Assembly: GCA_946497145.1 (NCBI GenBank)
Contig: CAMMJA010000003.1
Coordinates: 1,169-65,168, forward strand
Direction: 5' to 3'
Length of the DNA stretch: 64,000 nt
Source of the DNA: an uncultured Mycoplasmatota bacterium
GTDB lineage: Bacteria > Bacillota_I > Bacilli_A > RF39 > UBA660
Positions 1 through 64,000 of this stretch are shown in pieces. How positions within the stretch are numbered: the stretch's first letter is position 1; each line of letters starts with the position of its first letter. A program made the translations under genes and the position numbers. Under the pieces are notes generated by a model. That model did not search any database, had not been told where the DNA came from, and saw only the letters and a program-made list of their open reading frames with translations.

Positions 1-93
1 ATTTTGAAATTAAACGCATCGGTATTTTTCGGAATGATTCCCTATCTTATTTTAAAAGTATGTGTGAAACAGCAAAACGTTAAATTATAGTCC

Positions 94-122
94 AAAAGTA
101 TGTAATCATACTTTTTCTTTTT
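94..122 (+). terminator. Rho-independent terminator closing an upstream + strand gene whose 3' end enters the window
   Basis: 9-bp stem AAAAGTATG/CATACTTTT (94-102 / 107-115), 4-nt loop, T-rich tail. Two frames are open from position 1 and stop at ~83-90, so the frame of the partial gene is ambiguous. Confidence 0.55.
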
Positions 123-145
123 GTTCGATAGAATTTGGCTTTTGG

Positions 146-175
146 TTGACTTAATAGTTCAAAATGCATTATAAT
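146..175 (+). promoter_or_regulatory. SigA-type promoter for the glycopolymer operon
   Basis: TTGACT (146-151), 18-nt spacer, TATAAT (170-175). It lies ~37 nt upstream of the first gene, whose RBS is AAGAGGAGG. Confidence 0.5.
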
Positions 176-211
176 TTTAGTATAACGAAGAAATAAGAGG
201 AGGACTTTTTC

Positions 212-997
212 ATGCTTAAAAGTAGTTATCAGAGTATTAAAAAATATTCATTTCTTTTACAACAATTGGTATCGCGTGACTTCAAAGTAAAATATAAACG
301 ATCTGTTTTGGGAATTCTTTGGAGTTTGCTTTATCCTATTTTAATGATGACAGTAATGGCAATTGTTTTTTCTAATGTGTTTAAGTTTAGTGTTCCTGGT
401 GTTAACTATTTGGTTTATTTGTTGACAGGGCTTACTTTTTTTAACTATTTTAGTGAGGCCAGTAATTTGGCGATGAGTTCTGTTGTAGGAAATTTTTCTT
501 TAATCAACAAAGTATATATTCCGAAATACATTTTTCCGTTGTCTAAATGTTTGTTTGTTGGGATCAACTTTTTCTTGACTTTGATTCCTTTGTATATTGT
601 GATTTTATTGACTGGAACAGGGGTTAACGTTTTTCATTTGCTCTTGCCTTATGCTTTTCTTTGTCTTTTCTTGTTTACGGTGGGAATTGGGTTTATTTTA
701 TCGACGATTTCGGTGTTTATGCGCGATATGTTTTATATTTATGGAATTATCGTGATGATTTGGACTTATTTAACCCCAATTATGTATGATATTTCTATGA
801 TTAGTCCTAGTTTACAGTTCCTTTTTAAACTTAATCCGCTATATCAATATATTAATTTTGCAAGAGAAATCATTTTATTTCATCAATGTCCTACATTGGC
901 AAGTTTTGTTGTCTGCGGAGTTTCTGCTTTGGTCGTATTCTTGCTTGGAATATTTGTGTTTAGAAAAAATCAAGATAAATTTATTTATTATGTGTAA
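212..997 (+). CDS. tagG: ABC-2 type glycopolymer export permease (TagG/Wzm-like)
   Basis: 261-aa polytopic membrane protein. N-terminal RDFKVKYKRSVLGILW motif is typical of ABC-2 exporters. Strong RBS, and the cognate ATPase follows directly. Confidence 0.8.
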   Translation: MLKSSYQSIKKYSFLLQQLVSRDFKVKYKRSVLGILWSLLYPILMMTVMAIVFSNVFKFSVPGVNYLVYLLTGLTFFNYFSEASNLAMSSVVGNFSLINKVYIPKYIFPLSKCLFVGINFFLTLIPLYIVILLTGTGVNVFHLLLPYAFLCLFLFTVGIGFILSTISVFMRDMFYIYGIIVMIWTYLTPIMYDISMISPSLQFLFKLNPLYQYINFAREIILFHQCPTLASFVVCGVSALVVFLLGIFVFRKNQDKFIYYV

Positions 998-1008
998 GGA
1001 GGAACATC

Positions 1009-1770
1009 ATGAAAGAAAATACTATGATTCAAGTAGATCGTGTGTCTATGCGTTTTAATTTGGGTATTGAGAAAAATTTTTCTTTGAAACAATTTTTTAT
1101 TGATTTGTTTAGTCCAAAAAGGAGAAAACAAAAGAAGAAAAATTCAGAATTTTGGGCATTAAAAGATGTTGATTTTGACGTGAAACGAGGAGAAGTCGTT
1201 GGTTTTGTTGGAAGCAATGGGGCAGGTAAATCTACTTTGTTAAAGGTCGTTGCTGGTGTGATGAAGCCAACTAAAGGAAAAGTAAAAATTGGTGGAAATA
1301 TTTGTCCGATGATTGAACTGGGTGCTGGTTTTGATATGGATCTTACGGCAAGAGAAAATGTTTATTTGAACGGTTCAGTTCTCGGCTATTCTAGGGAATT
1401 TTTAGATTCTAAATTTGATGAGATCATAGCGTTTTCAGAGCTTCAGGATTTTTTAGATGTTCCTGTTCGAAATTTTTCATCTGGAATGGTGGCTCGGCTT
1501 GCTTTTTCGATTGCAACCGTCGTCGATCCTGAAATTTTGATTGTAGATGAGATTTTGTCGGTCGGAGACATTAATTTTCAGCAGAAGAGTGAGAAGAAAA
1601 TGAGAAATATGATTGGTGGTGGAACGACAGTGTTGTTTGTTTCCCACTCCATTGAGCAAATTCAGAAGTTATGTGATCGTGTGATATGGTTAGAACATGG
1701 ACAAGTTGTCAAGATAGGTAAACCAAAAGAAATATGTAAAGAGTATTTGGAATTTATGAAAAATAAATAG
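1009..1770 (+). CDS. tagH: ABC transporter ATP-binding protein (TagH/Wzt-like, NBD only)
   Basis: Walker A GSNGAGKST, signature FSSGMVARL, Walker B ILIVDE. GGAGG RBS. Confidence 0.85.
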   Translation: MKENTMIQVDRVSMRFNLGIEKNFSLKQFFIDLFSPKRRKQKKKNSEFWALKDVDFDVKRGEVVGFVGSNGAGKSTLLKVVAGVMKPTKGKVKIGGNICPMIELGAGFDMDLTARENVYLNGSVLGYSREFLDSKFDEIIAFSELQDFLDVPVRNFSSGMVARLAFSIATVVDPEILIVDEILSVGDINFQQKSEKKMRNMIGGGTTVLFVSHSIEQIQKLCDRVIWLEHGQVVKIGKPKEICKEYLEFMKNK

Positions 1771-1784
1771 AAATAGGTGGAATC

Positions 1785-3749
1785 ATGAAAGAAAAGTTAA
1801 AAAAAAGTTTCGCTTATTATAAAGAGAATGGTTTTAAGGAAACTTTGGTAAAAATATATAGATATATATCTTTTAGGATCAAAATAAAATTGGCTCATAA
1901 TAAAAATGGTGTCTATCGTTTGTCTAAAAAAGAAGAACAAATAATATGTCGAAAAACGAAGACAATACACATTTTTATGAATATTCCTTATTACGATATT
2001 GGAGGAGGTCAAAGGGGTGCACAATTAGCCAAAACATTTAATAAAATGGGATTTAAGGTCAATTATATATATTTACATGATTCAAGTGAATCGCAAAAGC
2101 ATTCAGTGGAGTTACCTTTGGCCATGCACCAAAAGTTGAATCGGATTGATATTAACAAATATAAAGAACAAATTACCAATAGAGATATTTTTATATTTGA
2201 AGCGCCTTCGAAAGAATTTGTTCCTTATTTAGAGCTTGCCAAACGAAAAAAATGTAAAGTTGTTTATGAAAATATTGATAATTGGGAAACTACGTTGGGA
2301 AGCGGGTTCTTTGATCGAAAGATCGTAAATCGTTTTTTAAAAAAAGCAGATTTGCTAGTTGGAACTTCAGTCCCTTTGGTAGATCAATTGAATCAATATT
2401 TAAAGGAAATTAAGATTAAAAAGAACGTTCAATATTTAGCAAATGCTGTAGATAGCGATTTATTTGATTATAGGAGAAAACTTGATAAGCCGAAAGATAT
2501 GGTGTTCAATAAAAAAACATTACTGTATTATGGTAGTTTATGGGGGGAATGGTTCGATTGGGATTTGTTGTTTTCTCTCGCCGAGGATCCTGATATTACT
2601 ATTAATTTAATTGGTGATTACGAAGAAATTCGCGATATTGTTGCAAAATCTCCTCAAAATGTTGTTTTTTTAGGATCCAAAAAACAAAGTGATTTGCCTA
2701 ATTATTTAAAGTATTGCGATTATGCAATTATTCCGTTTAAACCGGATGAAATAGGAAGATTTGTTTCACCGTTAAAAGTGTTTGAATACATTTCTATGAA
2801 TAAAAAAGTGTTATGTACCACATTAGAAGATGTTTGTTCTTATCCTAATGTTTTTCTATCAAACGATGCAAAAGAATGGTTAGATTATATGCATCACAGT
2901 TTACCTTTGCAAAATTGTGATGAATTTATCAGTAAAAACAATTGGTATGATCGTTGTACAAAAATTTTGAATCAATTAAATGATGATCAAAAGCGATGTG
3001 AAAAAGAATTTTATGATAATATTTCGATTGTTATTTTAAATTATAACAATAAAGATATCATTGATCGATGTATTGATAGTATTAAACTTTATAATAAAAA
3101 ATATAAGTGTGAAATTATTGTGGTTGATAATCTTAGTACAGATGGATCATATGAAATATTGCAAGAAAAATATAAAGATATTAAATTGTATCGAAATACG
3201 AAGAATGGTTGTTCTTCTGGCAGAAATTTAGGTGTTGCTCATGCGAGCAAAGATTATATTATGTTTTTAGATAGTGATCAGTGGGTTTTATATCAAGATT
3301 GGATTGATAGTTATATTGAAATTTTTGAACGATATTCTGATGTAGGTGCCATTGGTTGGGCTGCTGGTTGGTTTAATAATCAGGGCTATTCTTATCATGT
3401 TGTCGATAGTTTCCCTTATCGTTATATGCCTCCTGTTGGTCTTTGTCGTGGAGATATAGGGTATATTGGTACCGGGGGACTTATGATGAAAAGACAGTTG
3501 TTTAATGAACTTGAAGGATTTGATTTATATTATGATCCGACTTGTTATGAAGACACGGATTTGTCTTTAAAGATCAGACATGCTGACAAGAAAATCGTTT
3601 ATTGTCCTTATTTGGGGATTGGTCATTTGCCTCATCAAACGACGAAAAGTGGTAGCAAAGCGCATGAAAGATTGATTCAAAAGAATGGAAATTATTTTGT
3701 TGAAAAGTGGAAAAAAATAGATGCTACTTTATTAAATTATAAGAAGTAA
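1785..3749 (+). CDS. Bifunctional glycosyltransferase (N-terminal GT-B/GT4-like, C-terminal GT2)
   Basis: 654 aa. N-terminal half carries SPLKVFEY, also seen in ORF 20360. C-terminal half carries ISIVILNYNN, VVDNLSTDGS and DSD, as in GT2 enzymes. Confidence 0.7.
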   Translation: MKEKLKKSFAYYKENGFKETLVKIYRYISFRIKIKLAHNKNGVYRLSKKEEQIICRKTKTIHIFMNIPYYDIGGGQRGAQLAKTFNKMGFKVNYIYLHDSSESQKHSVELPLAMHQKLNRIDINKYKEQITNRDIFIFEAPSKEFVPYLELAKRKKCKVVYENIDNWETTLGSGFFDRKIVNRFLKKADLLVGTSVPLVDQLNQYLKEIKIKKNVQYLANAVDSDLFDYRRKLDKPKDMVFNKKTLLYYGSLWGEWFDWDLLFSLAEDPDITINLIGDYEEIRDIVAKSPQNVVFLGSKKQSDLPNYLKYCDYAIIPFKPDEIGRFVSPLKVFEYISMNKKVLCTTLEDVCSYPNVFLSNDAKEWLDYMHHSLPLQNCDEFISKNNWYDRCTKILNQLNDDQKRCEKEFYDNISIVILNYNNKDIIDRCIDSIKLYNKKYKCEIIVVDNLSTDGSYEILQEKYKDIKLYRNTKNGCSSGRNLGVAHASKDYIMFLDSDQWVLYQDWIDSYIEIFERYSDVGAIGWAAGWFNNQGYSYHVVDSFPYRYMPPVGLCRGDIGYIGTGGLMMKRQLFNELEGFDLYYDPTCYEDTDLSLKIRHADKKIVYCPYLGIGHLPHQTTKSGSKAHERLIQKNGNYFVEKWKKIDATLLNYKK

Positions 3750-3769
3750 GAAAGAAGGAAGGAATTTTT

Positions 3770-4777
3770 ATGGAAAATAGTATTTTTAAGGATAAAGTGT
3801 TGTTGATTACTGGAGGAACTGGTTCGTTTGGAAATGCAGTGTTAAATAGATTTATTGATTCGGATTTACGGGAAATCAGAATTTTTTCACGAGATGAAAA
3901 AAAACAGGAAGATATGCGAATCAAATACAAGAATGATAAACTTAAATTTTATATAGGAGATGTTAGAGATTTTAGAAGTATTGATGATGCGATGGAAGGT
4001 GTGGATTATGTTTTTCACGCCGCTGCTTTAAAACAGGTTCCTTCTTGTGAATTTTTCCCCATTCAAGCAGTGAAAACGAACATTTTAGGAACTGACAATG
4101 TTTTGGAAGCCGCTATCAATCATAATGTCAAAAAAGTCATTGTATTAAGTACTGATAAAGCCGCTTATCCTATTAATGCGATGGGAATGAGTAAGGCGTT
4201 GATGGAAAAAGTCGCAGTTGCCAAAGGGCGTGATTTAAAAGAAGGTCAGACAGTGATTTGTAGGACTAGATATGGGAATGTAATGGCTTCTAGAGGTTCG
4301 GTTATTCCTTTGTTTTGTGAACAAATATCTCAAGGGAAACCTTTGACGATTACCAATCCTGCTATGACTAGATTTATGATGACTCTAGAAGATGCAGTTG
4401 ATTTGGTTGTATATGCCTTTAAACATGGAAATCAGGGCGATTTGTTCGTACAAAAAGCTCCAGCGGCTACGATTGATGTTTTGGCAACAGCCGTGAAAGA
4501 ATTGAAAAATAGCGATGTTCCGATTAATTGTATTGGAACAAGACATGGCGAAAAATTATATGAAGTTTTGGTGACGAAAGAGGAAATGGTCAATGCCATT
4601 GATTGTGGTGATTATTATTGCATTCCAGCAGATAATCGTAATTTGAATTACCAAAAGTTCACGCATGAAGGTAATGCCGATCTAGAACACATAGAGGAAT
4701 ATAATTCTCACAATACGAGACGTTTGACAGTTTCGGAGATGAAGGAATTATTAAAAAAATTAGAGTTGTTTAAGTAG
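3770..4777 (+). CDS. fnlA: UDP-GlcNAc 4,6-dehydratase/5-epimerase (CapE/FnlA/WbjB family)
   Basis: LITGGTGSFGNAV Rossmann motif and YGNVMASRGSVIPLF. It is the first gene of the conserved three-gene L-FucNAc set. Confidence 0.85.
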   Translation: MENSIFKDKVLLITGGTGSFGNAVLNRFIDSDLREIRIFSRDEKKQEDMRIKYKNDKLKFYIGDVRDFRSIDDAMEGVDYVFHAAALKQVPSCEFFPIQAVKTNILGTDNVLEAAINHNVKKVIVLSTDKAAYPINAMGMSKALMEKVAVAKGRDLKEGQTVICRTRYGNVMASRGSVIPLFCEQISQGKPLTITNPAMTRFMMTLEDAVDLVVYAFKHGNQGDLFVQKAPAATIDVLATAVKELKNSDVPINCIGTRHGEKLYEVLVTKEEMVNAIDCGDYYCIPADNRNLNYQKFTHEGNADLEHIEEYNSHNTRRLTVSEMKELLKKLELFK

Positions 4778-4786
4778 GAGGTAATT

Positions 4787-5893
4787 GTGAAAGTATTAGT
4801 AACGGGAGCCAATGGATTTATAGGTAAAAATTTAATTTCTTGGTTACAAGAAGAAGAAAACGTAGAAATTATTACTTATGATATTAACGACAAATTTTCT
4901 AAAATTGAAAATAATATTGATGATATTCAGTTTATTTTTCATTTGGCTGGTGTGAATAGAACTAAGAATAATGCTGATTTTTATTCGGGAAATACAAATT
5001 TAACACAGCAATTAGTAGATTTAATAAAAGATAAGAATATTCCTATTTTAATTACTTCAAGTATACAAGCAACAAGTGATAATGATTATGGTAAAAGTAA
5101 AAGAATGGCAGAGAATTATGTAAAGGAGAATTTGACTAATTATTATATATTTAGGTTACATAACGTTTTTGGTAAATGGTGTAAACCTAATTATAATTCT
5201 GTAGTTGCTACCTTTTGTTATAATATTGCTCATGATCTAGAAATTACCATTAACGATAGAGATACATGCTTAAGTTTGATATATATTGATGATATTTGTC
5301 GTGAATTTTTGAGAATTTTAAGAGGTGAAAATCCTGTGGATCGAGCCGATGGTATTTGTTATATCAGTCCTAAATATCCAGTAACTTTAGGATCTCTTGC
5401 TGATACATTGTATGAGTTTAAAAATAGTGTGAACTCCATATATGTTCCAAATACTGGTGATGAATTTATTAAAAAACTCTATTCTACGTATATTAGTTAT
5501 TTACCAGTTGAAAAAACAGTTACGGAAGCAGTAAAAAATGTTGATGAAAGAGGATCTTTTACAGAATTGGTTAGAACAACATCGTGTGGACAGTTTTCTA
5601 TTTCAATTAGTAAACCAGGAATTGTGAGAGGAAATCATTATCATCATACTAAGTTAGAACGTTTTATTGTCGTGAAAGGAACAGCAAAAATTAGTTTTAT
5701 GAATGTGTTGGATGGAACTAGTTATCATTTTGTTGTAGATGATAAAACGATTAAGATTGTTACGATCCCGGTGGGATATACACATAAAATTGAAAACATT
5801 GGTACTGATGAAATGATTTTGGCTATTTGGTGTAATGAATTGTTTGATAAAGATAGACCAGATACTTATTTTAAGACGGTAGAATGTGAGTAG
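4787..5893 (+). CDS. fnlB: CapF/FnlB/WbjC-like reductase/epimerase (SDR plus C-terminal cupin)
   Basis: VTGANGFIGKN SDR motif plus a C-terminal cupin-like segment (GNHYHHTK). GTG start with AGGAGG RBS. Sits between the fnlA-like and fnlC-like genes. Confidence 0.75.
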   Translation: MKVLVTGANGFIGKNLISWLQEEENVEIITYDINDKFSKIENNIDDIQFIFHLAGVNRTKNNADFYSGNTNLTQQLVDLIKDKNIPILITSSIQATSDNDYGKSKRMAENYVKENLTNYYIFRLHNVFGKWCKPNYNSVVATFCYNIAHDLEITINDRDTCLSLIYIDDICREFLRILRGENPVDRADGICYISPKYPVTLGSLADTLYEFKNSVNSIYVPNTGDEFIKKLYSTYISYLPVEKTVTEAVKNVDERGSFTELVRTTSCGQFSISISKPGIVRGNHYHHTKLERFIVVKGTAKISFMNVLDGTSYHFVVDDKTIKIVTIPVGYTHKIENIGTDEMILAIWCNELFDKDRPDTYFKTVECE

Positions 5894-5907
5894 TGAGGAG
5901 AAAAGTA

Positions 5908-7032
5908 ATGAATAAATTAAAGGTAATGGTAGTAGTAGGTACGAGGCCTGAAATTATCAGGTTATCTAGTGTTATAAAGGCAATTGATCAATATTTTGAA
6001 TTGATTTTAGTACATACTGGTCAAAATTATGACTATACTTTGAATCAAGTGTTCTTTGAAGAATTTGGCCTAAAAGAACCGGATTATTATTTAGATTCTC
6101 CTGGAAAACATTTGGGAGAAACAGTTGGTAATATTATTGCTAAAAGTTATGAGGTAATTAAGAAAGTTCAACCAGATGCCTTATTAGTGTTAGGGGATAC
6201 CAATAGTTGTTTGGCGGCTTATTCTGCCAAGCGGTTAAAAGTTCCTATTTTCCATATGGAAGCAGGTAATCGGTGTTTTGACTTTAATGTTCCAGAAGAG
6301 ATTAATAGAAGAATTGTAGATCATATCAGTGATATTAATTTGGCGTATACAGAAAATGCTAGAAGATATTTAATAAATGAAGGAATAAAAAATGATTTTT
6401 TATATGTTACGGGTTCGCCTATGGCAGAAGTTTTACATGATAATATGGACCATATTAGGGAATCAGACATTATAAAAAAATTAGGTTTAAAAGAAAACGA
6501 TTATTTTGTAGTTAGTGCGCATCGTGAAGAAAATATCGATATTGATGCTAATTTTCAAACGTTGGTTCATAGTTTAAACAAAGTCGCAGAAACGTATCAT
6601 AAAAAAATAATTTTTTCTACACATCCTCGTACTGCTAAAAAAATTAAAGAAAAAAATATTCAATTTCATGATTTGATTGTTAATTTAGAACCTTTGGGCT
6701 TTTTTGATTACGTTCATTTACAGCAGCATGCTTATTGTGTGTTATCAGATAGTGGAACGATTCCAGAAGAGTCGTCTATCTTGAATTTTCCTGGTATTTC
6801 GCTTCGTACTAGTACAGAAAGACCGGAGGCGTTAGATGCAGGAAGTATTGTGTTGGGAGGAATCAATGATCGAGATATGATCAATGCAATAGAGTTGGCT
6901 GTAAATACTCATCGTAAAAATCGAGAAAATCCTGTAAAAGATTATCGTGATTGCAATGTGTCAGAAAAAGTAGTTAAAATTATTCAGAGTTATTATAATA
7001 TTGTCAATCAAAGAACTTGGAAAAAATACTAA
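5908..7032 (+). CDS. fnlC: Non-hydrolysing UDP-sugar 2-epimerase (CapG/FnlC/WbjD family)
   Basis: VVVGTRPEIIRL N-terminus of the 2-epimerase family. ATG at 5908 has a GAGGAG RBS 7 nt upstream; the ORF track begins at GTG 5893. Confidence 0.8.
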   Translation: MNKLKVMVVVGTRPEIIRLSSVIKAIDQYFELILVHTGQNYDYTLNQVFFEEFGLKEPDYYLDSPGKHLGETVGNIIAKSYEVIKKVQPDALLVLGDTNSCLAAYSAKRLKVPIFHMEAGNRCFDFNVPEEINRRIVDHISDINLAYTENARRYLINEGIKNDFLYVTGSPMAEVLHDNMDHIRESDIIKKLGLKENDYFVVSAHREENIDIDANFQTLVHSLNKVAETYHKKIIFSTHPRTAKKIKEKNIQFHDLIVNLEPLGFFDYVHLQQHAYCVLSDSGTIPEESSILNFPGISLRTSTERPEALDAGSIVLGGINDRDMINAIELAVNTHRKNRENPVKDYRDCNVSEKVVKIIQSYYNIVNQRTWKKY

Positions 7033-7050
7033 AAAAATCGAGGTGTAAGT

Positions 7051-9789
7051 ATGAAGGAATTCTATCCAAAAGTATCCATTGTAATACCAGTGTATAATGG
7101 TGAAAAGTATTTAAAATATGCAATCGAGAGTGCATTAGCACAGACTTATCAGAATTTAGAAATCATTGTAGTAGATGATGGTAGTACAGACGGAACAGAG
7201 CAAATTGCTAAAAAATACGAAGGAAAAATTAGATATTTTAAAAAAGAAAATGGTGGAGTTTCTTCTGCTTTAAATCTTGGAATTGAAAAAATGACGGGTG
7301 AATATTTTTCTTGGTTAAGTCATGATGATGAATATTACCCTGACAAAATTGCAAAAGAAATTGCAGCGTTAACTTTGCTAGATAATAAAAATACGATTAT
7401 TTATTCTAACTATGCAATGATGACCGCAAGAGGAAAAGTTTATTATAAATGGACTTACGATCATAAACGTTTACAAGAATTTCAAGAACTTTCTTTGTTA
7501 AAAGGGGCCTTGAATGGGTTAACTTTGTTAATACCTAAGCAAGCATTTGTAGAGTGTGGTAATTTTGATGAAACTTTGTATTGTGTGCAAGATTATGATA
7601 AATGGTTAGAATTACTACAGAAATATCCATTTTATCATTTGACAGATACTCTTACTAAAACACGTGTTCACGATAAGCAGACCACAAATGTTTCTCCTAA
7701 AGTGGTAACAGAGGGTGTTGTTTTATGGAAGAAAATCATGTCATCTTTTAGTCAGGAACGTCTAATAGAAATTTTTGGAAGTATGAAATCTTATTATCAG
7801 GAGATGCTTGAATTTTTTAAGCATACTCCATATCATGAGATGGAACAGTATTGTATTCAGCAGTTAGAATATTTAGAAAATCACTCAAATGGAAACTTTA
7901 ATCCTTTTATTTCCATTATTATACCAGTTTATAATGGAAGTAATTATATTCAAAATGCAATTGAGAGCGTAATGAAACAAACATATAAAAATTTTGAATT
8001 GATTGTTGTGAACGACGGTAGTACGGATGATGGTCAAACTGAGAATATTGTACGTTCTTATAAAGATAAAGTTAGATATTTTCGTAAAAAAAATGGTGGA
8101 GTTGCTTCTGCACTTAATTTTGGAATAAAGAAAGCAAAAGGAGAGTATATTTCTTGGCTGAGCCATGATGATGTTTATAAACCTTATAAGTTGGAACGGC
8201 AAGTGAAGGAGTTAAATGATCTGGCTGATAAAAAAACTATTTTGTTTTCTAATTTTGAATTGATCGATCAAGATGGAAAAGTGTTTGCGCAAACGTCTTT
8301 TGACCAACTTTATACACAAGAACAAATGGAAAACACTATTTTTCCGGTTTTAAAAGGAACTACCAATGGATGTTCTATGTTAATTCCAAAAGAGTTTCTT
8401 ATTGATGCTGGTCTTTTTGATGAGAGTGTGAGAACAACAAACGACTATGAAATGTGGTTTGTCCTTTTCCATAAGCATCCTATTAAATTCATGAAGGAAT
8501 ATTTGATTCAATATCGAATTCATGCAAGTCAAGATACGCAATCAAGTGATAAATATCATGATGAATCAGAGGCGATGTGGACTAAATTTTTTCAAAATAT
8601 TAACAAGACAGAGATCAAACGTTTAGGATTTGATGAAGTAGAATTTTATTGGGAGTTTTATCTTCAAATGACTGACAATGGTTATATAAAAACAGCTCAA
8701 ATGTTATATCAACAATTTTTAAAGAGTTATCAAAAGCATGATCCGAAAGTGTCCATCATTATGCCTTGTTACAATGCTAGTCAATATTTAGAAAAAGCAA
8801 TTGTTAGTATTTTAAATCAGAGTTATGGTAATTTTGAATTAATTGTTATCGATGATCATTCTACTGATGATACTATGGATATTTTAGCAGAATTGGCTAG
8901 AAAAGATTGTCGTATTGTAGTAGCATCTAATCAAAATAAAAAAGGTGTATCGGGGGCAATGAACACAGGATTATCACTTGCCAAAGGTGAATATATTACT
9001 CGAATGGATAGTGATGATGTGTCCTTTAAAGATCGTCTTAAGAAACAAGTTGAATTTTTAGAAAGAAATAAAGATTATGATTTTTGTTCTGTTAATATTA
9101 ACTCCATTGATGAAATGGATCATGTTTTAATTGACAAACATTATTATATTGATGATGCTCCTTACGAATGGCAATATTTATGGTCTAACCCTTTACCTTG
9201 TGCCCCTATGATGTATCGCAAAAGTGTAGTTGGAGATATTAGATTTGATGAAGAATTGTCTACTGCAGAAGATTATAATTTTTTCATTCAATTTGTGGAT
9301 CATCATCAGTTTTATATGATTGATGAAGTATTGTATTCTTATCGTATTTTATCAACTAGTTTATCTAAATCTACATTAACTGATAGTAATTCATTGGTGA
9401 TTGTAAAAAATTATTACAAAAAAATTATTCATCAAGATCCGCCATTTTATTTTTATGATCTTACAGATTTTTCTGATACAGTGAGTGCGACCGACTTAGA
9501 ATCACGAATAGAAGTATTACAATTTGTTTTAAAGACACTTGAGCATTTTAAAGATTATTTTCATTGGACGGAAGAAGAATATACGAGTGCGGCTAAGTAT
9601 ATATATGCAAAATTCGAAATTTATCTTTTGTCCAGTCAGACCAATGATTATGAAGATCGTTATCATGATATTTTAAATAGTTTTTCATGGAAAATTACGA
9701 AACCATTAAGATTTACGAAAACAGCTCTACGCTATTTGAAGCATAATGGAATCAAGAAGGTTGTTAGCAAAATAGTAAAAAAGAAATGA
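7051..9789 (+). CDS. Tri-modular GT2 glycosyltransferase
   Basis: 912 aa with three tandem GT-A modules starting near aa 7, 287 and 566 (VSIVIPVYNG / ISIIIPVYNG / VSIIMPCYNA). Each has a DDGSTD-like motif and an HDD or DSDD motif. Confidence 0.8.
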   Translation: MKEFYPKVSIVIPVYNGEKYLKYAIESALAQTYQNLEIIVVDDGSTDGTEQIAKKYEGKIRYFKKENGGVSSALNLGIEKMTGEYFSWLSHDDEYYPDKIAKEIAALTLLDNKNTIIYSNYAMMTARGKVYYKWTYDHKRLQEFQELSLLKGALNGLTLLIPKQAFVECGNFDETLYCVQDYDKWLELLQKYPFYHLTDTLTKTRVHDKQTTNVSPKVVTEGVVLWKKIMSSFSQERLIEIFGSMKSYYQEMLEFFKHTPYHEMEQYCIQQLEYLENHSNGNFNPFISIIIPVYNGSNYIQNAIESVMKQTYKNFELIVVNDGSTDDGQTENIVRSYKDKVRYFRKKNGGVASALNFGIKKAKGEYISWLSHDDVYKPYKLERQVKELNDLADKKTILFSNFELIDQDGKVFAQTSFDQLYTQEQMENTIFPVLKGTTNGCSMLIPKEFLIDAGLFDESVRTTNDYEMWFVLFHKHPIKFMKEYLIQYRIHASQDTQSSDKYHDESEAMWTKFFQNINKTEIKRLGFDEVEFYWEFYLQMTDNGYIKTAQMLYQQFLKSYQKHDPKVSIIMPCYNASQYLEKAIVSILNQSYGNFELIVIDDHSTDDTMDILAELARKDCRIVVASNQNKKGVSGAMNTGLSLAKGEYITRMDSDDVSFKDRLKKQVEFLERNKDYDFCSVNINSIDEMDHVLIDKHYYIDDAPYEWQYLWSNPLPCAPMMYRKSVVGDIRFDEELSTAEDYNFFIQFVDHHQFYMIDEVLYSYRILSTSLSKSTLTDSNSLVIVKNYYKKIIHQDPPFYFYDLTDFSDTVSATDLESRIEVLQFVLKTLEHFKDYFHWTEEEYTSAAKYIYAKFEIYLLSSQTNDYEDRYHDILNSFSWKITKPLRFTKTALRYLKHNGIKKVVSKIVKKK

Positions 9790-9798
9790 GGAAACAAA

Positions 9799-11349
9799 AT
9801 GAGAGTTTTGGAAGTAAACAATATTGATTTAATTGGAAGAAGATTTAATGGTTATGACTTTGTGGAAGAGCTGAATACAGAGGAAATGCATATAGATCAA
9901 AGTACGATTATTAAGCAATCTCTTCATCCTAATGTTTATCCGTTACTTGGGCAAGAATTGATGCCGTATTTTTATCAATTAGAGAAATTTGAAACTGAGC
10001 ACTTAGCAGTTCATTCTAATTTAAGTATTACATCTCCTGCCTTGATAAATTCTCCTTTGATGAAACAAGCAGATATTGTTCATTTTCATATGTTTCATAA
10101 TAGTAAATTTTCTTTATATTCTTTGTTAGAAATTGCTAGTAAGAAGAAGGTAATCCTTTCTTTACACGATCCTTGGCTATTGACTGGGCATTGTGTTCAT
10201 TTTCATAACTGTGATGGCTGGAAAAATGGATGTAAGCATTGTCCTCATTTAGATTGGATATTCGCTTTGAAAGAAGATTATGCATCTGAACTTTTTCAGC
10301 TCAAGAAAAAAATTTTTTCTCAAATTGATGTAGATTTGGTAGTTCCTTCTCATTGGATGTTAGATTTAGTAAAAAAGAGTCCTATTTTAAAACATATTAA
10401 AAATGTTCATCTTATTCCATTTGGTATCGATACTGATATTTTTTCTGATTCAATTGGAAAAGAAAAGGCCAGAAAGCATTTTGGCATTGATCCAGATGAT
10501 TTTGTGTTGTTTTTTCGTAGTCAAAAAGAGTTTAAAGGCACCGAATATATTTATAAAGCTTTAAAAGGATTAAAGACTAACAGAAGAATTACCATTTTAA
10601 CTTGTAGTGAAAAGGGACTTTTAAAGGGAATGGAAGATCAATATCGAATTATTGATTTGGGAAATGTTGATACGGATACATTGGTTTATTGTTATAATGC
10701 TTGTGATCTTTTTTTGATGCCGTCAATTGGGGAATCATTTGGTATGATGGCAATTGAGGCAATGTCTTGTAAAAGACCGGTGATTGTATTTGACAATACA
10801 GCATTACCTTATGTAACACATGCTCCAGAATGTGGTTATTTGGTAAAGAATAAAGATTATAAAGATTTAAGAAAAGCAATTTTGCATTTTTTAGAACATG
10901 AAGAAGATTGTCAAATAAGAGGAGAACTAGGTCGAAATATTGTTTTAAAGACGTATCGGTTATCTGATTATTATGCAAATATTCAAAATTTATATCGTGA
11001 AGTATATCGTAGGGAACATAAAAAAATTTGTTTGAAACAAGAGAAAGAAGAGGAGTCCATTAATTATTTAAAATATAAACTGAATCAACTATCAAAAGAG
11101 TTGTTTGCAAATGATCAAAAAAAGTATCGTCTATTAGAATATAAGATAGATTCCACAAAGAAGTACGAGGGTAAGATCAAATATTCTAGTTTGGCTATTC
11201 AAAAAATAATTGATGATTATAATAAAAAATTATATTCTCTTTTATTAGATCAACCTAAATCAATAAAAATAGTTTCTAAATTGAAAGAGAAAATACGAAG
11301 TCATCCTCGTGTTTATGCTTTATTAAAGAAAATAAGACGAAGTAGGTGA
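9799..11349 (+). CDS. GT4 (GT-B) glycosyltransferase with C-terminal K/E-rich extension
   Basis: ESFGMMAIEAMSCKRPV (EX7E) motif. 516 aa. Confidence 0.75.
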   Translation: MRVLEVNNIDLIGRRFNGYDFVEELNTEEMHIDQSTIIKQSLHPNVYPLLGQELMPYFYQLEKFETEHLAVHSNLSITSPALINSPLMKQADIVHFHMFHNSKFSLYSLLEIASKKKVILSLHDPWLLTGHCVHFHNCDGWKNGCKHCPHLDWIFALKEDYASELFQLKKKIFSQIDVDLVVPSHWMLDLVKKSPILKHIKNVHLIPFGIDTDIFSDSIGKEKARKHFGIDPDDFVLFFRSQKEFKGTEYIYKALKGLKTNRRITILTCSEKGLLKGMEDQYRIIDLGNVDTDTLVYCYNACDLFLMPSIGESFGMMAIEAMSCKRPVIVFDNTALPYVTHAPECGYLVKNKDYKDLRKAILHFLEHEEDCQIRGELGRNIVLKTYRLSDYYANIQNLYREVYRREHKKICLKQEKEEESINYLKYKLNQLSKELFANDQKKYRLLEYKIDSTKKYEGKIKYSSLAIQKIIDDYNKKLYSLLLDQPKSIKIVSKLKEKIRSHPRVYALLKKIRRSR

Positions 11350-11353
11350 AAAT

Positions 11354-13237
11354 ATGTTAACTATGTTAAATTTTATGTTGATTCTTGTAATTTTGTTTTT
11401 ACCTAGTATCTATTTATTAATTAAATATCAGAAAAAAATAGAAACAACACTTCCTTTTGTCTTTATTAGCGATGTACTGGTAATGTTTCTATTTGGTATT
11501 TTTCATTTGTTAAAGTTTAGTGTTTATGTTATTGCTTTTGCGTCAGCTGTATTTCTAATTTTGTCCATTGTTGAATTTATAAAAAGTAAAGAAAAGAAGA
11601 AAATTATACAGCGTGCTTTGACACCGGGAATGGTTATTTATGTTGCGATGATCTTGTTTATTTGCTTGTATAATCGAGGAAAGTTTTTAACTTTGTGGGA
11701 TGAATTTTCTCATTGGGGTGATGTAGTTAAAGCAATGTATTTAACCAACGATTTTAGCACTGGTCCACATTCTTTGTCGCTATTTCAATCTTATTTGCCA
11801 GGTATGAGTTTATTTCAATACTTGTTTCAAAGCTTGAGTTTTAATGGTTTTTATGAGCCGTATCTTTTTATTAGTTATCAAATGTTTTTGATCAGTTTGT
11901 TTTTGCCATTCATGCAAAATTTGAAATGGAAGGAAGTAGGAAAAAACTTATTAATTGCTACGCTTGTTGTATTTGGACCAGTAACACTATTCAATGAATT
12001 CTACGATAGTATTTATGTAGATGCTTTTTTAGGTAGTATTACAGCATTCTGTTTTGCTCAGCTTTATATGTTTAAAATAAAAGATAAAGTTAAATTAACC
12101 GGATTGGTTTTGAGTACTTGTATGTTGGTTTTGGTGAAAGATATTGGAATTTTTTTAGCGGGCTTTTCTACTTTGGTTCTTTTCATTTTTTGCCTTAGAG
12201 ATTTTTGTTTAGAAAAAAATAAGAAATTAATGTTGTTGATTAAAAAGTTAAAACCTTTTATTATTACGTTAGCAGCGGCATTTTTCGTCTATGGGTTGTG
12301 GAAGTTAAATATTTTTTTGAATCATGCTGAGGTTATGTTCGACAATCCATTCAATATAAAACAAATACTTCAAGTTTTACTTGGGCAAGATGATACTTAT
12401 CGTTCTGTTGTAAGAGATAATTTTATTACTGCATTGAAAGATGTTGCACTTATTAAAACAAATTTTAATTTAAATATTTTTGTTATTCTCCTTTCTTTTC
12501 TTATCTTATTTTTTATTATCTACAATACGTCAAAAGAGAAGTGTATAGAAAAGAAGATAACAGTGATTGTTTTGTTTGTTGGACAAGTGATATATACAAT
12601 TATGCACTTGGTATTATATATTACGAAATTTACAGAATATGAAGCACTTCGATTGGCATCTTTTGATCGATATATGTGTATTTATTTGTCTGCCATTTTT
12701 ATTTTTTTAATTATGATTGGTATTTCTTCTAAGAAGCAATATCGGTTTTCTTGGGGGATTTATGCATTGACTGCTTTTGTTGTCGCGTTTACGCCAATTA
12801 CTTCTGTTATTCATAGGATGAACGAAGGCAATGCGAATACTTACGTGATTCGAGAACCGTATATCGATGCTGCAAATCAGGTGCATCAGTATTTGAAAAA
12901 TGAAAAAAAACGCATTTATATTATATCTGAGCATACATCTGGTTTCGATTATCATGCCTTAAAGTATTCTTTTCGAGAAAATCTAAGTGGCGTTTCGCCT
13001 AATAATACGTGGAGTATTGGGGTTCCAGCAGGAAAGGAAGACGTTTGGACTTGGCAAATCAATGATCAACAGTGGTGGAAGCAATTAGAAGCAAACTACG
13101 ATTATGTTTATTTATATCGTGTTAATGAAAGTTTTATTAATAGTTTTCAAAATTTATTTGTAGATAAACAAAACATTCATGATAGACAATTATATAAAGT
13201 AGATGTATCTTTAAATAAATTAGTATTAGTTGCTTAA
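11354..13237 (+). CDS. Large polytopic membrane protein, possible polymerase or GT-C type glycosyltransferase
   Basis: 627 aa with many hydrophobic spans followed by a soluble C-terminal domain. The function is inferred from cluster context only; no motif was recognised. Confidence 0.4.
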   Translation: MLTMLNFMLILVILFLPSIYLLIKYQKKIETTLPFVFISDVLVMFLFGIFHLLKFSVYVIAFASAVFLILSIVEFIKSKEKKKIIQRALTPGMVIYVAMILFICLYNRGKFLTLWDEFSHWGDVVKAMYLTNDFSTGPHSLSLFQSYLPGMSLFQYLFQSLSFNGFYEPYLFISYQMFLISLFLPFMQNLKWKEVGKNLLIATLVVFGPVTLFNEFYDSIYVDAFLGSITAFCFAQLYMFKIKDKVKLTGLVLSTCMLVLVKDIGIFLAGFSTLVLFIFCLRDFCLEKNKKLMLLIKKLKPFIITLAAAFFVYGLWKLNIFLNHAEVMFDNPFNIKQILQVLLGQDDTYRSVVRDNFITALKDVALIKTNFNLNIFVILLSFLILFFIIYNTSKEKCIEKKITVIVLFVGQVIYTIMHLVLYITKFTEYEALRLASFDRYMCIYLSAIFIFLIMIGISSKKQYRFSWGIYALTAFVVAFTPITSVIHRMNEGNANTYVIREPYIDAANQVHQYLKNEKKRIYIISEHTSGFDYHALKYSFRENLSGVSPNNTWSIGVPAGKEDVWTWQINDQQWWKQLEANYDYVYLYRVNESFINSFQNLFVDKQNIHDRQLYKVDVSLNKLVLVA

Positions 13238-13286
13238 TTTTTCTAATGGAATGAATATATTAGATAATTTTGAAGAGGTGTAAAAA

Positions 13287-15686
13287 ATGAAACAACAGAT
13301 TAAGAAGATGATAAAACCATTTGCAAAACCAATATTGAATCGTTTTGAGCAGGTAAATTCTCATATTGATTTTATTGGATCTACGTTAGAGGAAAAAACA
13401 AAAGAATTAGAGGAAACGTATAAAAGTAAGATAGAAATGGTTCAAAACCAGATTGAGGAAAATCGTCAAAATACTATAAATTCTGTTAAAAATGTATTTT
13501 ATTATCATGGTGGTAGCGGAAATCATGGATGTGAGGCATTACTTAGAACTATAATTGATATTAATCAATTTAATCCGGAAGAGAATGCACTATATTCCTA
13601 CCGACAAGAAGAAGATTATCAGTTTAAAATTTCGACATTGATCCATCATATTTATTCTTCTAACTTGGATGCGCAAGAAGTACATTTACATTTTAATCCT
13701 GGAACGATTGCTTTTTCAGTAGGAGGAGATAACTATTGTGGCTATGATTGGGGAACTAAGCGATTAGCACGGTACAACCAAAAATTTAATCAAAACGGGG
13801 CGATTACAGCATTGATTGGTTGTAGTATTGAACCAGATGTTTTGCAACATCAAGAGGTATTAGATGATTTAGAACAATTTTCTTTAATTACTGCCCGAGA
13901 ATCGATTACTTACGATGCCTTGGTGAAGCATGGCATTACTAAAAATACACATTTGATACCAGACAGTGCTTTTACATTAGAATCTATTGAAAAACCATTA
14001 CCTCTTCATTTTGTAGAAGGAAAGACAGTAGGAATTAATGTTAGTAGTTTAGTACAAGGGTATGATCCGATTACCTATGATAATTATTGTAATTTAATTC
14101 AATATATGATAGATCATACTAATTATCAAATCGCTTTAATTCCACACGTTGTACAATCGTTTAATGATGATTTAAAAATTTTGTCAAAATTGTATCGAAA
14201 GTTTAGTCATACGAATCGTCTATGTTTTATTCAAAATTGTAATTGTATGGAACTAAAGGGGTATATCAAAAGATGTACGATGTTTATTGGTGCTAGAACG
14301 CACTCGACTATTGCTGCTTATTCTTCTTGTGTTCCCACTTTAGTGTTGGGTTATTCTGTCAAGTCAAAGGGAATAGCGAAAGATTTGTTTGGTACTTATG
14401 ATCATTATGTCTTGTCTGTTCATGATTTGAAAACTCCTCAAGATTTAGTAAAACATTTTAAATGGCTCGATCAACATCAACAAGAAATCCGTTCCCATTT
14501 GCACGAAATCATGCCTGAATATATCAAACGTTGTTACGAACTACAAAAGGAAGTGGAAAATACTAGAAAAAAGTATACTCCTCAACCTTTGTTAGCATCT
14601 AGAAACTCTTGTACTGGTTGTGAAGCATGTAAGAGTATTTGTCCAAAACATTGTATTAAAATGATTACCAATGATAACGGCTTTTTAGAACCACAAATTG
14701 ATTACAAGAAATGTATCCATTGTAATTTGTGTAAACAGATATGTCCCGTTTTAAAGGAAAAAATATCCATTAGACCTGATGAAAGTTATGCTGTTCAAGC
14801 AATGGATGATCAGGTAAGACAGAATAGTTCTAGTGGAGGTGTCTTTACGTTATTGGCTGAAGAGATTATCCAAAAAGGCGGTACTGTATTTGGGGCGGCT
14901 ATGATGGAAGATTGTACTGTAAAACACGTGATGGTAAGTGATAGCAAAAATTTGTCAAAGTTACGTGGAAGTAAATATGTTCAAAGTGAAATCGGGACGA
15001 TTTATTTAGAAGTCAAAAAAAAGTTAAAAGAAGGGTTGGTACTATTTAGTGGAACACCTTGTCAAGTTGCAGGGTTGAAGGCATTTTTACAGGAGGATAA
15101 TTCTAACTTATATTGTGTTGATGTCGTATGTCATGGAGTTCCAAGTCCTACTATTTTTAAATGTTATTTGCAGGAACTCGAAGAAAAATATCATGATAAA
15201 ATCATAGATGTAAATTTTAGATATAAAGATCATAGTTGGGTTGATTTTCATATTCGTATTCAATTTCAAAATGGTAAAATCATCAATGAACCAATACGTG
15301 AGAATAGTTATATGTCTGCTTTTCTTTCTAATTTGATTTTGCGTCCTAGTTGTTTTGAATGTCGCTTTCAAAATTTTTGCTCTAGTGCAGATATTACAAT
15401 AGGTGATTATTGGGGAATTGAAAATATTCATCAGGATGATGAGAAACTATTGGATGATAAGGGAACAACATTTGTTATGATTCAAAATAGTAAAGGTAAG
15501 CAGTTGTTTGATCGCGTGAAAAAAAGAGTTTATTGTGTTGAAACAGATATTGACAAAGCAATTCCATATAATCGTTGTTTAACAAATTCAGTTGTGCCTC
15601 ATACAAAGTATGAAGAGTTTTGGAGTGAATTAGAACTCACTAAAGTAAATGAGATTTTAAGAAAATATTTAGAAGAAAGAAGATGA
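13287..15686 (+). CDS. Polysaccharide pyruvyl transferase fused to a 2x[4Fe-4S] / F420-hydrogenase-beta (FrhB)-like domain
   Basis: 799 aa. The N-terminal ~430 aa resemble CsaB/WcaK-type pyruvyl transferases. These are followed by CTGCEACKSICPKHC and CIHCNLCKQICP ferredoxin motifs and an FrhB-like C-terminal region. Confidence 0.65.
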   Translation: MKQQIKKMIKPFAKPILNRFEQVNSHIDFIGSTLEEKTKELEETYKSKIEMVQNQIEENRQNTINSVKNVFYYHGGSGNHGCEALLRTIIDINQFNPEENALYSYRQEEDYQFKISTLIHHIYSSNLDAQEVHLHFNPGTIAFSVGGDNYCGYDWGTKRLARYNQKFNQNGAITALIGCSIEPDVLQHQEVLDDLEQFSLITARESITYDALVKHGITKNTHLIPDSAFTLESIEKPLPLHFVEGKTVGINVSSLVQGYDPITYDNYCNLIQYMIDHTNYQIALIPHVVQSFNDDLKILSKLYRKFSHTNRLCFIQNCNCMELKGYIKRCTMFIGARTHSTIAAYSSCVPTLVLGYSVKSKGIAKDLFGTYDHYVLSVHDLKTPQDLVKHFKWLDQHQQEIRSHLHEIMPEYIKRCYELQKEVENTRKKYTPQPLLASRNSCTGCEACKSICPKHCIKMITNDNGFLEPQIDYKKCIHCNLCKQICPVLKEKISIRPDESYAVQAMDDQVRQNSSSGGVFTLLAEEIIQKGGTVFGAAMMEDCTVKHVMVSDSKNLSKLRGSKYVQSEIGTIYLEVKKKLKEGLVLFSGTPCQVAGLKAFLQEDNSNLYCVDVVCHGVPSPTIFKCYLQELEEKYHDKIIDVNFRYKDHSWVDFHIRIQFQNGKIINEPIRENSYMSAFLSNLILRPSCFECRFQNFCSSADITIGDYWGIENIHQDDEKLLDDKGTTFVMIQNSKGKQLFDRVKKRVYCVETDIDKAIPYNRCLTNSVVPHTKYEEFWSELELTKVNEILRKYLEERR

Positions 15687-15690
15687 GGTT

Positions 15691-16620
15691 ATGGAACCGT
15701 GGGTTAGTATTTTAACGCCTTGTTATAATTCAGAAAAATATATCGGAACTTATCTAGATAAGATATTACAACAAACTTACGATAACATTGAACTAGTAAT
15801 CATCAATGATGGTTCAACAGATAATACGGAGCATATTATCAAGTCATATCAATCTAAAATAAAGTTGAGAGGGTATCGTCTTGTCTATTATAAACAAAAA
15901 AATAAAGGTTTGGGTGCTGCAATTAATCAAGGATTAAAATTGATGACAGGTGATTTTTTTTGCTGGTGTGATAGTGATAATTTTTATGCCAATGAATATG
16001 TAGAAAAGAATATAAATGTTTTTCTTTCTTCTAACTGTAATATTGTTCGCTGTGACGGATATTTATACTATGATGATGACTTAGAGCATCCATACCATCA
16101 GTTTTCTAAATATAATACTGATAAATTTAAGAAACGTTTGTTTTTAAATGCTATAGTAGAAAAAAATTTTCATTTTGGCTGTGCAATGATACGTACTAGT
16201 GCTTTCGATATGGTTTGTCCGGATCGTGAAATCTATCCTTCTCGTTATGGACAAAATTGGCAAATTTTGCTTCCGATTCTTTATTATTATGATGCTTATT
16301 ATATAGATGAACCACTATTTTTCTTCATTAATCGCAAAGACAGTATTTCTAGTTCGAGTCATACTAGAGATAAAATGCTAGAAATGCAAAACGATCATGA
16401 AAAGATTTTATTAGAAACTATCAAAAAAATGCAAATTAAGGATGCTAAGTACTATGAGGGGATTATTAGAGAAAAATATATAAAAAGACGTATTTGGGTT
16501 GCTGAAACTTACCATGATCAAGAATTGTTAGAAAAATCAAAAAAAGAGTTATCGGAGTTTCAAAAATTTTGTAATCGTAGAAAATACTTTTGTTTATTTC
16601 CTAAATATAGAAAACCTTAA
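15691..16620 (+). CDS. GT2 glycosyltransferase
   Basis: SILTPCYNSEKYI, INDGSTDNT and DSDN motifs. Confidence 0.8.
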   Translation: MEPWVSILTPCYNSEKYIGTYLDKILQQTYDNIELVIINDGSTDNTEHIIKSYQSKIKLRGYRLVYYKQKNKGLGAAINQGLKLMTGDFFCWCDSDNFYANEYVEKNINVFLSSNCNIVRCDGYLYYDDDLEHPYHQFSKYNTDKFKKRLFLNAIVEKNFHFGCAMIRTSAFDMVCPDREIYPSRYGQNWQILLPILYYYDAYYIDEPLFFFINRKDSISSSSHTRDKMLEMQNDHEKILLETIKKMQIKDAKYYEGIIREKYIKRRIWVAETYHDQELLEKSKKELSEFQKFCNRRKYFCLFPKYRKP

Positions 16621-16649
16621 GTTATCTTTTAAATAGAGGAGTGATATGG

Positions 16650-17660
16650 ATGAACGTATTAGTAACAGGAGGCGCTGGTTATATTGGAAGTCATACTATA
16701 GTTGAATTGTTAAATTATGGTTATGAAGTTGTTATGGTTGATAATTTTTCTAATTCAAAACGTGAAGTGATTGACCACATCAAAGAAATTACCAATCGGG
16801 AATTTACTTTTTATGAAGGGGACGTTTCTGATGAAGCGTTTATGGAAAAAGTTTTTACGGAAAATAAGATTGAGTGCGTCATTCATTTTGCAGGATATAA
16901 GGCCGTAGGGGAATCAGTTGAAAAACCGATTTTGTATTATCGCAACAACTTAAATTCTACGTTGGTACTTTGTGATGTTATGAAAAATCATAATTGTAAA
17001 AAATTGGTCTTTTCATCAAGTGCTACTGTCTATGGAAAACCAAAAGAATTGCCAATTAAAGAAGATTTTCCTTTATCTACTACGAATCCTTATGGAACAA
17101 CGAAATTGATGATTGAAAAAATATTAGAGGATATTTATCATTCAGATCATGAATGGGATATTGTTATTTTAAGATATTTTAATCCTATTGGTGCGCATGA
17201 GAGTGGTTTGATAGGAGAAGATCCAAATGGCATTCCGAATAATTTAATGCCTTATATTGTGAAAGTTGCCACCCATGAATTGGAATGCCTAAATGTATTT
17301 GGTAACGATTATGATACACCAGATGGTACGGGAGTTCGTGATTATATTCATGTTGTTGATTTAGCAAAAGGCCATATTAAAGCGTGTGAAAAATTATTTC
17401 AGCATAAAGGACTTGGAATTTATAATTTAGGAACGGGAATTGGCTACAGTGTATTAGATTTAATTCATGCATTTGAAAAAGTAAATCAAGTTACAGTTAA
17501 TTATAAAATTGTAGAAAGACGTCCAGGAGATATTGATGCTTGTTATGCAGATCCAACTAGTGCTTTGGAAGAATTGGGCTGGAAAGCAGAGAAAAATATT
17601 GATGATATGTGTCGAGATGCTTATCATTTTGCAATAGAGCAAAATAATATGTTAAGATAA
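16650..17660 (+). CDS. galE: UDP-glucose 4-epimerase
   Basis: VTGGAGYIGSH, YGTTK catalytic motif, ~336 aa. ATG at 16650 has a GAGGAG RBS 8 nt upstream; the ORF track begins at GTG 16641. Confidence 0.9.
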   Translation: MNVLVTGGAGYIGSHTIVELLNYGYEVVMVDNFSNSKREVIDHIKEITNREFTFYEGDVSDEAFMEKVFTENKIECVIHFAGYKAVGESVEKPILYYRNNLNSTLVLCDVMKNHNCKKLVFSSSATVYGKPKELPIKEDFPLSTTNPYGTTKLMIEKILEDIYHSDHEWDIVILRYFNPIGAHESGLIGEDPNGIPNNLMPYIVKVATHELECLNVFGNDYDTPDGTGVRDYIHVVDLAKGHIKACEKLFQHKGLGIYNLGTGIGYSVLDLIHAFEKVNQVTVNYKIVERRPGDIDACYADPTSALEELGWKAEKNIDDMCRDAYHFAIEQNNMLR

Positions 17661-17677
17661 TAGTGAAGAGGTAACGT

Positions 17678-18403
17678 ATGAAAATATTAGTAATTATACC
17701 AGCTTATAATGAAGAATTAAACATTTTAAATACTTGCAAACAATTAAATAAAGCAAATAAAAAGATGAAGTGGAAAGTTGATTATTTGGTTATTAATGAC
17801 GGATCTAAAGATCGCACATCTGAAGTTTGTAAAGAAAATCAATTACCATGTATTAATTTGGTTCAAAATTTAGGGATAGGTGGAGCAGTACAAACTGGGT
17901 ATAAATATGCATATGAAAATGATTATGATATTGCAATTCAGTTTGATGGTGATGGGCAGCATGATGCCAGTTATTTGTCTTCCTTGATAGAGCCGATTGT
18001 AAACAAAGAAGCATCTATGACAATTGGATCTCGCTACATTTCTACGTTAAGCGAGTTTAAGTCGACGAAAATAAGACAACTTGGTATTAAAATATTATCT
18101 TTTGTTTTGAAAGTGTGCACTAGAAAAAAAGTATATGATGTAACGAGTGGTTTTAGAGCGATTAATCGTGATGTAATCAAATTGTTTAAAGAAGATTATC
18201 CCATTGATTATCCAGAACCAGAATCTTTGGTAAATGTAGTGAAACATGGATATATGATTCAAGAAATTCCTGTCAAAATGAACGAAAGAAAATATGGAAA
18301 ATCTTCTATTACTCCATTGAAAAGTATTTATTATATGATTAAAGTTTCTCTTTCTATTTTAATTAACAGTATTGTTATAGAAAAGGAGAGTGAAAACAGA
18401 TGA
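17678..18403 (+). CDS. GT2 polyprenyl-phosphate sugar synthase-like glycosyltransferase (DPM1/ArnC-like)
   Basis: IIPAYNEE, INDGSKD and FDGDGQHD motifs. 241 aa with no C-terminal TM segment. Followed by two small membrane proteins. Confidence 0.65.
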   Translation: MKILVIIPAYNEELNILNTCKQLNKANKKMKWKVDYLVINDGSKDRTSEVCKENQLPCINLVQNLGIGGAVQTGYKYAYENDYDIAIQFDGDGQHDASYLSSLIEPIVNKEASMTIGSRYISTLSEFKSTKIRQLGIKILSFVLKVCTRKKVYDVTSGFRAINRDVIKLFKEDYPIDYPEPESLVNVVKHGYMIQEIPVKMNERKYGKSSITPLKSIYYMIKVSLSILINSIVIEKESENR

Positions 18404-18750
18404 TGTTGCAATTACAAATTTTCTTAGTTTGCCTGATTTTCATTGTATTGGTTTGTATTTTTCGATTTATTAAAAAGAAACATTTATCGATGAAGTATGG
18501 TATTTTTTGGTTACTTTTACTATGTCTTTTGTTAATTCCTGTTCTTTTTCCTCAGATGGTCGAAGTAATATCAGAATTTTTGGGCTTTGAAGTTTCTTCT
18601 AATATGGTATTCTTATTTGCTTTTGTTTTTCTTTTTTATGTTATTTTTGTTTTGTATATTAATGTATCTAAATTGGTTGATCAAAATAAAATTTTAACGC
18701 AAGAATTATCGTTGTTGAAAGCAAAAATAGAACGGGAGGATAGAAAATGA
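18400..18750 (+). CDS. Small membrane protein (DUF2304-like) coupled to the GT2
   Basis: 116 aa, hydrophobic N-terminal part plus a C-terminal coiled segment. The start overlaps the upstream stop codon. Confidence 0.5.
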   Translation: MMLQLQIFLVCLIFIVLVCIFRFIKKKHLSMKYGIFWLLLLCLLLIPVLFPQMVEVISEFLGFEVSSNMVFLFAFVFLFYVIFVLYINVSKLVDQNKILTQELSLLKAKIEREDRK

Positions 18751-19100
18751 TTTATGTGATGTTTGGTATTTATGTTATCTTGGCTTCCAGTGGTCTTTTG
18801 CTTTTTAAGGCAGGAAGTACCAGTGGCTTGATGTTACAGCTGAATTCGTTGGGATTTCATGTTTCAATCAATTGGCTATCTTTAGTTGGTATTGTGTGTT
18901 ATTTGGGAAGTTTTTTACTGTGGCTATATATTGTATCACAGACAAAATTAACATGGGCTATGCCGTTATCGGTTGGGTTAATCAATACAGTGATTTATAT
19001 TGCTTCGGCAATTTTCTTTAAAGAACCAATTGGTGTAATGCAAGTTATCGGAGTATTTTTGGTTGCTGCAGGCGTTACATTGATTTCTGTTCAAAAGTAA
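18747..19100 (+). CDS. Four-TM EamA/SMR-like small membrane protein (ArnE/ArnF-like flippase subunit candidate)
   Basis: 117 aa with four hydrophobic spans. Overlaps the upstream stop (ATGA). Confidence 0.5.
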   Translation: MIYVMFGIYVILASSGLLLFKAGSTSGLMLQLNSLGFHVSINWLSLVGIVCYLGSFLLWLYIVSQTKLTWAMPLSVGLINTVIYIASAIFFKEPIGVMQVIGVFLVAAGVTLISVQK

Positions 19101-19133
19101 AAGAGTAAAATGGAAAAGAGAGAAGAGGTATTT

Positions 19134-20252
19134 ATGATAAGAGTAATGACAGTTTTTGGGACAAGACCCGAAGCAATTAAAATGGCACCTTTGGTAAAGG
19201 AATTAAAAAAAAGAGAAGAAATTGAGTGTATTGTTTGCGTAACCGCACAGCATAGGGAAATGTTAGATCAAGTATTAGAAACATTTGACATTGTACCTGA
19301 CTTTGATTTAAATATTATGAAGCAAGGGCAAACGTTAGGTGATGTAACAACTCGTGCGTTAAATGGTTTGGAAGGAGTTATTAAGCAAGTCAAACCAGAT
19401 ATTGTTTTGGTTCATGGTGATACGACGACTACTTTTGCAGGTGCTTTGGCTGCTTTTTATAATCAAGTAGCAATTGGACATGTTGAAGCAGGTCTTAGAA
19501 CGTGGGACAAATATTCTCCATATCCAGAAGAGATGAATCGCCAAATGGTAGGTTGTATGGCAGATATTCATTTTGCACCAACAGAAAAAAGCGCACAAAA
19601 TTTGCTTCGTGAAGGAAAGCCAAAAGATAGTATTTACGTAACAGGTAATACCGCCATCGATGCGATGTCTACTACTGTAGATGTTCATTATCAGCACGAA
19701 GTACTAGATTGGGTTGGCGATGATCGTATGATTTTGCTTACCGCGCATCGTCGCGAAAATTTAGGGGAACCAATGTATCATATTTTTCGAGCAATCAAGC
19801 GCATTGTCGATGAATTTTCAGATGTGAAAGTGGTATATCCCATTCATATGAACCCTAAAGTGAGAAGTATTGCTAAGGAAGTATTAGGAGAATGTGATCG
19901 AGTAAAAATCATTGAGCCGCTCGAAGTATTTGATTTTCATAATTTTCAAAATAAATCATTTATTATTTTGACGGATAGTGGTGGAATTCAAGAAGAAGCA
20001 CCATCGCTTGGAAAACCGGTATTGGTGTTGCGCGATACGACCGAAAGACCTGAAGGAATCGAGGCAGGAACTCTTAAATTGGCAGGAACCGACGAGGAAA
20101 CCATTTATCAGTTAACGAAGCAATTGCTTACGGACCATGATTTATATCATTCTATGAGTCATGCTTCTAATCCATATGGTGATGGGCATGCGAGTGAACG
20201 CATTGCAGATGCCATTATTAATTATTTTACGAAAAAAGCAAAAAAAGTTTAG
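19134..20252 (+). CDS. mnaA: UDP-N-acetylglucosamine 2-epimerase (non-hydrolysing)
   Basis: VFGTRPEAIKMAPL and HVEAGLRT motifs. ATG at 19134 is preferred; the ORF track begins at 19110. Confidence 0.9.
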   Translation: MIRVMTVFGTRPEAIKMAPLVKELKKREEIECIVCVTAQHREMLDQVLETFDIVPDFDLNIMKQGQTLGDVTTRALNGLEGVIKQVKPDIVLVHGDTTTTFAGALAAFYNQVAIGHVEAGLRTWDKYSPYPEEMNRQMVGCMADIHFAPTEKSAQNLLREGKPKDSIYVTGNTAIDAMSTTVDVHYQHEVLDWVGDDRMILLTAHRRENLGEPMYHIFRAIKRIVDEFSDVKVVYPIHMNPKVRSIAKEVLGECDRVKIIEPLEVFDFHNFQNKSFIILTDSGGIQEEAPSLGKPVLVLRDTTERPEGIEAGTLKLAGTDEETIYQLTKQLLTDHDLYHSMSHASNPYGDGHASERIADAIINYFTKKAKKV

Positions 20253-20359
20253 TCAAATAGGCGATATCACAAATATTATAATGGATATACATTGTTATAA
20301 CGTAGAGCAATAGAAATACATGATTCAATCAATATTGGAATTTATAAAGGAGAAATAGA

Positions 20360-21652
20360 ATGAAGGACAAATTTGCAAAATTACGATCTGTAATCAAAAA
20401 ATACGGTTTGTGGGGTGCTTTTAAAAAGGTATGTCAGTATATCAATGCTGAGTTAATTCATTCGATTAGCGTGGTAAGCAATATTAAAATTCGTATTCAC
20501 AAACAGAAATATATCGATCAAATTCAAGATATACTAAAGAAAAGTAAGTATGATCGTATTATTATTTGGCGCAGTAGTTTTGGTTGGAATGTACCTTTGT
20601 TTCAAAGACCACAACATATTTCTAACAATTTGTCAAAGCAGAAATGTTTGGTGTTTTACGAAGTTACGAAGATGACAGACCAGATTGAATTTATAGAAAA
20701 ATTGCAAAACAATTTATATTTGGTTAATTTTAAGAATAAGTTGTTTTGTAAGATGTTAATGCAAGAGATTTCCAAAATAAACAAGCCAAAGTACTTACAA
20801 TTTTACTCTACTGATTGGACTTTGCCTGTTAGTTATGTAAAACAACAAATTGCAAATGGTTATAAGGTTATTTATGAATACATCGATGATTTGAGTCCTC
20901 TTTTAGCGGGAACCAAAGAACTTCCTGTCAATGTGAAAGAAAAGTATGAATATGCGATGCAAGATACTGAAAACGTGTTGGTAGTGGTTACGGCTGATTT
21001 ATTAAAAGAAGATGTGATAAAACAAAGAGGAGAGAAAAACTTGGCTTTTTCTACGAATGGAGTAGACTATCAACATTTTCAAAAGATCGATCAGAAGTAT
21101 CCGTTCGAACGCGATTTTCAAGAAATATTGGATAAAAAATTGCCTATTGTCTGTTATTATGGTGCTCTTGCAAGTTGGTTCGACTATGAACTTATCAAGA
21201 AACTTTCCCAAACGGAGCAATACAGCATTGTATTATTCGGAATTAAGTACGATGATGCTTATGAAAAAGCAGGATTAGATCAATGTCCAAATGTGTATTT
21301 TCTCGGCTCTAGAGATTATCAAGTTTTAAAAAATTACGCTGCAAAGGCAGATGTCTTAACGATACCATTTTTAATTAACGATATTACAAAAGCAACTTCA
21401 CCAGTTAAGATTTTTGAGTACATGGCGTTACATAAGCCAATTGTAACGACGGCTATGCACGAATGTATGAAATATAAATCGGTATTGATTGGTAAAGATC
21501 ATCAAGATTTTATTGGAAAAATTGCTTCTGCTCTTGAGATGCAAAAAGATAAAAAGTATTTGAGATTGTTGGATCAAGAAGCAAGAGAAAACGATTGGAG
21601 TGAAAAAGCCAAAGCAATCGTTGAAATGTTAAAGGTAAGTGAGAAAAAATGA
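20360..21652 (+). CDS. GT-B fold glycosyltransferase (TuaH-like)
   Basis: C-terminal ATSPVKIFEYMALHKPIV motif, paralogous to the N-terminal half of ORF 1785. AAAGGAG RBS. Confidence 0.6.
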   Translation: MKDKFAKLRSVIKKYGLWGAFKKVCQYINAELIHSISVVSNIKIRIHKQKYIDQIQDILKKSKYDRIIIWRSSFGWNVPLFQRPQHISNNLSKQKCLVFYEVTKMTDQIEFIEKLQNNLYLVNFKNKLFCKMLMQEISKINKPKYLQFYSTDWTLPVSYVKQQIANGYKVIYEYIDDLSPLLAGTKELPVNVKEKYEYAMQDTENVLVVVTADLLKEDVIKQRGEKNLAFSTNGVDYQHFQKIDQKYPFERDFQEILDKKLPIVCYYGALASWFDYELIKKLSQTEQYSIVLFGIKYDDAYEKAGLDQCPNVYFLGSRDYQVLKNYAAKADVLTIPFLINDITKATSPVKIFEYMALHKPIVTTAMHECMKYKSVLIGKDHQDFIGKIASALEMQKDKKYLRLLDQEARENDWSEKAKAIVEMLKVSEKK

Positions 21653-22362
21653 AGACATACTTTCAAAAACTTTTTACAGGTACGAAACAAGAATTCGTAA
21701 AACAATTAGAAAGTTGTTTAAAAAAGAAACAAAGACAATTTATTATTACAGCCAATCCAGAAACGTTTATGGTAGGAAAAAAGGACGAAGTTTTAAATCG
21801 AGCATTGTTGGATCCTCACACTTTGGTTGTTGCGGATGGAATTGCATTGGTGAAGACGAGTAAGAAATTCGATGTTGTTTGTCCTAAAATTACTGGTGTA
21901 GATATTACTTATGAATTGTTTGAATTAGCAAACAAATTTAAAAAATCACTTTATTTGTTTGGATCTACGAAAGAAGTAATAACTAAAACAGTAGCAAAAA
22001 TAAAAAAAGATTATCCTAATATTAAAGTAGTAGGGTATTGTGACGGTTATGTGAAAGATAAAGATCAAGTTTTTGATGAAATGGTAACAAAGAAACCAGA
22101 TGTGGTGTTGGTTGCACTTGGAATACCCCAACAAGAAAAGTTGATTTATCAAAATTTGTCTCGATTTCAAAAGGGAATTTTTGTAGGAGTCGGCGGGACG
22201 TTTGATGTGTTTAGTGGTGTTAAGAAGCGTGCGCCAAAGTTCTTTCAGAAATGGAATTTGGAATGGCTCTATCGTATTGTAACAGAACCAAAACGGTTAA
22301 AACGATTTTATCAACATAACATTAAGTTTGTCTTTCGAATTCTTTTTATGAAGAAAGGATAG
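21649..22362 (+). CDS. tagA: WecG/TagA/CpsF family (GT26) N-acetylmannosaminyltransferase
   Basis: VVADGIALV, GVGGTFDVFSG and LEWLYRIVTEPKRLKR motifs. Overlaps the upstream stop. Confidence 0.85.
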   Translation: MKTYFQKLFTGTKQEFVKQLESCLKKKQRQFIITANPETFMVGKKDEVLNRALLDPHTLVVADGIALVKTSKKFDVVCPKITGVDITYELFELANKFKKSLYLFGSTKEVITKTVAKIKKDYPNIKVVGYCDGYVKDKDQVFDEMVTKKPDVVLVALGIPQQEKLIYQNLSRFQKGIFVGVGGTFDVFSGVKKRAPKFFQKWNLEWLYRIVTEPKRLKRFYQHNIKFVFRILFMKKG

Positions 22363-22366
22363 TATA

Positions 22367-22789
22367 ATGAAAAAACTCATTTTATTGTTTCAAAAGTATA
22401 AAGAAGTGATTATGTATTTGATTTTTGGGGTACTTACTACTTTGGTTAATATTATCACTTATTATTTTTGTACACGGCTTTTTGATTTGAATGAATATGG
22501 AAGCAATGTGGTTGCTTGGATCATCTCTGTTTTGTTTGCTTTTGTAACGAATAAACTTTTTGTATTCGAAGATAAAGATAAAAATTGGCGAGCAATCTTG
22601 AAACAGTCATTATCTTTCTTTGCATTTCGTCTTGTATCGTTAGGAATTGATATGGGCAGTATGTATGGAATGATATCGATTTTGAAATGGAATGATTTAA
22701 TTGCTAAAGTAATCGCTAACATTATTGTGATTATTTTAAACTACGTGTTTAGTAAAATATTTGTATTTACTAAAAAAGAAAGAAGGTAG
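22367..22789 (+). CDS. GtrA-family membrane protein
   Basis: 140 aa, four TM spans, directly upstream of a GtrB-like GT2. Confidence 0.7.
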   Translation: MKKLILLFQKYKEVIMYLIFGVLTTLVNIITYYFCTRLFDLNEYGSNVVAWIISVLFAFVTNKLFVFEDKDKNWRAILKQSLSFFAFRLVSLGIDMGSMYGMISILKWNDLIAKVIANIIVIILNYVFSKIFVFTKKERR

Positions 22790-22795
22790 GATGGT

Positions 22796-23731
22796 ATGGA
22801 AAAAATCTCGATTATTGTACCTTGTTACAATGAAGAAGAAGCGTTGCCACTATTTTATAAAGAGATCACAAAAATAGCCAAGAAGATGAAAAAGATCGAT
22901 TTTGAAATTTTGTTAATCAACGATGGAAGTAAAGATCAAACATTAGAAATTGCTCGTTCTTTATCCAAAAAAGATCAGCGTGTTCGCTATGTATCCTTTT
23001 CGCGCAATTTTGGGAAAGAAGCAGCCATGTATGCAGGACTTGAATATGCGACAGGAGATTATGTGGCTGTTATGGATGCCGATTTACAAGATCCTCCAGA
23101 ATTGTTAGAAGAAATGTATCGATTGATTCAGGAGGAAGGTTACGATTGTGTTGGAACGAGAAGAGTCACGAGAAAAGGAGAACCACCTATTCGGAGTTTC
23201 TTTGCAAGATGTTTTTACAAAATCATCAACAAGATGAGCAAAGTGGAGATGGTAGATGGAGCAAGAGATTTTCGTCTGATGACAAGACAGATGGTAGATG
23301 CGATTTTGTCGATGAATGAGTATAATCGTTATTCGAAAGGACTTTTTAGTTTTGTTGGATTTCAGACAAAGTGGCTAGAGTATGAGAATGTAGAAAGAGT
23401 AGCCGGTGAAACGAAGTGGAGTTTTTGGAAGTTATTACTTTATGCTTTTGATGGCATTATTGCTTTTTCTACTGCACCTTTGTCAATTGCTGTCTTCGTT
23501 GGAATTTTATTTTGTATTGTTTCGTTCATCATGATTTTGGTGATTATTATCAAAACTTTATGTTTTGGAGATCCAGTAGGTGGTTGGCCAAGTATCGTAT
23601 GTATTATGTTTTTCTTGAGTGGTATTCAATTGTTTTGCATTGGAGTTATTGGTGCCTATCTATCTAAAACGTATTTAGAGACCAAACATCGTCCTATTTA
23701 TATTGTGAAAGAAACCGAAAAAACTGAGTAG
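22796..23731 (+). CDS. Membrane-anchored GT2 (GtrB/CsbB-like bactoprenol-phosphate glycosyltransferase)
   Basis: ISIIVPCYNEEE, INDGSKD, DADLQDPP, and two C-terminal TM helices. Confidence 0.8.
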   Translation: MEKISIIVPCYNEEEALPLFYKEITKIAKKMKKIDFEILLINDGSKDQTLEIARSLSKKDQRVRYVSFSRNFGKEAAMYAGLEYATGDYVAVMDADLQDPPELLEEMYRLIQEEGYDCVGTRRVTRKGEPPIRSFFARCFYKIINKMSKVEMVDGARDFRLMTRQMVDAILSMNEYNRYSKGLFSFVGFQTKWLEYENVERVAGETKWSFWKLLLYAFDGIIAFSTAPLSIAVFVGILFCIVSFIMILVIIIKTLCFGDPVGGWPSIVCIMFFLSGIQLFCIGVIGAYLSKTYLETKHRPIYIVKETEKTE

Positions 23732-23745
23732 AAACTCAGTTTTTG
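23721..23745 (+). terminator. Rho-independent terminator
   Basis: AAACTGAG / CTCAGTTT stem overlapping the stop codon, followed by a T run. Confidence 0.6.
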
Positions 23746-23791
23746 TTTACAGTTATTTTAAAAGAAGTTATAATTTATATGAGGTAACGAT

Positions 23792-24805
23792 ATGAGAAAA
23801 ATAATAAAAAAACATCGAAAGATTATTTTTATTGTAGGTGGATGTATTTTGACATTATTGGTTGTTTTTCTTTTTTTGTTGTATGGACCGATTTCTTTTT
23901 TTCGAGATACTTGGATTACCTCTGCTATGACGACCAAGAATCATCAGTATTTGGCTAGATTGTTTTATTCGGAGGAAGTCATTCAAGAAGTTTTGGCCAA
24001 GCATAAAGTGATCGAACCCAATGAGATTAGTGATCCTGATTTAATTGGCTCTACAACATCTTCTTATTCTGTTTATGAAGAGCAGATTTTAACCAAAGAG
24101 AAAGGCAATGATTTGTATAAAGTAATAGAAGTAAAAGGAGTTGGCTATCATGGTTATTTAGTTGCCATTTACGATCCTTCCAAAGTAGTGCTTGCAACAT
24201 CAAAGTATCTTGGAACAAAAGGGGAAAAGATTACGACAGTTGCCAAAGAAAATCAAGCGACGATTGCGATCAATGCTGGTGGTTTTTATGATCCAGAATG
24301 GAATGGGCCTGGTGGTCTTCCTCATGGAACCGTGATTCAAAACGGAAAGATGGTAAGTGATTATATCGATGCATCTGTCGGTGGTGGCTTTATTGGTTTT
24401 ACTTATGATGATAAGTTGGTATTAGGTAAAATGACGGTTGAAGAAGCACTTGCCATGGGGTATCGTGATGCAGTCGAGTTTGGACCTTTTTTGATTGTCA
24501 ATGGAAAATCATCTTTTATTACAGGAAATGGTGGCTGGGGGATTGCGCCACGTACCGCGATTGGACAAAGAAAAGATGGAATTGTATTGTTTTTGGTGAT
24601 CGATGGTAGAACTGTCAGCAGTATTGGAGCCGATATGTTGGATCTTACTAAAATCATGGAACAGTATGGCGCATACAATGCGGCTAATTTAGATGGAGGT
24701 AGTTCTACGGAACTTTGGATTGATGGAAAAATTATCAATCATCCTGTTGCCAGTGGAAAAGACGGTTTACGAAACATGCCAACTTTTTGGATTGTGAAAC
24801 AATAA
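23792..24805 (+). CDS. Phosphodiester glycosidase family protein (DUF2233/NAGPA-like), membrane anchored
   Basis: N-terminal TM segment. AINAGGFYD, GIAPRTAIGQRKDG and ANLDGGSS motifs. Paralog of ORF 26260. Confidence 0.65.
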   Translation: MRKIIKKHRKIIFIVGGCILTLLVVFLFLLYGPISFFRDTWITSAMTTKNHQYLARLFYSEEVIQEVLAKHKVIEPNEISDPDLIGSTTSSYSVYEEQILTKEKGNDLYKVIEVKGVGYHGYLVAIYDPSKVVLATSKYLGTKGEKITTVAKENQATIAINAGGFYDPEWNGPGGLPHGTVIQNGKMVSDYIDASVGGGFIGFTYDDKLVLGKMTVEEALAMGYRDAVEFGPFLIVNGKSSFITGNGGWGIAPRTAIGQRKDGIVLFLVIDGRTVSSIGADMLDLTKIMEQYGAYNAANLDGGSSTELWIDGKIINHPVASGKDGLRNMPTFWIVKQ

Positions 24806-24813
24806 TTGTTTAT

Positions 24814-24841
24814 AAGACATTGTCAAACAATGTCTTTTTTT
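24814..24841 (+). terminator. Rho-independent terminator
   Basis: Perfect 10-bp stem AAGACATTGT/ACAATGTCTT, 3-nt loop, T7 tail. Confidence 0.85.
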
Positions 24842-24879
24842 GTTATAATAAAATTTGTAATATATAGGAGTGTCTACAT

Positions 24880-26256
24880 ATGAAGAAAGAAAAGAAATTA
24901 AAAAAGGGAAAAAAGACAAAAAAAGATTATCCAAGAGGACAATTTTGGTTTAATGTTGTTAGTTTAGTTATCTTAATTGGTCTTTGTTGTTTTATTGGAG
25001 GAAGAAGTATTTATTATTATAGTATGCAGCATGCGCAAGAAACACAGATGGCAAATACGCTTTCTACTATTGTAAAGAAAAATAATCCTACAGTAGAAGA
25101 TGGAGATGGACTTTATCAGATCAAGAACGAGTATGTTTTTAAAGGAAAAGAAGTCAACAATTATGTGATGTATTCGAATCGACTCTTTCGAATTATGCGA
25201 GTGAATGAAGATAATTCTGTAAAATTGATTTCTTCTGATAATCAAACTGTTTTGATTTGGGGAAACGAATCAGAATATGCTTCTTCTAATGTTTATCGTT
25301 ATATGAATCCACAAGAAAATACGGAATATACTGGCATTTTGTATGATAGTTTGAATCAACCTAACGTTTATTTGGACATTACACCTTGGTGTGAAGGAAC
25401 AGTACAGGGAAATTCATTGGATTGTGAAAAAAATAATAAAGATGATTTTGTGACTTTACTTACGATCGAAGATTATATTGCGGCAAATGGAAAAGATAGT
25501 TATTTAAACGATGGTAAAGCAACGTGGTTATTAGGACTAGATGAAGAAGGAAGCAATCTTTATTTGAATAAAAGTGGTTCTATTGCTCCTGCGAATAGCG
25601 ATGATGGTTTTGGAATAAAACCCGTCATTACGATCAAAAATAATATTGATGTGGTATCTGGTGATGGAACGCAAGACAATCCTTATCAATTAGAGCCAAA
25701 CGATCAACTTAGTTATATCAATCGCTATGTTCAGTTAGGTGATGATCTTTATCGTGTTTATCAAGTAGAAGATCAAATGTTGCGTTTGTCTTTGGATCAT
25801 TATCTACAAGTAGATGGACAAGATTATGAAGATAACTATAGTAACTCTACAACAATGTTTGATGTTACAGATCGTAATAATATCGGTTATTATTTAAATC
25901 GAACGTATTTAAATTCTCTTAGTTATCAAGATCAGTTACAAGAGTGTACGTTCTATACGGGTGAAATTTCGGATGAAATTGGATTCGATTATCTAAATGT
26001 GTTCCAAAACCAAATTTCTAGTAAGGTAGGAATGCTCAATATGATCGATTTGAAATTAAATAGTCAATTAGATGATTATTATTTGATGAATACGACTTCT
26101 TCTTTAGGCGAAATGGCTTTGGTTCATAGTGTGACTGGAGAATTGCGCGAAGAAGTTACGAAGGAAAAGAAAAAAATTGTACCAGTTGTTTGTATTTTAA
26201 AAGATCAAATTAAAAGTGGAAATGGTAGTATTGATACACCATATATGATGGAGTAG
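24880..26256 (+). CDS. Membrane-anchored extracellular protein of unknown function
   Basis: 458 aa with a K-rich N-terminus then one TM segment. No catalytic motif recognised. Flanked by the two phosphodiester-glycosidase paralogs. Confidence 0.5.
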   Translation: MKKEKKLKKGKKTKKDYPRGQFWFNVVSLVILIGLCCFIGGRSIYYYSMQHAQETQMANTLSTIVKKNNPTVEDGDGLYQIKNEYVFKGKEVNNYVMYSNRLFRIMRVNEDNSVKLISSDNQTVLIWGNESEYASSNVYRYMNPQENTEYTGILYDSLNQPNVYLDITPWCEGTVQGNSLDCEKNNKDDFVTLLTIEDYIAANGKDSYLNDGKATWLLGLDEEGSNLYLNKSGSIAPANSDDGFGIKPVITIKNNIDVVSGDGTQDNPYQLEPNDQLSYINRYVQLGDDLYRVYQVEDQMLRLSLDHYLQVDGQDYEDNYSNSTTMFDVTDRNNIGYYLNRTYLNSLSYQDQLQECTFYTGEISDEIGFDYLNVFQNQISSKVGMLNMIDLKLNSQLDDYYLMNTTSSLGEMALVHSVTGELREEVTKEKKKIVPVVCILKDQIKSGNGSIDTPYMME

Positions 26257-26259
26257 AAG

Positions 26260-27327
26260 ATGAAGAATATGGAAAATAAGAAAAAGAAAAGAAGACGAAA
26301 ATTAAAGATTAAGAAGTTTACCATTGCGGTTTTCCTTTTGGATGTTTTGGCAGTTGTCGTATTATTTTTTGTCTATGGTCCTGTTTCTTATTTTAGGGAA
26401 CTTTGGATTACTACAGCCATGACGACGATGAATCATCATTACTTGGCTTATACGTTTTATAGTCCGAAACTAGTCGCAGAAGTGATGAGTAGAAACTATA
26501 TTGTACCAATTACGGAAGAGATCAATTTAGACGATATTGTAATTGGAAATACAGAAGAAAAAGATAGTTATTCTTCTATTTATGAAGAACAGATTTTTAC
26601 GCGTGATGAAGGAAATGACATTTATAAGATTATTCGTATTAATGAAAGTGGGTACAAAGGATATCTTACGGTTATTTACGATCCTGCGAATGTCGAGTTG
26701 GCCGTACCAAAGCAATTGGGTAGAGTCGGTGCCAGTGTTGCGAAAATGTGTCGTGATAACAATGGATTAGTTGGCATTAACGGTGGTGGTTTTGAAGACA
26801 TTGATGGTTGGGGAAATGGTAGTACACCGTATGGTGCTATCATTAAAGATGGAGAACTGATTTGGCAACATGCTGGAGGAAACGGTGGTTTAATTGGTTT
26901 TAATAAAGATCATAAAATGTATTTGACGACGGAAAGTCCAGAGGTGGCTATTTCTAAAGGTATGGTCGACGCTGTTGAATTTGGTCCATTTTTGATCGTC
27001 AATGGAAAGGTTGCACAAATACATGGTGATGGTGGTTGGGGAATTGCGCCTCGTACCGTTATTGCCCAAAGAAAAGATGGCATTGTATTATTCTTAGTAA
27101 TCGAAGGAAGATTACCGGGATATAGTTTAGGTGCAAGTATGCGTGATGTCATTCAATTGTTATCGCGTTACAAGGCCTATAATGCTGCGAATTTAGATGG
27201 TGGTGCATCGACTACAATGGCTGTAAATGGAAAACTTTACAATCGCCCAAGTGCTGGAGGAGAATATGGTGGACGTGCTGTTTCCAATGCTTGGATTGTA
27301 GTTGATAATACTGATCAAACAGAATAA
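26260..27327 (+). CDS. Phosphodiester glycosidase family protein (second paralog)
   Basis: Same motif set as ORF 23792 (GINGGGFED, GIAPRTVIAQRKDG, ANLDGGAS). Confidence 0.65.
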   Translation: MKNMENKKKKRRRKLKIKKFTIAVFLLDVLAVVVLFFVYGPVSYFRELWITTAMTTMNHHYLAYTFYSPKLVAEVMSRNYIVPITEEINLDDIVIGNTEEKDSYSSIYEEQIFTRDEGNDIYKIIRINESGYKGYLTVIYDPANVELAVPKQLGRVGASVAKMCRDNNGLVGINGGGFEDIDGWGNGSTPYGAIIKDGELIWQHAGGNGGLIGFNKDHKMYLTTESPEVAISKGMVDAVEFGPFLIVNGKVAQIHGDGGWGIAPRTVIAQRKDGIVLFLVIEGRLPGYSLGASMRDVIQLLSRYKAYNAANLDGGASTTMAVNGKLYNRPSAGGEYGGRAVSNAWIVVDNTDQTE

Positions 27328-27362
27328 ACCATGCGATAAAATTACATCGTGTGGTTTTTTGT
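27328..27362 (+). terminator. Rho-independent terminator
   Basis: 10-bp stem (ACCATGCGAT / ATCGTGTGGT, two G-U pairs), 8-nt loop, T run. Confidence 0.7.
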
Positions 27363-27439
27363 TGAAAGATTGTAATGAGAAATCATAGAAATTGCATTTG
27401 ATTTATTATATAATAAAGATAGATTATGGAGATGACGTT

Positions 27440-30400
27440 ATGATAGAAAAACGAATTATGGATGGAAATGAAGCATGTAGTTATGTTTCATACCCTTTTA
27501 CGGAAGTGGCCGGAATTTATCCGATTACACCAGCGTCCCCGATGGCTGAACTTGTGGATCAATGGAGTAATCAAGGAAAGAAAAACTATTTTGGTATGCC
27601 TGTTAAAGTAGTAGAGATGCAATCGGAAGCAGGTGCTGCTGGAATGGTGCATGGATCATTACAAGCCGGTTGTTTGACTACCACTTATACAGCAAGTCAA
27701 GGGTTATTATTGATGATTCCTAACATGTACAAGATGGCAGGCGAGTTGCTTCCTGCGGTGATTCATGTGGCAGCACGTAGTTTGGCAACACATGCGTTAT
27801 CTATTTTTGGTGATCATCAAGACGTCTATGCGACGAGAATGACCGGCTTTGCCATTTTAGCAGAAAGTTCTGTGCAAGAAGTGATGGACTTGACAGCCGT
27901 TGCCCATTTGTCGGCAATCAAAGGAAGAGTGCCATTTGTCAATTTTTTTGATGGTTTTCGAACGAGTCATGAACTACAAAAAATCGATGTATTAGATATG
28001 GAAAAAGTGAAGAAATTGATCGATCAAAAATCTTTGACTGAATTTCGATCTCGGGCACTTACTCCCGATAATCCAGTTACAAGAGGAACGTCGCAAAATG
28101 ATGATATTTATTTTCAAGCGACAGAAGTAAGAAATCCATACTATCAAAAACTTCCAGATATCGTGAACGATTACATGCACGAGATTAACAAGTTGACAGG
28201 AAGAAATTATGCACCGTTTACTTATTATGGAAGGGAAGACGCTACAAAGGTTATCGTGGCTATGGGATCTGTCTGCGAAACGATCAAAGAAACTCTTGAT
28301 TATTTAAATGCACAAGGAGAAAAATTAGGACTTATTACTGTTCACTTGTATCGTCCATTTAGTAGTAAGTATTTTTTAAAAGTATTACCAGACACTGTAA
28401 AATCTATTGCTGTTTTGGATCGTACCAAAGAAGCCGGCTCGATTGGAGAACCGCTATATCTTGATGTGTTGCAAGTAATAGAGGAAGCCAAACGAAAAAT
28501 CAAGGTAATTGGTGGAAGATACGGGTTATCGAGCAAAAACACCAATCCTGCTATGATCAAAGCCGTTTATGATTTTCTTGGAAAAAGGGATAACTTTACG
28601 GGATTTACTGTCGGTATTTTTGATGATGTGACCAAGTTAAGTATTCCACTTTCTGACTTTCAACTTCCTAAAAAACATACCGAATTTTTGGTGTATGGTT
28701 ATGGATCAGATGGAATGGTGAGTGCTTGTAAAGATCTTATGAAAATTACCGGAACTTATAGTAATGCAAACGTCCAAGGATATTTTCAATACGATTCTAA
28801 GAAAAGTGGTGGTATTACCAAAAGTCATTTGCGTTTTAGTAAAGAGCCGATTTTATCCACTTATTATGTGGAAAGACCTAGTGTCATCGTCTGTACCAAC
28901 GATCGTTATTTGAAAAAGTTTAAAGTGCTAGAGAACATAGAAGAGAATGGCATTTTCTTGTTAAATACGAGTAAAAAAGAACAAGAAATCATCGATTTTT
29001 TAAGTGAGAATGATAAGAAAATTTTAAAAGATCGACATGTGCGTTTTTACATCGTCGATGCATTAAAAATCGCCAAAGAGGTTGGTTTGGATCGTAAGAT
29101 CAGCAGTGTTATGGAAACGTTGTTGTTTCAGTTGGGGCATATTATTCCGTTTGATTTTGCAATATCTAAGATGAAAGAGCGAGTTCAAAGCCGTTTTGGA
29201 AATAAGGGAAACGATATTGCGAAAAAGAATTTGTTGGCGATTGATCGGGCCAAAGATAGTTATATAGAAGTTCAAGTCGATGATCTTCGTTATGAGATGA
29301 GTCAAGTGGATCAAGAGCGTAGTTTATTTGATAAGATGGATGAACGAGAAGGGGATCAACTTGCAGTCAGTGCGTTTGCTTTTCAGCCAGATGGTACCTT
29401 TGAAGGGGGGCTTTCTCGCTTAGAAAAACGGGAAAGTAGTTCTTTTGCACCTTATCATATTAAAGAAAATTGTATTCAGTGTAATCTTTGCTCCTTTGTA
29501 TGTCCGCATGCGGTCATTCGTCCTTTCTTATTGGACGAAGAGGAAGTGGAGAAAGCACCAGATGTTGTAAAACGCAATTTGATGGATGCCAATTTCAAAG
29601 ATCAAAATTTAAAGTATACGATTTCTGCTTCTATTCCAGATTGTACTGGATGTAAATTATGTGTTAACATTTGTCCTGGCAAAAAGGGTGAAAAAGCACT
29701 CGAAATGAAATCGATAGAAGAATTGAAGCGTCTTAGAAAGGAAGAAGAGTATCAATATTTATTTAATCAAGTCACTGAAAAACAGGTTATGCCTATCAAT
29801 ACGGTAAAGGGAAGTCAATTTCGAAAACCGAAGTTTGAATTTCCTGGTGCTTGTGCGGGTTGTGGAGAAACCCCTTATTTGAAATTGCTGACGCAATTGT
29901 TTGGTGAAAAACTGGTCATTGCGAATGCAACAGGTTGTTCTTCTATTTATGGTGCAAGTGCCCCAAGCACTCCATATACAGTGCCATGGGCCAATTCTTT
30001 ATTTGAAGATAACGCAGAATATGGTTATGGAATGAAGATTGCCGATCAAGCCATGAAAGATCGTATTCAATCGCTTATCCTTTCTCATATAGATGAGGTG
30101 GAAGAAGCGGAACAAAAGATCTACCGAGATTATTTAGAAGAAATGAGCGAAGAAACAGCGGACCGTTTATATGAGGTGATCGATCATACTAAAATTAAGG
30201 AATTACAGTCATTAAAACCGTTCATCAAGCCAAAATCTATTTGGATGATCGGTGGAGATGGTTGGGCTTACGACATTGGTTTTAATGGAATTGATCATGT
30301 ACTAGCCAATAAAGAAAATGTTAATATTTTAGTTTTGGATACGGAAGTATATTCCAATACAGGAGGTCAAGCATCGAAGTCAAGCAAGATTGGTTCTGTA

Positions 30401-30889
30401 TCAAAATTTGCTTCAACTGGTAAAAAAACGGCCAAGAAAGATTTGGCCAAAGTTGCCCTTACTTATCCACATGTGTATGTTGGAAGCATTTCTATGGGTG
30501 CTAATTATCAACAAACCATCAAAGTGTTGTTAGAAGCCGAGGCATATGATGGACCATCTATCATTTTGGCGTATGCTCCATGTATTGCGCAAGGCATGTT
30601 AAAAGGTATGGAATATACTATGGAAGAAGAGAAAAAGGCAACTCTTAGTGGATATTATCCAATTTTTCATTATCATCCGGTTACTAAAAAATTTACGATG
30701 GATAGCAAAGCTAATTTTGATACTTATTTTGATTTTTTAGAAGGAGAAGATCGCTATCGTATGTTAAAACAAGTGGCGCCAGATACTTATCAAAAATTAT
30801 TAGAAGAAAATAAGAAAAATGCCATGGAGCGATATGAATATTATCGTAGTTTAGAAGGAGTACAAAAAGATGGAGAACAAATCAAATGA
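27440..30889 (+). CDS. nifJ: Pyruvate:ferredoxin (flavodoxin) oxidoreductase
   Basis: ~1150 aa. MDGNEA N-terminus, CIQCNLCSFVCPHA and CTGCKLCVNICPG clusters, and the GGDGWAYDIG TPP-binding motif. ATG at 27440 with a GGAG RBS; the ORF track begins at TTG 27392. Confidence 0.95.
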   Translation: MIEKRIMDGNEACSYVSYPFTEVAGIYPITPASPMAELVDQWSNQGKKNYFGMPVKVVEMQSEAGAAGMVHGSLQAGCLTTTYTASQGLLLMIPNMYKMAGELLPAVIHVAARSLATHALSIFGDHQDVYATRMTGFAILAESSVQEVMDLTAVAHLSAIKGRVPFVNFFDGFRTSHELQKIDVLDMEKVKKLIDQKSLTEFRSRALTPDNPVTRGTSQNDDIYFQATEVRNPYYQKLPDIVNDYMHEINKLTGRNYAPFTYYGREDATKVIVAMGSVCETIKETLDYLNAQGEKLGLITVHLYRPFSSKYFLKVLPDTVKSIAVLDRTKEAGSIGEPLYLDVLQVIEEAKRKIKVIGGRYGLSSKNTNPAMIKAVYDFLGKRDNFTGFTVGIFDDVTKLSIPLSDFQLPKKHTEFLVYGYGSDGMVSACKDLMKITGTYSNANVQGYFQYDSKKSGGITKSHLRFSKEPILSTYYVERPSVIVCTNDRYLKKFKVLENIEENGIFLLNTSKKEQEIIDFLSENDKKILKDRHVRFYIVDALKIAKEVGLDRKISSVMETLLFQLGHIIPFDFAISKMKERVQSRFGNKGNDIAKKNLLAIDRAKDSYIEVQVDDLRYEMSQVDQERSLFDKMDEREGDQLAVSAFAFQPDGTFEGGLSRLEKRESSSFAPYHIKENCIQCNLCSFVCPHAVIRPFLLDEEEVEKAPDVVKRNLMDANFKDQNLKYTISASIPDCTGCKLCVNICPGKKGEKALEMKSIEELKRLRKEEEYQYLFNQVTEKQVMPINTVKGSQFRKPKFEFPGACAGCGETPYLKLLTQLFGEKLVIANATGCSSIYGASAPSTPYTVPWANSLFEDNAEYGYGMKIADQAMKDRIQSLILSHIDEVEEAEQKIYRDYLEEMSEETADRLYEVIDHTKIKELQSLKPFIKPKSIWMIGGDGWAYDIGFNGIDHVLANKENVNILVLDTEVYSNTGGQASKSSKIGSVSKFASTGKKTAKKDLAKVALTYPHVYVGSISMGANYQQTIKVLLEAEAYDGPSIILAYAPCIAQGMLKGMEYTMEEEKKATLSGYYPIFHYHPVTKKFTMDSKANFDTYFDFLEGEDRYRMLKQVAPDTYQKLLEENKKNAMERYEYYRSLEGVQKDGEQIK

Positions 30890-31058
30890 AAAGATAACAA
30901 AACCACCTAAAATGAGTCAATATCAAGGAAAAAAAGAGACAAAACAAGAGATGGTAGAATTTGAATATATAGAAGATACTGACGAAGATTTTGGTGTGGA
31001 ATATCATCCTTTCTTGGATGGTCCATTGATGGAAGATGAGGAATCTAATCATGTATGA
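30870..31058 (+). CDS. Small acidic protein (62 aa), unknown function
   Basis: AAGGAG RBS 9 nt upstream, located inside the nifJ 3' end. Overlaps nifJ by 20 nt and the next ORF by 8 nt. Confidence 0.4.
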   Translation: MENKSNEKITKPPKMSQYQGKKETKQEMVEFEYIEDTDEDFGVEYHPFLDGPLMEDEESNHV

Positions 31059-32790
31059 TGCGTTTTATAAAGAGCAACTAGAGTATTTGTTTTTTTCTAT
31101 CAAACAAGAAGTTTTATCAAATCATCAAATGCCTAATATTTATCGCATGTTGGCAAATTTTGGGGTAGATTCTTCTTTGTGTGGTTATGAAATATTAGAT
31201 AACCGTGATCGTTGTGCTAGTTACGCTTTCCGTTTGATTCGTGATGTTTTGGATGAAGATAGAAAAAAGGGAAGAACTCCAAGTATTCGGACACGTATTC
31301 AATTACAAAATAACAATCCTCGAAGTTTTCAACATATCAATGTAGTATTCGATCCAGCAAAGCAAGCGGGAGTAAGAAGTATGTTGAAGTTGTATTTTCC
31401 ACTTGACATCAATCAAAGAGAAGTGGCGATTCGAGATATTTATCAATATTTATTTCAAGAAAAAATCAATTTTTCTTCTAAAATATCACCCACGATTCGT
31501 TCTGATAATTTTGTTGTTCGAGTGGATTCGGTGGAAGATGCAAAGAAACTTATCGATTATGCTGCTTCTACTCCTTCTATTTCTAGTGCAATATGCATGA
31601 ACAATCCTTTGGTTGCACAAATTCATGGTATTGGTATTGCACAAGATACGTATGAGATGAGCTACAATATGTTAGCGTCACAGGAAATGCAAGATTTTTT
31701 ACGAGATTGTTGTGGAAAAAATGAATTAAGTAAGTTCGATGCGGAACATTTTTTGATTTATTTAAAGGATAAGTATGCAATACTTTCTAATAGTAAACAA
31801 CGTTTCGGAGTGAAAACGTTAATTGATTCTTTGAATTGTATTTTGCAGGGTTCCTCATTTTTAGAAAATTGTACGGTACCGAATCGATTGTCGTTTGATC
31901 CGGCGCTATTTTATCAATATCGTCGTTATTTGAAAGATGATGTTTATCTTTATCGAGATGGTGACAATCGTGAAATTACGATGGAAAGTGATCCGGCTTT
32001 TTATATTCACTTACAAGCGATGAATTGTTTAGAAAAAATGTATCAGGAACGTTTTCAAAAACGTCCTAATACGTCGTTTGTTTTACATCATGCCCTTTCT
32101 AATTATCTACACGTTTATTTGGATAGAATGCAAGATATTACCAAAGAAAATAGTACGATTAACGATGATATTCAACTATCTTTTCCATATGAAAACCGTG
32201 TCATTCAAAATCTTTTTCCATATCTTTGTGCTGATTTGGCACTTCAAAATGGACGCTCTACCATAGAAGAAGTACAAGAGATTATGGATGTAGTAACAAG
32301 AAGAACCGTATTTGAACGAGATGATGATATATCTTTAATAGAAAAAAATCGTTCATCAAAACAATGTTATCTTTGGGAGGACAAACGATTTTCTTCGTCC
32401 ATTCCTTTAATTACGATGGATCGTGGAATTGTCGGGTTAGATTTTGTTGATGATTTCAAGCAAGATAACGTAATGACGATTACCGTAATCAAGAATGGCA
32501 AAATGATTCAATATCAAAGAGTAGTGTTGGAAGTAGATCGTAATTTGTTGATGAATTTACAGGATGAGACGTCTTGTACCTATCGTTCTTTTGTTGGAAA
32601 TTTATTGTTAGATGAAACTCGCAATAAGAAGATGATCGATGAACGTGGTGGGCATTTTGGAATTATTCGTTATTCCTCTGATGGAACAATTCAAAAATAT
32701 TATGATCCTCATTCTATAAAGAAGTTAAAAGATATGAATCTAGAACCTAGCGTCGAAGTGGTGGAACAAAAATCTAGTAGAATAAGATAA
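31051..32790 (+). CDS. Uncharacterised ~580-aa cytoplasmic protein
   Basis: Long ORF with no family recognised. ATG at 31051 has a GAGGAA RBS; the ORF track begins at 31036. Its own terminator follows. Confidence 0.6.
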   Translation: MYDAFYKEQLEYLFFSIKQEVLSNHQMPNIYRMLANFGVDSSLCGYEILDNRDRCASYAFRLIRDVLDEDRKKGRTPSIRTRIQLQNNNPRSFQHINVVFDPAKQAGVRSMLKLYFPLDINQREVAIRDIYQYLFQEKINFSSKISPTIRSDNFVVRVDSVEDAKKLIDYAASTPSISSAICMNNPLVAQIHGIGIAQDTYEMSYNMLASQEMQDFLRDCCGKNELSKFDAEHFLIYLKDKYAILSNSKQRFGVKTLIDSLNCILQGSSFLENCTVPNRLSFDPALFYQYRRYLKDDVYLYRDGDNREITMESDPAFYIHLQAMNCLEKMYQERFQKRPNTSFVLHHALSNYLHVYLDRMQDITKENSTINDDIQLSFPYENRVIQNLFPYLCADLALQNGRSTIEEVQEIMDVVTRRTVFERDDDISLIEKNRSSKQCYLWEDKRFSSSIPLITMDRGIVGLDFVDDFKQDNVMTITVIKNGKMIQYQRVVLEVDRNLLMNLQDETSCTYRSFVGNLLLDETRNKKMIDERGGHFGIIRYSSDGTIQKYYDPHSIKKLKDMNLEPSVEVVEQKSSRIR

Positions 32791-32791
32791 A

Positions 32792-32819
32792 ATGTAGCAA
32801 ATTTTTGCTACATTTTTTA
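32792..32819 (+). terminator. Rho-independent terminator
   Basis: TGTAGCA/TGCTACA stem followed by T6. Confidence 0.75.
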
Positions 32820-32821
32820 AT

Positions 32822-32923
32822 AAAAAAAGAAGTTGCACCCCCTGAGGGCAACTTCCTAAAAAGAATAAAAAGGGGTTGGCTAGTGTGATACTAGCTACCA
32901 ATTCGCCTAATCTCGAATTGGTG
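32822..32923 (-). ncRNA. Candidate ~100-nt small RNA (promoter, two hairpins, C-rich linker, terminator)
   Basis: Minus-strand TTGACA (32958-32953), 17-nt spacer, TATTAT (32935-32930). Hairpins ACCAATTCG/CGAATTGGT and GCTAGT/ACTAGC, then unpaired CCAACCCCUUUUU. Terminator GAAGTTGC/GCAACTTC (32855-32829) followed by U7. No ORF. Confidence 0.55.
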
Positions 32924-33096
32924 ATTTCTATAATAATCGAAAGCAGTCATTTTGTCAATGATAAAGTCATAAAAATTCAAAATTTTTATTATTAGGATTG
33001 ATTTCTATATTTTCTTTGTCAAATTCAAAATTCGTATAATGAAACCTGGTCGAATGAAGTAAAATATGATATAATAGCAGGCGAGGAAGTGGTAGT

Positions 33097-35094
33097 ATGG
33101 GTGATTTATCGTTGGTTAAAGGAATTGGACCAAAGTCAGAAGTTTTGCTTCACAAGTTAAATATTTATACCATTGAAGATTTGGTTACCCACTATCCTTT
33201 TCGTTATGATGTATTAAAGCGTGGCTCTATTCAAGATACAGAAGAGGGTGGACACATTGTCATTGATGGGAAAGTCGAGAGTGTTCCTATTTTATTGCGC
33301 TTTAAAGGCGGTTTAAATAAAATGAATTTCCGCTTGGTAACCGCAAGTGGCGTTGTGGGTGTTTCTATTTTTAATCGTGCTTTTATGAAAAGTCATTTGT
33401 TGATTGGAACAGGAGTTACTGTTATTGGGAAACTTGATAAACAAAAAAATGTGATTACGGCTTCCGATATCAAATTGGGAATGTTATCGAATCAAGTTAA
33501 AATAGAGCCAATTTATCATTGTACAAATGGTTTGTCTAATAAAAACATCAGCAATTATATTAATATGGCTCTATTGCAGTTTGGAAGGGAAATTCGTGAT
33601 GATATTCCGGAACATATTGCTTCAAATTATCACTTTTCAAATAAGAAAACGGCATTAAATATTTTACATAATCCGCCAACTTTGGAAAAATTAAAGGAAG
33701 CCACCATTCGTTTGAAGTATGAAGAGTTATTTTCTTTTATGTTTAAAATTAATTATTTAAAAGAAAGAAATCGTCATAATAGATCTGGTTGGTCTAAAGA
33801 AGTTGATTTTTCAAAAATAGAATCATTTTTAAAACAGTTACCTTTCGAATTGACGATGGATCAAAGAAAGGCAGCACAAGAAATTTTAGATGATATGAAT
33901 GCTACTAGTCGGATGAATCGATTGTTGCAAGGTGATGTGGGAAGTGGGAAAACGGTTGTGGCTTTTATTGCGATGTATGCTTCTTTTTTGGGAGGATATC
34001 AAAGTGCTTTAATGGCTCCGACAGAAATTTTGGCAACACAACATTATTATAATTTAAAACAGTTGTTACAAGAATATGATATTGAAATTGCTTTATTGAC
34101 TGGTTCTGTCAGCAAAAGGGAAAAACAGCAAATTTATAAGGGATTGGCCGATGGAACAATTCATATGGTAATTGGGACACACGCTTTGATTCAGGAGGAA
34201 GTGGTATATCAAAATTTGGGTTTGGTTATAACGGATGAACAACATCGTTTTGGTGTTAATCAAAGGGCAAATTTGACCAATAAGGGAAGAGAACCAGATA
34301 TCCTTTACATGAGCGCAACGCCAATTCCTAGAACATATGCGCTGACGATTTATGGTGATATGGATATTTCGACTATTAAGGAAAGACCAAAGGGAAGAAT
34401 GCCTATTAAGACATTTGTGAAAACAACCAAAGATATGAAAGATGTGTTGACTTTAATGTTAGAAGAATTGAAACAACAGCATCAAATTTATGTAATTGCA
34501 CCTTTAATTGAAGATAATGAAAATTCGGATTTGACGACAGTATATGAATTGCGCGATAAGATGAATTTGGCATTTGGTAGTAAGTATCACATTGATTTAG
34601 TTCATGGTAAAATGCGTGCGGAAGCAAAAGAGTATGTGATGCAAGAGTTTGTCCAAAATAAAGTAAATATTTTAATCAGTACAACGGTTATTGAAGTAGG
34701 AGTAGATGTTCCAAATGCGACGATGATGGTCATTTTTGATGCTAATCGTTTTGGACTTTCTACGCTTCATCAATTGCGTGGCCGTGTGGGAAGAGGTACG
34801 GTTGCTTCTTCTTGTATACTAATTAGTGATCAAGATACCAAACGATTACAAATTATGGAAACAGTCGATGATGGTTTTGCGATTAGTGAAGAGGATTTTA
34901 AATTACGTGGACATGGTGACTTGTTTGGTACGAAACAAAGTGGTGATATGACGTTTAAAATTGCTGATTTAAGGCAAGATTATAAGATTTTATTACAAGC
35001 AAAAAAAGATTCGAAAATGTATTTACTTGACAAATCGTTTGACAACGACGATGTAAAGAAACGTTTAATTGAAGATGTCAATTATAAAAAATAA
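33097..35094 (+). CDS. recG: ATP-dependent DNA helicase RecG
   Basis: GDVGSGKT, TDEQHRFG, SATPIPRT and QLRGRVGRG motifs, with an N-terminal wedge/OB region. Confidence 0.95.
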   Translation: MGDLSLVKGIGPKSEVLLHKLNIYTIEDLVTHYPFRYDVLKRGSIQDTEEGGHIVIDGKVESVPILLRFKGGLNKMNFRLVTASGVVGVSIFNRAFMKSHLLIGTGVTVIGKLDKQKNVITASDIKLGMLSNQVKIEPIYHCTNGLSNKNISNYINMALLQFGREIRDDIPEHIASNYHFSNKKTALNILHNPPTLEKLKEATIRLKYEELFSFMFKINYLKERNRHNRSGWSKEVDFSKIESFLKQLPFELTMDQRKAAQEILDDMNATSRMNRLLQGDVGSGKTVVAFIAMYASFLGGYQSALMAPTEILATQHYYNLKQLLQEYDIEIALLTGSVSKREKQQIYKGLADGTIHMVIGTHALIQEEVVYQNLGLVITDEQHRFGVNQRANLTNKGREPDILYMSATPIPRTYALTIYGDMDISTIKERPKGRMPIKTFVKTTKDMKDVLTLMLEELKQQHQIYVIAPLIEDNENSDLTTVYELRDKMNLAFGSKYHIDLVHGKMRAEAKEYVMQEFVQNKVNILISTTVIEVGVDVPNATMMVIFDANRFGLSTLHQLRGRVGRGTVASSCILISDQDTKRLQIMETVDDGFAISEEDFKLRGHGDLFGTKQSGDMTFKIADLRQDYKILLQAKKDSKMYLLDKSFDNDDVKKRLIEDVNYKK

Positions 35095-35161
35095 ATGTAA
35101 ACAAAAGAATATTCAGTTGGAAGTAATTGACTTTTTGATTAATTCATATTATGATTAAGAT

Positions 35162-35256
35162 GCGTGAGTAACTCACGCTGATATCTCTCACGAACTAAAA
35201 TGTGAGAGTATATTCAACCGAACCCCCTGAAGGAGCGCAATAGCGCTCCACTTTTT
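35162..35256 (+). ncRNA. Candidate ~95-nt small RNA (promoter, two hairpins, C-rich linker, terminator)
   Basis: TTGACT (35127-35132), 17-nt spacer, TATGAT (35150-35155). Hairpins GCGTGAG/CTCACGC and CTCTCAC/GTGAGAG, then unpaired AACCGAACCCCCU. Terminator GGAGCGC/GCGCTCC followed by a U run. No ORF. Confidence 0.55.
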
Positions 35257-35312
35257 GTATTGTTGGAACGATAGTGGTATGGTGCTATAATGAAGTTAAA
35301 TGAAATGGAGCG

Positions 35313-35735
35313 TTGAAAACTTTGACAAAAGCTATCTATCTTAGTATTAAACCAGAACATACCAAGAGAATTGTAACAGGCGAAAAGAATTATGAGTTTC
35401 GTAATTATTATCCCAAGCAACAAGTGGATACTTTGTATGTTTATGAAACATATCCTACTTGTGAATTAAAATATATTATGAAAATAGGAAACGTCATAGA
35501 ATATCCTAATAAAATTGCAAAAACAGGATATGGAAATGATGAATTTAATCAAGGATTGAAAAATACAAAATATGCTTATGAAATTAAGAGCGTATCTCTT
35601 TTAGAGAATCCAATTGATTTGACTACATTGAAAAGTGTATATGGTTTTACTCCACCACAAGCATATGCGTATGATAGTAGATATGCAACACTAACTGAAT
35701 ATCTTCATCAGTCAAAGATCAGTAGAATCGTATGA
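35313..35735 (+). CDS. ASCH (PUA-like) domain protein
   Basis: AIYLSIKPEHTKRIVTGEKNYEFR matches the ASCH N-terminal pattern. An extended -10 (TGCTATAAT) lies upstream. Start is uncertain: TTG at 35313 or 35322. Confidence 0.6.
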   Translation: MKTLTKAIYLSIKPEHTKRIVTGEKNYEFRNYYPKQQVDTLYVYETYPTCELKYIMKIGNVIEYPNKIAKTGYGNDEFNQGLKNTKYAYEIKSVSLLENPIDLTTLKSVYGFTPPQAYAYDSRYATLTEYLHQSKISRIV

Positions 35736-35756
35736 TGTGAATAATAGGTGATAAAG

Positions 35757-36788
35757 ATGAGAAAGAAAGGTATTTTTATTGCAAGATTGTTATTTAGTTT
35801 TATGATTACATTGATGTTGTTTTCCATGATCATAAAAACAAATGATACGTATTCTCAAATGTTCATGACTTCTTTTTTGATTTGTGCTTTGGCATCGATG
35901 GGAAAAACTATATGTTTTTTATTCGAGAAAGAAAACTGGGCAAAGATATTTGATCAACTGTTTTTGATCAGTTTTTTCTTGTTTGCTTTTGGCTTTTTAT
36001 TTTTTTGGTGTTATACCTCTATTAAAAGTGCAAATTTTGTGTTTTTATTTTTTTCCATTCCTTTTTGGTTGGTTAGTATTCATTATTTTCGTAAATTTTT
36101 GTGGAAAAAAACGAAGCGAACAAACAATAAGAAGAAACAATCCAAATGGAGCACTTCAATCGTGGTTGGAACGATTCTGATTGGATTCACTTTGTGTTGT
36201 GGACTTGTATTATTGTTTTTAGGTATTAAAGATTTTTATCAAGAAAATCATAAGATTAAAAACTATGTTACAACAACGGCTTATTTTAAAGATTATCAAA
36301 TTTATGAGCAAACTTCTGATGGAAGCGTTACTTATCAATTGAATTATGTTTATCAAGTCGAAGGAAAAGAATATACCATTTCTACAGATTATGGTACCAA
36401 CGATATCCCTGATAAAGGTAGTGTACGTGAAATGAAATATAATCCTAATCATCCTAGCGAAGCGGTTTTATTAGGAACAAATCGTTCAAATAGTATGATT
36501 TATATTGGGGCTTTTTTTACTTTGGGTTCTTTTACATTTGTGTTAGTAGCACTTTATACTAAAGGAGTATTTGATAAAGTTAAGTTTGATGTTATAGGCA
36601 CTTATATTGGCATTGTGTTTTTGTTGATTGGAATAGGTATTGTTTTATTTCAAAATGGTACTACAGGATCGTTTCTGGAAACTGTTCGTTCGTTTGGCCT
36701 ATGGATTTTTATACCGTTGGCGTTTGTTATAATTGGACTTTTTCAGGTAATAAAAAGTATACTTATTATAAAAAAGAATCGAGAGTGA
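35757..36788 (+). CDS. Polytopic membrane protein with DUF3592-like central domain
   Basis: Hydrophobic N- and C-terminal blocks flank a soluble beta-rich segment. ATG at 35757 with a GGTGA RBS. Confidence 0.5.
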   Translation: MRKKGIFIARLLFSFMITLMLFSMIIKTNDTYSQMFMTSFLICALASMGKTICFLFEKENWAKIFDQLFLISFFLFAFGFLFFWCYTSIKSANFVFLFFSIPFWLVSIHYFRKFLWKKTKRTNNKKKQSKWSTSIVVGTILIGFTLCCGLVLLFLGIKDFYQENHKIKNYVTTTAYFKDYQIYEQTSDGSVTYQLNYVYQVEGKEYTISTDYGTNDIPDKGSVREMKYNPNHPSEAVLLGTNRSNSMIYIGAFFTLGSFTFVLVALYTKGVFDKVKFDVIGTYIGIVFLLIGIGIVLFQNGTTGSFLETVRSFGLWIFIPLAFVIIGLFQVIKSILIIKKNRE

Positions 36789-37099
36789 TGATGATGGAAT
36801 ATTTGTTTTTATTTGTTTTTGGAATTGGTACTATTTTGCTTGGTATTTTTAATTGGAAGGGAAACATTACTTCTATTCATTGGTACAATAGAACCAAAGT
36901 TACAAAAGATAATGTGAAAAAATACGGAAAAGTTATGGGATTAGGGACTATTATTATCGGAAGTAGTTTGAGTATCACTTCTATTCTTTATTTGTTGATC
37001 GAAAAAGAGTTTGTTTGGTATGTTACGTTAGTAGGAATAGTAATTGGTCTTATTTTGATGATTTATGGTCAGTTTAAATACAATAGAGGAATTTTTTAA
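36788..37099 (+). CDS. Small membrane protein (DUF3784/SdpI-like)
   Basis: ~103 aa, three TM spans. The ATG shares one base with the upstream TGA. Confidence 0.5.
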   Translation: MMMEYLFLFVFGIGTILLGIFNWKGNITSIHWYNRTKVTKDNVKKYGKVMGLGTIIIGSSLSITSILYLLIEKEFVWYVTLVGIVIGLILMIYGQFKYNRGIF

Positions 37100-37184
37100 A
37101 CGATATATGATCGTGTATAAGAATGATTGGTTGTCAGATGATAGAAAATAGTGTATGCTAGATTTAAGAAATGGGGGAATTGGA

Positions 37185-38228
37185 ATGAATCAAGAACAAA
37201 TCAATAGATCAAAAAAAGAATTGCAGGAAAAGAAAAAAATGATTGATGAAGAAATTGAGGAGCTATTAGAGCAAAATAAACAATTACAGTCGAAGAGTTT
37301 CGGTAGAAAAATTTTGATTGGTTTTTTTGCTTCGACGATTCTTTATGTTTCTTTTTTAACATTTGGTGCTTCTCTTGGACTGCTTACGAATGCTGTTTTT
37401 TCTTTCGCATCATTGGGGGCTGCTTTTTTGTCTGGCAAATTGATTGTAAACACACTGACACCAGAAGAAAAGAGTTCTAAAGGAAAGTTTTTTTCTTCTA
37501 AAATAACGAAAATGAAACAAAACTTAGAGAAACAAAAAGAAAACGAATTGGCATTAGCCAAGTTACAAAACAAAAGTTTAGTGTTAGATAAGGCCACAAA
37601 GGATTTAGAGAACATTATGAATTCGCAAGAGAAAATAGAAGGTATGACGGAGTGTGAAAAAAAGTACAGTAAGGATAAAGAAAGACAATTAGATGAATTT
37701 AGTACACAAAAATTTTTATTGGATGAACGTTTAGAATTGACTCGAGAAAAAGTAGAAACTCCTTTAAAAGTAATTGGTTCTGGAGTAGGGGCGTCTTTCT
37801 ATTTACTTCCGCTAGCGCCAATTCTAGGACAAATTCCGTTGATCGTGTTATATGGTGTGGCGACTGGAATAGGGTGTGTTACTTCTTTGGTTTATCATAA
37901 AAAGAAAAACCAGTGGAGTGAAGATATTTGGAGGAACATTATGGCGAAGAACGCTTATGATCCTAGTAGCAAGAACGTTCAAAAAAAATTGAAACAATCT
38001 ATTTGTGATATGGCTAGATTAGAAGTAGGACAACAACTTTGCAATCGTCAGTTAGAAGGAGTAACATTTGTTCCGGATCATTCGACTAAGTCCACTACAA
38101 TTGAGAGACAGAAAGAATTTTTGTTACATTTAAAAGAGCAAATACAAAAAGAACATCATCCTATAGAAGAAAATCAATCAAATAAACAATTGATTCTTCT
38201 TCCTAAGAAGCAACAAAAGAATGATTAG
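37185..38228 (+). CDS. Coiled-coil / membrane protein of unknown function
   Basis: K/E/Q-rich coiled segments alternating with two hydrophobic blocks. GGGGGA RBS before ATG 37185. Confidence 0.45.
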   Translation: MNQEQINRSKKELQEKKKMIDEEIEELLEQNKQLQSKSFGRKILIGFFASTILYVSFLTFGASLGLLTNAVFSFASLGAAFLSGKLIVNTLTPEEKSSKGKFFSSKITKMKQNLEKQKENELALAKLQNKSLVLDKATKDLENIMNSQEKIEGMTECEKKYSKDKERQLDEFSTQKFLLDERLELTREKVETPLKVIGSGVGASFYLLPLAPILGQIPLIVLYGVATGIGCVTSLVYHKKKNQWSEDIWRNIMAKNAYDPSSKNVQKKLKQSICDMARLEVGQQLCNRQLEGVTFVPDHSTKSTTIERQKEFLLHLKEQIQKEHHPIEENQSNKQLILLPKKQQKND

Positions 38229-38294
38229 GGTATCATTCTTTTTTGAATGGTTCTCTTTGTTTGTGTTATAATAAGAAAGGAAGGTAGGGATAAA

Positions 38295-39176
38295 ATGGAA
38301 AAAGCAAAGGTTTATTTTATAAAAGATATTACACCCGCGAATTTGGTAAAAATTTATCAGGCATTAGGTGTACAACTCCCAGGGAAAGTGGCCGTTAAGT
38401 TACATTCGGGGGAAAAGGGCAATCAAAATTATGTAAGGCCCGAGTTTGTTCGGGATATCATTGAATATGTACATGGTACAGTGGTTGAGTGTAATACTGC
38501 TTATGCAGGTGCGAGAAATTCTACAGAAAAACATGAGCAATTAATGAAAGATCATGGATGGACCAAATATTTTGATGTAGATATCATGGATGCAAAAGAA
38601 GATATCAAAATTGAGATTCCTAATGGAAAAGTGATTAAAGAAAACTATTTGGGAAAGAATATTCAAAATTATGATTCTATGTTGGTACTATCACATTTTA
38701 AAGGACATCCGATGGGTGGTTATGGAGGTGCTTTAAAACAACTTTCGATAGGATGTGCTTCTAGTACTGGAAAGAGTATCATTCACTCGGCTGGTAAAGT
38801 AAAGGATCAAAATATTCTTTGGGATAATCTCCCTGAACAAGATTTATTTTTAGAAAGTATGGCGGATGCTGCAATGTCGGTGGTGGATTACTTTAAAGGA
38901 AACATGGCGTTTATCAATATTATGTGTAATATGTCTGTTGATTGTGATTGTTGTGCGGAAGCAGAAGATCCATGTATGAAAGACATTGGTGTTTTGGCTT
39001 CTTTGGATCCTGTGGCAATCGATCAAGCATGTCTTGATTTGGTGTATCAATCAAATGATCCTGGCAAAGAGCATTTTTTAGAACGTGTGGAGTCTAGACA
39101 TGGTATTCATACGATAGAAGCGGCCGCTGATCTTGGAGTTGGTTTGCGCGAATATGAATTGATTACATTAGAGTAA
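38295..39176 (+). CDS. DUF362-family putative Fe-S protein
   Basis: KVYFIKDITP N-terminus and a C-terminal CNMSVDCDCC cysteine cluster. ATG at 38295 is preferred over the ORF track start 38247. Confidence 0.6.
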   Translation: MEKAKVYFIKDITPANLVKIYQALGVQLPGKVAVKLHSGEKGNQNYVRPEFVRDIIEYVHGTVVECNTAYAGARNSTEKHEQLMKDHGWTKYFDVDIMDAKEDIKIEIPNGKVIKENYLGKNIQNYDSMLVLSHFKGHPMGGYGGALKQLSIGCASSTGKSIIHSAGKVKDQNILWDNLPEQDLFLESMADAAMSVVDYFKGNMAFINIMCNMSVDCDCCAEAEDPCMKDIGVLASLDPVAIDQACLDLVYQSNDPGKEHFLERVESRHGIHTIEAAADLGVGLREYELITLE

Positions 39177-39243
39177 TGGTATTTGAAAGAATCTTTCTGA
39201 TTCTTTTTTTGTTTTTGGCTCATACTAAAATTAGGTGAGTGTC

Positions 39244-39723
39244 ATGAAAAAGATCTATTTTGCTTTTTTCTTTCTTTTGGTGCTGTTTCAATTTTTTTTA
39301 ACTACGACAAAAGAGGTGAGTACGGTATCACAAGAAGTGTTTCGCGATAACCAAATAGAACAAAATCATTACTATCTTTCGTTTGAGCATGAAACCTGTA
39401 CTTCTCGTGATTTGGATACGTATTTTGAAGACCTCGATGTTGAAATTGAAAGAATTTATCCTAAAATACAATTATCTATTGTAGATGATAAGATTAATCA
39501 GCAATTGTTTTCCTTTTCTTATTATGATAGAGAATTATTGGAACAACAGTATAAGAAAATTTTACAAAATTATGGTTTGGATCAGGACATAGAAAAAGTC
39601 AATCGTTATGGTGTCTTGGTTTCCAAAGTAAAAATTGCTACTGATTATTCGACATTGCAACAGTTATTAACTCGTTTTCCTAGTTTACAATACAGTCATC
39701 AATTAGAAGGAAAGTATCGATAA
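39244..39723 (+). CDS. Secreted/anchored protein of unknown function
   Basis: N-terminal signal/anchor MKKIYFAFFFLLVLFQFFL. AGGTGA RBS. Confidence 0.45.
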   Translation: MKKIYFAFFFLLVLFQFFLTTTKEVSTVSQEVFRDNQIEQNHYYLSFEHETCTSRDLDTYFEDLDVEIERIYPKIQLSIVDDKINQQLFSFSYYDRELLEQQYKKILQNYGLDQDIEKVNRYGVLVSKVKIATDYSTLQQLLTRFPSLQYSHQLEGKYR

Positions 39724-39770
39724 AAACGATCTTTTGTGTTATAATAAAATAGATTAAAAGGAGGTTTTTT

Positions 39771-40721
39771 ATGAACGATGAAAAGATGATGGATACTACA
39801 AAACCGAAATTGAGTATTTTAGAAACGTATGGGGAAAATTTTACCGAGAAAGAATATATTACCAATCCTGCCATTGGTCGTGATGAAGAGATTAAACAGT
39901 TAATTTTGATCCTTTTGACGCCTGAAAAATCTGCAATTTTGACGGGAAAGCCAGGAATTGGGAAAACGGCTATTGTCGAAGGACTTGGTTATCGTATTCA
40001 AAGAAACGAAGTACCACAAGCACTTCAAGGTTATACGATTATTAAAGTGAATACATCTGCATTGATTGGGGTAGATCCTGTCACAGGAGAACCAAGAATT
40101 CAAATTTTATTAAACGAAATTAAGAATAAAACGAAGTTAATTTTGTTTATTGATGAAATTCATACGTTGATGGGTAAAGGGGAAGCAATGGATTTTGCTA
40201 ACATTTTTAAACCTGGTTTGGATCGTGGAGATATTAAAGTCATTGGTGCGACGACTACGGATGAGTACGAAAGATACATTCTTCGCGATAAAGCGTTTGT
40301 GAGACGTTTTCAAAAAGTCGAAGTCGAAGAACCAACACGTGAAGAAACCATTAAAATATTGATGGGAACTCTTCCAAAAATAGAAAAGAAAACCAATGCT
40401 AAATTGATGTATACCACTTTTATTCAGGAAAAGATCATGGCGTTTATCGTGGATCTTACGAGTGAATATCGTAGGGTTTACGAAATTGGTTCTAGATATC
40501 CTGATATTGCATTGACGTTGTTGCAACAGGCATTTTCTTATGCTGTGTTCGATAATTCAAATAAGGTAAACATTATGCATGTTTACAAGGCAATTGAAAA
40601 TAGTAAAAATGTTTATCCAGATGTAATAAAAAAAGAATTGGTTCGATTTAAAGAAGAATTTAAAGATCAGATTATGGAATATCGGGCTGGTCTTCCTAAA
40701 CAAGATTCTGAAGTGATATAG
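39771..40721 (+). CDS. Stand-alone Clp/Hsp100 D1-type AAA+ ATPase (no N-domain, M-domain or D2)
   Basis: PAIGRDEEIKQLILILL, Walker A GKPGIGKT, Walker B LFIDEIH, RGDIKVIGATTTDEY and FVRRFQKV motifs. Only 316 aa. Confidence 0.75.
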   Translation: MNDEKMMDTTKPKLSILETYGENFTEKEYITNPAIGRDEEIKQLILILLTPEKSAILTGKPGIGKTAIVEGLGYRIQRNEVPQALQGYTIIKVNTSALIGVDPVTGEPRIQILLNEIKNKTKLILFIDEIHTLMGKGEAMDFANIFKPGLDRGDIKVIGATTTDEYERYILRDKAFVRRFQKVEVEEPTREETIKILMGTLPKIEKKTNAKLMYTTFIQEKIMAFIVDLTSEYRRVYEIGSRYPDIALTLLQQAFSYAVFDNSNKVNIMHVYKAIENSKNVYPDVIKKELVRFKEEFKDQIMEYRAGLPKQDSEVI

Positions 40722-40725
40722 GGGT

Positions 40726-41163
40726 ATGATTTTGAAGAAAAAAACAGTGAATAAAAAGGGTATTTATGACATGATGTATGGCATTCGTTTGTTTGCCATG
40801 ATTTTGTTTCTTGTGTTATTGCTTTTGTTGCTTCCTAATATTTTGCGTGCTAATTGGCAGGGGTTTGTATTTTTAGGGCTTTCTATTGTGTTAGTCGGAA
40901 TTAGTTTAGGAATGCTGGTGTTAAAAAACAAAGTGGCTAACAGCAGTTTTTCGTATAACTTGCTTTACATTGGTATGGTAGGTTATTTATTTTTAATTGT
41001 TTGTCGCCTGTTTTTTGATGTTAGAGTAAAGATGACGATGATTTATGAACTTGATATGACGTACTTTAAAACTAATTATTTGATTTTGAGTTTTATTTTG
41101 ATAGGTATTATTTTGTATTCTGTTTTACTAATAGTAGAAGAAAGAAGAAAAAATGTAAAGTAA
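40726..41163 (+). CDS. Four-TM membrane protein, unknown function
   Basis: 145 aa hydrophobic protein, 4 nt downstream of the AAA+ gene. Confidence 0.5.
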   Translation: MILKKKTVNKKGIYDMMYGIRLFAMILFLVLLLLLLPNILRANWQGFVFLGLSIVLVGISLGMLVLKNKVANSSFSYNLLYIGMVGYLFLIVCRLFFDVRVKMTMIYELDMTYFKTNYLILSFILIGIILYSVLLIVEERRKNVK

Positions 41164-41249
41164 GTGATTTTGCTTCACATTTTTTTTGAAATCGTTTATA
41201 CTAGTAGTAGAGATAAGAGTATAAGTGAGGGTAGAAGAATACTTTTAAA

Positions 41250-41400
41250 CTTGAGCGCCAGGACTAATTAGTTGACGAGGTTGGTAGTAATCGAAAGATT
41301 CGGCGGATGCTATCACGGAACGCGAAATCGTTAGATGTATGACAAAAGGTAAAATCTTGAATACTACAAAACATATATCTTCGCACATTTTTGTTGTGGA
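41250..41400 (+). promoter_or_regulatory. glmS ribozyme/riboswitch
   Basis: Core AGCGCCAGGACU...GACGAGG...AUCGAAAGAUUCGGCGGAUGC matches the conserved glmS ribozyme core, directly upstream of glmS. Boundaries are approximate. Confidence 0.85.
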
Positions 41401-41410
41401 GGTATTTTTT

Positions 41411-43228
41411 ATGTGTGGAATTATTGGTTACATTGGGAAAAAACACAATGTAACAGATGTTTTAATTACGGGGCTTAAGGCCTTAGAATATAGAGGGTAT
41501 GATTCAGTAGGAATTGCTTTATGGAATGAGGATATGTTTAAGTTAATTAAATCTGCTGGCAAGATTAGTCATTTAGAAGATAAAATTCGCAAGGAAGGAA
41601 ATATGACTAGCCAAATGGGAATTGGCCATACGAGATGGGCAACGCATGGGGAACCAAATGATACCAATTCTCATCCTCATCGTGTAGGAAATGTGACTTT
41701 GGTACACAATGGTATTATTGAGAATTACCAAGAATTAAAAGAAGAGTTGATCAAAAAAGGGTATCATTTTGCGTCTGATACAGATACGGAAGTGATTGCT
41801 TCCTTATTGGATGACATCAAGAAAAATAAAGAAAATTATTTGGAAATTTTACAAGAGTTGACGACTCGTTTAAGGGGTTCTTATGCCTTAGGAATTGTTT
41901 TTGATCAGGATAAAAATCATTTGTATGCACTAAGAAAAGATAGTCCATTAATTCTTGGAATTGGGGATAAAGAGAACTTTATTGCTTCTGATATTCCGGC
42001 GATTATTCCTTATACGAAGCAATATATTTTGTTGGAAGCAGGAGAGATAGCAAGATTAAGTGAAGATGGTATCGATCTTTTTGATACTTCTTTGAAGCCA
42101 ATTTCAAAAAAAATCCAACAAGTAAATTGGACCATGGAACAGGCGGAAAAAGGTGGATATTCGCATTTCATGTTGAAAGAGATCATGGAAGAAGAAAGGG
42201 TATTAAAAGATACTATTCTGCCTTTTGTAAAAGATAAAGAAACATTATTAAGTAAGATGCCTGATTTGAAGAAGTATGATCAAGTTCACATTGTCGCATG
42301 TGGTAGTGCGATGCATGCTGGACTTGTGGGAAAATATTTAATAGAAACGTATGCGAACATTCCTGTTACCGTAGAAGTAGCAAGTGAATATCGCTATAAA
42401 AAGAATTTTTATACGGATCATACTTTGGTTATTTTGGTATCGCAATCTGGAGAGACGGCCGATACCATCGCAGCACTTCGTTTGGCAAAGGAATCTAAAG
42501 TGGATACTTTAGCGATCGTCAATGTGTATGGTAGTACCATTGCAAGAGAAAGTGATCAGGTGTTATATATTTATGCAGGTCCTGAGATTGCTGTGGCAAC
42601 GACAAAGGCATATACGTTACAAGTTGCTATGTTGTCATTGGTGGCTTTGACGATGGCTATTAATCATAAGCAAATGAAAGAAGAAGAAATTACCATGTTG
42701 TTAGAAGCGTTTCAAAATTTACCCGAAATATTAGGTGGATTGTTGGAAAAACAAGAAAGTTATTTTGAAATAGCCAAGATGTTAGATGGTAGTGAAGATG
42801 TTTTCTTCTTAGGTAGAGGTGTCGATTATGCACTAGCGATGGAAGGAAGTTTGAAATTAAAAGAAATTTCTTATATTCATAGTGAAGCGTATCAAGCAGG
42901 TGAGCTAAAACATGGAACTATTTCGTTAATTGAAAAAAACACACCGGTTATTGCTTTGGTAACGGATGAAAAGTTGGCGGAAAAGACCATTAGTAACATT
43001 AAAGAAGTGAAGGCAAGAGGGGCGAAAGTTATATTGGTTACGTTAGAATCGTTAGATCGTGATTATGATTTCTGCGATCAAAAGATTGTATTGCCAGTTG
43101 TTCCACCTTTTGTACAACCAATTTTGGTTATGCCACCGTTACAATTGTTGTCGTTTGAAGTTGCAAGAAGACGTGGTTGTGACATTGATAAACCAAGAAA
43201 TCTTGCCAAATCGGTTACGGTAGAATAA
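41411..43228 (+). CDS. glmS: Glutamine--fructose-6-phosphate aminotransferase
   Basis: MCGIIGY N-terminus, two SIS domains, C-terminal KSVTVE. The ORF track start at 41339 runs into the ribozyme and is rejected. Confidence 0.95.
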   Translation: MCGIIGYIGKKHNVTDVLITGLKALEYRGYDSVGIALWNEDMFKLIKSAGKISHLEDKIRKEGNMTSQMGIGHTRWATHGEPNDTNSHPHRVGNVTLVHNGIIENYQELKEELIKKGYHFASDTDTEVIASLLDDIKKNKENYLEILQELTTRLRGSYALGIVFDQDKNHLYALRKDSPLILGIGDKENFIASDIPAIIPYTKQYILLEAGEIARLSEDGIDLFDTSLKPISKKIQQVNWTMEQAEKGGYSHFMLKEIMEEERVLKDTILPFVKDKETLLSKMPDLKKYDQVHIVACGSAMHAGLVGKYLIETYANIPVTVEVASEYRYKKNFYTDHTLVILVSQSGETADTIAALRLAKESKVDTLAIVNVYGSTIARESDQVLYIYAGPEIAVATTKAYTLQVAMLSLVALTMAINHKQMKEEEITMLLEAFQNLPEILGGLLEKQESYFEIAKMLDGSEDVFFLGRGVDYALAMEGSLKLKEISYIHSEAYQAGELKHGTISLIEKNTPVIALVTDEKLAEKTISNIKEVKARGAKVILVTLESLDRDYDFCDQKIVLPVVPPFVQPILVMPPLQLLSFEVARRRGCDIDKPRNLAKSVTVE

Positions 43229-43256
43229 AAGAGAGAAATCTCTTTTTTTGTTGCAT

Positions 43257-43280
43257 AAAAAAAGACTGTTGAAACAGTCA
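43257..43280 (-). terminator. Rho-independent terminator of the cotJ operon
   Basis: GACTGTT/AACAGTC stem followed by T7 on the minus strand. Confidence 0.7.
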
Positions 43281-43285
43281 TAACA

Positions 43286-43867
43286 TTAATTTTCTCTTGG
43301 TTCGATTTTACTTTGATATTGTTGTTGATATGCTTCGAATAACTCTTTGAAACGATTGTAATGTACAATTTCTCTTTGACGTAACCATAATAATGGTCCA
43401 ATGACATCTGGATCGTTGGTCATGTCAATTAGGTTTTCATATACGGCTCTTGCCTTTTGTTCTGCAGCCATATCTTCCATTAAATCAGCAAGTGGATCAC
43501 CGGTTGCGGCAAAATAAGTAACGGTAAATGGAACACCGTTGGAATCCGTTGGGAATAGTGCTGGACCATGCTCGGCATAATTGGTACCAAGACCTGCTTC
43601 CATCAATTCTTCGACTGTAGCATCCTTAGTTAGTTGATAGATCATGGTGGAAATCATTTCAATATGCGCAAGTTCTTCCGTTCCAATATCCGTAAGTAAC
43701 GCTTTTCCGCGATTATCTGGCATCGTATAACGTTGATTTAAATAACGAAGTGCTGCTGCTAGTTCTCCATTTCCTCCACCATATTGTGTTACTAAATATT
43801 TGGCCATTCGTAAATCCTTCTTTTTGATGTTAATTGGATATTGTAATCTTTTTTGATAAGCCCACAT
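43286..43867 (-). CDS. cotJC: Manganese-catalase-family spore coat protein CotJC
   Basis: MWAYQKRLQYP N-terminus and the EELAHIEM motif of the ferritin-like/Mn-catalase fold. AAGGAGG RBS before ATG 43867. Confidence 0.85.
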   Translation of the reverse strand: MWAYQKRLQYPINIKKKDLRMAKYLVTQYGGGNGELAAALRYLNQRYTMPDNRGKALLTDIGTEELAHIEMISTMIYQLTKDATVEELMEAGLGTNYAEHGPALFPTDSNGVPFTVTYFAATGDPLADLMEDMAAEQKARAVYENLIDMTNDPDVIGPLLWLRQREIVHYNRFKELFEAYQQQYQSKIEPREN

Positions 43868-43868
43868 G

Positions 43869-44369
43869 TTACATACCTCCTTCATCCCATGGGAAATTAA
43901 GTTGTTCCCACATCCAAGGGAATTGATTTAATTGTTCACTCGTAATAGTGATAGGACCAAATTTTTCTTCGTAAGCACGTAATGCCTGATTAGACATTGT
44001 ACGATAGTCGTTAAATAGACGATTGATACTACGGTCATTTGGGAAATTGTCTAAATACAAGTTTAATTCATGAGCAGCGAAAGCAAGCTGAGCATAATTT
44101 AAAAATAATCTATCTTTTTCGTTTCTAGGGGTAAGAACTGCAGGACGATAATTTTTATATTGTTGATAAAGGTCTCCAAATAAGTTACCTCTCATAAACC
44201 CTTCCTGCGGGGTGGAAAGTTGTGTGTTTCCCTGAATTCCAGTTTGCATGTTAGAATTCATTTGATTAGGATTCAAGGTGTTATTTTGAAACATATTGTT
44301 GGGTAATGTCATCATGTTGGCTGGCATCATATCCAAAAATCCATTACCTTGTTCATTAAAATTATTCAT
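43869..44369 (-). CDS. cotJB: CotJB-like spore coat protein with N/Q/M-rich N-terminus and a CotJA-like motif
   Basis: C-terminal FAAHELNLYLDNFPND is CotJB-like. The upstream RGNLFGDLYQQY resembles the CotJA motif. AAGGAGG RBS before ATG 44369. Confidence 0.6.
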   Translation of the reverse strand: MNNFNEQGNGFLDMMPANMMTLPNNMFQNNTLNPNQMNSNMQTGIQGNTQLSTPQEGFMRGNLFGDLYQQYKNYRPAVLTPRNEKDRLFLNYAQLAFAAHELNLYLDNFPNDRSINRLFNDYRTMSNQALRAYEEKFGPITITSEQLNQFPWMWEQLNFPWDEGGM

Positions 44370-44474
44370 AATTGCCTCCTTCATCATTAGTCTATGTACC
44401 CAGGATGTTTGTGTATGGGACTTTGTCCAATAGGAAGGAAAAAATAGTATTTTTATCTATTTTTGAAAAAGGGC

Positions 44475-44503
44475 TTGTCAAAGATAGAAAATATTGATAG
44501 AAT
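44475..44503 (+). promoter_or_regulatory. SigA-type promoter of tRNA-His
   Basis: TTGTCA, 17-nt spacer, TAGAAT. Ends 17 nt before the tRNA 5' end. Confidence 0.55.
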
Positions 44504-44520
44504 AAATACGTATTTCACAT

Positions 44521-44597
44521 GGCGATGTTGGTGAAGTGGTTAACACGCTGGTTTGTGGCACCAGTATGCAAGGGTTCGATTCCCTTACATCGCCCCA
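44521..44597 (+). tRNA. tRNA-His (anticodon GUG), CCA encoded
   Basis: The cloverleaf folds by hand. The 8-bp acceptor stem includes G-1:C73. Anticodon stem CTGGT/ACCAG with loop TTGTGGC. T arm AAGGG-TTCGATT-CCCTT. Confidence 0.95.
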
Positions 44598-44630
44598 TAA
44601 TGGAAAAAAGTCGAATAGACTTCAAGATAA

Positions 44631-44657
44631 AAATCGATTCTTACGAGTCGATTTTTT
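44631..44657 (+). terminator. Rho-independent terminator after tRNA-His
   Basis: 10-bp stem AAATCGATTC/GAGTCGATTT, TTAC loop, T run. Confidence 0.7.
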
Positions 44658-44827
44658 GTTGTCTCAAAAATGATAAACAATTTCGGTCAATTCATTTCAT
44701 ATGTGTTTGCGTTTGCTATTTTTTTTCATAAAAAACCAAAATACTCATTTTTTTCACCTCTATATTTTTATCTTTTTTAAAATTTATGATATGATGTAGT
44801 TAGCAGAAAGTAAAGGAGAGATGAATC

Positions 44828-47800
44828 GTGAAGAAAAATTATGTTTTGGGAGTCGATATCGGTATTTCATCTGTTGGTTGGGGGCTATTACAATTAAATG
44901 AAAAAAATGAGCCGTTTAAAATACTTGATACCGGTGTTAGGATATTTACTCCAGGAGAAGTGCCTAAAACAGGTGCTAGTAAAGCTTTAGAAAGGCGTCA
45001 AAAAAGGGGAACTAGAAGAATTAATCAAAGAAGAGAATATAGGTTAGATAGAGTTCGACTTCTCTTAAGTAACAATGGCTTTCTTCCTAAAGTTTCCAGT
45101 GAGATTAAACCGAGTGAAAGGGAAGAGATCTTAACATTAGAATTTGATAAGTTATTAAATGAATACTACAAAAATAAAAATACCAATCCTTATGAGTTAA
45201 AAGTAGAAGCATTAAGAAGGAAACTTTCTAATGAAGAGTTAGTCATCATTTTGAATCATTATGCGAAACATCGTGGTTATAAATCTAATAGAGAAGATGC
45301 GAAAGACAGCGAAAATGGTAAAATAAAAACTTCTATTAAAGAAAATGAAAACATCATGAAAGATAAGCACTACGAAATAGTAAGCGAGATGTTTATAAAA
45401 GATGATAAATTTAAAGATAAGATCAGAAATACAACCGATGATTATAAGATGTCTGTCACAAGAGAAATGTATTTAGCAGAAATAGAAAAAGTATTAACTT
45501 CTCAAATTAAATATGGACTCATCACAGAAAAATTTAAAGAGGAATATTTAAACATATGGAAGGGCCAAAGACATTATTCTAAAGGTCCAGGATATTATTT
45601 TTATCAAGAAGATGGTGTTACAAAGAAAAAACTATCTCCTTATGGAGATGAGAAAAGTTTAATCGCAAGAATGGTAGGTACTTGTAAATTTGATCATCTA
45701 CCACGAGCACCTAAATGTGCACCTTCATCTGAACTTTTTGTATTTTTAGAAAGATTATTGAATTTACGTTATAAGAATTTAGATAATTATGAAAAATTAA
45801 ATTCTAATCAAATTAAAAGAATAATAGAACTTGCTAAAACGAAAGATAAAGTTACTTATCAAGATATTGCTAAAATAATGGATTTATCTCATGTAATTTT
45901 TAAAGATAATAAATTGAGTAAAAATGATTATGTGAAATGTATTTCTGAATATAAAACGAAATATAAGATGGAAAAATTTGATTTTAATCAATTAACACTT
46001 GAAGAGAAGGATATCTTTCATGAATTGTTGAACAAGAAAAAAATAGATAGTGATTTTGGAGGAATAAAAACTTATTCTGTTTTTAGAAAAAATTTTACCA
46101 AATGGAACAAAGATGAGTGGGATAGAATCAAAGATAACTTTAAACTATTAGATGAAATTGCTGTGATTGTGACTGATTGCAAACTCGATGAAGATATCAA
46201 AAAAGAGGTCGAGAAATCGGATGCGATAGATGATCGTTATTATGAAGTTATCATTGATTTACCTAACTTAAAAGATCATTTAATGTTATCTTTAAATTTA
46301 ATATATAGATTAATTCCATTCATGTTAGAGGGTAATCGTTATGATGAAGCAATGGGGTTATTAGGGTTCAATCACAGTAATGCGTATGAAGACGCCATCA
46401 AGTATGATTTATTACCTCCAATAGATAGTGAGGATGGTATTACAAATCAAAGAGTTTTAAGAAGCGTTGCTCAAGCAAGAAAAGTAATAAATGCTATTAT
46501 TAAACAATATGGACTCCCTAAAGAAATAAAAATAGAAACGGCAAGAGAATTGGCTAAAACAAGAGAAGAGAGAAACAAAATAGAAAAAGCACAAAAAGAA
46601 AGATTTGAAAATAATTTAAGTATTAAACAATATTTAGCAACACTGTTACCTCATATTTTTCCAAGTGTTGATTATATATCAAGCACAGACTTATTAAAAT
46701 ATAAGTTATGGCAAGAACAAGGGGAACTATGCCCATATTGCCTGGAAAGGATAAAAATAGAGGAACTTTTTGATAATAATATAGTGCAAATAGATCATAT
46801 TTTACCTTATTCTAGAACTTTTGATGATAGTTATTTTAATAAAACTTTGGTATTTACGAAATATAATCAAGAAAAACGAGAAAAGATACCTTACGAGTGG
46901 TTTGGTAATACTATAAAATGGGAAAAATTTAAAAATTATATTATGTCTTTGAATATGAGTGATAGAAAGAAAGATAATTATTTACTTACGAAATTAACGG
47001 ATGAAATGGCTAACGAAATGCGTAATCAAAATTTAAATGATACGAAATATATTAGCAAATATCTAGTAAGTTTTATGAAAGCACATTTAAATGTTGAAAA
47101 AATAAGTTCTTATAGTGGTTCTCTTACAGGTAGATTAAGAGCAAGATGGGGTCTAAATGGTTTAACTCATAGTTTGGAATCAAGCAATTATCGTATAAAG
47201 AGAAACAACTATGAAGAAATAAAAAAGAATAGGGAGAACCATTTACATCATGCGATGGATGCTTTAGTTATCGCTTCTATTACAAAAAGTTTAGAACAAA
47301 AAATAGTTGAATATGAAAAGTTGTATCGCTATTTTGTTAATGCTACGAGTAGTACATTACAAGAATATATGGATCGTAATGATTTTTATATTACGGATTA
47401 TATAGATGAAAAAACAGGAGAAGTTACGAATAAAAGTATAAAAGAGTATATTGAAGATGGTTTAAGAAATGGCAAAATAAAAAATAGTTTAAAACATAAA
47501 GAAGTATATTATTTGGATTTTCCATTACCATATGAAAACTTTGATAAAGAATCTATACTGCGTGTTTATGAAAGAAATGCGGATGTTTTAAGAAGTGAAT
47601 TAAAAGAAATTGGTACTTATACCGATGAAGAACTTAATAGAGTTCATCCAATCTATCCTTCTTTTGCAAAACCAAAATTAAGTGGAGCATTACATAAAGA
47701 AACTTATTATGGTTATAACAAGGAAAAGAATACTTTGACGAATCGAATGAATGTAAATTCTACTAGTTTTAATAGAGAAAAATTAGATAGTATTGTGGAC

Positions 47801-48430
47801 CTAAAAAGTGGTAGTCAAGAAGTATATCGTACTTTGGTAAAATGGTTGGAAGGTTTTAAAAATGGAAAAGAAGCATACGATAAAAAGGGATATCCAATGA
47901 ATGAGAAAAGTGGAAATTTAATCAAAAAAGTTACGATAGAAACACCATATGAAGGTAAAGGTCATTTAATAAACGGAAAATTTGTAGAGAAAGAACATGT
48001 TTATCAGGTAAGTATTTATAAAAAAGATCATGATGATAGATTATATTTTGTAGGTTTTGATTTGTTTGATCTGGCACAAATTAAACGTAACAAAGATTTT
48101 GATTTAGTACTGTGGTATGGTTCAGGTAATTTAAAAATAAATTTAAAATATAGTGAGCTTAATCACGAATATTCTCATTATTTAGATTTACCGAAAAATC
48201 AATTGATAAAAGTTTTTACAACCAATAATATAGAAGTCATTTGTTATGTGGTTGGTTTTTCTAGTGGTGGTTTGTTAGAAGTAAAGGGACTAATTGGCGA
48301 TGGGAAAGATATATATGGCAACAATTGTTTATTTGAAAACCAAAGAAGGCAATATCGAATTGTAATTTCAAATATAAAAGATATTAAGAAGTTAGATATT
48401 ACGGTATTAGGTGAGATTTGTGGGCTATAG
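44828..48430 (+). CDS. cas9: Cas9 (type II effector, 1200 aa)
   Basis: RuvC-I GVDIGISSVGWG, Arg-rich bridge helix RRQKRGTRRINQRREYR, HNH QIDHILPYS...NKTLV, RuvC-III HLHHAMDALVIA. GTG start with a GGAG RBS. Confidence 0.97.
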   Translation: MKKNYVLGVDIGISSVGWGLLQLNEKNEPFKILDTGVRIFTPGEVPKTGASKALERRQKRGTRRINQRREYRLDRVRLLLSNNGFLPKVSSEIKPSEREEILTLEFDKLLNEYYKNKNTNPYELKVEALRRKLSNEELVIILNHYAKHRGYKSNREDAKDSENGKIKTSIKENENIMKDKHYEIVSEMFIKDDKFKDKIRNTTDDYKMSVTREMYLAEIEKVLTSQIKYGLITEKFKEEYLNIWKGQRHYSKGPGYYFYQEDGVTKKKLSPYGDEKSLIARMVGTCKFDHLPRAPKCAPSSELFVFLERLLNLRYKNLDNYEKLNSNQIKRIIELAKTKDKVTYQDIAKIMDLSHVIFKDNKLSKNDYVKCISEYKTKYKMEKFDFNQLTLEEKDIFHELLNKKKIDSDFGGIKTYSVFRKNFTKWNKDEWDRIKDNFKLLDEIAVIVTDCKLDEDIKKEVEKSDAIDDRYYEVIIDLPNLKDHLMLSLNLIYRLIPFMLEGNRYDEAMGLLGFNHSNAYEDAIKYDLLPPIDSEDGITNQRVLRSVAQARKVINAIIKQYGLPKEIKIETARELAKTREERNKIEKAQKERFENNLSIKQYLATLLPHIFPSVDYISSTDLLKYKLWQEQGELCPYCLERIKIEELFDNNIVQIDHILPYSRTFDDSYFNKTLVFTKYNQEKREKIPYEWFGNTIKWEKFKNYIMSLNMSDRKKDNYLLTKLTDEMANEMRNQNLNDTKYISKYLVSFMKAHLNVEKISSYSGSLTGRLRARWGLNGLTHSLESSNYRIKRNNYEEIKKNRENHLHHAMDALVIASITKSLEQKIVEYEKLYRYFVNATSSTLQEYMDRNDFYITDYIDEKTGEVTNKSIKEYIEDGLRNGKIKNSLKHKEVYYLDFPLPYENFDKESILRVYERNADVLRSELKEIGTYTDEELNRVHPIYPSFAKPKLSGALHKETYYGYNKEKNTLTNRMNVNSTSFNREKLDSIVDLKSGSQEVYRTLVKWLEGFKNGKEAYDKKGYPMNEKSGNLIKKVTIETPYEGKGHLINGKFVEKEHVYQVSIYKKDHDDRLYFVGFDLFDLAQIKRNKDFDLVLWYGSGNLKINLKYSELNHEYSHYLDLPKNQLIKVFTTNNIEVICYVVGFSSGGLLEVKGLIGDGKDIYGNNCLFENQRRQYRIVISNIKDIKKLDITVLGEICGL

Positions 48431-49307
48431 GCAAGTTGTTATTAAAAAATGTGAAAAACTTCATTTAGAAGATAGGCAACTAATAGTAAGTAAAGATAAT
48501 AATAGTTATAAAGTTCCACTTGAAGATATTAACTTTGTTTTGATAGAAGATAATACAACTACCATTACATCCAAAATTTTAGCAGCTTTTGGAGAAGAAG
48601 GAATATGTTTTATAGTTTGCGATGATAAGTTTGAACCAGTCAGTATTATGTATCCATACAATTATCATTTTAAACAATTAGAAAACATAGAAAAACAATT
48701 ATTTTTAGATCATAATTCTAAAAAGATAATATGGAAAGAAATCATAAAAGCAAAAATAGAAAATGAGATAGCTGTATTGTGTCAGACAAGTAAAGAAGAA
48801 AAGGTGATTAACAAATTATCACAATATGTGACGGAAGTAAGTCCAGGAGATGAAACCAATAGGGAAGGATTATCTGCAAAAATGTATTTTAGAAGCTTGT
48901 TTGGAAGCGAATTTATAAGATTTTATGATGATGCTATGAATGCAGGATTAAATTATGCTTATCAAATTGTTAAGAGTTCTATCATTAGAACTCTTAGCAT
49001 TTATGGCCTTAATTCTTATTTAGGGGTGAATCATAAATCTAAAGTAAATAATTTTAATTTAGTGTATGATTTGATAGAACCATATAGAGCAATAATAGAT
49101 TTATATGTATATAAATTAAAAGAACGTATCACATCGCCTCTTTCATTTGAAGTGAGAAAAGAATTGATCAATGTTTTAAATATACCAGTTATGACTAATA
49201 ATAAGAAATGTAGTTTAGAATATAGTATTGAAATATTAATAAAAAGTTATATCAAAACTATTAGTACAGGAGAAGTTGATTTGATATTTCCAAAGATTAT
49301 AGAATAG
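48411..49307 (+). CDS. cas1: Cas1 integrase
   Basis: 298 aa with NAGLNYAYQIV...GVNHKS...NLVYDLIEPYRAIID motifs. Overlaps cas9 by 20 nt. Confidence 0.9.
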   Translation: MRFVGYRQVVIKKCEKLHLEDRQLIVSKDNNSYKVPLEDINFVLIEDNTTTITSKILAAFGEEGICFIVCDDKFEPVSIMYPYNYHFKQLENIEKQLFLDHNSKKIIWKEIIKAKIENEIAVLCQTSKEEKVINKLSQYVTEVSPGDETNREGLSAKMYFRSLFGSEFIRFYDDAMNAGLNYAYQIVKSSIIRTLSIYGLNSYLGVNHKSKVNNFNLVYDLIEPYRAIIDLYVYKLKERITSPLSFEVRKELINVLNIPVMTNNKKCSLEYSIEILIKSYIKTISTGEVDLIFPKIIE

Positions 49308-49319
49308 AAGTGAAATGGT

Positions 49320-49643
49320 GTGATAAATAGATTTATGAGATTAATCGTAATGTTTGATTTGCCAGTAGTTACAGCAGAAGAAAAACAAATATATAGCAAA
49401 TTTAGAAAGTTTTTATTGAAAGATGGCTATATTATGATTCAATTTTCGATATATTCTAGAATTTGTAAAAATAGTGATGATGTAACCAAACACATTAATA
49501 GAATAAGACAAAATTTGCCAGATAAAGGTAATATTAGATTATTACAAGTTACAGAAAAACAATACCAAGATATGATGTTGTTATGTGGTAGCAAAGTAAC
49601 AGAAGAAGATATCTCTATTGAAAATATGATTGTATTTGAATAA
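49320..49643 (+). CDS. cas2: Cas2
   Basis: ~105 aa with MRLIVMFDLPV and a ferredoxin-like pattern. Start is GTG 49320 or ATG 49335. Confidence 0.85.
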   Translation: MINRFMRLIVMFDLPVVTAEEKQIYSKFRKFLLKDGYIMIQFSIYSRICKNSDDVTKHINRIRQNLPDKGNIRLLQVTEKQYQDMMLLCGSKVTEEDISIENMIVFE

Positions 49644-49672
49644 AACATCCACTAAAAAGTGGATGTTTTTAA
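49643..49672. terminator. Bidirectional hairpin terminator between cas2 and the tracrRNA 3' end
   Basis: Perfect 10-bp stem AAACATCCAC/GTGGATGTTT, flanked by A and T runs. Confidence 0.8.
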
Positions 49673-49679
49673 AATAAAC

Positions 49680-49776
49680 AAAAAGGTCGACTTGATTAAA
49701 GTTCGACCAATTCTTAGGCATTAGTGCCTTATTACAGTAACCTGTAAAAATTTGAGTAATATACATCTTTCGATGT
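49680..49776 (-). ncRNA. tracrRNA
   Basis: Minus-strand AUUACUCAAAUUUUUACAGGUUACUGUAA pairs with repeat nt 2-31, with one mismatch, one G-U pair and one bulged U. It is followed by the nexus-like UAAGGCACUAAUGCC hairpin. The terminator is GGUCGA...UCGACC plus U5. Confidence 0.85.
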
Positions 49777-49778
49777 AA

Positions 49779-50846
49779 TTAGATCATATCAATAATTTCA
49801 TAATCTGTCAATAACTTTTCGCAAACTAATTTTAGTAATTCAAGTTCATATTTGTCTTTATAAAAAATATAGTTATTTAAAATACCATTGTATAAAGATG
49901 TAAAATAAACTTTATTACTAACTAAAATAATACCGATATTGTTTTTTTGAAACATATACAAATTATTTTTTATTCGGTTTAAATCATTTTTGTTTATTAG
50001 ATGATTATTTTCTTGTATAAATTCTGCGTATTCTATTTTGCTATTAGATTTTTTATATTGTTCAAATAATATATGTTTTTTTAATATATTATCAATATTA
50101 TTGAAGTTAATTAATTTATTATCTTTAATTTTATAAATACTGTAATCATCAGGATCTAAATAACGATATATGTTAGAATTATTTGTGCTGATGATGAAAT
50201 GACAATGATGTTTATTGAGAATTGTGATTAAATTTAAAATTTCTATTATGCTTTCATTATCTAAATATAAATCAAAGTCGTCAATCATAATAAATGTTTC
50301 TTTGTCTTTGCTAGTATTAAAAAGAAGTAGTTGATATAATAATTTTCTTCTATCACTTTTTGATATTTCTTTTGTATTAATTAAGTCATTTACATAAATC
50401 GTGGTAAATTTATCAATTATTTTATCGATGTCATCAATATCTATGTTAAATGTTATTTTATTTTTAGAATTATTATTTATATTTTTTTCTAAATATTTAT
50501 TAACGGCATTATCGATGTTATCTAGACTATTATTTATTTCGGCTAGTATTTTTTCTTTATCGATGGTTTTATATATTGCATCGTATAAGGAAGTTTTAAA
50601 AATATTATTTTGGGTAAACTTGAATTCGTTATTAAAGTCCGTTTCTTCGTCAAAATAAATAATATTGTATTCATCTTTGTTTATTTCTAAAGAATTTAAA
50701 TAAAAGTTTTTATTTTTCCCACTTAATCCTTCTTTTATTAATTTTAATAGAGTTGTTTTTCCTGATTTGTTAGAACCAAATATTATTAGATTGTTATTAA
50801 AAGATATGGAAGAATCAATGTTTTGATATTTAAAATTTATTTGCAT
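49779..50846 (-). CDS. P-loop (ABC/AAA_21-like) ATPase of unknown function inside the CRISPR-Cas locus
   Basis: 355 aa. Walker A GSNKSGKT (aa 24-31), ABC-signature-like ISKSDRRKLLYQLLL (aa 161-175), Walker B TFIMIDDFD (aa 184-192). GGTGA RBS. Very N/K/I-rich and visibly more AT-rich than the cas genes. Confidence 0.75.
   Translation of the reverse strand: MQINFKYQNIDSSISFNNNLIIFGSNKSGKTTLLKLIKEGLSGKNKNFYLNSLEINKDEYNIIYFDEETDFNNEFKFTQNNIFKTSLYDAIYKTIDKEKILAEINNSLDNIDNAVNKYLEKNINNNSKNKITFNIDIDDIDKIIDKFTTIYVNDLINTKEISKSDRRKLLYQLLLFNTSKDKETFIMIDDFDLYLDNESIIEILNLITILNKHHCHFIISTNNSNIYRYLDPDDYSIYKIKDNKLINFNNIDNILKKHILFEQYKKSNSKIEYAEFIQENNHLINKNDLNRIKNNLYMFQKNNIGIILVSNKVYFTSLYNGILNNYIFYKDKYELELLKLVCEKLLTDYEIIDMI
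49783..49811 (-). promoter_or_regulatory. tracrRNA promoter embedded in the last 11 codons of the ATPase ORF
   Basis: Minus-strand TTGACA (49811-49806), 17-nt spacer, TATGAT (49788-49783). Predicted TSS near 49776. Confidence 0.65.
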
Positions 50847-50879
50847 ATACTTATCACCTATATGAATTATATCAAAAGA

Positions 50880-50908
50880 TTGTAAAAAATAGTAAATTAT
50901 TATATAAT
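50880..50908 (+). promoter_or_regulatory. CRISPR leader promoter
   Basis: TTGTAA, 17-nt spacer, TATAAT. Predicted TSS ~3 nt before repeat 1. The whole leader is only 71 bp (50847-50917). Confidence 0.55.
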
Positions 50909-50917
50909 GAATTTGAG

Positions 50918-52339
50918 GTTACAGTACCCTGTGAAATTTGAGTAATATTGATGAACTTATAACGCATATAACGACAGTGTGTAGTTACAGTACCCTGTGA
51001 AATTTGAGTAATATTGATGAACTTATAACGCATATAACGACAGTGTATAGTTACAGTACCCTGTGAAATTTGAGTAATATTGATGTTATATGCCTCTTGA
51101 ACCTTTTGCAATGCAGTTACAGTACCCTGTGAAATTTGAGTAATATTGATGAACTTATAATGCTTCTAACGACAGTATATAGTTACAGTACCCTGTGAAA
51201 TTTGAGTAATATTGATGTACACCAGTATTTGAAGATAATAGTATATAGTTACAGTACCCTGTGAAATTTGAGTAATATTGATGAAATGAATTTGCTTTTA
51301 AATTTATAATCAGGTTACAGTACCCTGTGAAATTTGAGTAATATTGATGAACTTATAATGCATATAACGACAGTATATAGTTACAGTACCCTGTGAAATT
51401 TGAGTAATATTGATGTTTAATTTCGCTAATATGGTTAAAAATAAAGTTACAGTACCCTGTGAAATTTGAGTAATATTGATGATCTACCCAATATCCAGCC
51501 AAAGCACGGTCGTTACAGTACCCTGTGAAATTTGAGTAATATTGATGTGTGTGATGATCATGATCAGGTTGCCAGAAGTTACAGTACCCTGTGAAATTTG
51601 AGTAATATTGATGTCTGCTCAGTCAGAAGAGGATACGATTGTGGTTACAGTACCCTGTGAAATTTGAGTAATATTGATGCCTGAGATTCGGGCATTGGTA
51701 AAGAAAAGAGTTACAGTACCCTGTGAAATTTGAGTAATATTGATGGAACCATATTCTGCCATTTCTAAACAAGTAGTTACAGTACCCTGTGAAATTTGAG
51801 TAATATTGATGCTATTATTTTTTAACTCTTTTACATTTTCTGTTACAGTACCCTGTGAAATTTGAGTAATATTGATGAATGCTGTTAACATCAAATGATA
51901 AATAACCGTTACAGTACCCTGTGAAATTTGAGTAATATTGATGGGTTGTATGTCAATAACCTAAATTAGATTAGTTACAGTACCCTGTGAAATTTGAGTA
52001 ATATTGATGTTGTTCAAAAAACAAAAGAAATGTTCAAGTGTTACAGTACCCTGTGAAATTTGAGTAATATTGATGATTGACAGAGTTCAAGAATGAAGAA
52101 CAAATGTTACAGTACCCTGTGAAATTTGAGTAATATTGATGTTATCTTGCAAAACTGCATTTACATAGTTCGTTACAGTACCCTGTGAAATTTGAGTAAT
52201 ATTGATGTTAGCAATCCTATACTCACTTGTCTCCAACGTTACAGTACCCTGTGAAATTTGAGTAATATTGATGAAAAGTTTATTAACTATTGAAGAAATA
52301 ACTGTTACAGTACCCTGTGAAATTTGAGTAATATTTATA
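50918..52339 (+). CRISPR. CRISPR array: 22 x 36-bp repeats (GTTACAGTACCCTGTGAAATTTGAGTAATATTGATG), 21 x 30-bp spacers
   Basis: All 22 repeat starts were checked at an exact 66-bp period from 50918 to 52304. The last repeat is degenerate (..ATATTTATA). Orientation follows from tracrRNA complementarity, the leader promoter and the position of the degenerate repeat. Confidence 0.98.
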
Positions 52340-52607
52340 ACAAGCATTCAATTTAGTGATTACCTCTGCTTTTCGACTGTCATAGTTTTTCCTTTTTCAT
52401 CTCATTAATTTTATAGATGACTAAAAAGCCAATATTTAGCTGATTTTATAGTACATTTATAGCACTGTGCTAACTGATCATGGTCCGATCGACAATTTTT
52501 ACATAACGTTATACGTTATGTACTCTGTTATGGAACGCCTTTCAGATTTGTATCAATTAGTACACTACCTATAAAAGTAGTGCATAATAAAAGCACCTTA
52601 TTTGGTG

Positions 52608-52808
52608 CTAGTCTAAATTACCTAATTTATTTAGTATGGTTTCGCACATTATACCTTCATCTGTTAAACCGTCATCATCAGTCAAACAATGAAGCATCAT
52701 ATAGTCAGCCAATTGATCTTCTACATCTGCCATGTCTTCATATTTTTTTACAATTTTATTTAGTAACTGTTTTTCATCAACTGTTAATACTTTCAATAAA
52801 TTTTCCAT
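52608..52808 (-). CDS. Small acidic protein, putative immunity partner of the adjacent toxin domain
   Basis: 66 aa, D/E-rich. Its start overlaps the stop of the upstream toxin-like ORF. AGCACC/GGTGCT hairpin at its 3' end. Confidence 0.45.
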   Translation of the reverse strand: MENLLKVLTVDEKQLLNKIVKKYEDMADVEDQLADYMMLHCLTDDDGLTDEGIMCETILNKLGNLD

Positions 52809-53137
52809 TATTCATCACCATACTTTTTAATTTTATCTTTTCCAGTTTTCCATACAGTCGTTATTGTATTATTATCCGGATTAACTGTTATGGTTGCTTT
52901 TCTTCCTATATATCTTATAGATTTTCTTCCTTTTTCACCTACTTTGATTGTATCAATATTCAAGGGATTTGTAAATGCGTCTGCCATGTCTTCATAAGGT
53001 ATATCTCTAAATATTTTTCTTTCAAATAAATGTTGGCTTACATCTTTGATTTCTATATTTCCGTTTTTAAGACCTATCAACCCAGTATCTGCCTTTTTCT
53101 TATCTTCTCTCATTTTCCAATTTTGATAAGATTTCAT
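52808..53137 (-). CDS. DUF4258-like toxin C-terminal domain, probably a 5'-truncated orphan module
   Basis: SQHLFERKIFRDI...GRKATITVNPDNNTITTVW fits the DUF4258 pattern (H..ER...I, ending ..iTvy/w). The frame stays open for 36 more codons upstream (to 53245) without a start codon. Confidence 0.45.
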   Translation of the reverse strand: MKSYQNWKMREDKKKADTGLIGLKNGNIEIKDVSQHLFERKIFRDIPYEDMADAFTNPLNIDTIKVGEKGRKSIRYIGRKATITVNPDNNTITTVWKTGKDKIKKYGDE

Positions 53138-53600
53138 TGCTTTAACACTAGACTTAGAACTTAACGATGTACTTCCTATCCATTCATTTGCTGTTATTCT
53201 AGTTCTTCCGGTTTTATCTAGAAAATCTAAATATACTAACGATAGTTACAGGATTAACTGGGTGATATAGTTATTATGCCAATGGAAATTGAATCGATAG
53301 CTAAGTTGAATAGGGTTGTGACTATTTACGGAAAAGAACAATATGACGGAAACGATAAAAATTCTTCGATTGGTGGTTATATGGAACAGAGAATATTATC
53401 TATGATATAGATTCTGGAATAATAAAAAAAGAAGGAAATACTAGGATACAATATCCAAGAAGCATTCCTTCTTTTTCTGTAGATAATATATCACAATCTA
53501 ACCGAACAGTCAAATTTGATACATCATTTGATGTAGTAAACTTAAAAATATGGGAATTTTTCCCTTTTTATTATATAATAAAAGTATTAGAGGTGATCTT

Positions 53601-54623
53601 ATGCACGTAGAAGAAATTTTAAGCCAATATCCATGGATCAAAGATGAACATCAAAAATTAATCATCAGTCCTGATAGCGATGGACTTCTTTGTGCGTTAC
53701 TTTATTTAAATTATTTTGATGGAGAAGTAGTTGGCTTTTATGATGGTAAAGTCATGCTTGTAAAAGATGGAATATCCCCAAAAGATTGTTTGTTCTTAGA
53801 TATGGATGTCTTTCATTCTAGTTTTAGAAGTGTAGGCCATCACATGGTAATGTTAAATAAAAAGAGATTACCTAGCAATTGGGATCGTTATCAGAACTGT
53901 CTTCAAGTGAACAACTTGCGCAATTTCGATAAAACCAATGATTTTCAGAGAAAATATCCGCTGGCTACCATTCATTTTTTACTTACAATCTTAAGTCATG
54001 TTAAAGAAATTTCGTTATCTGAAGAAGCGGTTGTTCCTCTCTTGTTTTCAGATGGTGTTTGGATTGTCTTGTTTGGTTATACCGAAAATTGTTTGGAATG
54101 GTTTGATTGGTTAGGAATTACGAAAGAAGAATCTATTTTATATCCGATTTTTTGTGGAAAAAAATCTTTTTTGGAAATCATGCAAGATATTAATGACTTT
54201 TTAAGACAAAGAGATTCACTGAATGCCAAGGGATCTTTTGATTTTCGCACTCAAACTTTTATAGAAAAGGCATCTAGAAGAACAGGAGACCGCCTGATCA
54301 TTTCAACTAGTAAAGGAGAACCAGTTAACATTGAGAAAAAAGAAGATCATCTTTATGATATTTATCAAGAAGAAGTAAATCGAGTTACTTGTTTTATTGA
54401 ATTGTTGGCACATTCTATGGGATGGAATGCTAAACTTGATAAATGGAATTTTCAAAATTTGAAACTTTATCTGTTTAAAAAAAGTAGTTTAGATGGTAAA
54501 AATCGTAAGTTGAATTTAAAAAATTATAACGAAGTAGTAGAGAATCATTGCTTTTCTATGGCAATCACATCGTCTACCCAATTAGAGTATACGATTGATG
54601 AAAATCATTTGTTTGATGACTAA
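53601..54623 (+). CDS. Uncharacterised 340-aa protein, candidate restriction endonuclease partner of the convergent methyltransferase
   Basis: AGAGGTGA RBS before ATG 53601. Contains a PD(24-25)...DGK(48-50) arrangement compatible with PD-(D/E)XK. Shares a hairpin terminator with the methyltransferase gene. Confidence 0.35.
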   Translation: MHVEEILSQYPWIKDEHQKLIISPDSDGLLCALLYLNYFDGEVVGFYDGKVMLVKDGISPKDCLFLDMDVFHSSFRSVGHHMVMLNKKRLPSNWDRYQNCLQVNNLRNFDKTNDFQRKYPLATIHFLLTILSHVKEISLSEEAVVPLLFSDGVWIVLFGYTENCLEWFDWLGITKEESILYPIFCGKKSFLEIMQDINDFLRQRDSLNAKGSFDFRTQTFIEKASRRTGDRLIISTSKGEPVNIEKKEDHLYDIYQEEVNRVTCFIELLAHSMGWNAKLDKWNFQNLKLYLFKKSSLDGKNRKLNLKNYNEVVENHCFSMAITSSTQLEYTIDENHLFDD

Positions 54624-54650
54624 AAAAACTTGTCTTGTGACAAGTTTTTA
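54622..54650. terminator. Bidirectional terminator shared by convergent genes
   Basis: Perfect 10-bp stem AAAACTTGTC/GACAAGTTTT with a TTGT loop. Confidence 0.85.
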
Positions 54651-55472
54651 TGTTTCTTTTTGAATTCTTTCTTCGGCTAAATCACAATATTCTTGTGAAA
54701 TATCAAAGCCCAAAAAGTTTCGTTTGAGTTTGATTGCTGATACAGCAGTAGAGCCACTTCCCATAAATGGATCTAATACAATACCATTTTCTGGACAAAA
54801 GCAAGTAATTAAGTCGTAAGGAATTTGATCAGGAAAAACGGCTGGATGTTTTCTTTTAAGAGGGTTTTTATCACCTGCCATCATGTAGTCCCAAACAGTA
54901 CCGCGACACTTCATCGTATTGATTTGACGAGTGATTGTTTTAGTTGTTTCCCCATTGGTTTTACGATTGCCACTTCCAGTCATCACTTTTCCACCATGTT
55001 TAGACGGCACTTTCAACGGTTCTTTGTTAAAATATTGGGGTTTATGTCCTTTTAAGAATAGGGGAATGTACTCATGATCTACTCGAAATCTCGATTTCCA
55101 CCAGGCCCCCTCTGTACCATTTTTATGGTAAATAATGTTTTCAAATAATTTAAAACCAATGTTATCTACCCAGTCGACCATCATTCGAAACGAAGTCATA
55201 CTTTTGCCGAAATCTTTGGTTTGATCTTGAATTACCACTGCACAGATTCCACCGTCTTTTAAAATACGGTAAATTTCTTTTCCTGTTTCATGTAAATCTA
55301 TTTGAAATCCATTATATTTTCTTAAATTATCATAGGGTGGAGAAGTGACGACTAAATCGATGCTATTGGATTTGATTTTTTTCATTGCTTCGATGCAATC
55401 TGCACAATAAATATGATTGATTTGATAAATATTATCTTGAGAAATTTCAGTTTGATTCATTGTTACCACCAT
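54648..55472 (-). CDS. Beta-class amino DNA methyltransferase (N4-cytosine or N6-adenine)
   Basis: Motif IV DLVVTSPPY near the N-terminus and motif I LDPFMGSGSTAV near the C-terminus. An alternative start is M5 (55460). Confidence 0.85.
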   Translation of the reverse strand: MVVTMNQTEISQDNIYQINHIYCADCIEAMKKIKSNSIDLVVTSPPYDNLRKYNGFQIDLHETGKEIYRILKDGGICAVVIQDQTKDFGKSMTSFRMMVDWVDNIGFKLFENIIYHKNGTEGAWWKSRFRVDHEYIPLFLKGHKPQYFNKEPLKVPSKHGGKVMTGSGNRKTNGETTKTITRQINTMKCRGTVWDYMMAGDKNPLKRKHPAVFPDQIPYDLITCFCPENGIVLDPFMGSGSTAVSAIKLKRNFLGFDISQEYCDLAEERIQKET

Positions 55473-55567
55473 ATATCAGTATATCATAAAAATCAGTTTG
55501 AGAAAAATCTTTGTATGATTTCTTTCGTACTTTCATATACTAGAAATAGGACTTCTTTCATGTAAAT

Positions 55568-55596
55568 TTGACAAATGTTGATATTTTTGATAAAAT
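55568..55596 (+). promoter_or_regulatory. SigA-type promoter
   Basis: TTGACA, 17-nt spacer, TAAAAT. Confidence 0.6.
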
Positions 55597-55628
55597 GATA
55601 ACGTTTTCCACATTTAAGGGGTGAAAAA

Positions 55629-56330
55629 TTGAAACCAAATCATAAAGCAGTTCTTTGCATTTTTTCTTTCGGGATCGCGATGATCGGTTCTGGAATGTTA
55701 TGGCAAAATCAACTGCAAGAAAGTAAAGAAGTAACAACGAAATTTACTGTTGCTTATCAAGAAAATTTGAAGGCAAAAGAATTAAAAAATACTGAGATAA
55801 AAGATGATCAAGAAGTAAATAAAGAGGTAGAACAGAAAGAAGAAGCTGTAGAAGTAAAAAAAGATGAGATGACAGAAGAAGTAGAACCTGCTTCTGTTGA
55901 AGTAACTGAGCCAATTGTCTATGACAATATGACCTTGACACAACTTGCTGAAAAATTAGATCGTTCACTTAATTCTACGATAGCAGGTAAGGGTTATTTG
56001 TTTGCAAGTCGTTCGTTAGAACTTGGCATCGATCCATACCTTGCTGTTGCAATCGTGCTTCATGAGACAGGATGTAAATGGGAATGTAGTCAACTTGTAA
56101 AAGAATGTAACAACGTTGGTGGTCAAAAAGGTGGACCAACTTGTGGAAGTGGTTCTTACAAATACTTTGCGACATTAGATGAAGGAATTAATGGTTTTTT
56201 AGATAATTTATACAAAAACTATTATGCGCAAGGATTGACGACACCAGAACTTATGAATCCAAAGTATGCAGCAAGTACTGCCTGGGCTGGAAAAATTTAT
56301 CAATATATGGAAGAAATCAAAGCCAATTAG
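55629..56330 (+). CDS. Membrane-anchored glucosaminidase-domain (LytD-like) peptidoglycan hydrolase
   Basis: TTG start, one TM segment, an E/K-rich linker, then LAVAIVLHETG...YAASTAWAGKI typical of the mannosyl-glycoprotein endo-beta-N-acetylglucosaminidase domain. Confidence 0.7.
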   Translation: MKPNHKAVLCIFSFGIAMIGSGMLWQNQLQESKEVTTKFTVAYQENLKAKELKNTEIKDDQEVNKEVEQKEEAVEVKKDEMTEEVEPASVEVTEPIVYDNMTLTQLAEKLDRSLNSTIAGKGYLFASRSLELGIDPYLAVAIVLHETGCKWECSQLVKECNNVGGQKGGPTCGSGSYKYFATLDEGINGFLDNLYKNYYAQGLTTPELMNPKYAASTAWAGKIYQYMEEIKAN

Positions 56331-56342
56331 CTTTGATTTTTT
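56317..56342 (+). terminator. Rho-independent terminator
   Basis: TCAAAGC/GCTTTGA stem followed by T6. Confidence 0.6.
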
Positions 56343-56422
56343 GTTGTTGTTTGTCAAAATAAGAAAGCTGTAATGGCGACTAAAGAAAATGTATCCTTAA
56401 TATACTAAAGTAGGAGGATACT

Positions 56423-59053
56423 ATGAGACAGACAAATTTATCTAGTGGCTTAACCAGTCAAGAAGTAGAAGAAAATCGTAAAAAATATGGTAGTAACATA
56501 CTTGCCTCCCACAAACAAGAAAGTTTTTGGCGTCAATTATTGGGAACTTTAGGTGACCCCATCATTCGTATTTTATTGATTGCGTTAGGGATTAAAACTG
56601 TCTTTTTAATTCAAGATTTCGATTGGTTCGAAACCATTGGAATTGTCATTGCTATTTTTTTGGCTTCGTTTATTTCGACTATTTCCGAATATGGAAGTGA
56701 ACAAGCGTTTTCCAAGTTACAAGAAGAGTCATCTAAAATTAAATGCCGTGTTCGAAGAAATCAAAGAGTGATCGAGGTTAACGTCGATGAGATTGTCGTT
56801 GGGGATATTGTGTTATTGCAGTCGGGAGATAAAATACCTGCTGACGGGATCTTAGTGGATGGCGAGATTACGGTAGATGAATCATCGCTCAATGGTGAAA
56901 CAAAAGAAGCATATAAAGAAGCAATGAAGCAACAATTAAATCCTTCCGAGAAGAACTGTTTGTATCGAGGAACCGTTGTCTATTCCAAAGAAGGCGTGAT
57001 GGAAGTGACCAAAGTAGGAAAAGATACGTTTTATGGAAAGTTGGCTGAAGAAATTCAAGAAAAACAGCCAGAAAGTCCATTAAAATTACGACTTAGACAA
57101 CTTGCGAAAATCATCAGTCGCATTGGTTATTGTGGTGCTATTTTAGTCAGTATTTCGTACTTGTTTTCTGTCGTGGTAATCGATAACCAATTTGATGTTA
57201 CAAAAATAGTGGAAACACTTACCGATTTTTCGGTCATTTCCGGTCATATTCTGTATGCTTTAACTTTGAGTGTAACCATTATCGTTGTAGCAGTTCCGGA
57301 AGGACTTCCCATGATGATTACCTTGGTGTTATCTTCTAATATGAAACGAATGTTGAAAAATCACGTTTTGGTTAGGAAGTTAGTCGGGATTGAGACGGCT
57401 GGTAGCATCAATATTTTATTTACGGATAAAACAGGAACACTCACTAAGGGATCATTAGAAGTAGTAGGACTTTTAAATGGCAATTTAAAAATGTATCAAA
57501 ATGAGCGTGAGTTATCTAAAAATGCTTCTTTTTATCAAATTGTTCAAAAGTCGATTGTTTATAATAATGCGAGTAATTATGATGAGGAAAGCAAAAAGAT
57601 CATTGGTGGCAATACGACAGATCGTGCATTGTTACGTTTTATCTCACCACATTTTGAAAAAACAGCCCGCATATTGCAAACAATTCCTTTTGATAGCAAA
57701 AATAAATATTCCGTTTGTTTATTAGAGGATATGAAATTGATTAAGGGAGCACCTGAGAAATTATTGCCACTTTGTCATTATTACTATAACGAAATGGGTA
57801 AAAAGAGCATACTTTCTTCTACTAGGCGAATTGAAAACATGATTTCTGAAGCAACACAACAGGGTATTCGTGTCTTGGTAATGGCAACTAGTGATAGTCG
57901 GGATGTGAAATTGTTGCAAGATCGATTGACCTTGGTTGGCATTTTATTGATTAAAGACGAAGTGCGAAAGGAAGCCATTGAAAGTGTTCGAACTGTAAAA
58001 GAAGCTGGCATTCAAACAGTCATGATTACAGGAGATAACAAAGATACGGCTCGAGCCATTGGAGCAGAAGTGGGGCTACTTGAGAATCCGAATGATTTAG
58101 TGATGACTTCACAGGAATTGTCTCAAATGACGGATGAAGAATTGAAGTTGCTACTTCCAAAACTAAGAATTGTCGCACGGGCACTTCCGCAAGATAAAAG
58201 TCGCTTGATCCGTATTTCTCAAGAATGTGGTTTGGTAGTAGGAATGACAGGGGATGGGGTAAACGATGCTCCAGCACTCAAAAAGGCCGACGTTGGTTTT
58301 GCGATGGGAAGTGGTACGGAAGTATCGAAAGAAGCCAGTGATATCGTCATTTTAGATGATAATTTTGGTTCTATTGCTAAAGCCATTTTATTTGGAAGAA
58401 CGATCTTTAAAAGCATTCGTAAGTTTATTATCTTTCAATTGACCGTCAACTTATGTGCCATCAGCTTGTCTATTATTGGCCCATTTATTGGTGTTGATAC
58501 TCCTGTGACAGTTATTCAAATGTTGTGGATCAACATGGTGATGGATACCTTGGCAGGAATTGCTTTTGCTTATGAACCACCGTTAAAAGAATATATGAAA
58601 GAACGACCTAAGAAAAAAGAAGAGCCAATTATCAACCGTTATATGATGGATGAAATTTTATTTACTGGATTTTATTCGGCTTTACTGTGTGTCATATTTT
58701 TAAAAGTTCCTTTTATTCACGAATTATTTCGTATTGATCCAGATGATAAATATTTTTTGACGGCTTTCTTTGGCTTGTTTATTTTTATGGGGATATTCAA
58801 TAGTTTTAATGCTAGAACCCATCGGTTGAATTTACTATCACATTTATATGAAAATAAAGTGTTTGTTGTTACGATTTTGTTCATTGTCATAGTTCAAGTT
58901 ATCTTGATCTATTATGGTGGAAATTTATTTCGAACGGCAGGACTTACGATTCGCGAGTTTGAAATTATGTTGTTGTTGGCTTTAACTGTCGTACCAGTAG
59001 ATTGGTTTCGAAAAATTTATCTTCGCTTACATGGGATGAAAGGTGGCGTGTAG
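56423..59053 (+). CDS. P-type Ca2+-transporting ATPase (P2 type)
   Basis: DKTGTLT, TGDN and GDGVNDAPALKKADVG motifs, and 10 TM topology. Confidence 0.9.
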   Translation: MRQTNLSSGLTSQEVEENRKKYGSNILASHKQESFWRQLLGTLGDPIIRILLIALGIKTVFLIQDFDWFETIGIVIAIFLASFISTISEYGSEQAFSKLQEESSKIKCRVRRNQRVIEVNVDEIVVGDIVLLQSGDKIPADGILVDGEITVDESSLNGETKEAYKEAMKQQLNPSEKNCLYRGTVVYSKEGVMEVTKVGKDTFYGKLAEEIQEKQPESPLKLRLRQLAKIISRIGYCGAILVSISYLFSVVVIDNQFDVTKIVETLTDFSVISGHILYALTLSVTIIVVAVPEGLPMMITLVLSSNMKRMLKNHVLVRKLVGIETAGSINILFTDKTGTLTKGSLEVVGLLNGNLKMYQNERELSKNASFYQIVQKSIVYNNASNYDEESKKIIGGNTTDRALLRFISPHFEKTARILQTIPFDSKNKYSVCLLEDMKLIKGAPEKLLPLCHYYYNEMGKKSILSSTRRIENMISEATQQGIRVLVMATSDSRDVKLLQDRLTLVGILLIKDEVRKEAIESVRTVKEAGIQTVMITGDNKDTARAIGAEVGLLENPNDLVMTSQELSQMTDEELKLLLPKLRIVARALPQDKSRLIRISQECGLVVGMTGDGVNDAPALKKADVGFAMGSGTEVSKEASDIVILDDNFGSIAKAILFGRTIFKSIRKFIIFQLTVNLCAISLSIIGPFIGVDTPVTVIQMLWINMVMDTLAGIAFAYEPPLKEYMKERPKKKEEPIINRYMMDEILFTGFYSALLCVIFLKVPFIHELFRIDPDDKYFLTAFFGLFIFMGIFNSFNARTHRLNLLSHLYENKVFVVTILFIVIVQVILIYYGGNLFRTAGLTIREFEIMLLLALTVVPVDWFRKIYLRLHGMKGGV

Positions 59054-59061
59054 ATAAAGTT

Positions 59062-59098
59062 AGAAAATAAGCAATTTTCGCCTATTTTCTTTTTTTTT
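59062..59098 (+). terminator. Rho-independent terminator
   Basis: 11-bp stem with one mismatch, followed by T8. Confidence 0.7.
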
Positions 59099-59121
59099 AT
59101 TTGCTATAGTAAAGAAAAGGG

Positions 59122-59451
59122 ATGAGAAAAATGAAGCAAAGAGTGGTAAAAAGCAATACCAAATTTTTAATGATAGCGTTTTGTTCACTGTTGGTGTTAA
59201 CAATGTTGACACTTGTTGTTAAAGAGGAAAACCGTTTGCGATTGTTGGGTGAATCTGAAATTATCTTGGATTTAAACCAGACATACCAAGAGCCGGGAAT
59301 TACGTATAAAGGAGAAGATATTACTTCTTTGGTTAAAATTGATGGGAATGTCGATACGACGAAAGAAGGAACTTATCAACTTTACTATTCTTATCAGACG
59401 ACAAAAGGTAAAACCATTTATACAACACGTACGATCAGAGTGATTGAATAA
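59122..59451 (+). CDS. Membrane-anchored Ig-like (DUF5011-type) domain protein
   Basis: One TM segment, then the ILDLNQTYQEPGITYKGEDIT...GTYQLYY pattern. An alternative ATG is at 59131. Confidence 0.55.
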   Translation: MRKMKQRVVKSNTKFLMIAFCSLLVLTMLTLVVKEENRLRLLGESEIILDLNQTYQEPGITYKGEDITSLVKIDGNVDTTKEGTYQLYYSYQTTKGKTIYTTRTIRVIE

Positions 59452-59508
59452 TTAGGTTGTCAAAGTGCTATTTTTATAGTAAAATGATGACTAGTGTGGA
59501 GGTGTAGT

Positions 59509-61131
59509 ATGATACAGGCAAATCATGTTACCTTAAAGTTTGGAAAACGTACGTTGTTTGAAGATGTTAACATCAAATTTACAGCAGGAAATTGTTATGG
59601 CTTGATTGGAGCCAACGGTAGTGGAAAGTCCACTTTTTTGAAAGTACTATCAGGTGAAATTGAAACAACGGAAGGAGAAATTATTGCTACCAAAGGGGAA
59701 CGTTTGGCCATTTTAAAACAAGATCACTATGCTTATGATGAAGAACGTGTCATCGATACGGTCATCATGGGGAATACGCGTCTTTATGAAATCATGCAGG
59801 AAAAAGAAAAACTTTATGCGCAAAGTGAATTTGCGGAAGAAGATGGGATTAAAATTGCCAATTTGGAAGCAGAGTTTTTAGAATTAAACGGTTGGGATGC
59901 AGAAAGTGAAGCAAGCACGTTGCTAAATAATTTAGGGATTGATCCTTCTGTACATTATTTTTATATGAAAGAAATTCCTACGAAAGATCGCGTGAAAGTA
60001 TTGCTTGCTCAAGCATTGTTTGGTAATCCGGACATTCTACTTTTGGATGAACCAACGAACAACTTAGATATTGATGCGATCAATTGGTTAGAAGAATTTT
60101 TAATTAACTTTAATAATACCGTCATCGTCGTTTCACACGATCGTCATTTTTTAAATAAAGTTTGTACGCATATTGTGGATATTGATTACAACAAGATGAA
60201 ACTCTACATTGGAAATTATGATTTTTGGTATGAATCTAGTCAACTTGCTTTGAAACAGATGAAGGAGTCAAATAAGAAAAAAGAAGAAAAAATAAAAGAA
60301 TTACAAGCGTTTATTGCTCGTTTTTCGGCTAATGCTTCGAAATCAAAGCAGGCAACTTCTCGTAAAAAGATGCTAGAAAAAATTGAGTTAGAGGAAATTG
60401 TACCATCTTCTAGAAAATATCCATTTATTGATTTTAAGATTGAAAAACCAGCCGGTAAAGAAATCTTGACAGTAAAGAATATTAGTAAAACGATTGATGG
60501 ACGAAAGGTTCTTGATCAAGTATCTTTCATGGTATTAAAAGGAGATAAAATTTCTTTTGTTGGTGCTGACGACATTGCGAAAACGACGTTGTTTAAAATT
60601 ATCATGGGAGAAATGAAACCAGACAAAGGGGAAATCATTTGGGGTAAGACGATGGTTCCTTCTTATTTACCGCAGGATAACAGTGCTTTTTTTCAAAAAG
60701 ATTTATCTATCATGGAATGGATTGGCCAGTACTACCAAATTGATGATGAAACCGTTCTTCGTGGTTTCCTTGGTCGTATGTTGTTTTCTGGCGATGATGT
60801 TTTTAAGAAAGTTCCTGTGTTGTCCGGTGGAGAAAAAGCCCGTTGTATGTTGAGTAAGTGCATGTTAGAAAAACCGAACTTTTTGGTTTTAGATGAACCA
60901 ACCAATCATTTGGATTTGGAAAGCATTACTTCTTTAAACAAGGGTTTAGAAAAATTTGAAGGTGAGTTGTTGTTAGCAACACACGATCACGAGTTGAATC
61001 AAACCGTTGCCAATCGTATTATTGAGATTTTACCTCATGGTATTTTGGATCGTCGCCTTACGTACGATGAATATTTGGAAAGTAGTGAGGTCAAGAAATT
61101 ACGGGAAAAGGCCTATGTTTCCTTATCTTAA
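59509..61131 (+). CDS. ABC-F family ATPase (two NBDs, no TMD)
   Basis: Two Walker A / signature / Walker B sets (GANGSGKST ... LLLDEPTN; LSGGEKARC ... LVLDEPTN) joined by a K/E-rich linker. GGAGG RBS before ATG 59509. Confidence 0.9.
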   Translation: MIQANHVTLKFGKRTLFEDVNIKFTAGNCYGLIGANGSGKSTFLKVLSGEIETTEGEIIATKGERLAILKQDHYAYDEERVIDTVIMGNTRLYEIMQEKEKLYAQSEFAEEDGIKIANLEAEFLELNGWDAESEASTLLNNLGIDPSVHYFYMKEIPTKDRVKVLLAQALFGNPDILLLDEPTNNLDIDAINWLEEFLINFNNTVIVVSHDRHFLNKVCTHIVDIDYNKMKLYIGNYDFWYESSQLALKQMKESNKKKEEKIKELQAFIARFSANASKSKQATSRKKMLEKIELEEIVPSSRKYPFIDFKIEKPAGKEILTVKNISKTIDGRKVLDQVSFMVLKGDKISFVGADDIAKTTLFKIIMGEMKPDKGEIIWGKTMVPSYLPQDNSAFFQKDLSIMEWIGQYYQIDDETVLRGFLGRMLFSGDDVFKKVPVLSGGEKARCMLSKCMLEKPNFLVLDEPTNHLDLESITSLNKGLEKFEGELLLATHDHELNQTVANRIIEILPHGILDRRLTYDEYLESSEVKKLREKAYVSLS

Positions 61132-61136
61132 TACAT

Positions 61137-61168
61137 AAAAAATATGGTGAATCTTCACCATATTTTTT
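61137..61168. terminator. Bidirectional terminator between convergent genes
   Basis: 12-bp stem AAAATATGGTGA/TCACCATATTTT. Confidence 0.85.
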
Positions 61169-62117
61169 AATGCATCATACTTCCTCTTTCACAACGATTT
61201 CCCCAAGCATCCAACAGTTTGTTTCCTTGACTAACACAGATGATTTCACAATGGTTGGGACATTTACTACATTCAATGCCTTTGGTTTCAAAGTTGTAGT
61301 TGGTAATACGAAAAGAGAAAGGTATTTCTTTTTTTGTTTTTTGGGCTAAAATAGCGACGCCGAGGGCTCCCATTAAATGTCCAATTTCATCGACAATAAT
61401 GGGAAAACCCAAAATATCCTCAAACGCTTTTACAACGCCGATATTTTTGCTGACGCCACCTTGGAAGATGACGGGGGCTTGAATTCGTTTGCCTTTGCCG
61501 ACATTATTTAAATAGTTGAGAGCTACACTGCGACAAAGACCAGCAATGATGTCTTCTTTTTTATAACCCATCTGGGCTTTGTGTACGAGATCGGATTCGG
61601 CAAATACGGTACAGCGAGCCGCAATCTTGGTTGGATTTTGACTGGTAATGGCAATGTTTCCGAATTCCTCTACTGGGACATCCAATCGTTTGGCTTGACT
61701 AGATAAAAAGGAACCCGTTCCCGCAGCGCATAGCGTATTCATGGCATAATCGACAACAATCCCGTCGTCTAGTAAAATAATTTTAGAATCCTGTCCTCCA
61801 ATTTCAAAGATGGTTTTAATGTCAGGATATTTAGACATCGTTCCAACAGCGTGAGCGGTAATTTCATTTTTAATAATAACAGCCCCTAAGATGGTACCGA
61901 TTAATTTGCGGGCAGATCCCGTAGTACCGACGGCTACGACTTGAATGTTTTTACCTGTAATTTGTTTTTCGAGCCGTGATAATAGTTCTTTTACGGCTTC
62001 GATAGGATTTCCTTTGGTCCAAATGTATTCACTGGCTAGAATACGATGATGGTCATCGATAATAATTCCTTTGGTTGAAATCGATCCTATGTCAACTCCC
62101 ATATATCCTTTGGTCAT
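61167..62117 (-). CDS. BcrA/BadF/HgdC-type activase ATPase (CoA-substrate-specific enzyme activase)
   Basis: GVDIGSISTKG, EIGGQDSK and CAAGTGSFL motifs of the ASKHA activase family, plus a C-terminal cysteine cluster CSKCPNHCEIIC. Confidence 0.8.
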   Translation of the reverse strand: MTKGYMGVDIGSISTKGIIIDDHHRILASEYIWTKGNPIEAVKELLSRLEKQITGKNIQVVAVGTTGSARKLIGTILGAVIIKNEITAHAVGTMSKYPDIKTIFEIGGQDSKIILLDDGIVVDYAMNTLCAAGTGSFLSSQAKRLDVPVEEFGNIAITSQNPTKIAARCTVFAESDLVHKAQMGYKKEDIIAGLCRSVALNYLNNVGKGKRIQAPVIFQGGVSKNIGVVKAFEDILGFPIIVDEIGHLMGALGVAILAQKTKKEIPFSFRITNYNFETKGIECSKCPNHCEIICVSQGNKLLDAWGNRCERGSMMH

Positions 62118-63190
62118 TCTTGGCTCTCCTTTCTCATTTTTAGCATATCGTAAAATGCTTCTAATCTTGTTTTCATTCCTTCCATGGACGTTTGATTGTC
62201 GAAGGAAAAATAAACGATGGGAATTTTATAATCTTCACTAACTCTTTGTAAAATAGGCATGGCTCCAATTTCAGGTGTACAGCCAAACGGTTTGATGTGA
62301 ATTAGCCCGTCAAAACCAGCTTCGGCTAGCATTTTGGCTCTTGCGACATTGTCCATCCCGTCAGCACCAATGGTATATTTACAGTATTTTTTAACTTGCC
62401 GTAATAGTTTTCTTGTATGTAATTTTTTGGTGATTAGCAAATAAGTTACGTTGGTAAAACGTTTTACTTCGATGTTCATGTCTGCTAACTGTTTTTCTAA
62501 AAAGTAACTAGCAAATGGTTCCATAGAAGTATATAATTCACCAATCACGCCAACTTTTAGGCAATTGCGTGGTTTATGAATGGGAAGTTTGCGAAATTGT
62601 TTTTTATATTTGCGATATTCGAAATAAAGAGAAAGGGGGTTTTTGATTTTGATGAACGATTGCAACATCTTTTTTTGGAGCTGTTCAAAGCTGTTTTTTT
62701 TGATTTCAAAACCCACGTTACTCCTTATATATATGTCAATCTTATCCATATAGTAGATCATTAATAAAGTCATGATAAAATAATGAATGAACTTAAAAAG
62801 ATGAAGTTTGGGATTTAATTTTTTAAAGGTTCGATATAAGTTTCGAAACGTAAAGTGATCATCTCCCGTCAATGTGTAAAACTCAAAATGATAGCCCAAA
62901 TCTTTTAATATTTGTTCTTGAACTTCTGCATAGTAACCGTATCTACAACCACCACCTGCTTGTAGTAAAATAGTAGCGCCGTTTTCTAATGCCTCAATAA
63001 AATTACCTAAGTTATATTTAAAGGGAATGCAAACGAAATCAGGACTGTATTTGGTTCCTAATTCGATGGTCTTTTTGGTAATTGGTGGTGCAGGCATAAC
63101 TTTGAGAGTAGTAAGGTGGTTAAGAAGATACTGAATGGGAATATGATAGTTACCCAAATGAGGAAAACTAATGATTTTTTCTGATTTCAT
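62114..63190 (-). CDS. Activase-associated protein (DUF2229-like, YjiM-type)
   Basis: Operonic with the activase through an ATGA overlap. AAGGAG RBS before ATG 63190; the ORF track begins at 63220. Confidence 0.55.
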   Translation of the reverse strand: MKSEKIISFPHLGNYHIPIQYLLNHLTTLKVMPAPPITKKTIELGTKYSPDFVCIPFKYNLGNFIEALENGATILLQAGGGCRYGYYAEVQEQILKDLGYHFEFYTLTGDDHFTFRNLYRTFKKLNPKLHLFKFIHYFIMTLLMIYYMDKIDIYIRSNVGFEIKKNSFEQLQKKMLQSFIKIKNPLSLYFEYRKYKKQFRKLPIHKPRNCLKVGVIGELYTSMEPFASYFLEKQLADMNIEVKRFTNVTYLLITKKLHTRKLLRQVKKYCKYTIGADGMDNVARAKMLAEAGFDGLIHIKPFGCTPEIGAMPILQRVSEDYKIPIVYFSFDNQTSMEGMKTRLEAFYDMLKMRKESQE

Positions 63191-64000
63191 GTTGTTGACT
63201 CCTTTTCTTTTTTTTATCAATGATGTCTAAAAAGCTTTCTAGGCGTGTTAGAATACCGGCTTCTGCTTTTAATTCATCGATAATTAAATGAATGAGTGGT
63301 ACGTTGTGAACTTTGCGAAGACACATTTCGTTGGTAAGAGAATCCGGTCCACATGGAAATGTGGATAATAAGATAATGCCATCTACTTGCTTTTTGTAGT
63401 GTGTTAGTGCACCTAAAAGTTCTTTGTTGTAAGTCCAATAATTGCTTTTTGAGATCATTTTGGCTTCTTCTTTTAATTTTTTGGTATCATAAATATCGGC
63501 AAGAATCACTTCGATCCCTTGTTTTTTTAAATAAGTGATAATGCTTTCACCGATTAAAGGATCATAAAGGTTGTAAGCATGTGATACCAAAAGAATTTTT
63601 GTTTTGTTGCTATTTAGTTGCTTTTCTTGTTGTTCAATTTTTCGCTTTCTTTTTTTTTGTTCTACTTTTTTGGCTTTTTGATAACTACGAATGCTATCTA
63701 AGTAAGAAAAGCCAAGTTCGCGTCCCATTTTTAAAAAAGCAAAGAATTCTGTTTCTTTTTTGGATACATCTATGTTGTAGTTAAGTAGTGGAATTTTGGG
63801 AAATGTGTTGTGGACGATGTCGTATAAAGCATTGAAATTGGTACAAAGTTTTTCGTGTTTTTTAAGGCATATGATTCTAGGAACTAAAACATAGTCACAA
63901 CGATTTTTTAAACTTTGTACATGTCCTAAATAAAGTTTTAAGGAAAGACACGTTTCATCAATACTATGTTTGATTCCTGTCTCTAAAATTTGTTGATTGC
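63168..64000 (-). CDS. Activase-associated protein, 5' end outside the window
   Basis: The reading frame stays open upstream of the ORF-track Met (63728) to the window edge. Hand translation gives ..ETCLSLKLYLGHVQSLKNRCDYVLVPRIICLKKHEKLCTNF... Confidence 0.55.
   Translation of the reverse strand, partial: NQQILETGIKHSIDETCLSLKLYLGHVQSLKNRCDYVLVPRIICLKKHEKLCTNFNALYDIVHNTFPKIPLLNYNIDVSKKETEFFAFLKMGRELGFSYLDSIRSYQKAKKVEQKKRKRKIEQQEKQLNSNKTKILLVSHAYNLYDPLIGESIITYLKKQGIEVILADIYDTKKLKEEAKMISKSNYWTYNKELLGALTHYKKQVDGIILLSTFPCGPDSLTNEMCLRKVHNVPLIHLIIDELKAEAGILTRLESFLDIIDKKKKRSQQHEIRKNH

What the first reader, a model, noticed from the sequence alone, without database searches (positions are those of the whole stretch)
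49779..50917. Intact Walker A/B ATPase encoded antisense between tracrRNA and CRISPR leader of a csn2/cas4-less type II locus
Seen in sequence: the locus reads cas9-cas1-cas2 (+), tracrRNA (-), a 355-aa ORF (-), a 71-bp leader, then the array (+). The ORF is tightly interlocked with the RNA genes.
- The tracrRNA -35 and -10 boxes (TTGACA, 17-nt spacer, TATGAT) are written across its last 11 codons (..LTDYEIIDMI*).
- Its ATG is 71 bp from repeat 1, so it shares the leader divergently with the array promoter.
- The protein has a canonical Walker A (GSNKSGKT), an ABC-signature-like segment ~20 aa before a Walker B (IMIDDFD), and a ~130-aa C-terminal domain I cannot assign.

Established knowledge: type II-A loci carry csn2 in exactly this position, between cas2 and the leader. 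Csn2 has been described as a DNA-end-binding ring whose core resembles an inactivated P-loop ATPase, and long Csn2 forms are ~350 aa. ABC/AAA_21-type ATPases are also the core of several phage-defence systems.

Inference: this could be an uncharacterised CRISPR-associated adaptation factor, that is, a catalytically intact Csn2 analogue. Alternatively it could be a defence ATPase captured inside, and co-regulated with, a type II-C-like locus. The local match IMIDDFDLYLDNESIIEILNL versus my recollection of S. pyogenes Csn2 [21 protein letters not shown] is suggestive only.
Basis: partly seen in the sequence, partly recalled or inferred. Interest (0 to 1): 0.85.

Follow-up and report, generated by a model that had tools for sequence, protein, structure and literature searches.

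The report
Csn2 variant keeping ATP-binding motifs
The "mystery ATPase" between the tracrRNA and the CRISPR array is this locus's own Csn2 spacer-acquisition gene, from a known but unstudied subfamily that points the opposite way to cas9-cas1-cas2 and, unlike textbook Csn2, still carries ATP-binding motifs.

Summary
The tracrRNA promoter lies in the ORF's last 11 codons. Walker A (GSNKSGKT) and Walker B (IMIDDFD) are present.

The locus is not csn2-less. An existing curated profile (PADLOC PDLC01597, "Csn2, CAS-II-A") matches the ORF end to end at E=3e-60. The leader ends in the type II-A motif ATTTGAG. The tracrRNA has a II-A-type nexus.

All 14 distinct relatives with readable flanks (23-84% identity) lie next to, and convergent with, cas2-cas1-cas9. 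This is a fixed cas gene, not a captured defence ATPase or a recent insertion.

The predicted fold is ABC-ATPase-like. Crystallised Csn2 gave the best target-normalised TM-score (0.55) and lowest RMSD among the 50 best hits. Sequence-level homology to canonical short Csn2 could not be shown.

In the wider family, 89 of 100 representatives keep Walker A. One nested clade lost Walker A and Walker B together. The H-loop histidine is absent at the canonical position, and the catalytic Glu is Asp here, so ATP binding is plausible but hydrolysis is doubtful.

Verdict: a new member of a known kind. It is moderately interesting as a natural handle on whether Csn2 can use ATP.

The parts
44828..48430 (+). 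cas9 (1200 aa)
   Evidence: TIGR01865 Cas9 E=6.6e-176; HNH_4 and RuvC_III domains
48411..49307 (+). cas1, type II
   Evidence: TIGR03639 cas1_NMENI E=7e-82
49320..49643 (+). cas2
   Evidence: TIGR01573 E=5.5e-27
49644..49667 (.). Hairpin flanked by A/T runs between the two converging units. It is a likely bidirectional terminator for cas2 (+) and for read-through csn2/tracrRNA transcripts (-).
   Evidence: Sequence; 10-bp stem in the fold. The simple terminator scan did not flag it.
49676..49776 (-). tracrRNA, about 100 nt. Anti-repeat about 49732-49767, nexus hairpin 49717-49728, GGTCGA...TCGACC hairpin 49685-49708 followed by a U-tract. The ends are inferred.
   Evidence: Duplex with the repeat -37.8 kcal/mol. 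Repeat/anti-repeat co-variation in L001, L003, L005, L013, L014 and L021. Conserved core and nexus. No Rfam hit at the gathering threshold.
49783..49811 (-). tracrRNA promoter (TTGACA, 17 nt, TG-n-TATGAT) embedded in the last 11 codons of csn2
   Evidence: Best site in the region, 11 of 12 with TG. The same dual coding is conserved in the two Walker-intact groups of the close family. In the degenerate group the -35 sits on the stop codon.
49779..50846 (-). csn2 (355 aa, Csn2 subfamily recognised by PADLOC PDLC01597). Walker A at 50754-50777, signature-like motif at 50343-50366, Walker B/D-loop from 50271 (the Walker B heptad is 50271-50291). ABC-like core is residues 1-247. Unassigned C-terminal domain is residues 248-355.
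   Evidence: PADLOC Csn2 E=3.3e-60 full length. AF2 pLDDT 80; Foldseek hits ABC, OLD and GajA ATPases and Csn2 3TOC/3S5U. Motifs. The C-terminal domain has no PDB fold match.
50847..50917 (.). 71-bp leader carrying back-to-back divergent promoters. csn2 side: SD AGGTGA 50854-50859 and extended -10 TGATATAAT 50866-50874 on (-). Array side: promoter TTGTAA-17-TATAAT 50880-50908 on (+). Leader-end motif ATTTGAG 50911-50917.
   Evidence: Sequence. Array promoter 10 of 12. The csn2 extended -10 was read by eye and is conserved in L001 and L003. ATTTGAG is the group-1 type II-A leader-end motif needed for adaptation (PMC5382924).
50918..52339 (+). CRISPR array: 22 repeats (GTTACAGTACCCTGTGAAATTTGAGTAATATTGATG) and 21 spacers of 30 nt. 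The terminal repeat is degenerate.

Best explanation
The ORF is the csn2 gene of a type II-A CRISPR-Cas locus. It belongs to a divergent long Csn2 subfamily found, so far as seen, in uncultured AT-rich Bacilli.

[quoted passage not shown] It is transcribed from its own promoter in the leader, divergently from the array in most loci examined. It runs co-directionally into the tracrRNA and converges on cas2 at a shared terminator. tracrRNA can therefore come both from its own promoter inside the csn2 3' end and from csn2 read-through.

Shown here:
- Identity by profile, and strict linkage to cas9-cas1-cas2.
- II-A hallmarks in the leader and the tracrRNA.
- An ABC-ATPase/Csn2-like predicted fold.
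- Conservation of Walker A, Walker B, the signature-like motif and the D-loop.

Inferred:
- The protein works like characterised Csn2. That is, it acts as a multimeric dsDNA-end-binding partner of Cas1-Cas2 (and Cas9) that holds prespacer DNA for integration at the ATTTGAG leader-repeat junction.
- In this less-derived form, nucleotide binding at the head-domain interface gates oligomer closure or DNA clamping, as in Rad50/SMC/ABC dimers, rather than driving fast turnover. The reasons are that the H-loop His is absent at the canonical position and the catalytic Glu is Asp (Asn in many relatives).
For: Profile identity:
- PADLOC Csn2 model PDLC01597 matches at E=3.3e-60 over the full length.
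- 96 of 101 distant full-length relatives hit the same Csn2 model. Relative P0040 hits it at 1e-117 over 338 of 338 positions.

Genomic context:
- The same convergent csn2 | cas2-cas1-cas9 layout holds in L001, L002, L003, L005, L006 (also L007, L008), L009 (also L010), L013, L014 (also L015), L016 (also L017), L018 (also L019), L020, L021 and L022.
- These span csn2 identities of 23-84%. Cas9 identity is 52-81% in the four loci where it was measured.

II-A hallmarks:
- The leader ends in ATTTGAG, the group-1 II-A adaptation motif (PMC5382924).
- The tracrRNA has an AAUAAGGC...GCC nexus, and its anti-repeat co-varies with the repeat.

Fold:
- AF2 gives pLDDT 80 and pTM 0.72.
- Foldseek gives OLD 6p74 at 3.5e-8, ABC nucleotide-binding domains, GajA, and Csn2 3toc_B (E 9.5e-6, TMt 0.55, rmsd 6.6) and 3s5u_E (TMt 0.56, rmsd 6.3). 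The Csn2 hits have the best target-normalised TM and lowest rmsd in the top 50.

Motifs:
- K30, S162-K163-S164, R167 and F191-D192 are invariant.
- 89 of 100 representative relatives keep GxxxxGK[ST]. Where Walker A is lost, the Walker B Asp is usually lost too: 47 of 60 such sequences carry N, K, Q or H instead. That pattern is expected if the two motifs act together.

Active adaptation:
- All 21 spacers are exactly 30 nt.
- Leader-proximal spacers 1, 2, 4 and 7 are variants of one protospacer.
Against: - No Pfam or NCBIfam Csn2 model matches.
- HMMER profiles of the family hit ABC ATPases in the PDB but not Csn2 chains. The best are retron PtuA at 1e-16, SMC, AriA and GajA.
- hhalign against two canonical short Csn2 proteins is not significant: probability below 1%, E 0.066-0.27.
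- Canonical Csn2 proteins hit a disjoint set of PADLOC Csn2 models.
- The link to crystallised Csn2 therefore rests on fold similarity, genomic position and the curators' label.
- No biochemical data exist for this subfamily. The experimental Csn2 papers held in the library never mention ATP.
- Missing H-loop His and Asp in place of the catalytic Glu make hydrolysis uncertain.
- The 108-residue C-terminal domain is unexplained.
Confidence: 0.8

Rival explanations
1. Non-orthologous replacement. This would be an ABC/SMC-type ATPase recruited independently into the csn2 slot of a type II locus. It helps adaptation, but through an ATP-driven mechanism of its own (for example a Rad50-like end-tethering clamp), not as a Csn2 ring. 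It is called 'Csn2' only because of where it sits.
For: - By sequence the family is closer to bona fide ABC ATPases than to solved Csn2 proteins. The A2 profile hits retron PtuA at 1e-16, plus SMC, AriA, GajA and Rad50, with no Csn2 chain in the top 60.
- hhalign against canonical Csn2 is not significant.
- The PADLOC model sets are disjoint.
- The top Foldseek hits are OLD, ABC and GajA proteins.
- Nucleotide-binding motifs are intact in 89% of representatives.
Against: - Foldseek aligns Csn2 3TOC and 3S5U with the best target-normalised TM and lowest rmsd in the top 50.
- Canonical Csn2 is itself regarded as a derived P-loop ATPase (PMC10734277), so greater similarity of a less-derived member to ABC ATPases is expected.
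- The locus shares the II-A leader-end motif and tracrRNA type.
- From my memory of Chylinski 2014 (the paper is not held in the library), such families were unified with Csn2 by profile-profile analysis.
- The only weak hhalign alignment falls on the equivalent Walker-B strand.
Confidence: 0.13
2. A stand-alone phage-defence ATPase of the AAA_21 / PARIS AriA / Gabija GajA / Septu PtuA type. It would have been captured inside the CRISPR locus and be merely co-located or co-regulated with it.
For: Weak PADLOC cross-hits to mad8 (4e-12), AriA (6e-10) and GajA (4e-8). Foldseek similarity to GajA and OLD.
Against: - The Csn2 model scores about 50 orders of magnitude better.
- There is no TOPRIM or other nuclease domain, and no partner gene.
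- All 14 distinct relatives with readable flanks are fixed next to cas2-cas1-cas9 in the same orientation, across 23-84% identity.
- No copies were found on plasmids or in PHROGs.
- The tracrRNA promoter is dual-coded in its conserved C-terminus.
Confidence: 0.04
3. A regulator or scaffold of CRISPR RNA expression. The protein, or merely transcription of its gene, would control leader and tracrRNA promoter activity rather than taking part in spacer capture.
For: The gene shares a 71-bp divergent promoter region with the array, and its 3' end contains the tracrRNA promoter. csn2 transcripts must read into the tracrRNA.
Against: - No DNA-binding regulator domain was detected.
- In the P0040 clade the array is inverted and the divergent promoter arrangement is lost, yet the gene is kept.
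- In distant members the tracrRNA is not in the gap at all; L018 has a 31-bp gap and L020 an overlap.
Confidence: 0.03

Closest known systems
Csn2 of type II-A CRISPR-Cas: the divergent long subfamilies defined by Chylinski et al. 2014 and represented by PADLOC model PDLC01597
   Same: Full-length profile match (E=3e-60). About 350 aa. Encoded beside cas2 and the array of a Cas9 locus. ATTTGAG leader end. P-loop/ABC-derived fold.
   Different: - The window protein is only 37-46% identical to the clade that best fits the model (P0040 scores 1e-117).
- Unlike that clade it keeps canonical Walker A and Walker B.
- It has a 7-residue C-terminal tail that encodes the tracrRNA -10 box.
Canonical short Csn2 (S. 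pyogenes 3TOC, E. faecalis 3S5U, S. thermophilus 6QXF): a Ca2+-dependent tetrameric ring that binds dsDNA ends and joins Cas1-Cas2/Cas9 in spacer capture
   Same: The predicted core superposes on it (TMt 0.55-0.56). The genomic role slot is the same.
   Different: - About 220 aa against 355 aa.
- No nucleotide-binding motifs, and no ATP requirement reported.
[quoted passage not shown]
- No detectable sequence similarity (hhalign probability below 1%).
ABC/SMC-type ATPases of defence and repair systems (OLD, Gabija GajA, PARIS AriA, Septu/retron PtuA, Rad50, SMC heads)
   Same: Best sequence and fold matches in the PDB. Shared Walker A, signature-like motif, Walker B and D-loop. A helical insertion lies between Walker A and the signature motif.
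   Different: No H-loop histidine at the canonical position. Asp or Asn at the catalytic Glu position. No fused or adjacent nuclease. No long coiled coil. Always tied to cas9-cas1-cas2.

Membership tests
Csn2 (type II-A signature protein) | Encoded in a cas9-cas1-cas2 locus next to cas2 and the CRISPR array | tested here: met
   True in the window and in all 14 distinct related loci with readable flanks. The orientation is inverted relative to textbook II-A.
Csn2 (type II-A signature protein) | Matches a curated Csn2 sequence profile | tested here: met
   PADLOC PDLC01597 at E=3.3e-60 over the full length, plus PDLC02142 at 8e-12 and PDLC01379 at 3e-4. No hit to any Pfam or NCBIfam Csn2 model at E<=1.
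Csn2 (type II-A signature protein) | Detectable homology to structurally characterised (short) Csn2 | tested here: inconclusive
   - Foldseek: 3toc_B at E 9.5e-6 and TMt 0.55; 3s5u_E at TMt 0.56.
- hhalign against Listeria and Nicoliella Csn2: probability below 1%.
- HMMER against the PDB finds no Csn2 chain at E<=10 with the A1 profile and none among the 60 best with A2.
- The PADLOC model sets are disjoint.
Csn2 (type II-A signature protein) | P-loop-ATPase-derived alpha/beta head with an inserted helical domain | tested here: met
   The AF2 model has beta-strands around the Walker A and Walker B positions, with helices 69-176 inserted between them. Fold hits are to ABC ATPases and Csn2.
Csn2 (type II-A signature protein) | Inactivated nucleotide-binding site (as described for the studied Csn2 proteins; PMC10734277) | tested here: not met
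   Walker A GSNKSGKT and the Walker B Asp are intact here and in 89 of 100 representative relatives. This is a descriptive trait of the studied members rather than a definition. A nested clade of the same family does show the inactivated state.
Csn2 (type II-A signature protein) | Tetrameric ring that binds dsDNA ends, interacts with Cas1-Cas2, and is required for adaptation | not testable with these tools
   Needs biochemistry, genetics or multimer modelling. The only indirect sign is an apparently active array (uniform 30-nt spacers; repeated acquisition at one protospacer).
Type II-A CRISPR-Cas locus | Conserved leader-end adaptation motif (ATTTGAG/GTT junction) and a tracrRNA with an AAGGC...GCC nexus | tested here: met
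   ATTTGAG at 50911-50917 directly before repeat 1. The motif is defined in PMC5382924. That this nexus form is typical of II-A tracrRNAs (St1Cas9/SaCas9 type) is my recollection, not tested here.
   A fourth, Csn2-profile-positive gene is present and conserved.
Catalytically competent ABC ATPase | Walker A GxxxxGK[ST], Q-loop Gln, signature LSGGQ, Walker B hhhhDE, D-loop, H-loop His | tested here: inconclusive
   - Present: Walker A, the Walker B Asp, the D-loop (LYLD), and a signature-like ISKSD with invariant S162.
- Deviant: Asp190 in place of the catalytic Glu (Asn in many relatives), an acidic DEETD cluster in place of the Q-loop, and FIISTNN in place of the H-loop His. The canonical TTHS form appears only in the AAA_15/21-like outliers of the set.
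- Activity cannot be judged from sequence.

The most novel reading that the evidence does not exclude
This Csn2 subfamily is an ATP-gated DNA clamp. It would be the ancestral, still nucleotide-dependent form of Csn2, in which ATP-driven head engagement (as in Rad50/SMC/ABC dimers) captures or measures prespacer DNA for Cas1-Cas2. Within one family, nature has supplied matched ATP-motif-intact and ATP-motif-dead versions in otherwise identical loci. That would show how an adaptation factor shed its energy requirement.
Probability: 0.3. Interest if true: 0.65.

Novelty: new member of a known kind. Interest (0 to 1): 0.38.

Why it matters
Csn2 is the least understood component of type II-A adaptation. 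In the reviews available to me it is described as an inactivated P-loop ATPase, and the experimental papers I could read never consider nucleotides.

This locus belongs to a sizeable, uncultured-Bacilli branch of Csn2 in which the nucleotide-binding motifs are the rule (89 of 100 representatives). In one sub-clade they were lost together. That gives a direct, cheap test of whether ATP ever matters for spacer capture: K30A and D189A mutants, and swaps between motif-intact and motif-dead proteins. It also gives a plausible picture of how canonical Csn2 evolved from an ABC-type ATPase.

The compact layout is also a tidy natural design for expressing adaptation and guide-RNA components. It combines divergent csn2 and array promoters in 71 bp, the tracrRNA promoter dual-coded in the csn2 C-terminus, and a shared terminator with cas2.

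It does not reveal a new kind of system. Standard CRISPR typing profiles already call it II-A.

Tried and rejected
- **Pfam and NCBIfam scans.** Only sub-threshold ABC, SMC and AAA hits; no Csn2 model.
- **PDB sequence searches.** The single protein and two family profiles found ABC ATPases only.
- **Rfam at the gathering threshold.** No tracrRNA family hit; only the glmS ribozyme and a tRNA.
- **Names for homologs.** None of 67 clusters or their members carries an informative name.
- **Exact-sequence contig lookup of the window protein.** Not on record.
- **Metagenome locus scan with the divergent alignment A3.** I replaced it with a profile search plus contig lookups.
- **Spacer targets.** A degenerate pattern for spacers 1, 2, 4 and 7 found nothing in viral contigs. 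The whole array found nothing against GenBank phages.
- **C-terminal domain (residues 248-355).** The separate AF2 model was good (pLDDT 81), but there was no PDB fold match; the best E was 1.8. It stays unassigned.
- **Direct profile-profile comparison with canonical Csn2.** I fetched Csn2 from the Listeria and Nicoliella records; the comparison was not significant.
- **Plasmid and phage-family searches for the protein.** No match.
- **Literature.** Chylinski 2014 (PMC4041416), Makarova 2015 (PMC5426118), Makarova & Koonin 2015 (PMC5901762) and Nam 2011 (PMC3162437) are not held. I could not check whether intact Walker motifs or the inverted orientation of this subfamily were explicitly described.
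- **Rejected readings.** Spurious ORF: it has a strong SD and is conserved in 67 clusters. Recent insertion: the architecture is conserved down to 23% identity. Gabija-, PARIS- or Septu-like module: there is no nuclease partner.
Full report
**1. What is in the sequence**

- **Genes.** The window carries cas9 (44828-48430), cas1 (48411-49307) and cas2 (49320-49643) on the + strand. All three have strong type II family matches. On the - strand lies a 355-aa ORF (49779-50846).
- **Leader and array.** A 71-bp leader (50847-50917) separates the ORF's ATG from a 22-repeat array (50918-52339) of 36-nt repeats. All 21 spacers are exactly 30 nt, and the last repeat is degenerate.
- **tracrRNA.** The 135 bp between the cas2 stop and the ORF stop encode a - strand RNA. 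Its 5' part pairs with the repeat at -37.8 kcal/mol. It continues with an AAUAAGGCACUAAUGCC nexus hairpin, a GGUCGA...UCGACC hairpin with a U-tract, and a second hairpin (49644-49667) that abuts the cas2 stop.
- **Support for the tracrRNA.** In related loci the anti-repeat changes together with the repeat; duplex energies are -33 to -44 kcal/mol in L001, L003, L005, L013, L014 and L021. The nexus is conserved with one compensatory pair. The tracrRNA call is therefore well supported even though Rfam has no hit.
- **tracrRNA promoter.** TTGACA-17-TGnTATGAT (49811-49783) is the best sigma-70-like site in the region.
- **Array promoter and leader end.** The array has TTGTAA-17-TATAAT at 50880-50908. 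The leader ends in ATTTGAG.

**2. What the ORF is**

- **General libraries.** Pfam and NCBIfam give only sub-threshold ABC, SMC and AAA hits.
- **Defence-system library.** PADLOC, which incorporates curated cas profiles, matches its Csn2 model PDLC01597 at E=3.3e-60. The match covers residues 1-340 against model positions 1-331 of 338. Two further Csn2 models hit more weakly.
- **Consequence.** The locus is type II-A, not csn2-less or II-C-like.
- **Independent II-A hallmark.** ATTTGAG at the leader-repeat junction is the group-1 type II-A leader-end motif shown to be required for adaptation in S. thermophilus CRISPR1 (PMC5382924).
- **Literature context.** That paper also records that Chylinski et al. 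2014 defined five Csn2 subfamilies, that operon organisation correlates with the Csn2 subfamily, and that long Csn2 forms are considered ancestral. Earlier, Chylinski et al. 2013 noted 'novel' fourth genes in II-A loci with no obvious similarity to Csn2 (PMC3737331).

**3. Family and context**

- **Close family.** A single-sequence search found 20 clusters. A profile search found 67. None carries an informative name.
- **Wider family.** An exhaustive profile search of 1.84 billion representatives found 150 relatives at E<=1e-3. Of 101 full-length ones, 96 hit the same Csn2 model.
- **Genomic context.** I obtained context for the window plus 14 distinct loci: L001, L002, L003, L005, L006, L009, L013, L014, L016, L018, L020, L021, L022, with near-duplicates L007, L008, L010, L015, L017 and L019. 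They span csn2 identities from 84% down to 23-29%. Cas9 identity was 52-81% in the four loci where it was measured. In every one the gene lies next to, and convergent with, cas2-cas1-cas9.
- **Loci without usable flank.** The two P0060 contigs (L011, L012) end just past the gene, and L004 is too short. These three are uninformative.
- **tracrRNA position.** In the closer clade the convergence gap of about 135-190 bp holds the tracrRNA. In the most distant members the gap is 31 bp or an overlap, so the tracrRNA must lie elsewhere.
- **Variants.** One locus (L021) has an IS element inserted between the tracrRNA and cas2. One clade (P0040; L006-L008) has the array flipped, so csn2 follows the terminal degenerate repeat.
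- **Verdict on the rival readings.** The inverted csn2 is an old, fixed feature of this subfamily. This rules out a recent insertion or a captured defence gene. The protein has no plasmid copies or phage-family matches.

**4. Motifs**

- **Close family (alignment A1).** There are three groups:
  - The window's group has GSNKSGKT with I[IM]IDDFD.
  - A second group has [GS]xNxxGK[TS] with ILID[DN]FD.
  - A third group has GQDSxFKN with IIIKNFD, so both Walker motifs are degenerate.
- **Invariant across all three groups.** K30, an acidic cluster (E67, E68, D70), the signature-like S162-K163-S164...R167, and F191-D192. The D-loop-like YL[DN] is conserved but alternates D and N.
- **Wider family.** 89 of 100 full-length representatives keep Walker A. 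Within the close family only 16 of 65 clusters do.
- **Joint loss.** Where Walker A is lost, the Walker B Asp is N, K, Q or H in 47 of 60 cases. That pattern suggests a working nucleotide site in the intact members.
- **Points against full catalytic competence.** The residue after the Walker B Asp is D (52), N (24) or E (12) among Walker-intact sequences. The H-loop position reads FIISTNN or FILTTNK. The canonical TTHS H-loop appears only in the few AAA_15/21-type outliers.
- **Conclusion on the motifs.** They argue for nucleotide binding. They do not establish hydrolysis.

**5. Structure**

- **Whole protein.** AF2 with the family alignment gives pLDDT 80 and pTM 0.72.
- **Foldseek against the PDB.** It returns OLD nuclease (3.5e-8), many ABC nucleotide-binding domains, GajA (TMq 0.47-0.48), SMC and Rad50 heads, and Csn2 from S. 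pyogenes (3toc_B, E 9.5e-6, TMt 0.55, rmsd 6.6 Å) and E. faecalis (3s5u_E, TMt 0.56, rmsd 6.3 Å). The Csn2 hits have the best target-normalised TM-scores and lowest rmsd in the top 50.
- **C-terminal domain.** Residues 248-355 model confidently on their own (pLDDT 81). They match nothing in the PDB; the best E is 1.8.

**6. How firm is 'Csn2'?**

- **Sequence comparison.** I fetched two canonical short Csn2 proteins from annotated records: Listeria (L023) and Nicoliella (L024). hhalign of the family profiles against them is not significant (probability below 1%).
- **Model sets.** The canonical proteins hit a set of PADLOC Csn2 models disjoint from those hit by this family.
- **The recalled peptide.** It is real, but it belongs to S. 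thermophilus Csn2 (6QXF, residues 164-184), not S. pyogenes.
- **Where that leaves membership.** It rests on the curated profile label, the invariant genomic role slot, the II-A leader and tracrRNA traits, and fold similarity. Direct sequence homology to crystallised Csn2 was tested and not shown. I therefore keep a 0.13 rival in which an ABC ATPase was recruited independently.

**7. Most likely mechanism**

- **Shown.** This is a Csn2-profile gene fixed in a II-A locus, with its own SD (AGGTGA) and a probable extended -10 (TGATATAAT, 50866-50874). That promoter sits back to back with the array promoter. The gene is co-directional with the tracrRNA and has no terminator in between.
- **Inferred: transcription.** csn2 mRNA reads through the tracrRNA to the U-tract or the shared hairpin terminator. 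tracrRNA is then made both from that read-through and from the internal promoter.
- **Inferred: protein function.** The protein multimerises on dsDNA ends and partners Cas1-Cas2 (and Cas9) to deliver 30-bp prespacers to the ATTTGAG/repeat-1 junction, as described for studied Csn2 (PMC3695520, PMC6620040, PMC6182153; listed).
- **Inferred: role of ATP.** In this subfamily, ATP binding between Walker A of one head and the signature Ser of another stabilises the closed, DNA-bound state, with slow or no hydrolysis.
- **Sign of activity.** The uniform spacer length and the four leader-proximal variants of one protospacer (spacers 1, 2, 4 and 7) suggest the adaptation machinery is active.

**8. Novelty and score**

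Existing typing tools already recognise this gene and locus. The subfamily concept and subfamily-specific operon layouts are published.

What is under-appreciated, at least in the literature I could read, is that most of this branch keeps its nucleotide-binding motifs. Reviews describe Csn2 as an 'inactivated P-loop ATPase' (PMC10734277), and experimental papers ignore nucleotides. I could not read Chylinski 2014 to see whether this was already noted.

I rate it a new member of a known kind, with interest 0.38.

Noticed in passing
window 50954-51379 (spacers 1, 2, 4, 7): Four leader-proximal spacers are variants of the same 30-nt protospacer (AACTTATAAYGCWTMTAACGACAGTRTRTA), differing at 1-5 positions. 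This looks like repeated re-acquisition from escape variants of one target, or a strongly preferred site. No match was found in IMG/VR contigs or GenBank phages.
   Followed up: partly
L006 6545-8001 (also L007, L008): In the common human-gut clade (P0040, degenerate P-loop) the array is flipped relative to the window. The order is leader, array, then csn2 starting 22 nt after the terminal degenerate repeat, then the tracrRNA, all on one strand and converging on cas2. csn2 there may depend on read-through from the array.
   Followed up: partly
L021 4768-6092: An IS element (rve integrase ORF plus a 148-aa ORF) is inserted between the tracrRNA and cas2 in an otherwise syntenic locus. A Mn-catalase/cotJC gene lies beside cas9 there, as in the window.
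   Followed up: no
window 44522-44597: tRNA-His (GTG) lies about 230 bp upstream of cas9. The 70-aa ORF 44519-44731 that overlaps it is probably spurious. The CRISPR locus sits between this tRNA and a restriction-modification-like pair, which resembles a small defence island.
   Followed up: no
window 53550-55472: A type II N6/N4 DNA methyltransferase (54648-55472, - strand; PADLOC MTase_II at 4e-49) converges on a 357-aa ORF (53550-54623, + strand). That ORF has no hit in Pfam, PADLOC or PHROGs. It is a candidate cognate restriction endonuclease of an undescribed family.
   Followed up: partly
window 52608-53137 (-): Two small overlapping ORFs (109 aa and 66 aa) lie directly beyond the distal end of the array on the opposite strand. 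Neither has a hit in Pfam, PADLOC or PHROGs. Function unknown.
   Followed up: partly
window 41243-41411: A glmS ribozyme (Rfam RF00234, 64 bits) lies upstream of glmS. The ORF lister's start at 41339 is inside the ribozyme. The true start is probably the MCGIIGY methionine near 41411.
   Followed up: no
window 49779-50846, residues 66-75: An invariant acidic cluster (D-E-E-T-D-F-N-N-E-F) occupies the position of the ABC Q-loop. It is kept even in relatives that lost both Walker motifs, as is K30. It may be a metal (Ca2+) or DNA-contact site, given the Ca2+ dependence reported for canonical Csn2. This is speculative.
   Followed up: no

Follow-up and report, generated by a model that had tools for sequence, protein, structure and literature searches.

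Related spacers in described CRISPR arrays

Several spacers of one array directed at the same stretch of one element are known from Legionella pneumophila, whose type I-C arrays hold the same or overlapping spacers against LME-1 within one array (Rao et al. 2016, PMC5071653). The newer spacer matches the element and the older one has seed or PAM mismatches, which the authors read as repeated invasion by closely related elements, i.e., as the record of an arms race (PMC5071653). The array analyzed here is similar in that several of its spacers appear to be directed at the same stretch of one element. The two cases differ in that the Legionella system is type I-C, with demonstrated priming and a known target, LME-1 (PMC5071653), whereas the present system is Cas9-based, four spacers are in exact register, and the searches described below found no target for them.

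Among Cas9 systems, the closest comparison is with Streptococcus thermophilus CRISPR1 (St1Cas9), for which two reports describe how phage 2972 escapes through point mutations that alter the protospacer or the PAM, and how the host adds spacers (PMC4453577, PMC6452269). Term searches of these reports turned up no case in which the mutated protospacer was captured again. As they describe it, CRISPR1 shares with our locus a Cas9 system, 36-nt repeats and 30-nt spacers, and its NNAGAAW motif resembles the candidate PAM derived below (NNAG). In sequence, the Cas9 of our locus resembles other solved Cas9 chains more closely than it does St1Cas9.

For Clostridioides difficile, Hargreaves et al. (2014, PMC4173771) describe spacers whose matches in resident and related prophages are about one nucleotide off, by synonymous as well as nonsynonymous differences, and spacers 3, 11, and 17 of our array bear a similar relationship to a prophage on another contig (C2) of the same genome. 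Unlike the present case, the C. difficile study dealt with type I-B arrays and variation on the phage side, with no allelic series in one array (PMC4173771). The general phenomenon is already described, and what we report is a clean four-member, exact-register Cas9 example and not a new principle.

Organization and orientation of the CRISPR-Cas locus

The window, i.e., the whole 64,000-nt stretch of DNA that was analyzed, encodes on its plus strand a Cas9 of 1200 aa (44828-48430), Cas1 (48411-49307; Pfam Cas_Cas1, 3e-28), and Cas2 (49320-49643; Pfam CRISPR_Cas2, 2e-17), and these three genes gave the only Cas-family matches among the ORFs scanned around the array. Cas9 was recognized by the Pfam domains HNH_4 and RuvC_III and by the NCBIfam model TIGR01865 (587 bits, cut-off 100). 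When compared with solved structures in PDB, its nearest matches were Cas9 chains with lengths of 1055-1154 residues (E 1e-94 to 1e-106), and a chain labelled S. thermophilus 1 Cas9 (6rj9) reached only ~5e-45. We take the nearest chains to be type II-C, e.g., the Neisseria and Geobacillus Cas9s. Close cas1 homologues are called at 295 aa, and one of them carries the name 'NMENI subtype' in its source. No model for csn2 or cas4 matched in the Pfam and NCBIfam searches of the locus, and neither Cas3 nor Cascade, as required for type I primed adaptation, was found among the ORFs scanned around the array. Judged by its HNH and RuvC Cas9, predicted tracrRNA, and 3' PAM, the locus is a type II (Cas9) CRISPR-Cas system. 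We leave the subtype between II-A and II-C, and the reading of the spacers is the same either way.

A candidate tracrRNA is predicted on the minus strand at ~49675-49776, comprising an anti-repeat (~49735-49770), a nexus-like hairpin, and a terminator hairpin (49685-49708) with a T-run. Because 49735-49770 resembles the repeat on the plus strand, the anti-repeat would be carried by a minus-strand transcript, and a candidate promoter for it (TTGACA-17-TATGAT) lies on the minus strand at 49811-49783. The predicted anti-repeat:repeat duplex has a free energy of -37.8 kcal/mol, compared with -14.4 +/- 2.5 for shuffled repeats. A minus-strand gene for a P-loop ATPase-like protein of 355 aa (49779-50846) separates the tracrRNA from the leader; in Pfam, NCBIfam, and PDB it had only weak ATPase/ABC/AAA matches and none to Csn2. 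Its position and orientation are kept in four related loci (L024-L026 and L033).

The leader (50847-50917, plus strand, 71 nt) contains a promoter-like TTGTAA-17-TATAAT at 50880-50908, with 9 nt between it and repeat 1. Given the minus-strand anti-repeat and the plus-strand leader promoter, the crRNA is plus-strand, with the 3' end of each spacer adjoining the PAM. The degenerate repeat at the far end of the array and the PAMs located 3' of four protospacers (see below) further support this orientation. From the leader promoter, the degenerate far repeat, and the array of a sister strain (L033), we infer that the leader end is the newest end of the array.

At 95.6% identity to the window, contig L033 carries an identical repeat, and the 60 nt directly before its repeat 1 also agree. 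Its array shows four leader-adjacent spacers, all different from those of the window, before the contig ends. In the flanking DNA, the divergence between the window and sister strains of its species is 2.5-4.4%, and given that the leader spacers of L033 nevertheless all differ, spacer turnover is faster than point mutation. Look-ups by exact protein recovered this one sister array start, and the sister contigs L033 and L034 break inside or just after the first repeats. The repeat was absent from 60 relatives examined, and no second array with the same repeat was detected in the own genome.

Four spacers are point variants of one 30-mer

The CRISPR array (50918-52339, plus strand), whose structure is known from one metagenome-assembled contig, was parsed into 22 repeats of 36 nt (GTTACAGTACCCTGTGAAATTTGAGTAATATTGATG) and 21 spacers, all 21 of which are 30 nt long, with a perfect 66-nt period throughout. 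The terminal repeat (52304-52339) has a degenerate 3' end, and the 21 full repeats, which are under selection, are identical.

As the first-pass annotation had noticed, four of the seven spacers at the leader end are point variants of one 30-mer and vary only at positions 10, 13, 15, 26, and 28. They are spacer 1 (S1, 50954-50983, plus strand; AACTTATAACGCATATAACGACAGTGTGTA; C10 A13 A15 G26 G28), spacer 2 (S2, 51020-51049, plus strand; ending in GTGTATA; C10 A13 A15 G26 A28), spacer 4 (S4, 51152-51181, plus strand; AACTTATAATGCTTCTAACGACAGTATATA; T10 T13 C15 A26 A28), and spacer 7 (S7, 51350-51379, plus strand; AACTTATAATGCATATAACGACAGTATATA; T10 A13 A15 A26 A28). Any two of them differ by 1 to 5 nt, so that 25-29 of 30 positions agree, in the same register and at the same length. 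The spacers between them (S3, S5, and S6) are unique, and no flanking spacer blocks are duplicated in the array.

To place this similarity in context, we compared 102 spacers, i.e., those of the window and the 81 spacers of three related arrays from public assemblies. The best similarity outside the family was 20/30, so the four spacers resemble one another far beyond chance, and no second allelic family was detected among the 81 spacers of the three related arrays. The family is real and unusual for the lineage.

The variants fall into groups that follow the order of the array, S7 and S4 and then S2 and S1: S7 and S4 share T10/A26/A28, S2 and S1 share C10/G26, and S1 adds G28. With the orientation confirmed, positions 26 and 28 are PAM-proximal, as had been proposed, at 5 and 3 nt from the PAM. 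The only two differences between S4 and S7 lie 16 and 18 nt away from the PAM. Changes distal to the PAM are a poor escape route from Cas9, and S4 therefore looks like standing diversity and not like escape. The series S7 to S2 to S1, which would add changes within the seed, fits escape and renewal, and it fits two related co-circulating lineages equally well.

Translation in frame +1 gives TYNAYNDSV for S1 and S2, TYNAYNDSI for S7, and TYNASNDSI for S4, so that the five variable sites comprise three synonymous third positions, one I/V change, and one Y/S change. In simulations of five random changes on the same tree, three or more synonymous changes of five in the best open frame occurred with P = 0.11-0.15. 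The codon pattern is consistent with coding polymorphism and is not significant.

Spacers matching a resident prophage reveal a candidate PAM

All 21 spacers were searched locally against the whole genome bin. S3 (51086-51115, plus strand), which lies between S2 and S4 and bears no relation to the family, has a 29/30 match at 58452-58481 of contig C2, within a prophage, and the 3' flank of this protospacer is GTAGAT. Further matches on C2 were obtained for spacer 17 (C2:51881, 27/30), spacer 11 (C2:49280, 25/30), and spacer 2 of the sister array L033 (C2:50209, 25/30), and a weaker one for spacer 10 (23/30). A 22/30 match of S5 to the prophage was rejected as being at chance level, with an equal match elsewhere in the genome.

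The prophage extends from ~49.5 kb to 76 kb of C2, where it is cut by the contig end, leaving a fragment of 26.5 kb. It encodes the small and large terminase, portal, head protease, tail proteins, and endolysin, along with a DNA methyltransferase, NinB, SSB, and an exonuclease. Its terminase has relatives in IMG/VR at ~62% identity or less, with no close relative among 40 relatives, and prophages with a related SSB (82-88% identity) had no spacer match. The fragment itself contains no internal repeat family and no match to S1, S2, S4, or S7. The spacer matches link the host to a temperate phage family.

The four protospacers with five or fewer mismatches (those of S3, spacer 17, spacer 11, and L033 spacer 2) have the 3' flanks GTAGAT, CAAGCA, TTAGAA, and CTAGAA. 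AG is found at +3/+4 in all four (P ~8e-6 given the AG frequency in the prophage), suggesting 3' NNAG, or more fully NNAG(A/C)(A/T), as the candidate PAM of this 1200-aa Cas9. The motif was derived from these four protospacers and not from flanks of the S1/S2/S4/S7 site.

The same protospacers carry 1 (S3), 3 (spacer 17), 5 (spacer 11), and 5 (L033 spacer 2) mismatches, 14 in total, which change two amino acids, with the caution that the genome bin may mix strains. Between the phages of this host and the spacers it has stored there are thus 1-5 mostly silent changes per 30 nt, and on these alignments host phage variation is on the same scale as the differences within the S1/S2/S4/S7 family. 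The allele of the prophage opposite S3 has one synonymous base change, 7 nt from the PAM, which places the resident prophage one silent seed-side base away from a stored spacer.

Search for the target of the spacer family

The S1/S2/S4/S7 site can be written as a single search string (AACTTATAAYGCWTMTAACGACAGTRTRTA). In the own genome, a pattern allowing three mismatches had no match, a full scan to nine mismatches revealed no protospacer at six or fewer, and the best matches (7-9 mismatches) were read as chance. None was found in 400 genomes of the host's taxonomic family, in species-representative genome contigs (two patterns), or in INPHARED phages and PLSDB plasmids, where both a single spacer and the complete array served as blastn queries. 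Four patterns searched against IMG/VR, one of which freed every wobble position, returned no family protospacer, the matches having 9-13 mismatches, and two patterns searched against a metagenome contig collection gave no accepted one. Six-frame translations of the own genome and of the phage loci retrieved did not contain the peptide TYNA[YS]NDS[VI]. S5 and S6 had no exact match in IMG/VR.

The loosest pattern, with all putative wobble positions free, gave 31 metagenome matches, the best with 4 and 5 mismatches. Both were rejected as targets: the match with 4 mismatches (L056) has a stop codon in the proposed frame, and for this match and the one with 5 mismatches (L052) the DNA is AT-rich, no other spacer matches, and the count fits chance.

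The first-pass annotation had suggested looking for a polymorphic target and had named the lack of a matching protospacer family as grounds against its reading. No such family was found in the public collections searched, which shows only that the target is unsampled there.

Origin of the four variants

Taken together, we consider it probable that S1, S2, S4, and S7 are separate, in-register captures from a polymorphic target. One PAM-flanked 30-bp site would have been sampled at different times from diverged relatives within a single population of a mobile element, most likely a temperate phage that infects the host, and every capture would have entered a working type II array at its leader end. 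Cas9 would pick the PAM and the Cas1-Cas2 ruler would set the 30-nt length, giving each capture at that PAM the same boundaries, and the spacers would then differ only where the donor alleles differed. S7 and S4 would be the older pair and S2 and S1 the newer one; the changes from S7 to S2 to S1, first 5 nt and then 3 nt away from the PAM, would have the expected look of immunity being renewed against seed-variant phages.

The evidence for this reading is the shared register and length, the small number of variable positions, and the lack of duplicated neighbors, all as expected of independent acquisition. That the system works in the orientation given is supported by the predicted tracrRNA duplex, the leader promoter, and the apparently intact cas9-cas1-cas2. 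We infer that the variants derive from donor alleles. The proposal that the array records an arms race is retained as a likely explanation, the best of those considered, with circumstantial support from the prophage and with no protospacer of the family found in the collections searched. Successive escape mutants and co-circulating relatives, both of which had been put forward as sources, fit the data, which cannot separate them.

The concentration of captures on one site needs an explanation of its own. The 26.5-kb prophage fragment contains from 351 (NNAGAAW) to 2812 (NNAG) candidate PAM sites, and under uniform sampling four of seven captures would fall on one site with P ~1e-9 to 1e-6. Uniform sampling therefore fails, and a hotspot, a site favored by selection, a very small target, or capture guided by a resident spacer is needed. 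Strong sampling bias is known in type II adaptation, and the site is probably a hotspot of acquisition or selection. Should the four spacers have been captured separately, the array would document in order of time, and in nature, how a host renews its immunity at one site as its phage population changes. It would also point to a very strong hotspot of this kind in the Cas9 system of an uncultured, small-genome, Firmicute-like lineage.

An unlikely alternative is that a repeat-spacer unit was copied within the array, by slippage or recombination between identical repeats, and that the copies then mutated. The first-pass annotation had stated that simple spacer duplication would not produce the pattern, which is true for exact copies; duplication followed by mutation could, especially for S1 and S2, which are adjacent and one base apart, as a tandem copy of a unit with one mutation would be. 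The test of synonymous sites does not reject random mutation either (P = 0.11-0.15). However, the unrelated S3, S5, and S6 separate S4 and S7 from the others with no block duplicated, and the variants are up to 5/30 (17%) apart, compared with the 2.5-4.4% flanking difference among sister strains, one of which (L033) already has four wholly different leader-adjacent spacers. The identity of all 21 full repeats also argues against mutating copies, though repeats are under selection.

It is distinctly unlikely that the four spacers were taken from a single target genome holding several diverged copies of the site, as internal gene repeats or paralogues, with neither an arms race nor multiple strains. 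Such copies would provide several similar spacers without repeated encounters, and the 3' end that S5 shares with S4 and S7 could then be a more distant copy of the motif. The resident prophage fragment, however, has neither such repeats nor a match to the family, and an identical 30-nt register with 25-29 of 30 positions identical is more allele-like than expected of old paralogues.

We regard as very unlikely a guide-directed re-acquisition, in which a resident crRNA binds a seed-variant target that it no longer cuts and thereby guides the Cas9-Cas1-Cas2 machinery to re-capture the same protospacer in register. Four of seven leader-end spacers on one site, impossible under uniform sampling, and seed differences from S7 to S2 to S1 would both be accounted for, but S4 and S7 have only PAM-distal differences, and the data can be accounted for just as well by a plain hotspot or by selection. 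To our knowledge, no such mechanism of 'memory update' is known for type II. Priming in type II-A, as reported, depends on cleavage, and its new spacers lie near the cut, not on it.

Least probable of all is an artefact in which the metagenome assembler strung strain variants of one spacer together, as might be suspected of a 36-contig, 89.7%-complete metagenome bin from samples in which the contig breaks of L033 and L034 show arrays to be hard to assemble, given that the perfect 66-nt period and the unique interleaved spacers speak against it, that placing S1 before S2 needs k-mers joining the spacer end ...GTA to the repeat plus AACTTATAAC, from which, by the logic of de Bruijn assembly, the S1-repeat-S2 junction should be real in some molecule, and that even with a wrong order the four alleles would be present in the population.

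A suffix shared with spacer 5

S5 (51218-51247, plus strand) is unrelated to the family apart from its 3' octamer (AGTATATA), which is common to S4 and S7, as had been noted before. Within the array of the window, the chance estimate for this sharing is ~1.5e-3. Across all 5151 pairs of the compared spacers, ~0.2 pairs with a shared 8-nt suffix are expected and two were seen. One coincidence of this kind, unrelated to the S5 octamer, involves spacers 10 and 56 of the related array L024. Because L024 shows that such a coincidence occurs, we give the S5 octamer little weight, and its significance is borderline.

Spacer matches to a resident prophage

Another contig of the same genome bin (C2) carries a prophage at about 49.5-76.0 kb, outside the window and covered by loci L070 and L071, which is truncated by the contig end. 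The prophage encodes terminase, portal, head protease, tail, endolysin, methyltransferase, NinB and SSB genes. It is targeted by spacers 3, 17 and 11 of the window array, weakly by spacer 10, and also by spacer 2 of the array of the sister strain (L033). The flanks of the protospacers in this prophage yield NNAG(A/C)(A/T) as a candidate PAM for the 1200-aa Cas9.

The site G000:C2:58452-58481 in the resident prophage is a near-perfect self-target of spacer 3 (window 51086-51115): the two agree in 29 of 30 bases, and the site is flanked by NNAG. The sole mismatch is synonymous, lies 7 nt from the PAM, and falls inside a 642-aa minus-strand ORF in the structural-gene region of the prophage; a PHROG search of this ORF returned no match. 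Either the mismatch represents an escape allele that would have permitted lysogeny, or strains differing in the presence of the spacer or the prophage were binned together.

Arrays and repeats of related loci

The related loci L024/L025 and L026 encode an identical Cas1 protein (P0002). Their arrays, from ENA assemblies, comprise 57 repeats in L024/L025 (8498-12230) and 22 repeats in L026 (7476-8898), and no spacer was shared in any pairing among these two arrays and that of the window. The first 27 nt of the repeat are kept in L024/L025 and L026, and the 3' end reads GTATTTATT or GTATTTATC in these loci, whereas it is ATATTGATG in the window. The 3' end of the repeat evolves, while the part predicted to pair with the tracrRNA is kept.

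Near the 3' end of every repeat in the window array (50918-52339), a TG-n-n-TAATAT stretch was observed at positions about 22-31 (TGAGTAATAT). This stretch resembles an extended -10 box. Neisseria II-C arrays have crRNA promoters internal to the repeats, and the promoter-like stretch inside the window repeats is, as judged from sequence, similar to that arrangement.

Leader-adjacent gene and genome size

A P-loop ATPase-like gene (355 aa; window 49779-50846, minus strand) lies between the tracrRNA and the leader, and both its position and its orientation are conserved in all related loci (L024-L026 and L033). Its protein had no match to Csn2 in Pfam, NCBIfam or PDB.

The bin (89.7% completeness, 32% G+C) is 0.98 Mb in size; genomes of its family range from 0.4 to 1.7 Mb and are mostly about 1 Mb (400 genomes sampled). 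Despite this size, it holds the spore-coat genes cotJB and cotJC and the CRISPR-Cas locus, all in the window, and the prophage, together a notable load for so small a genome.
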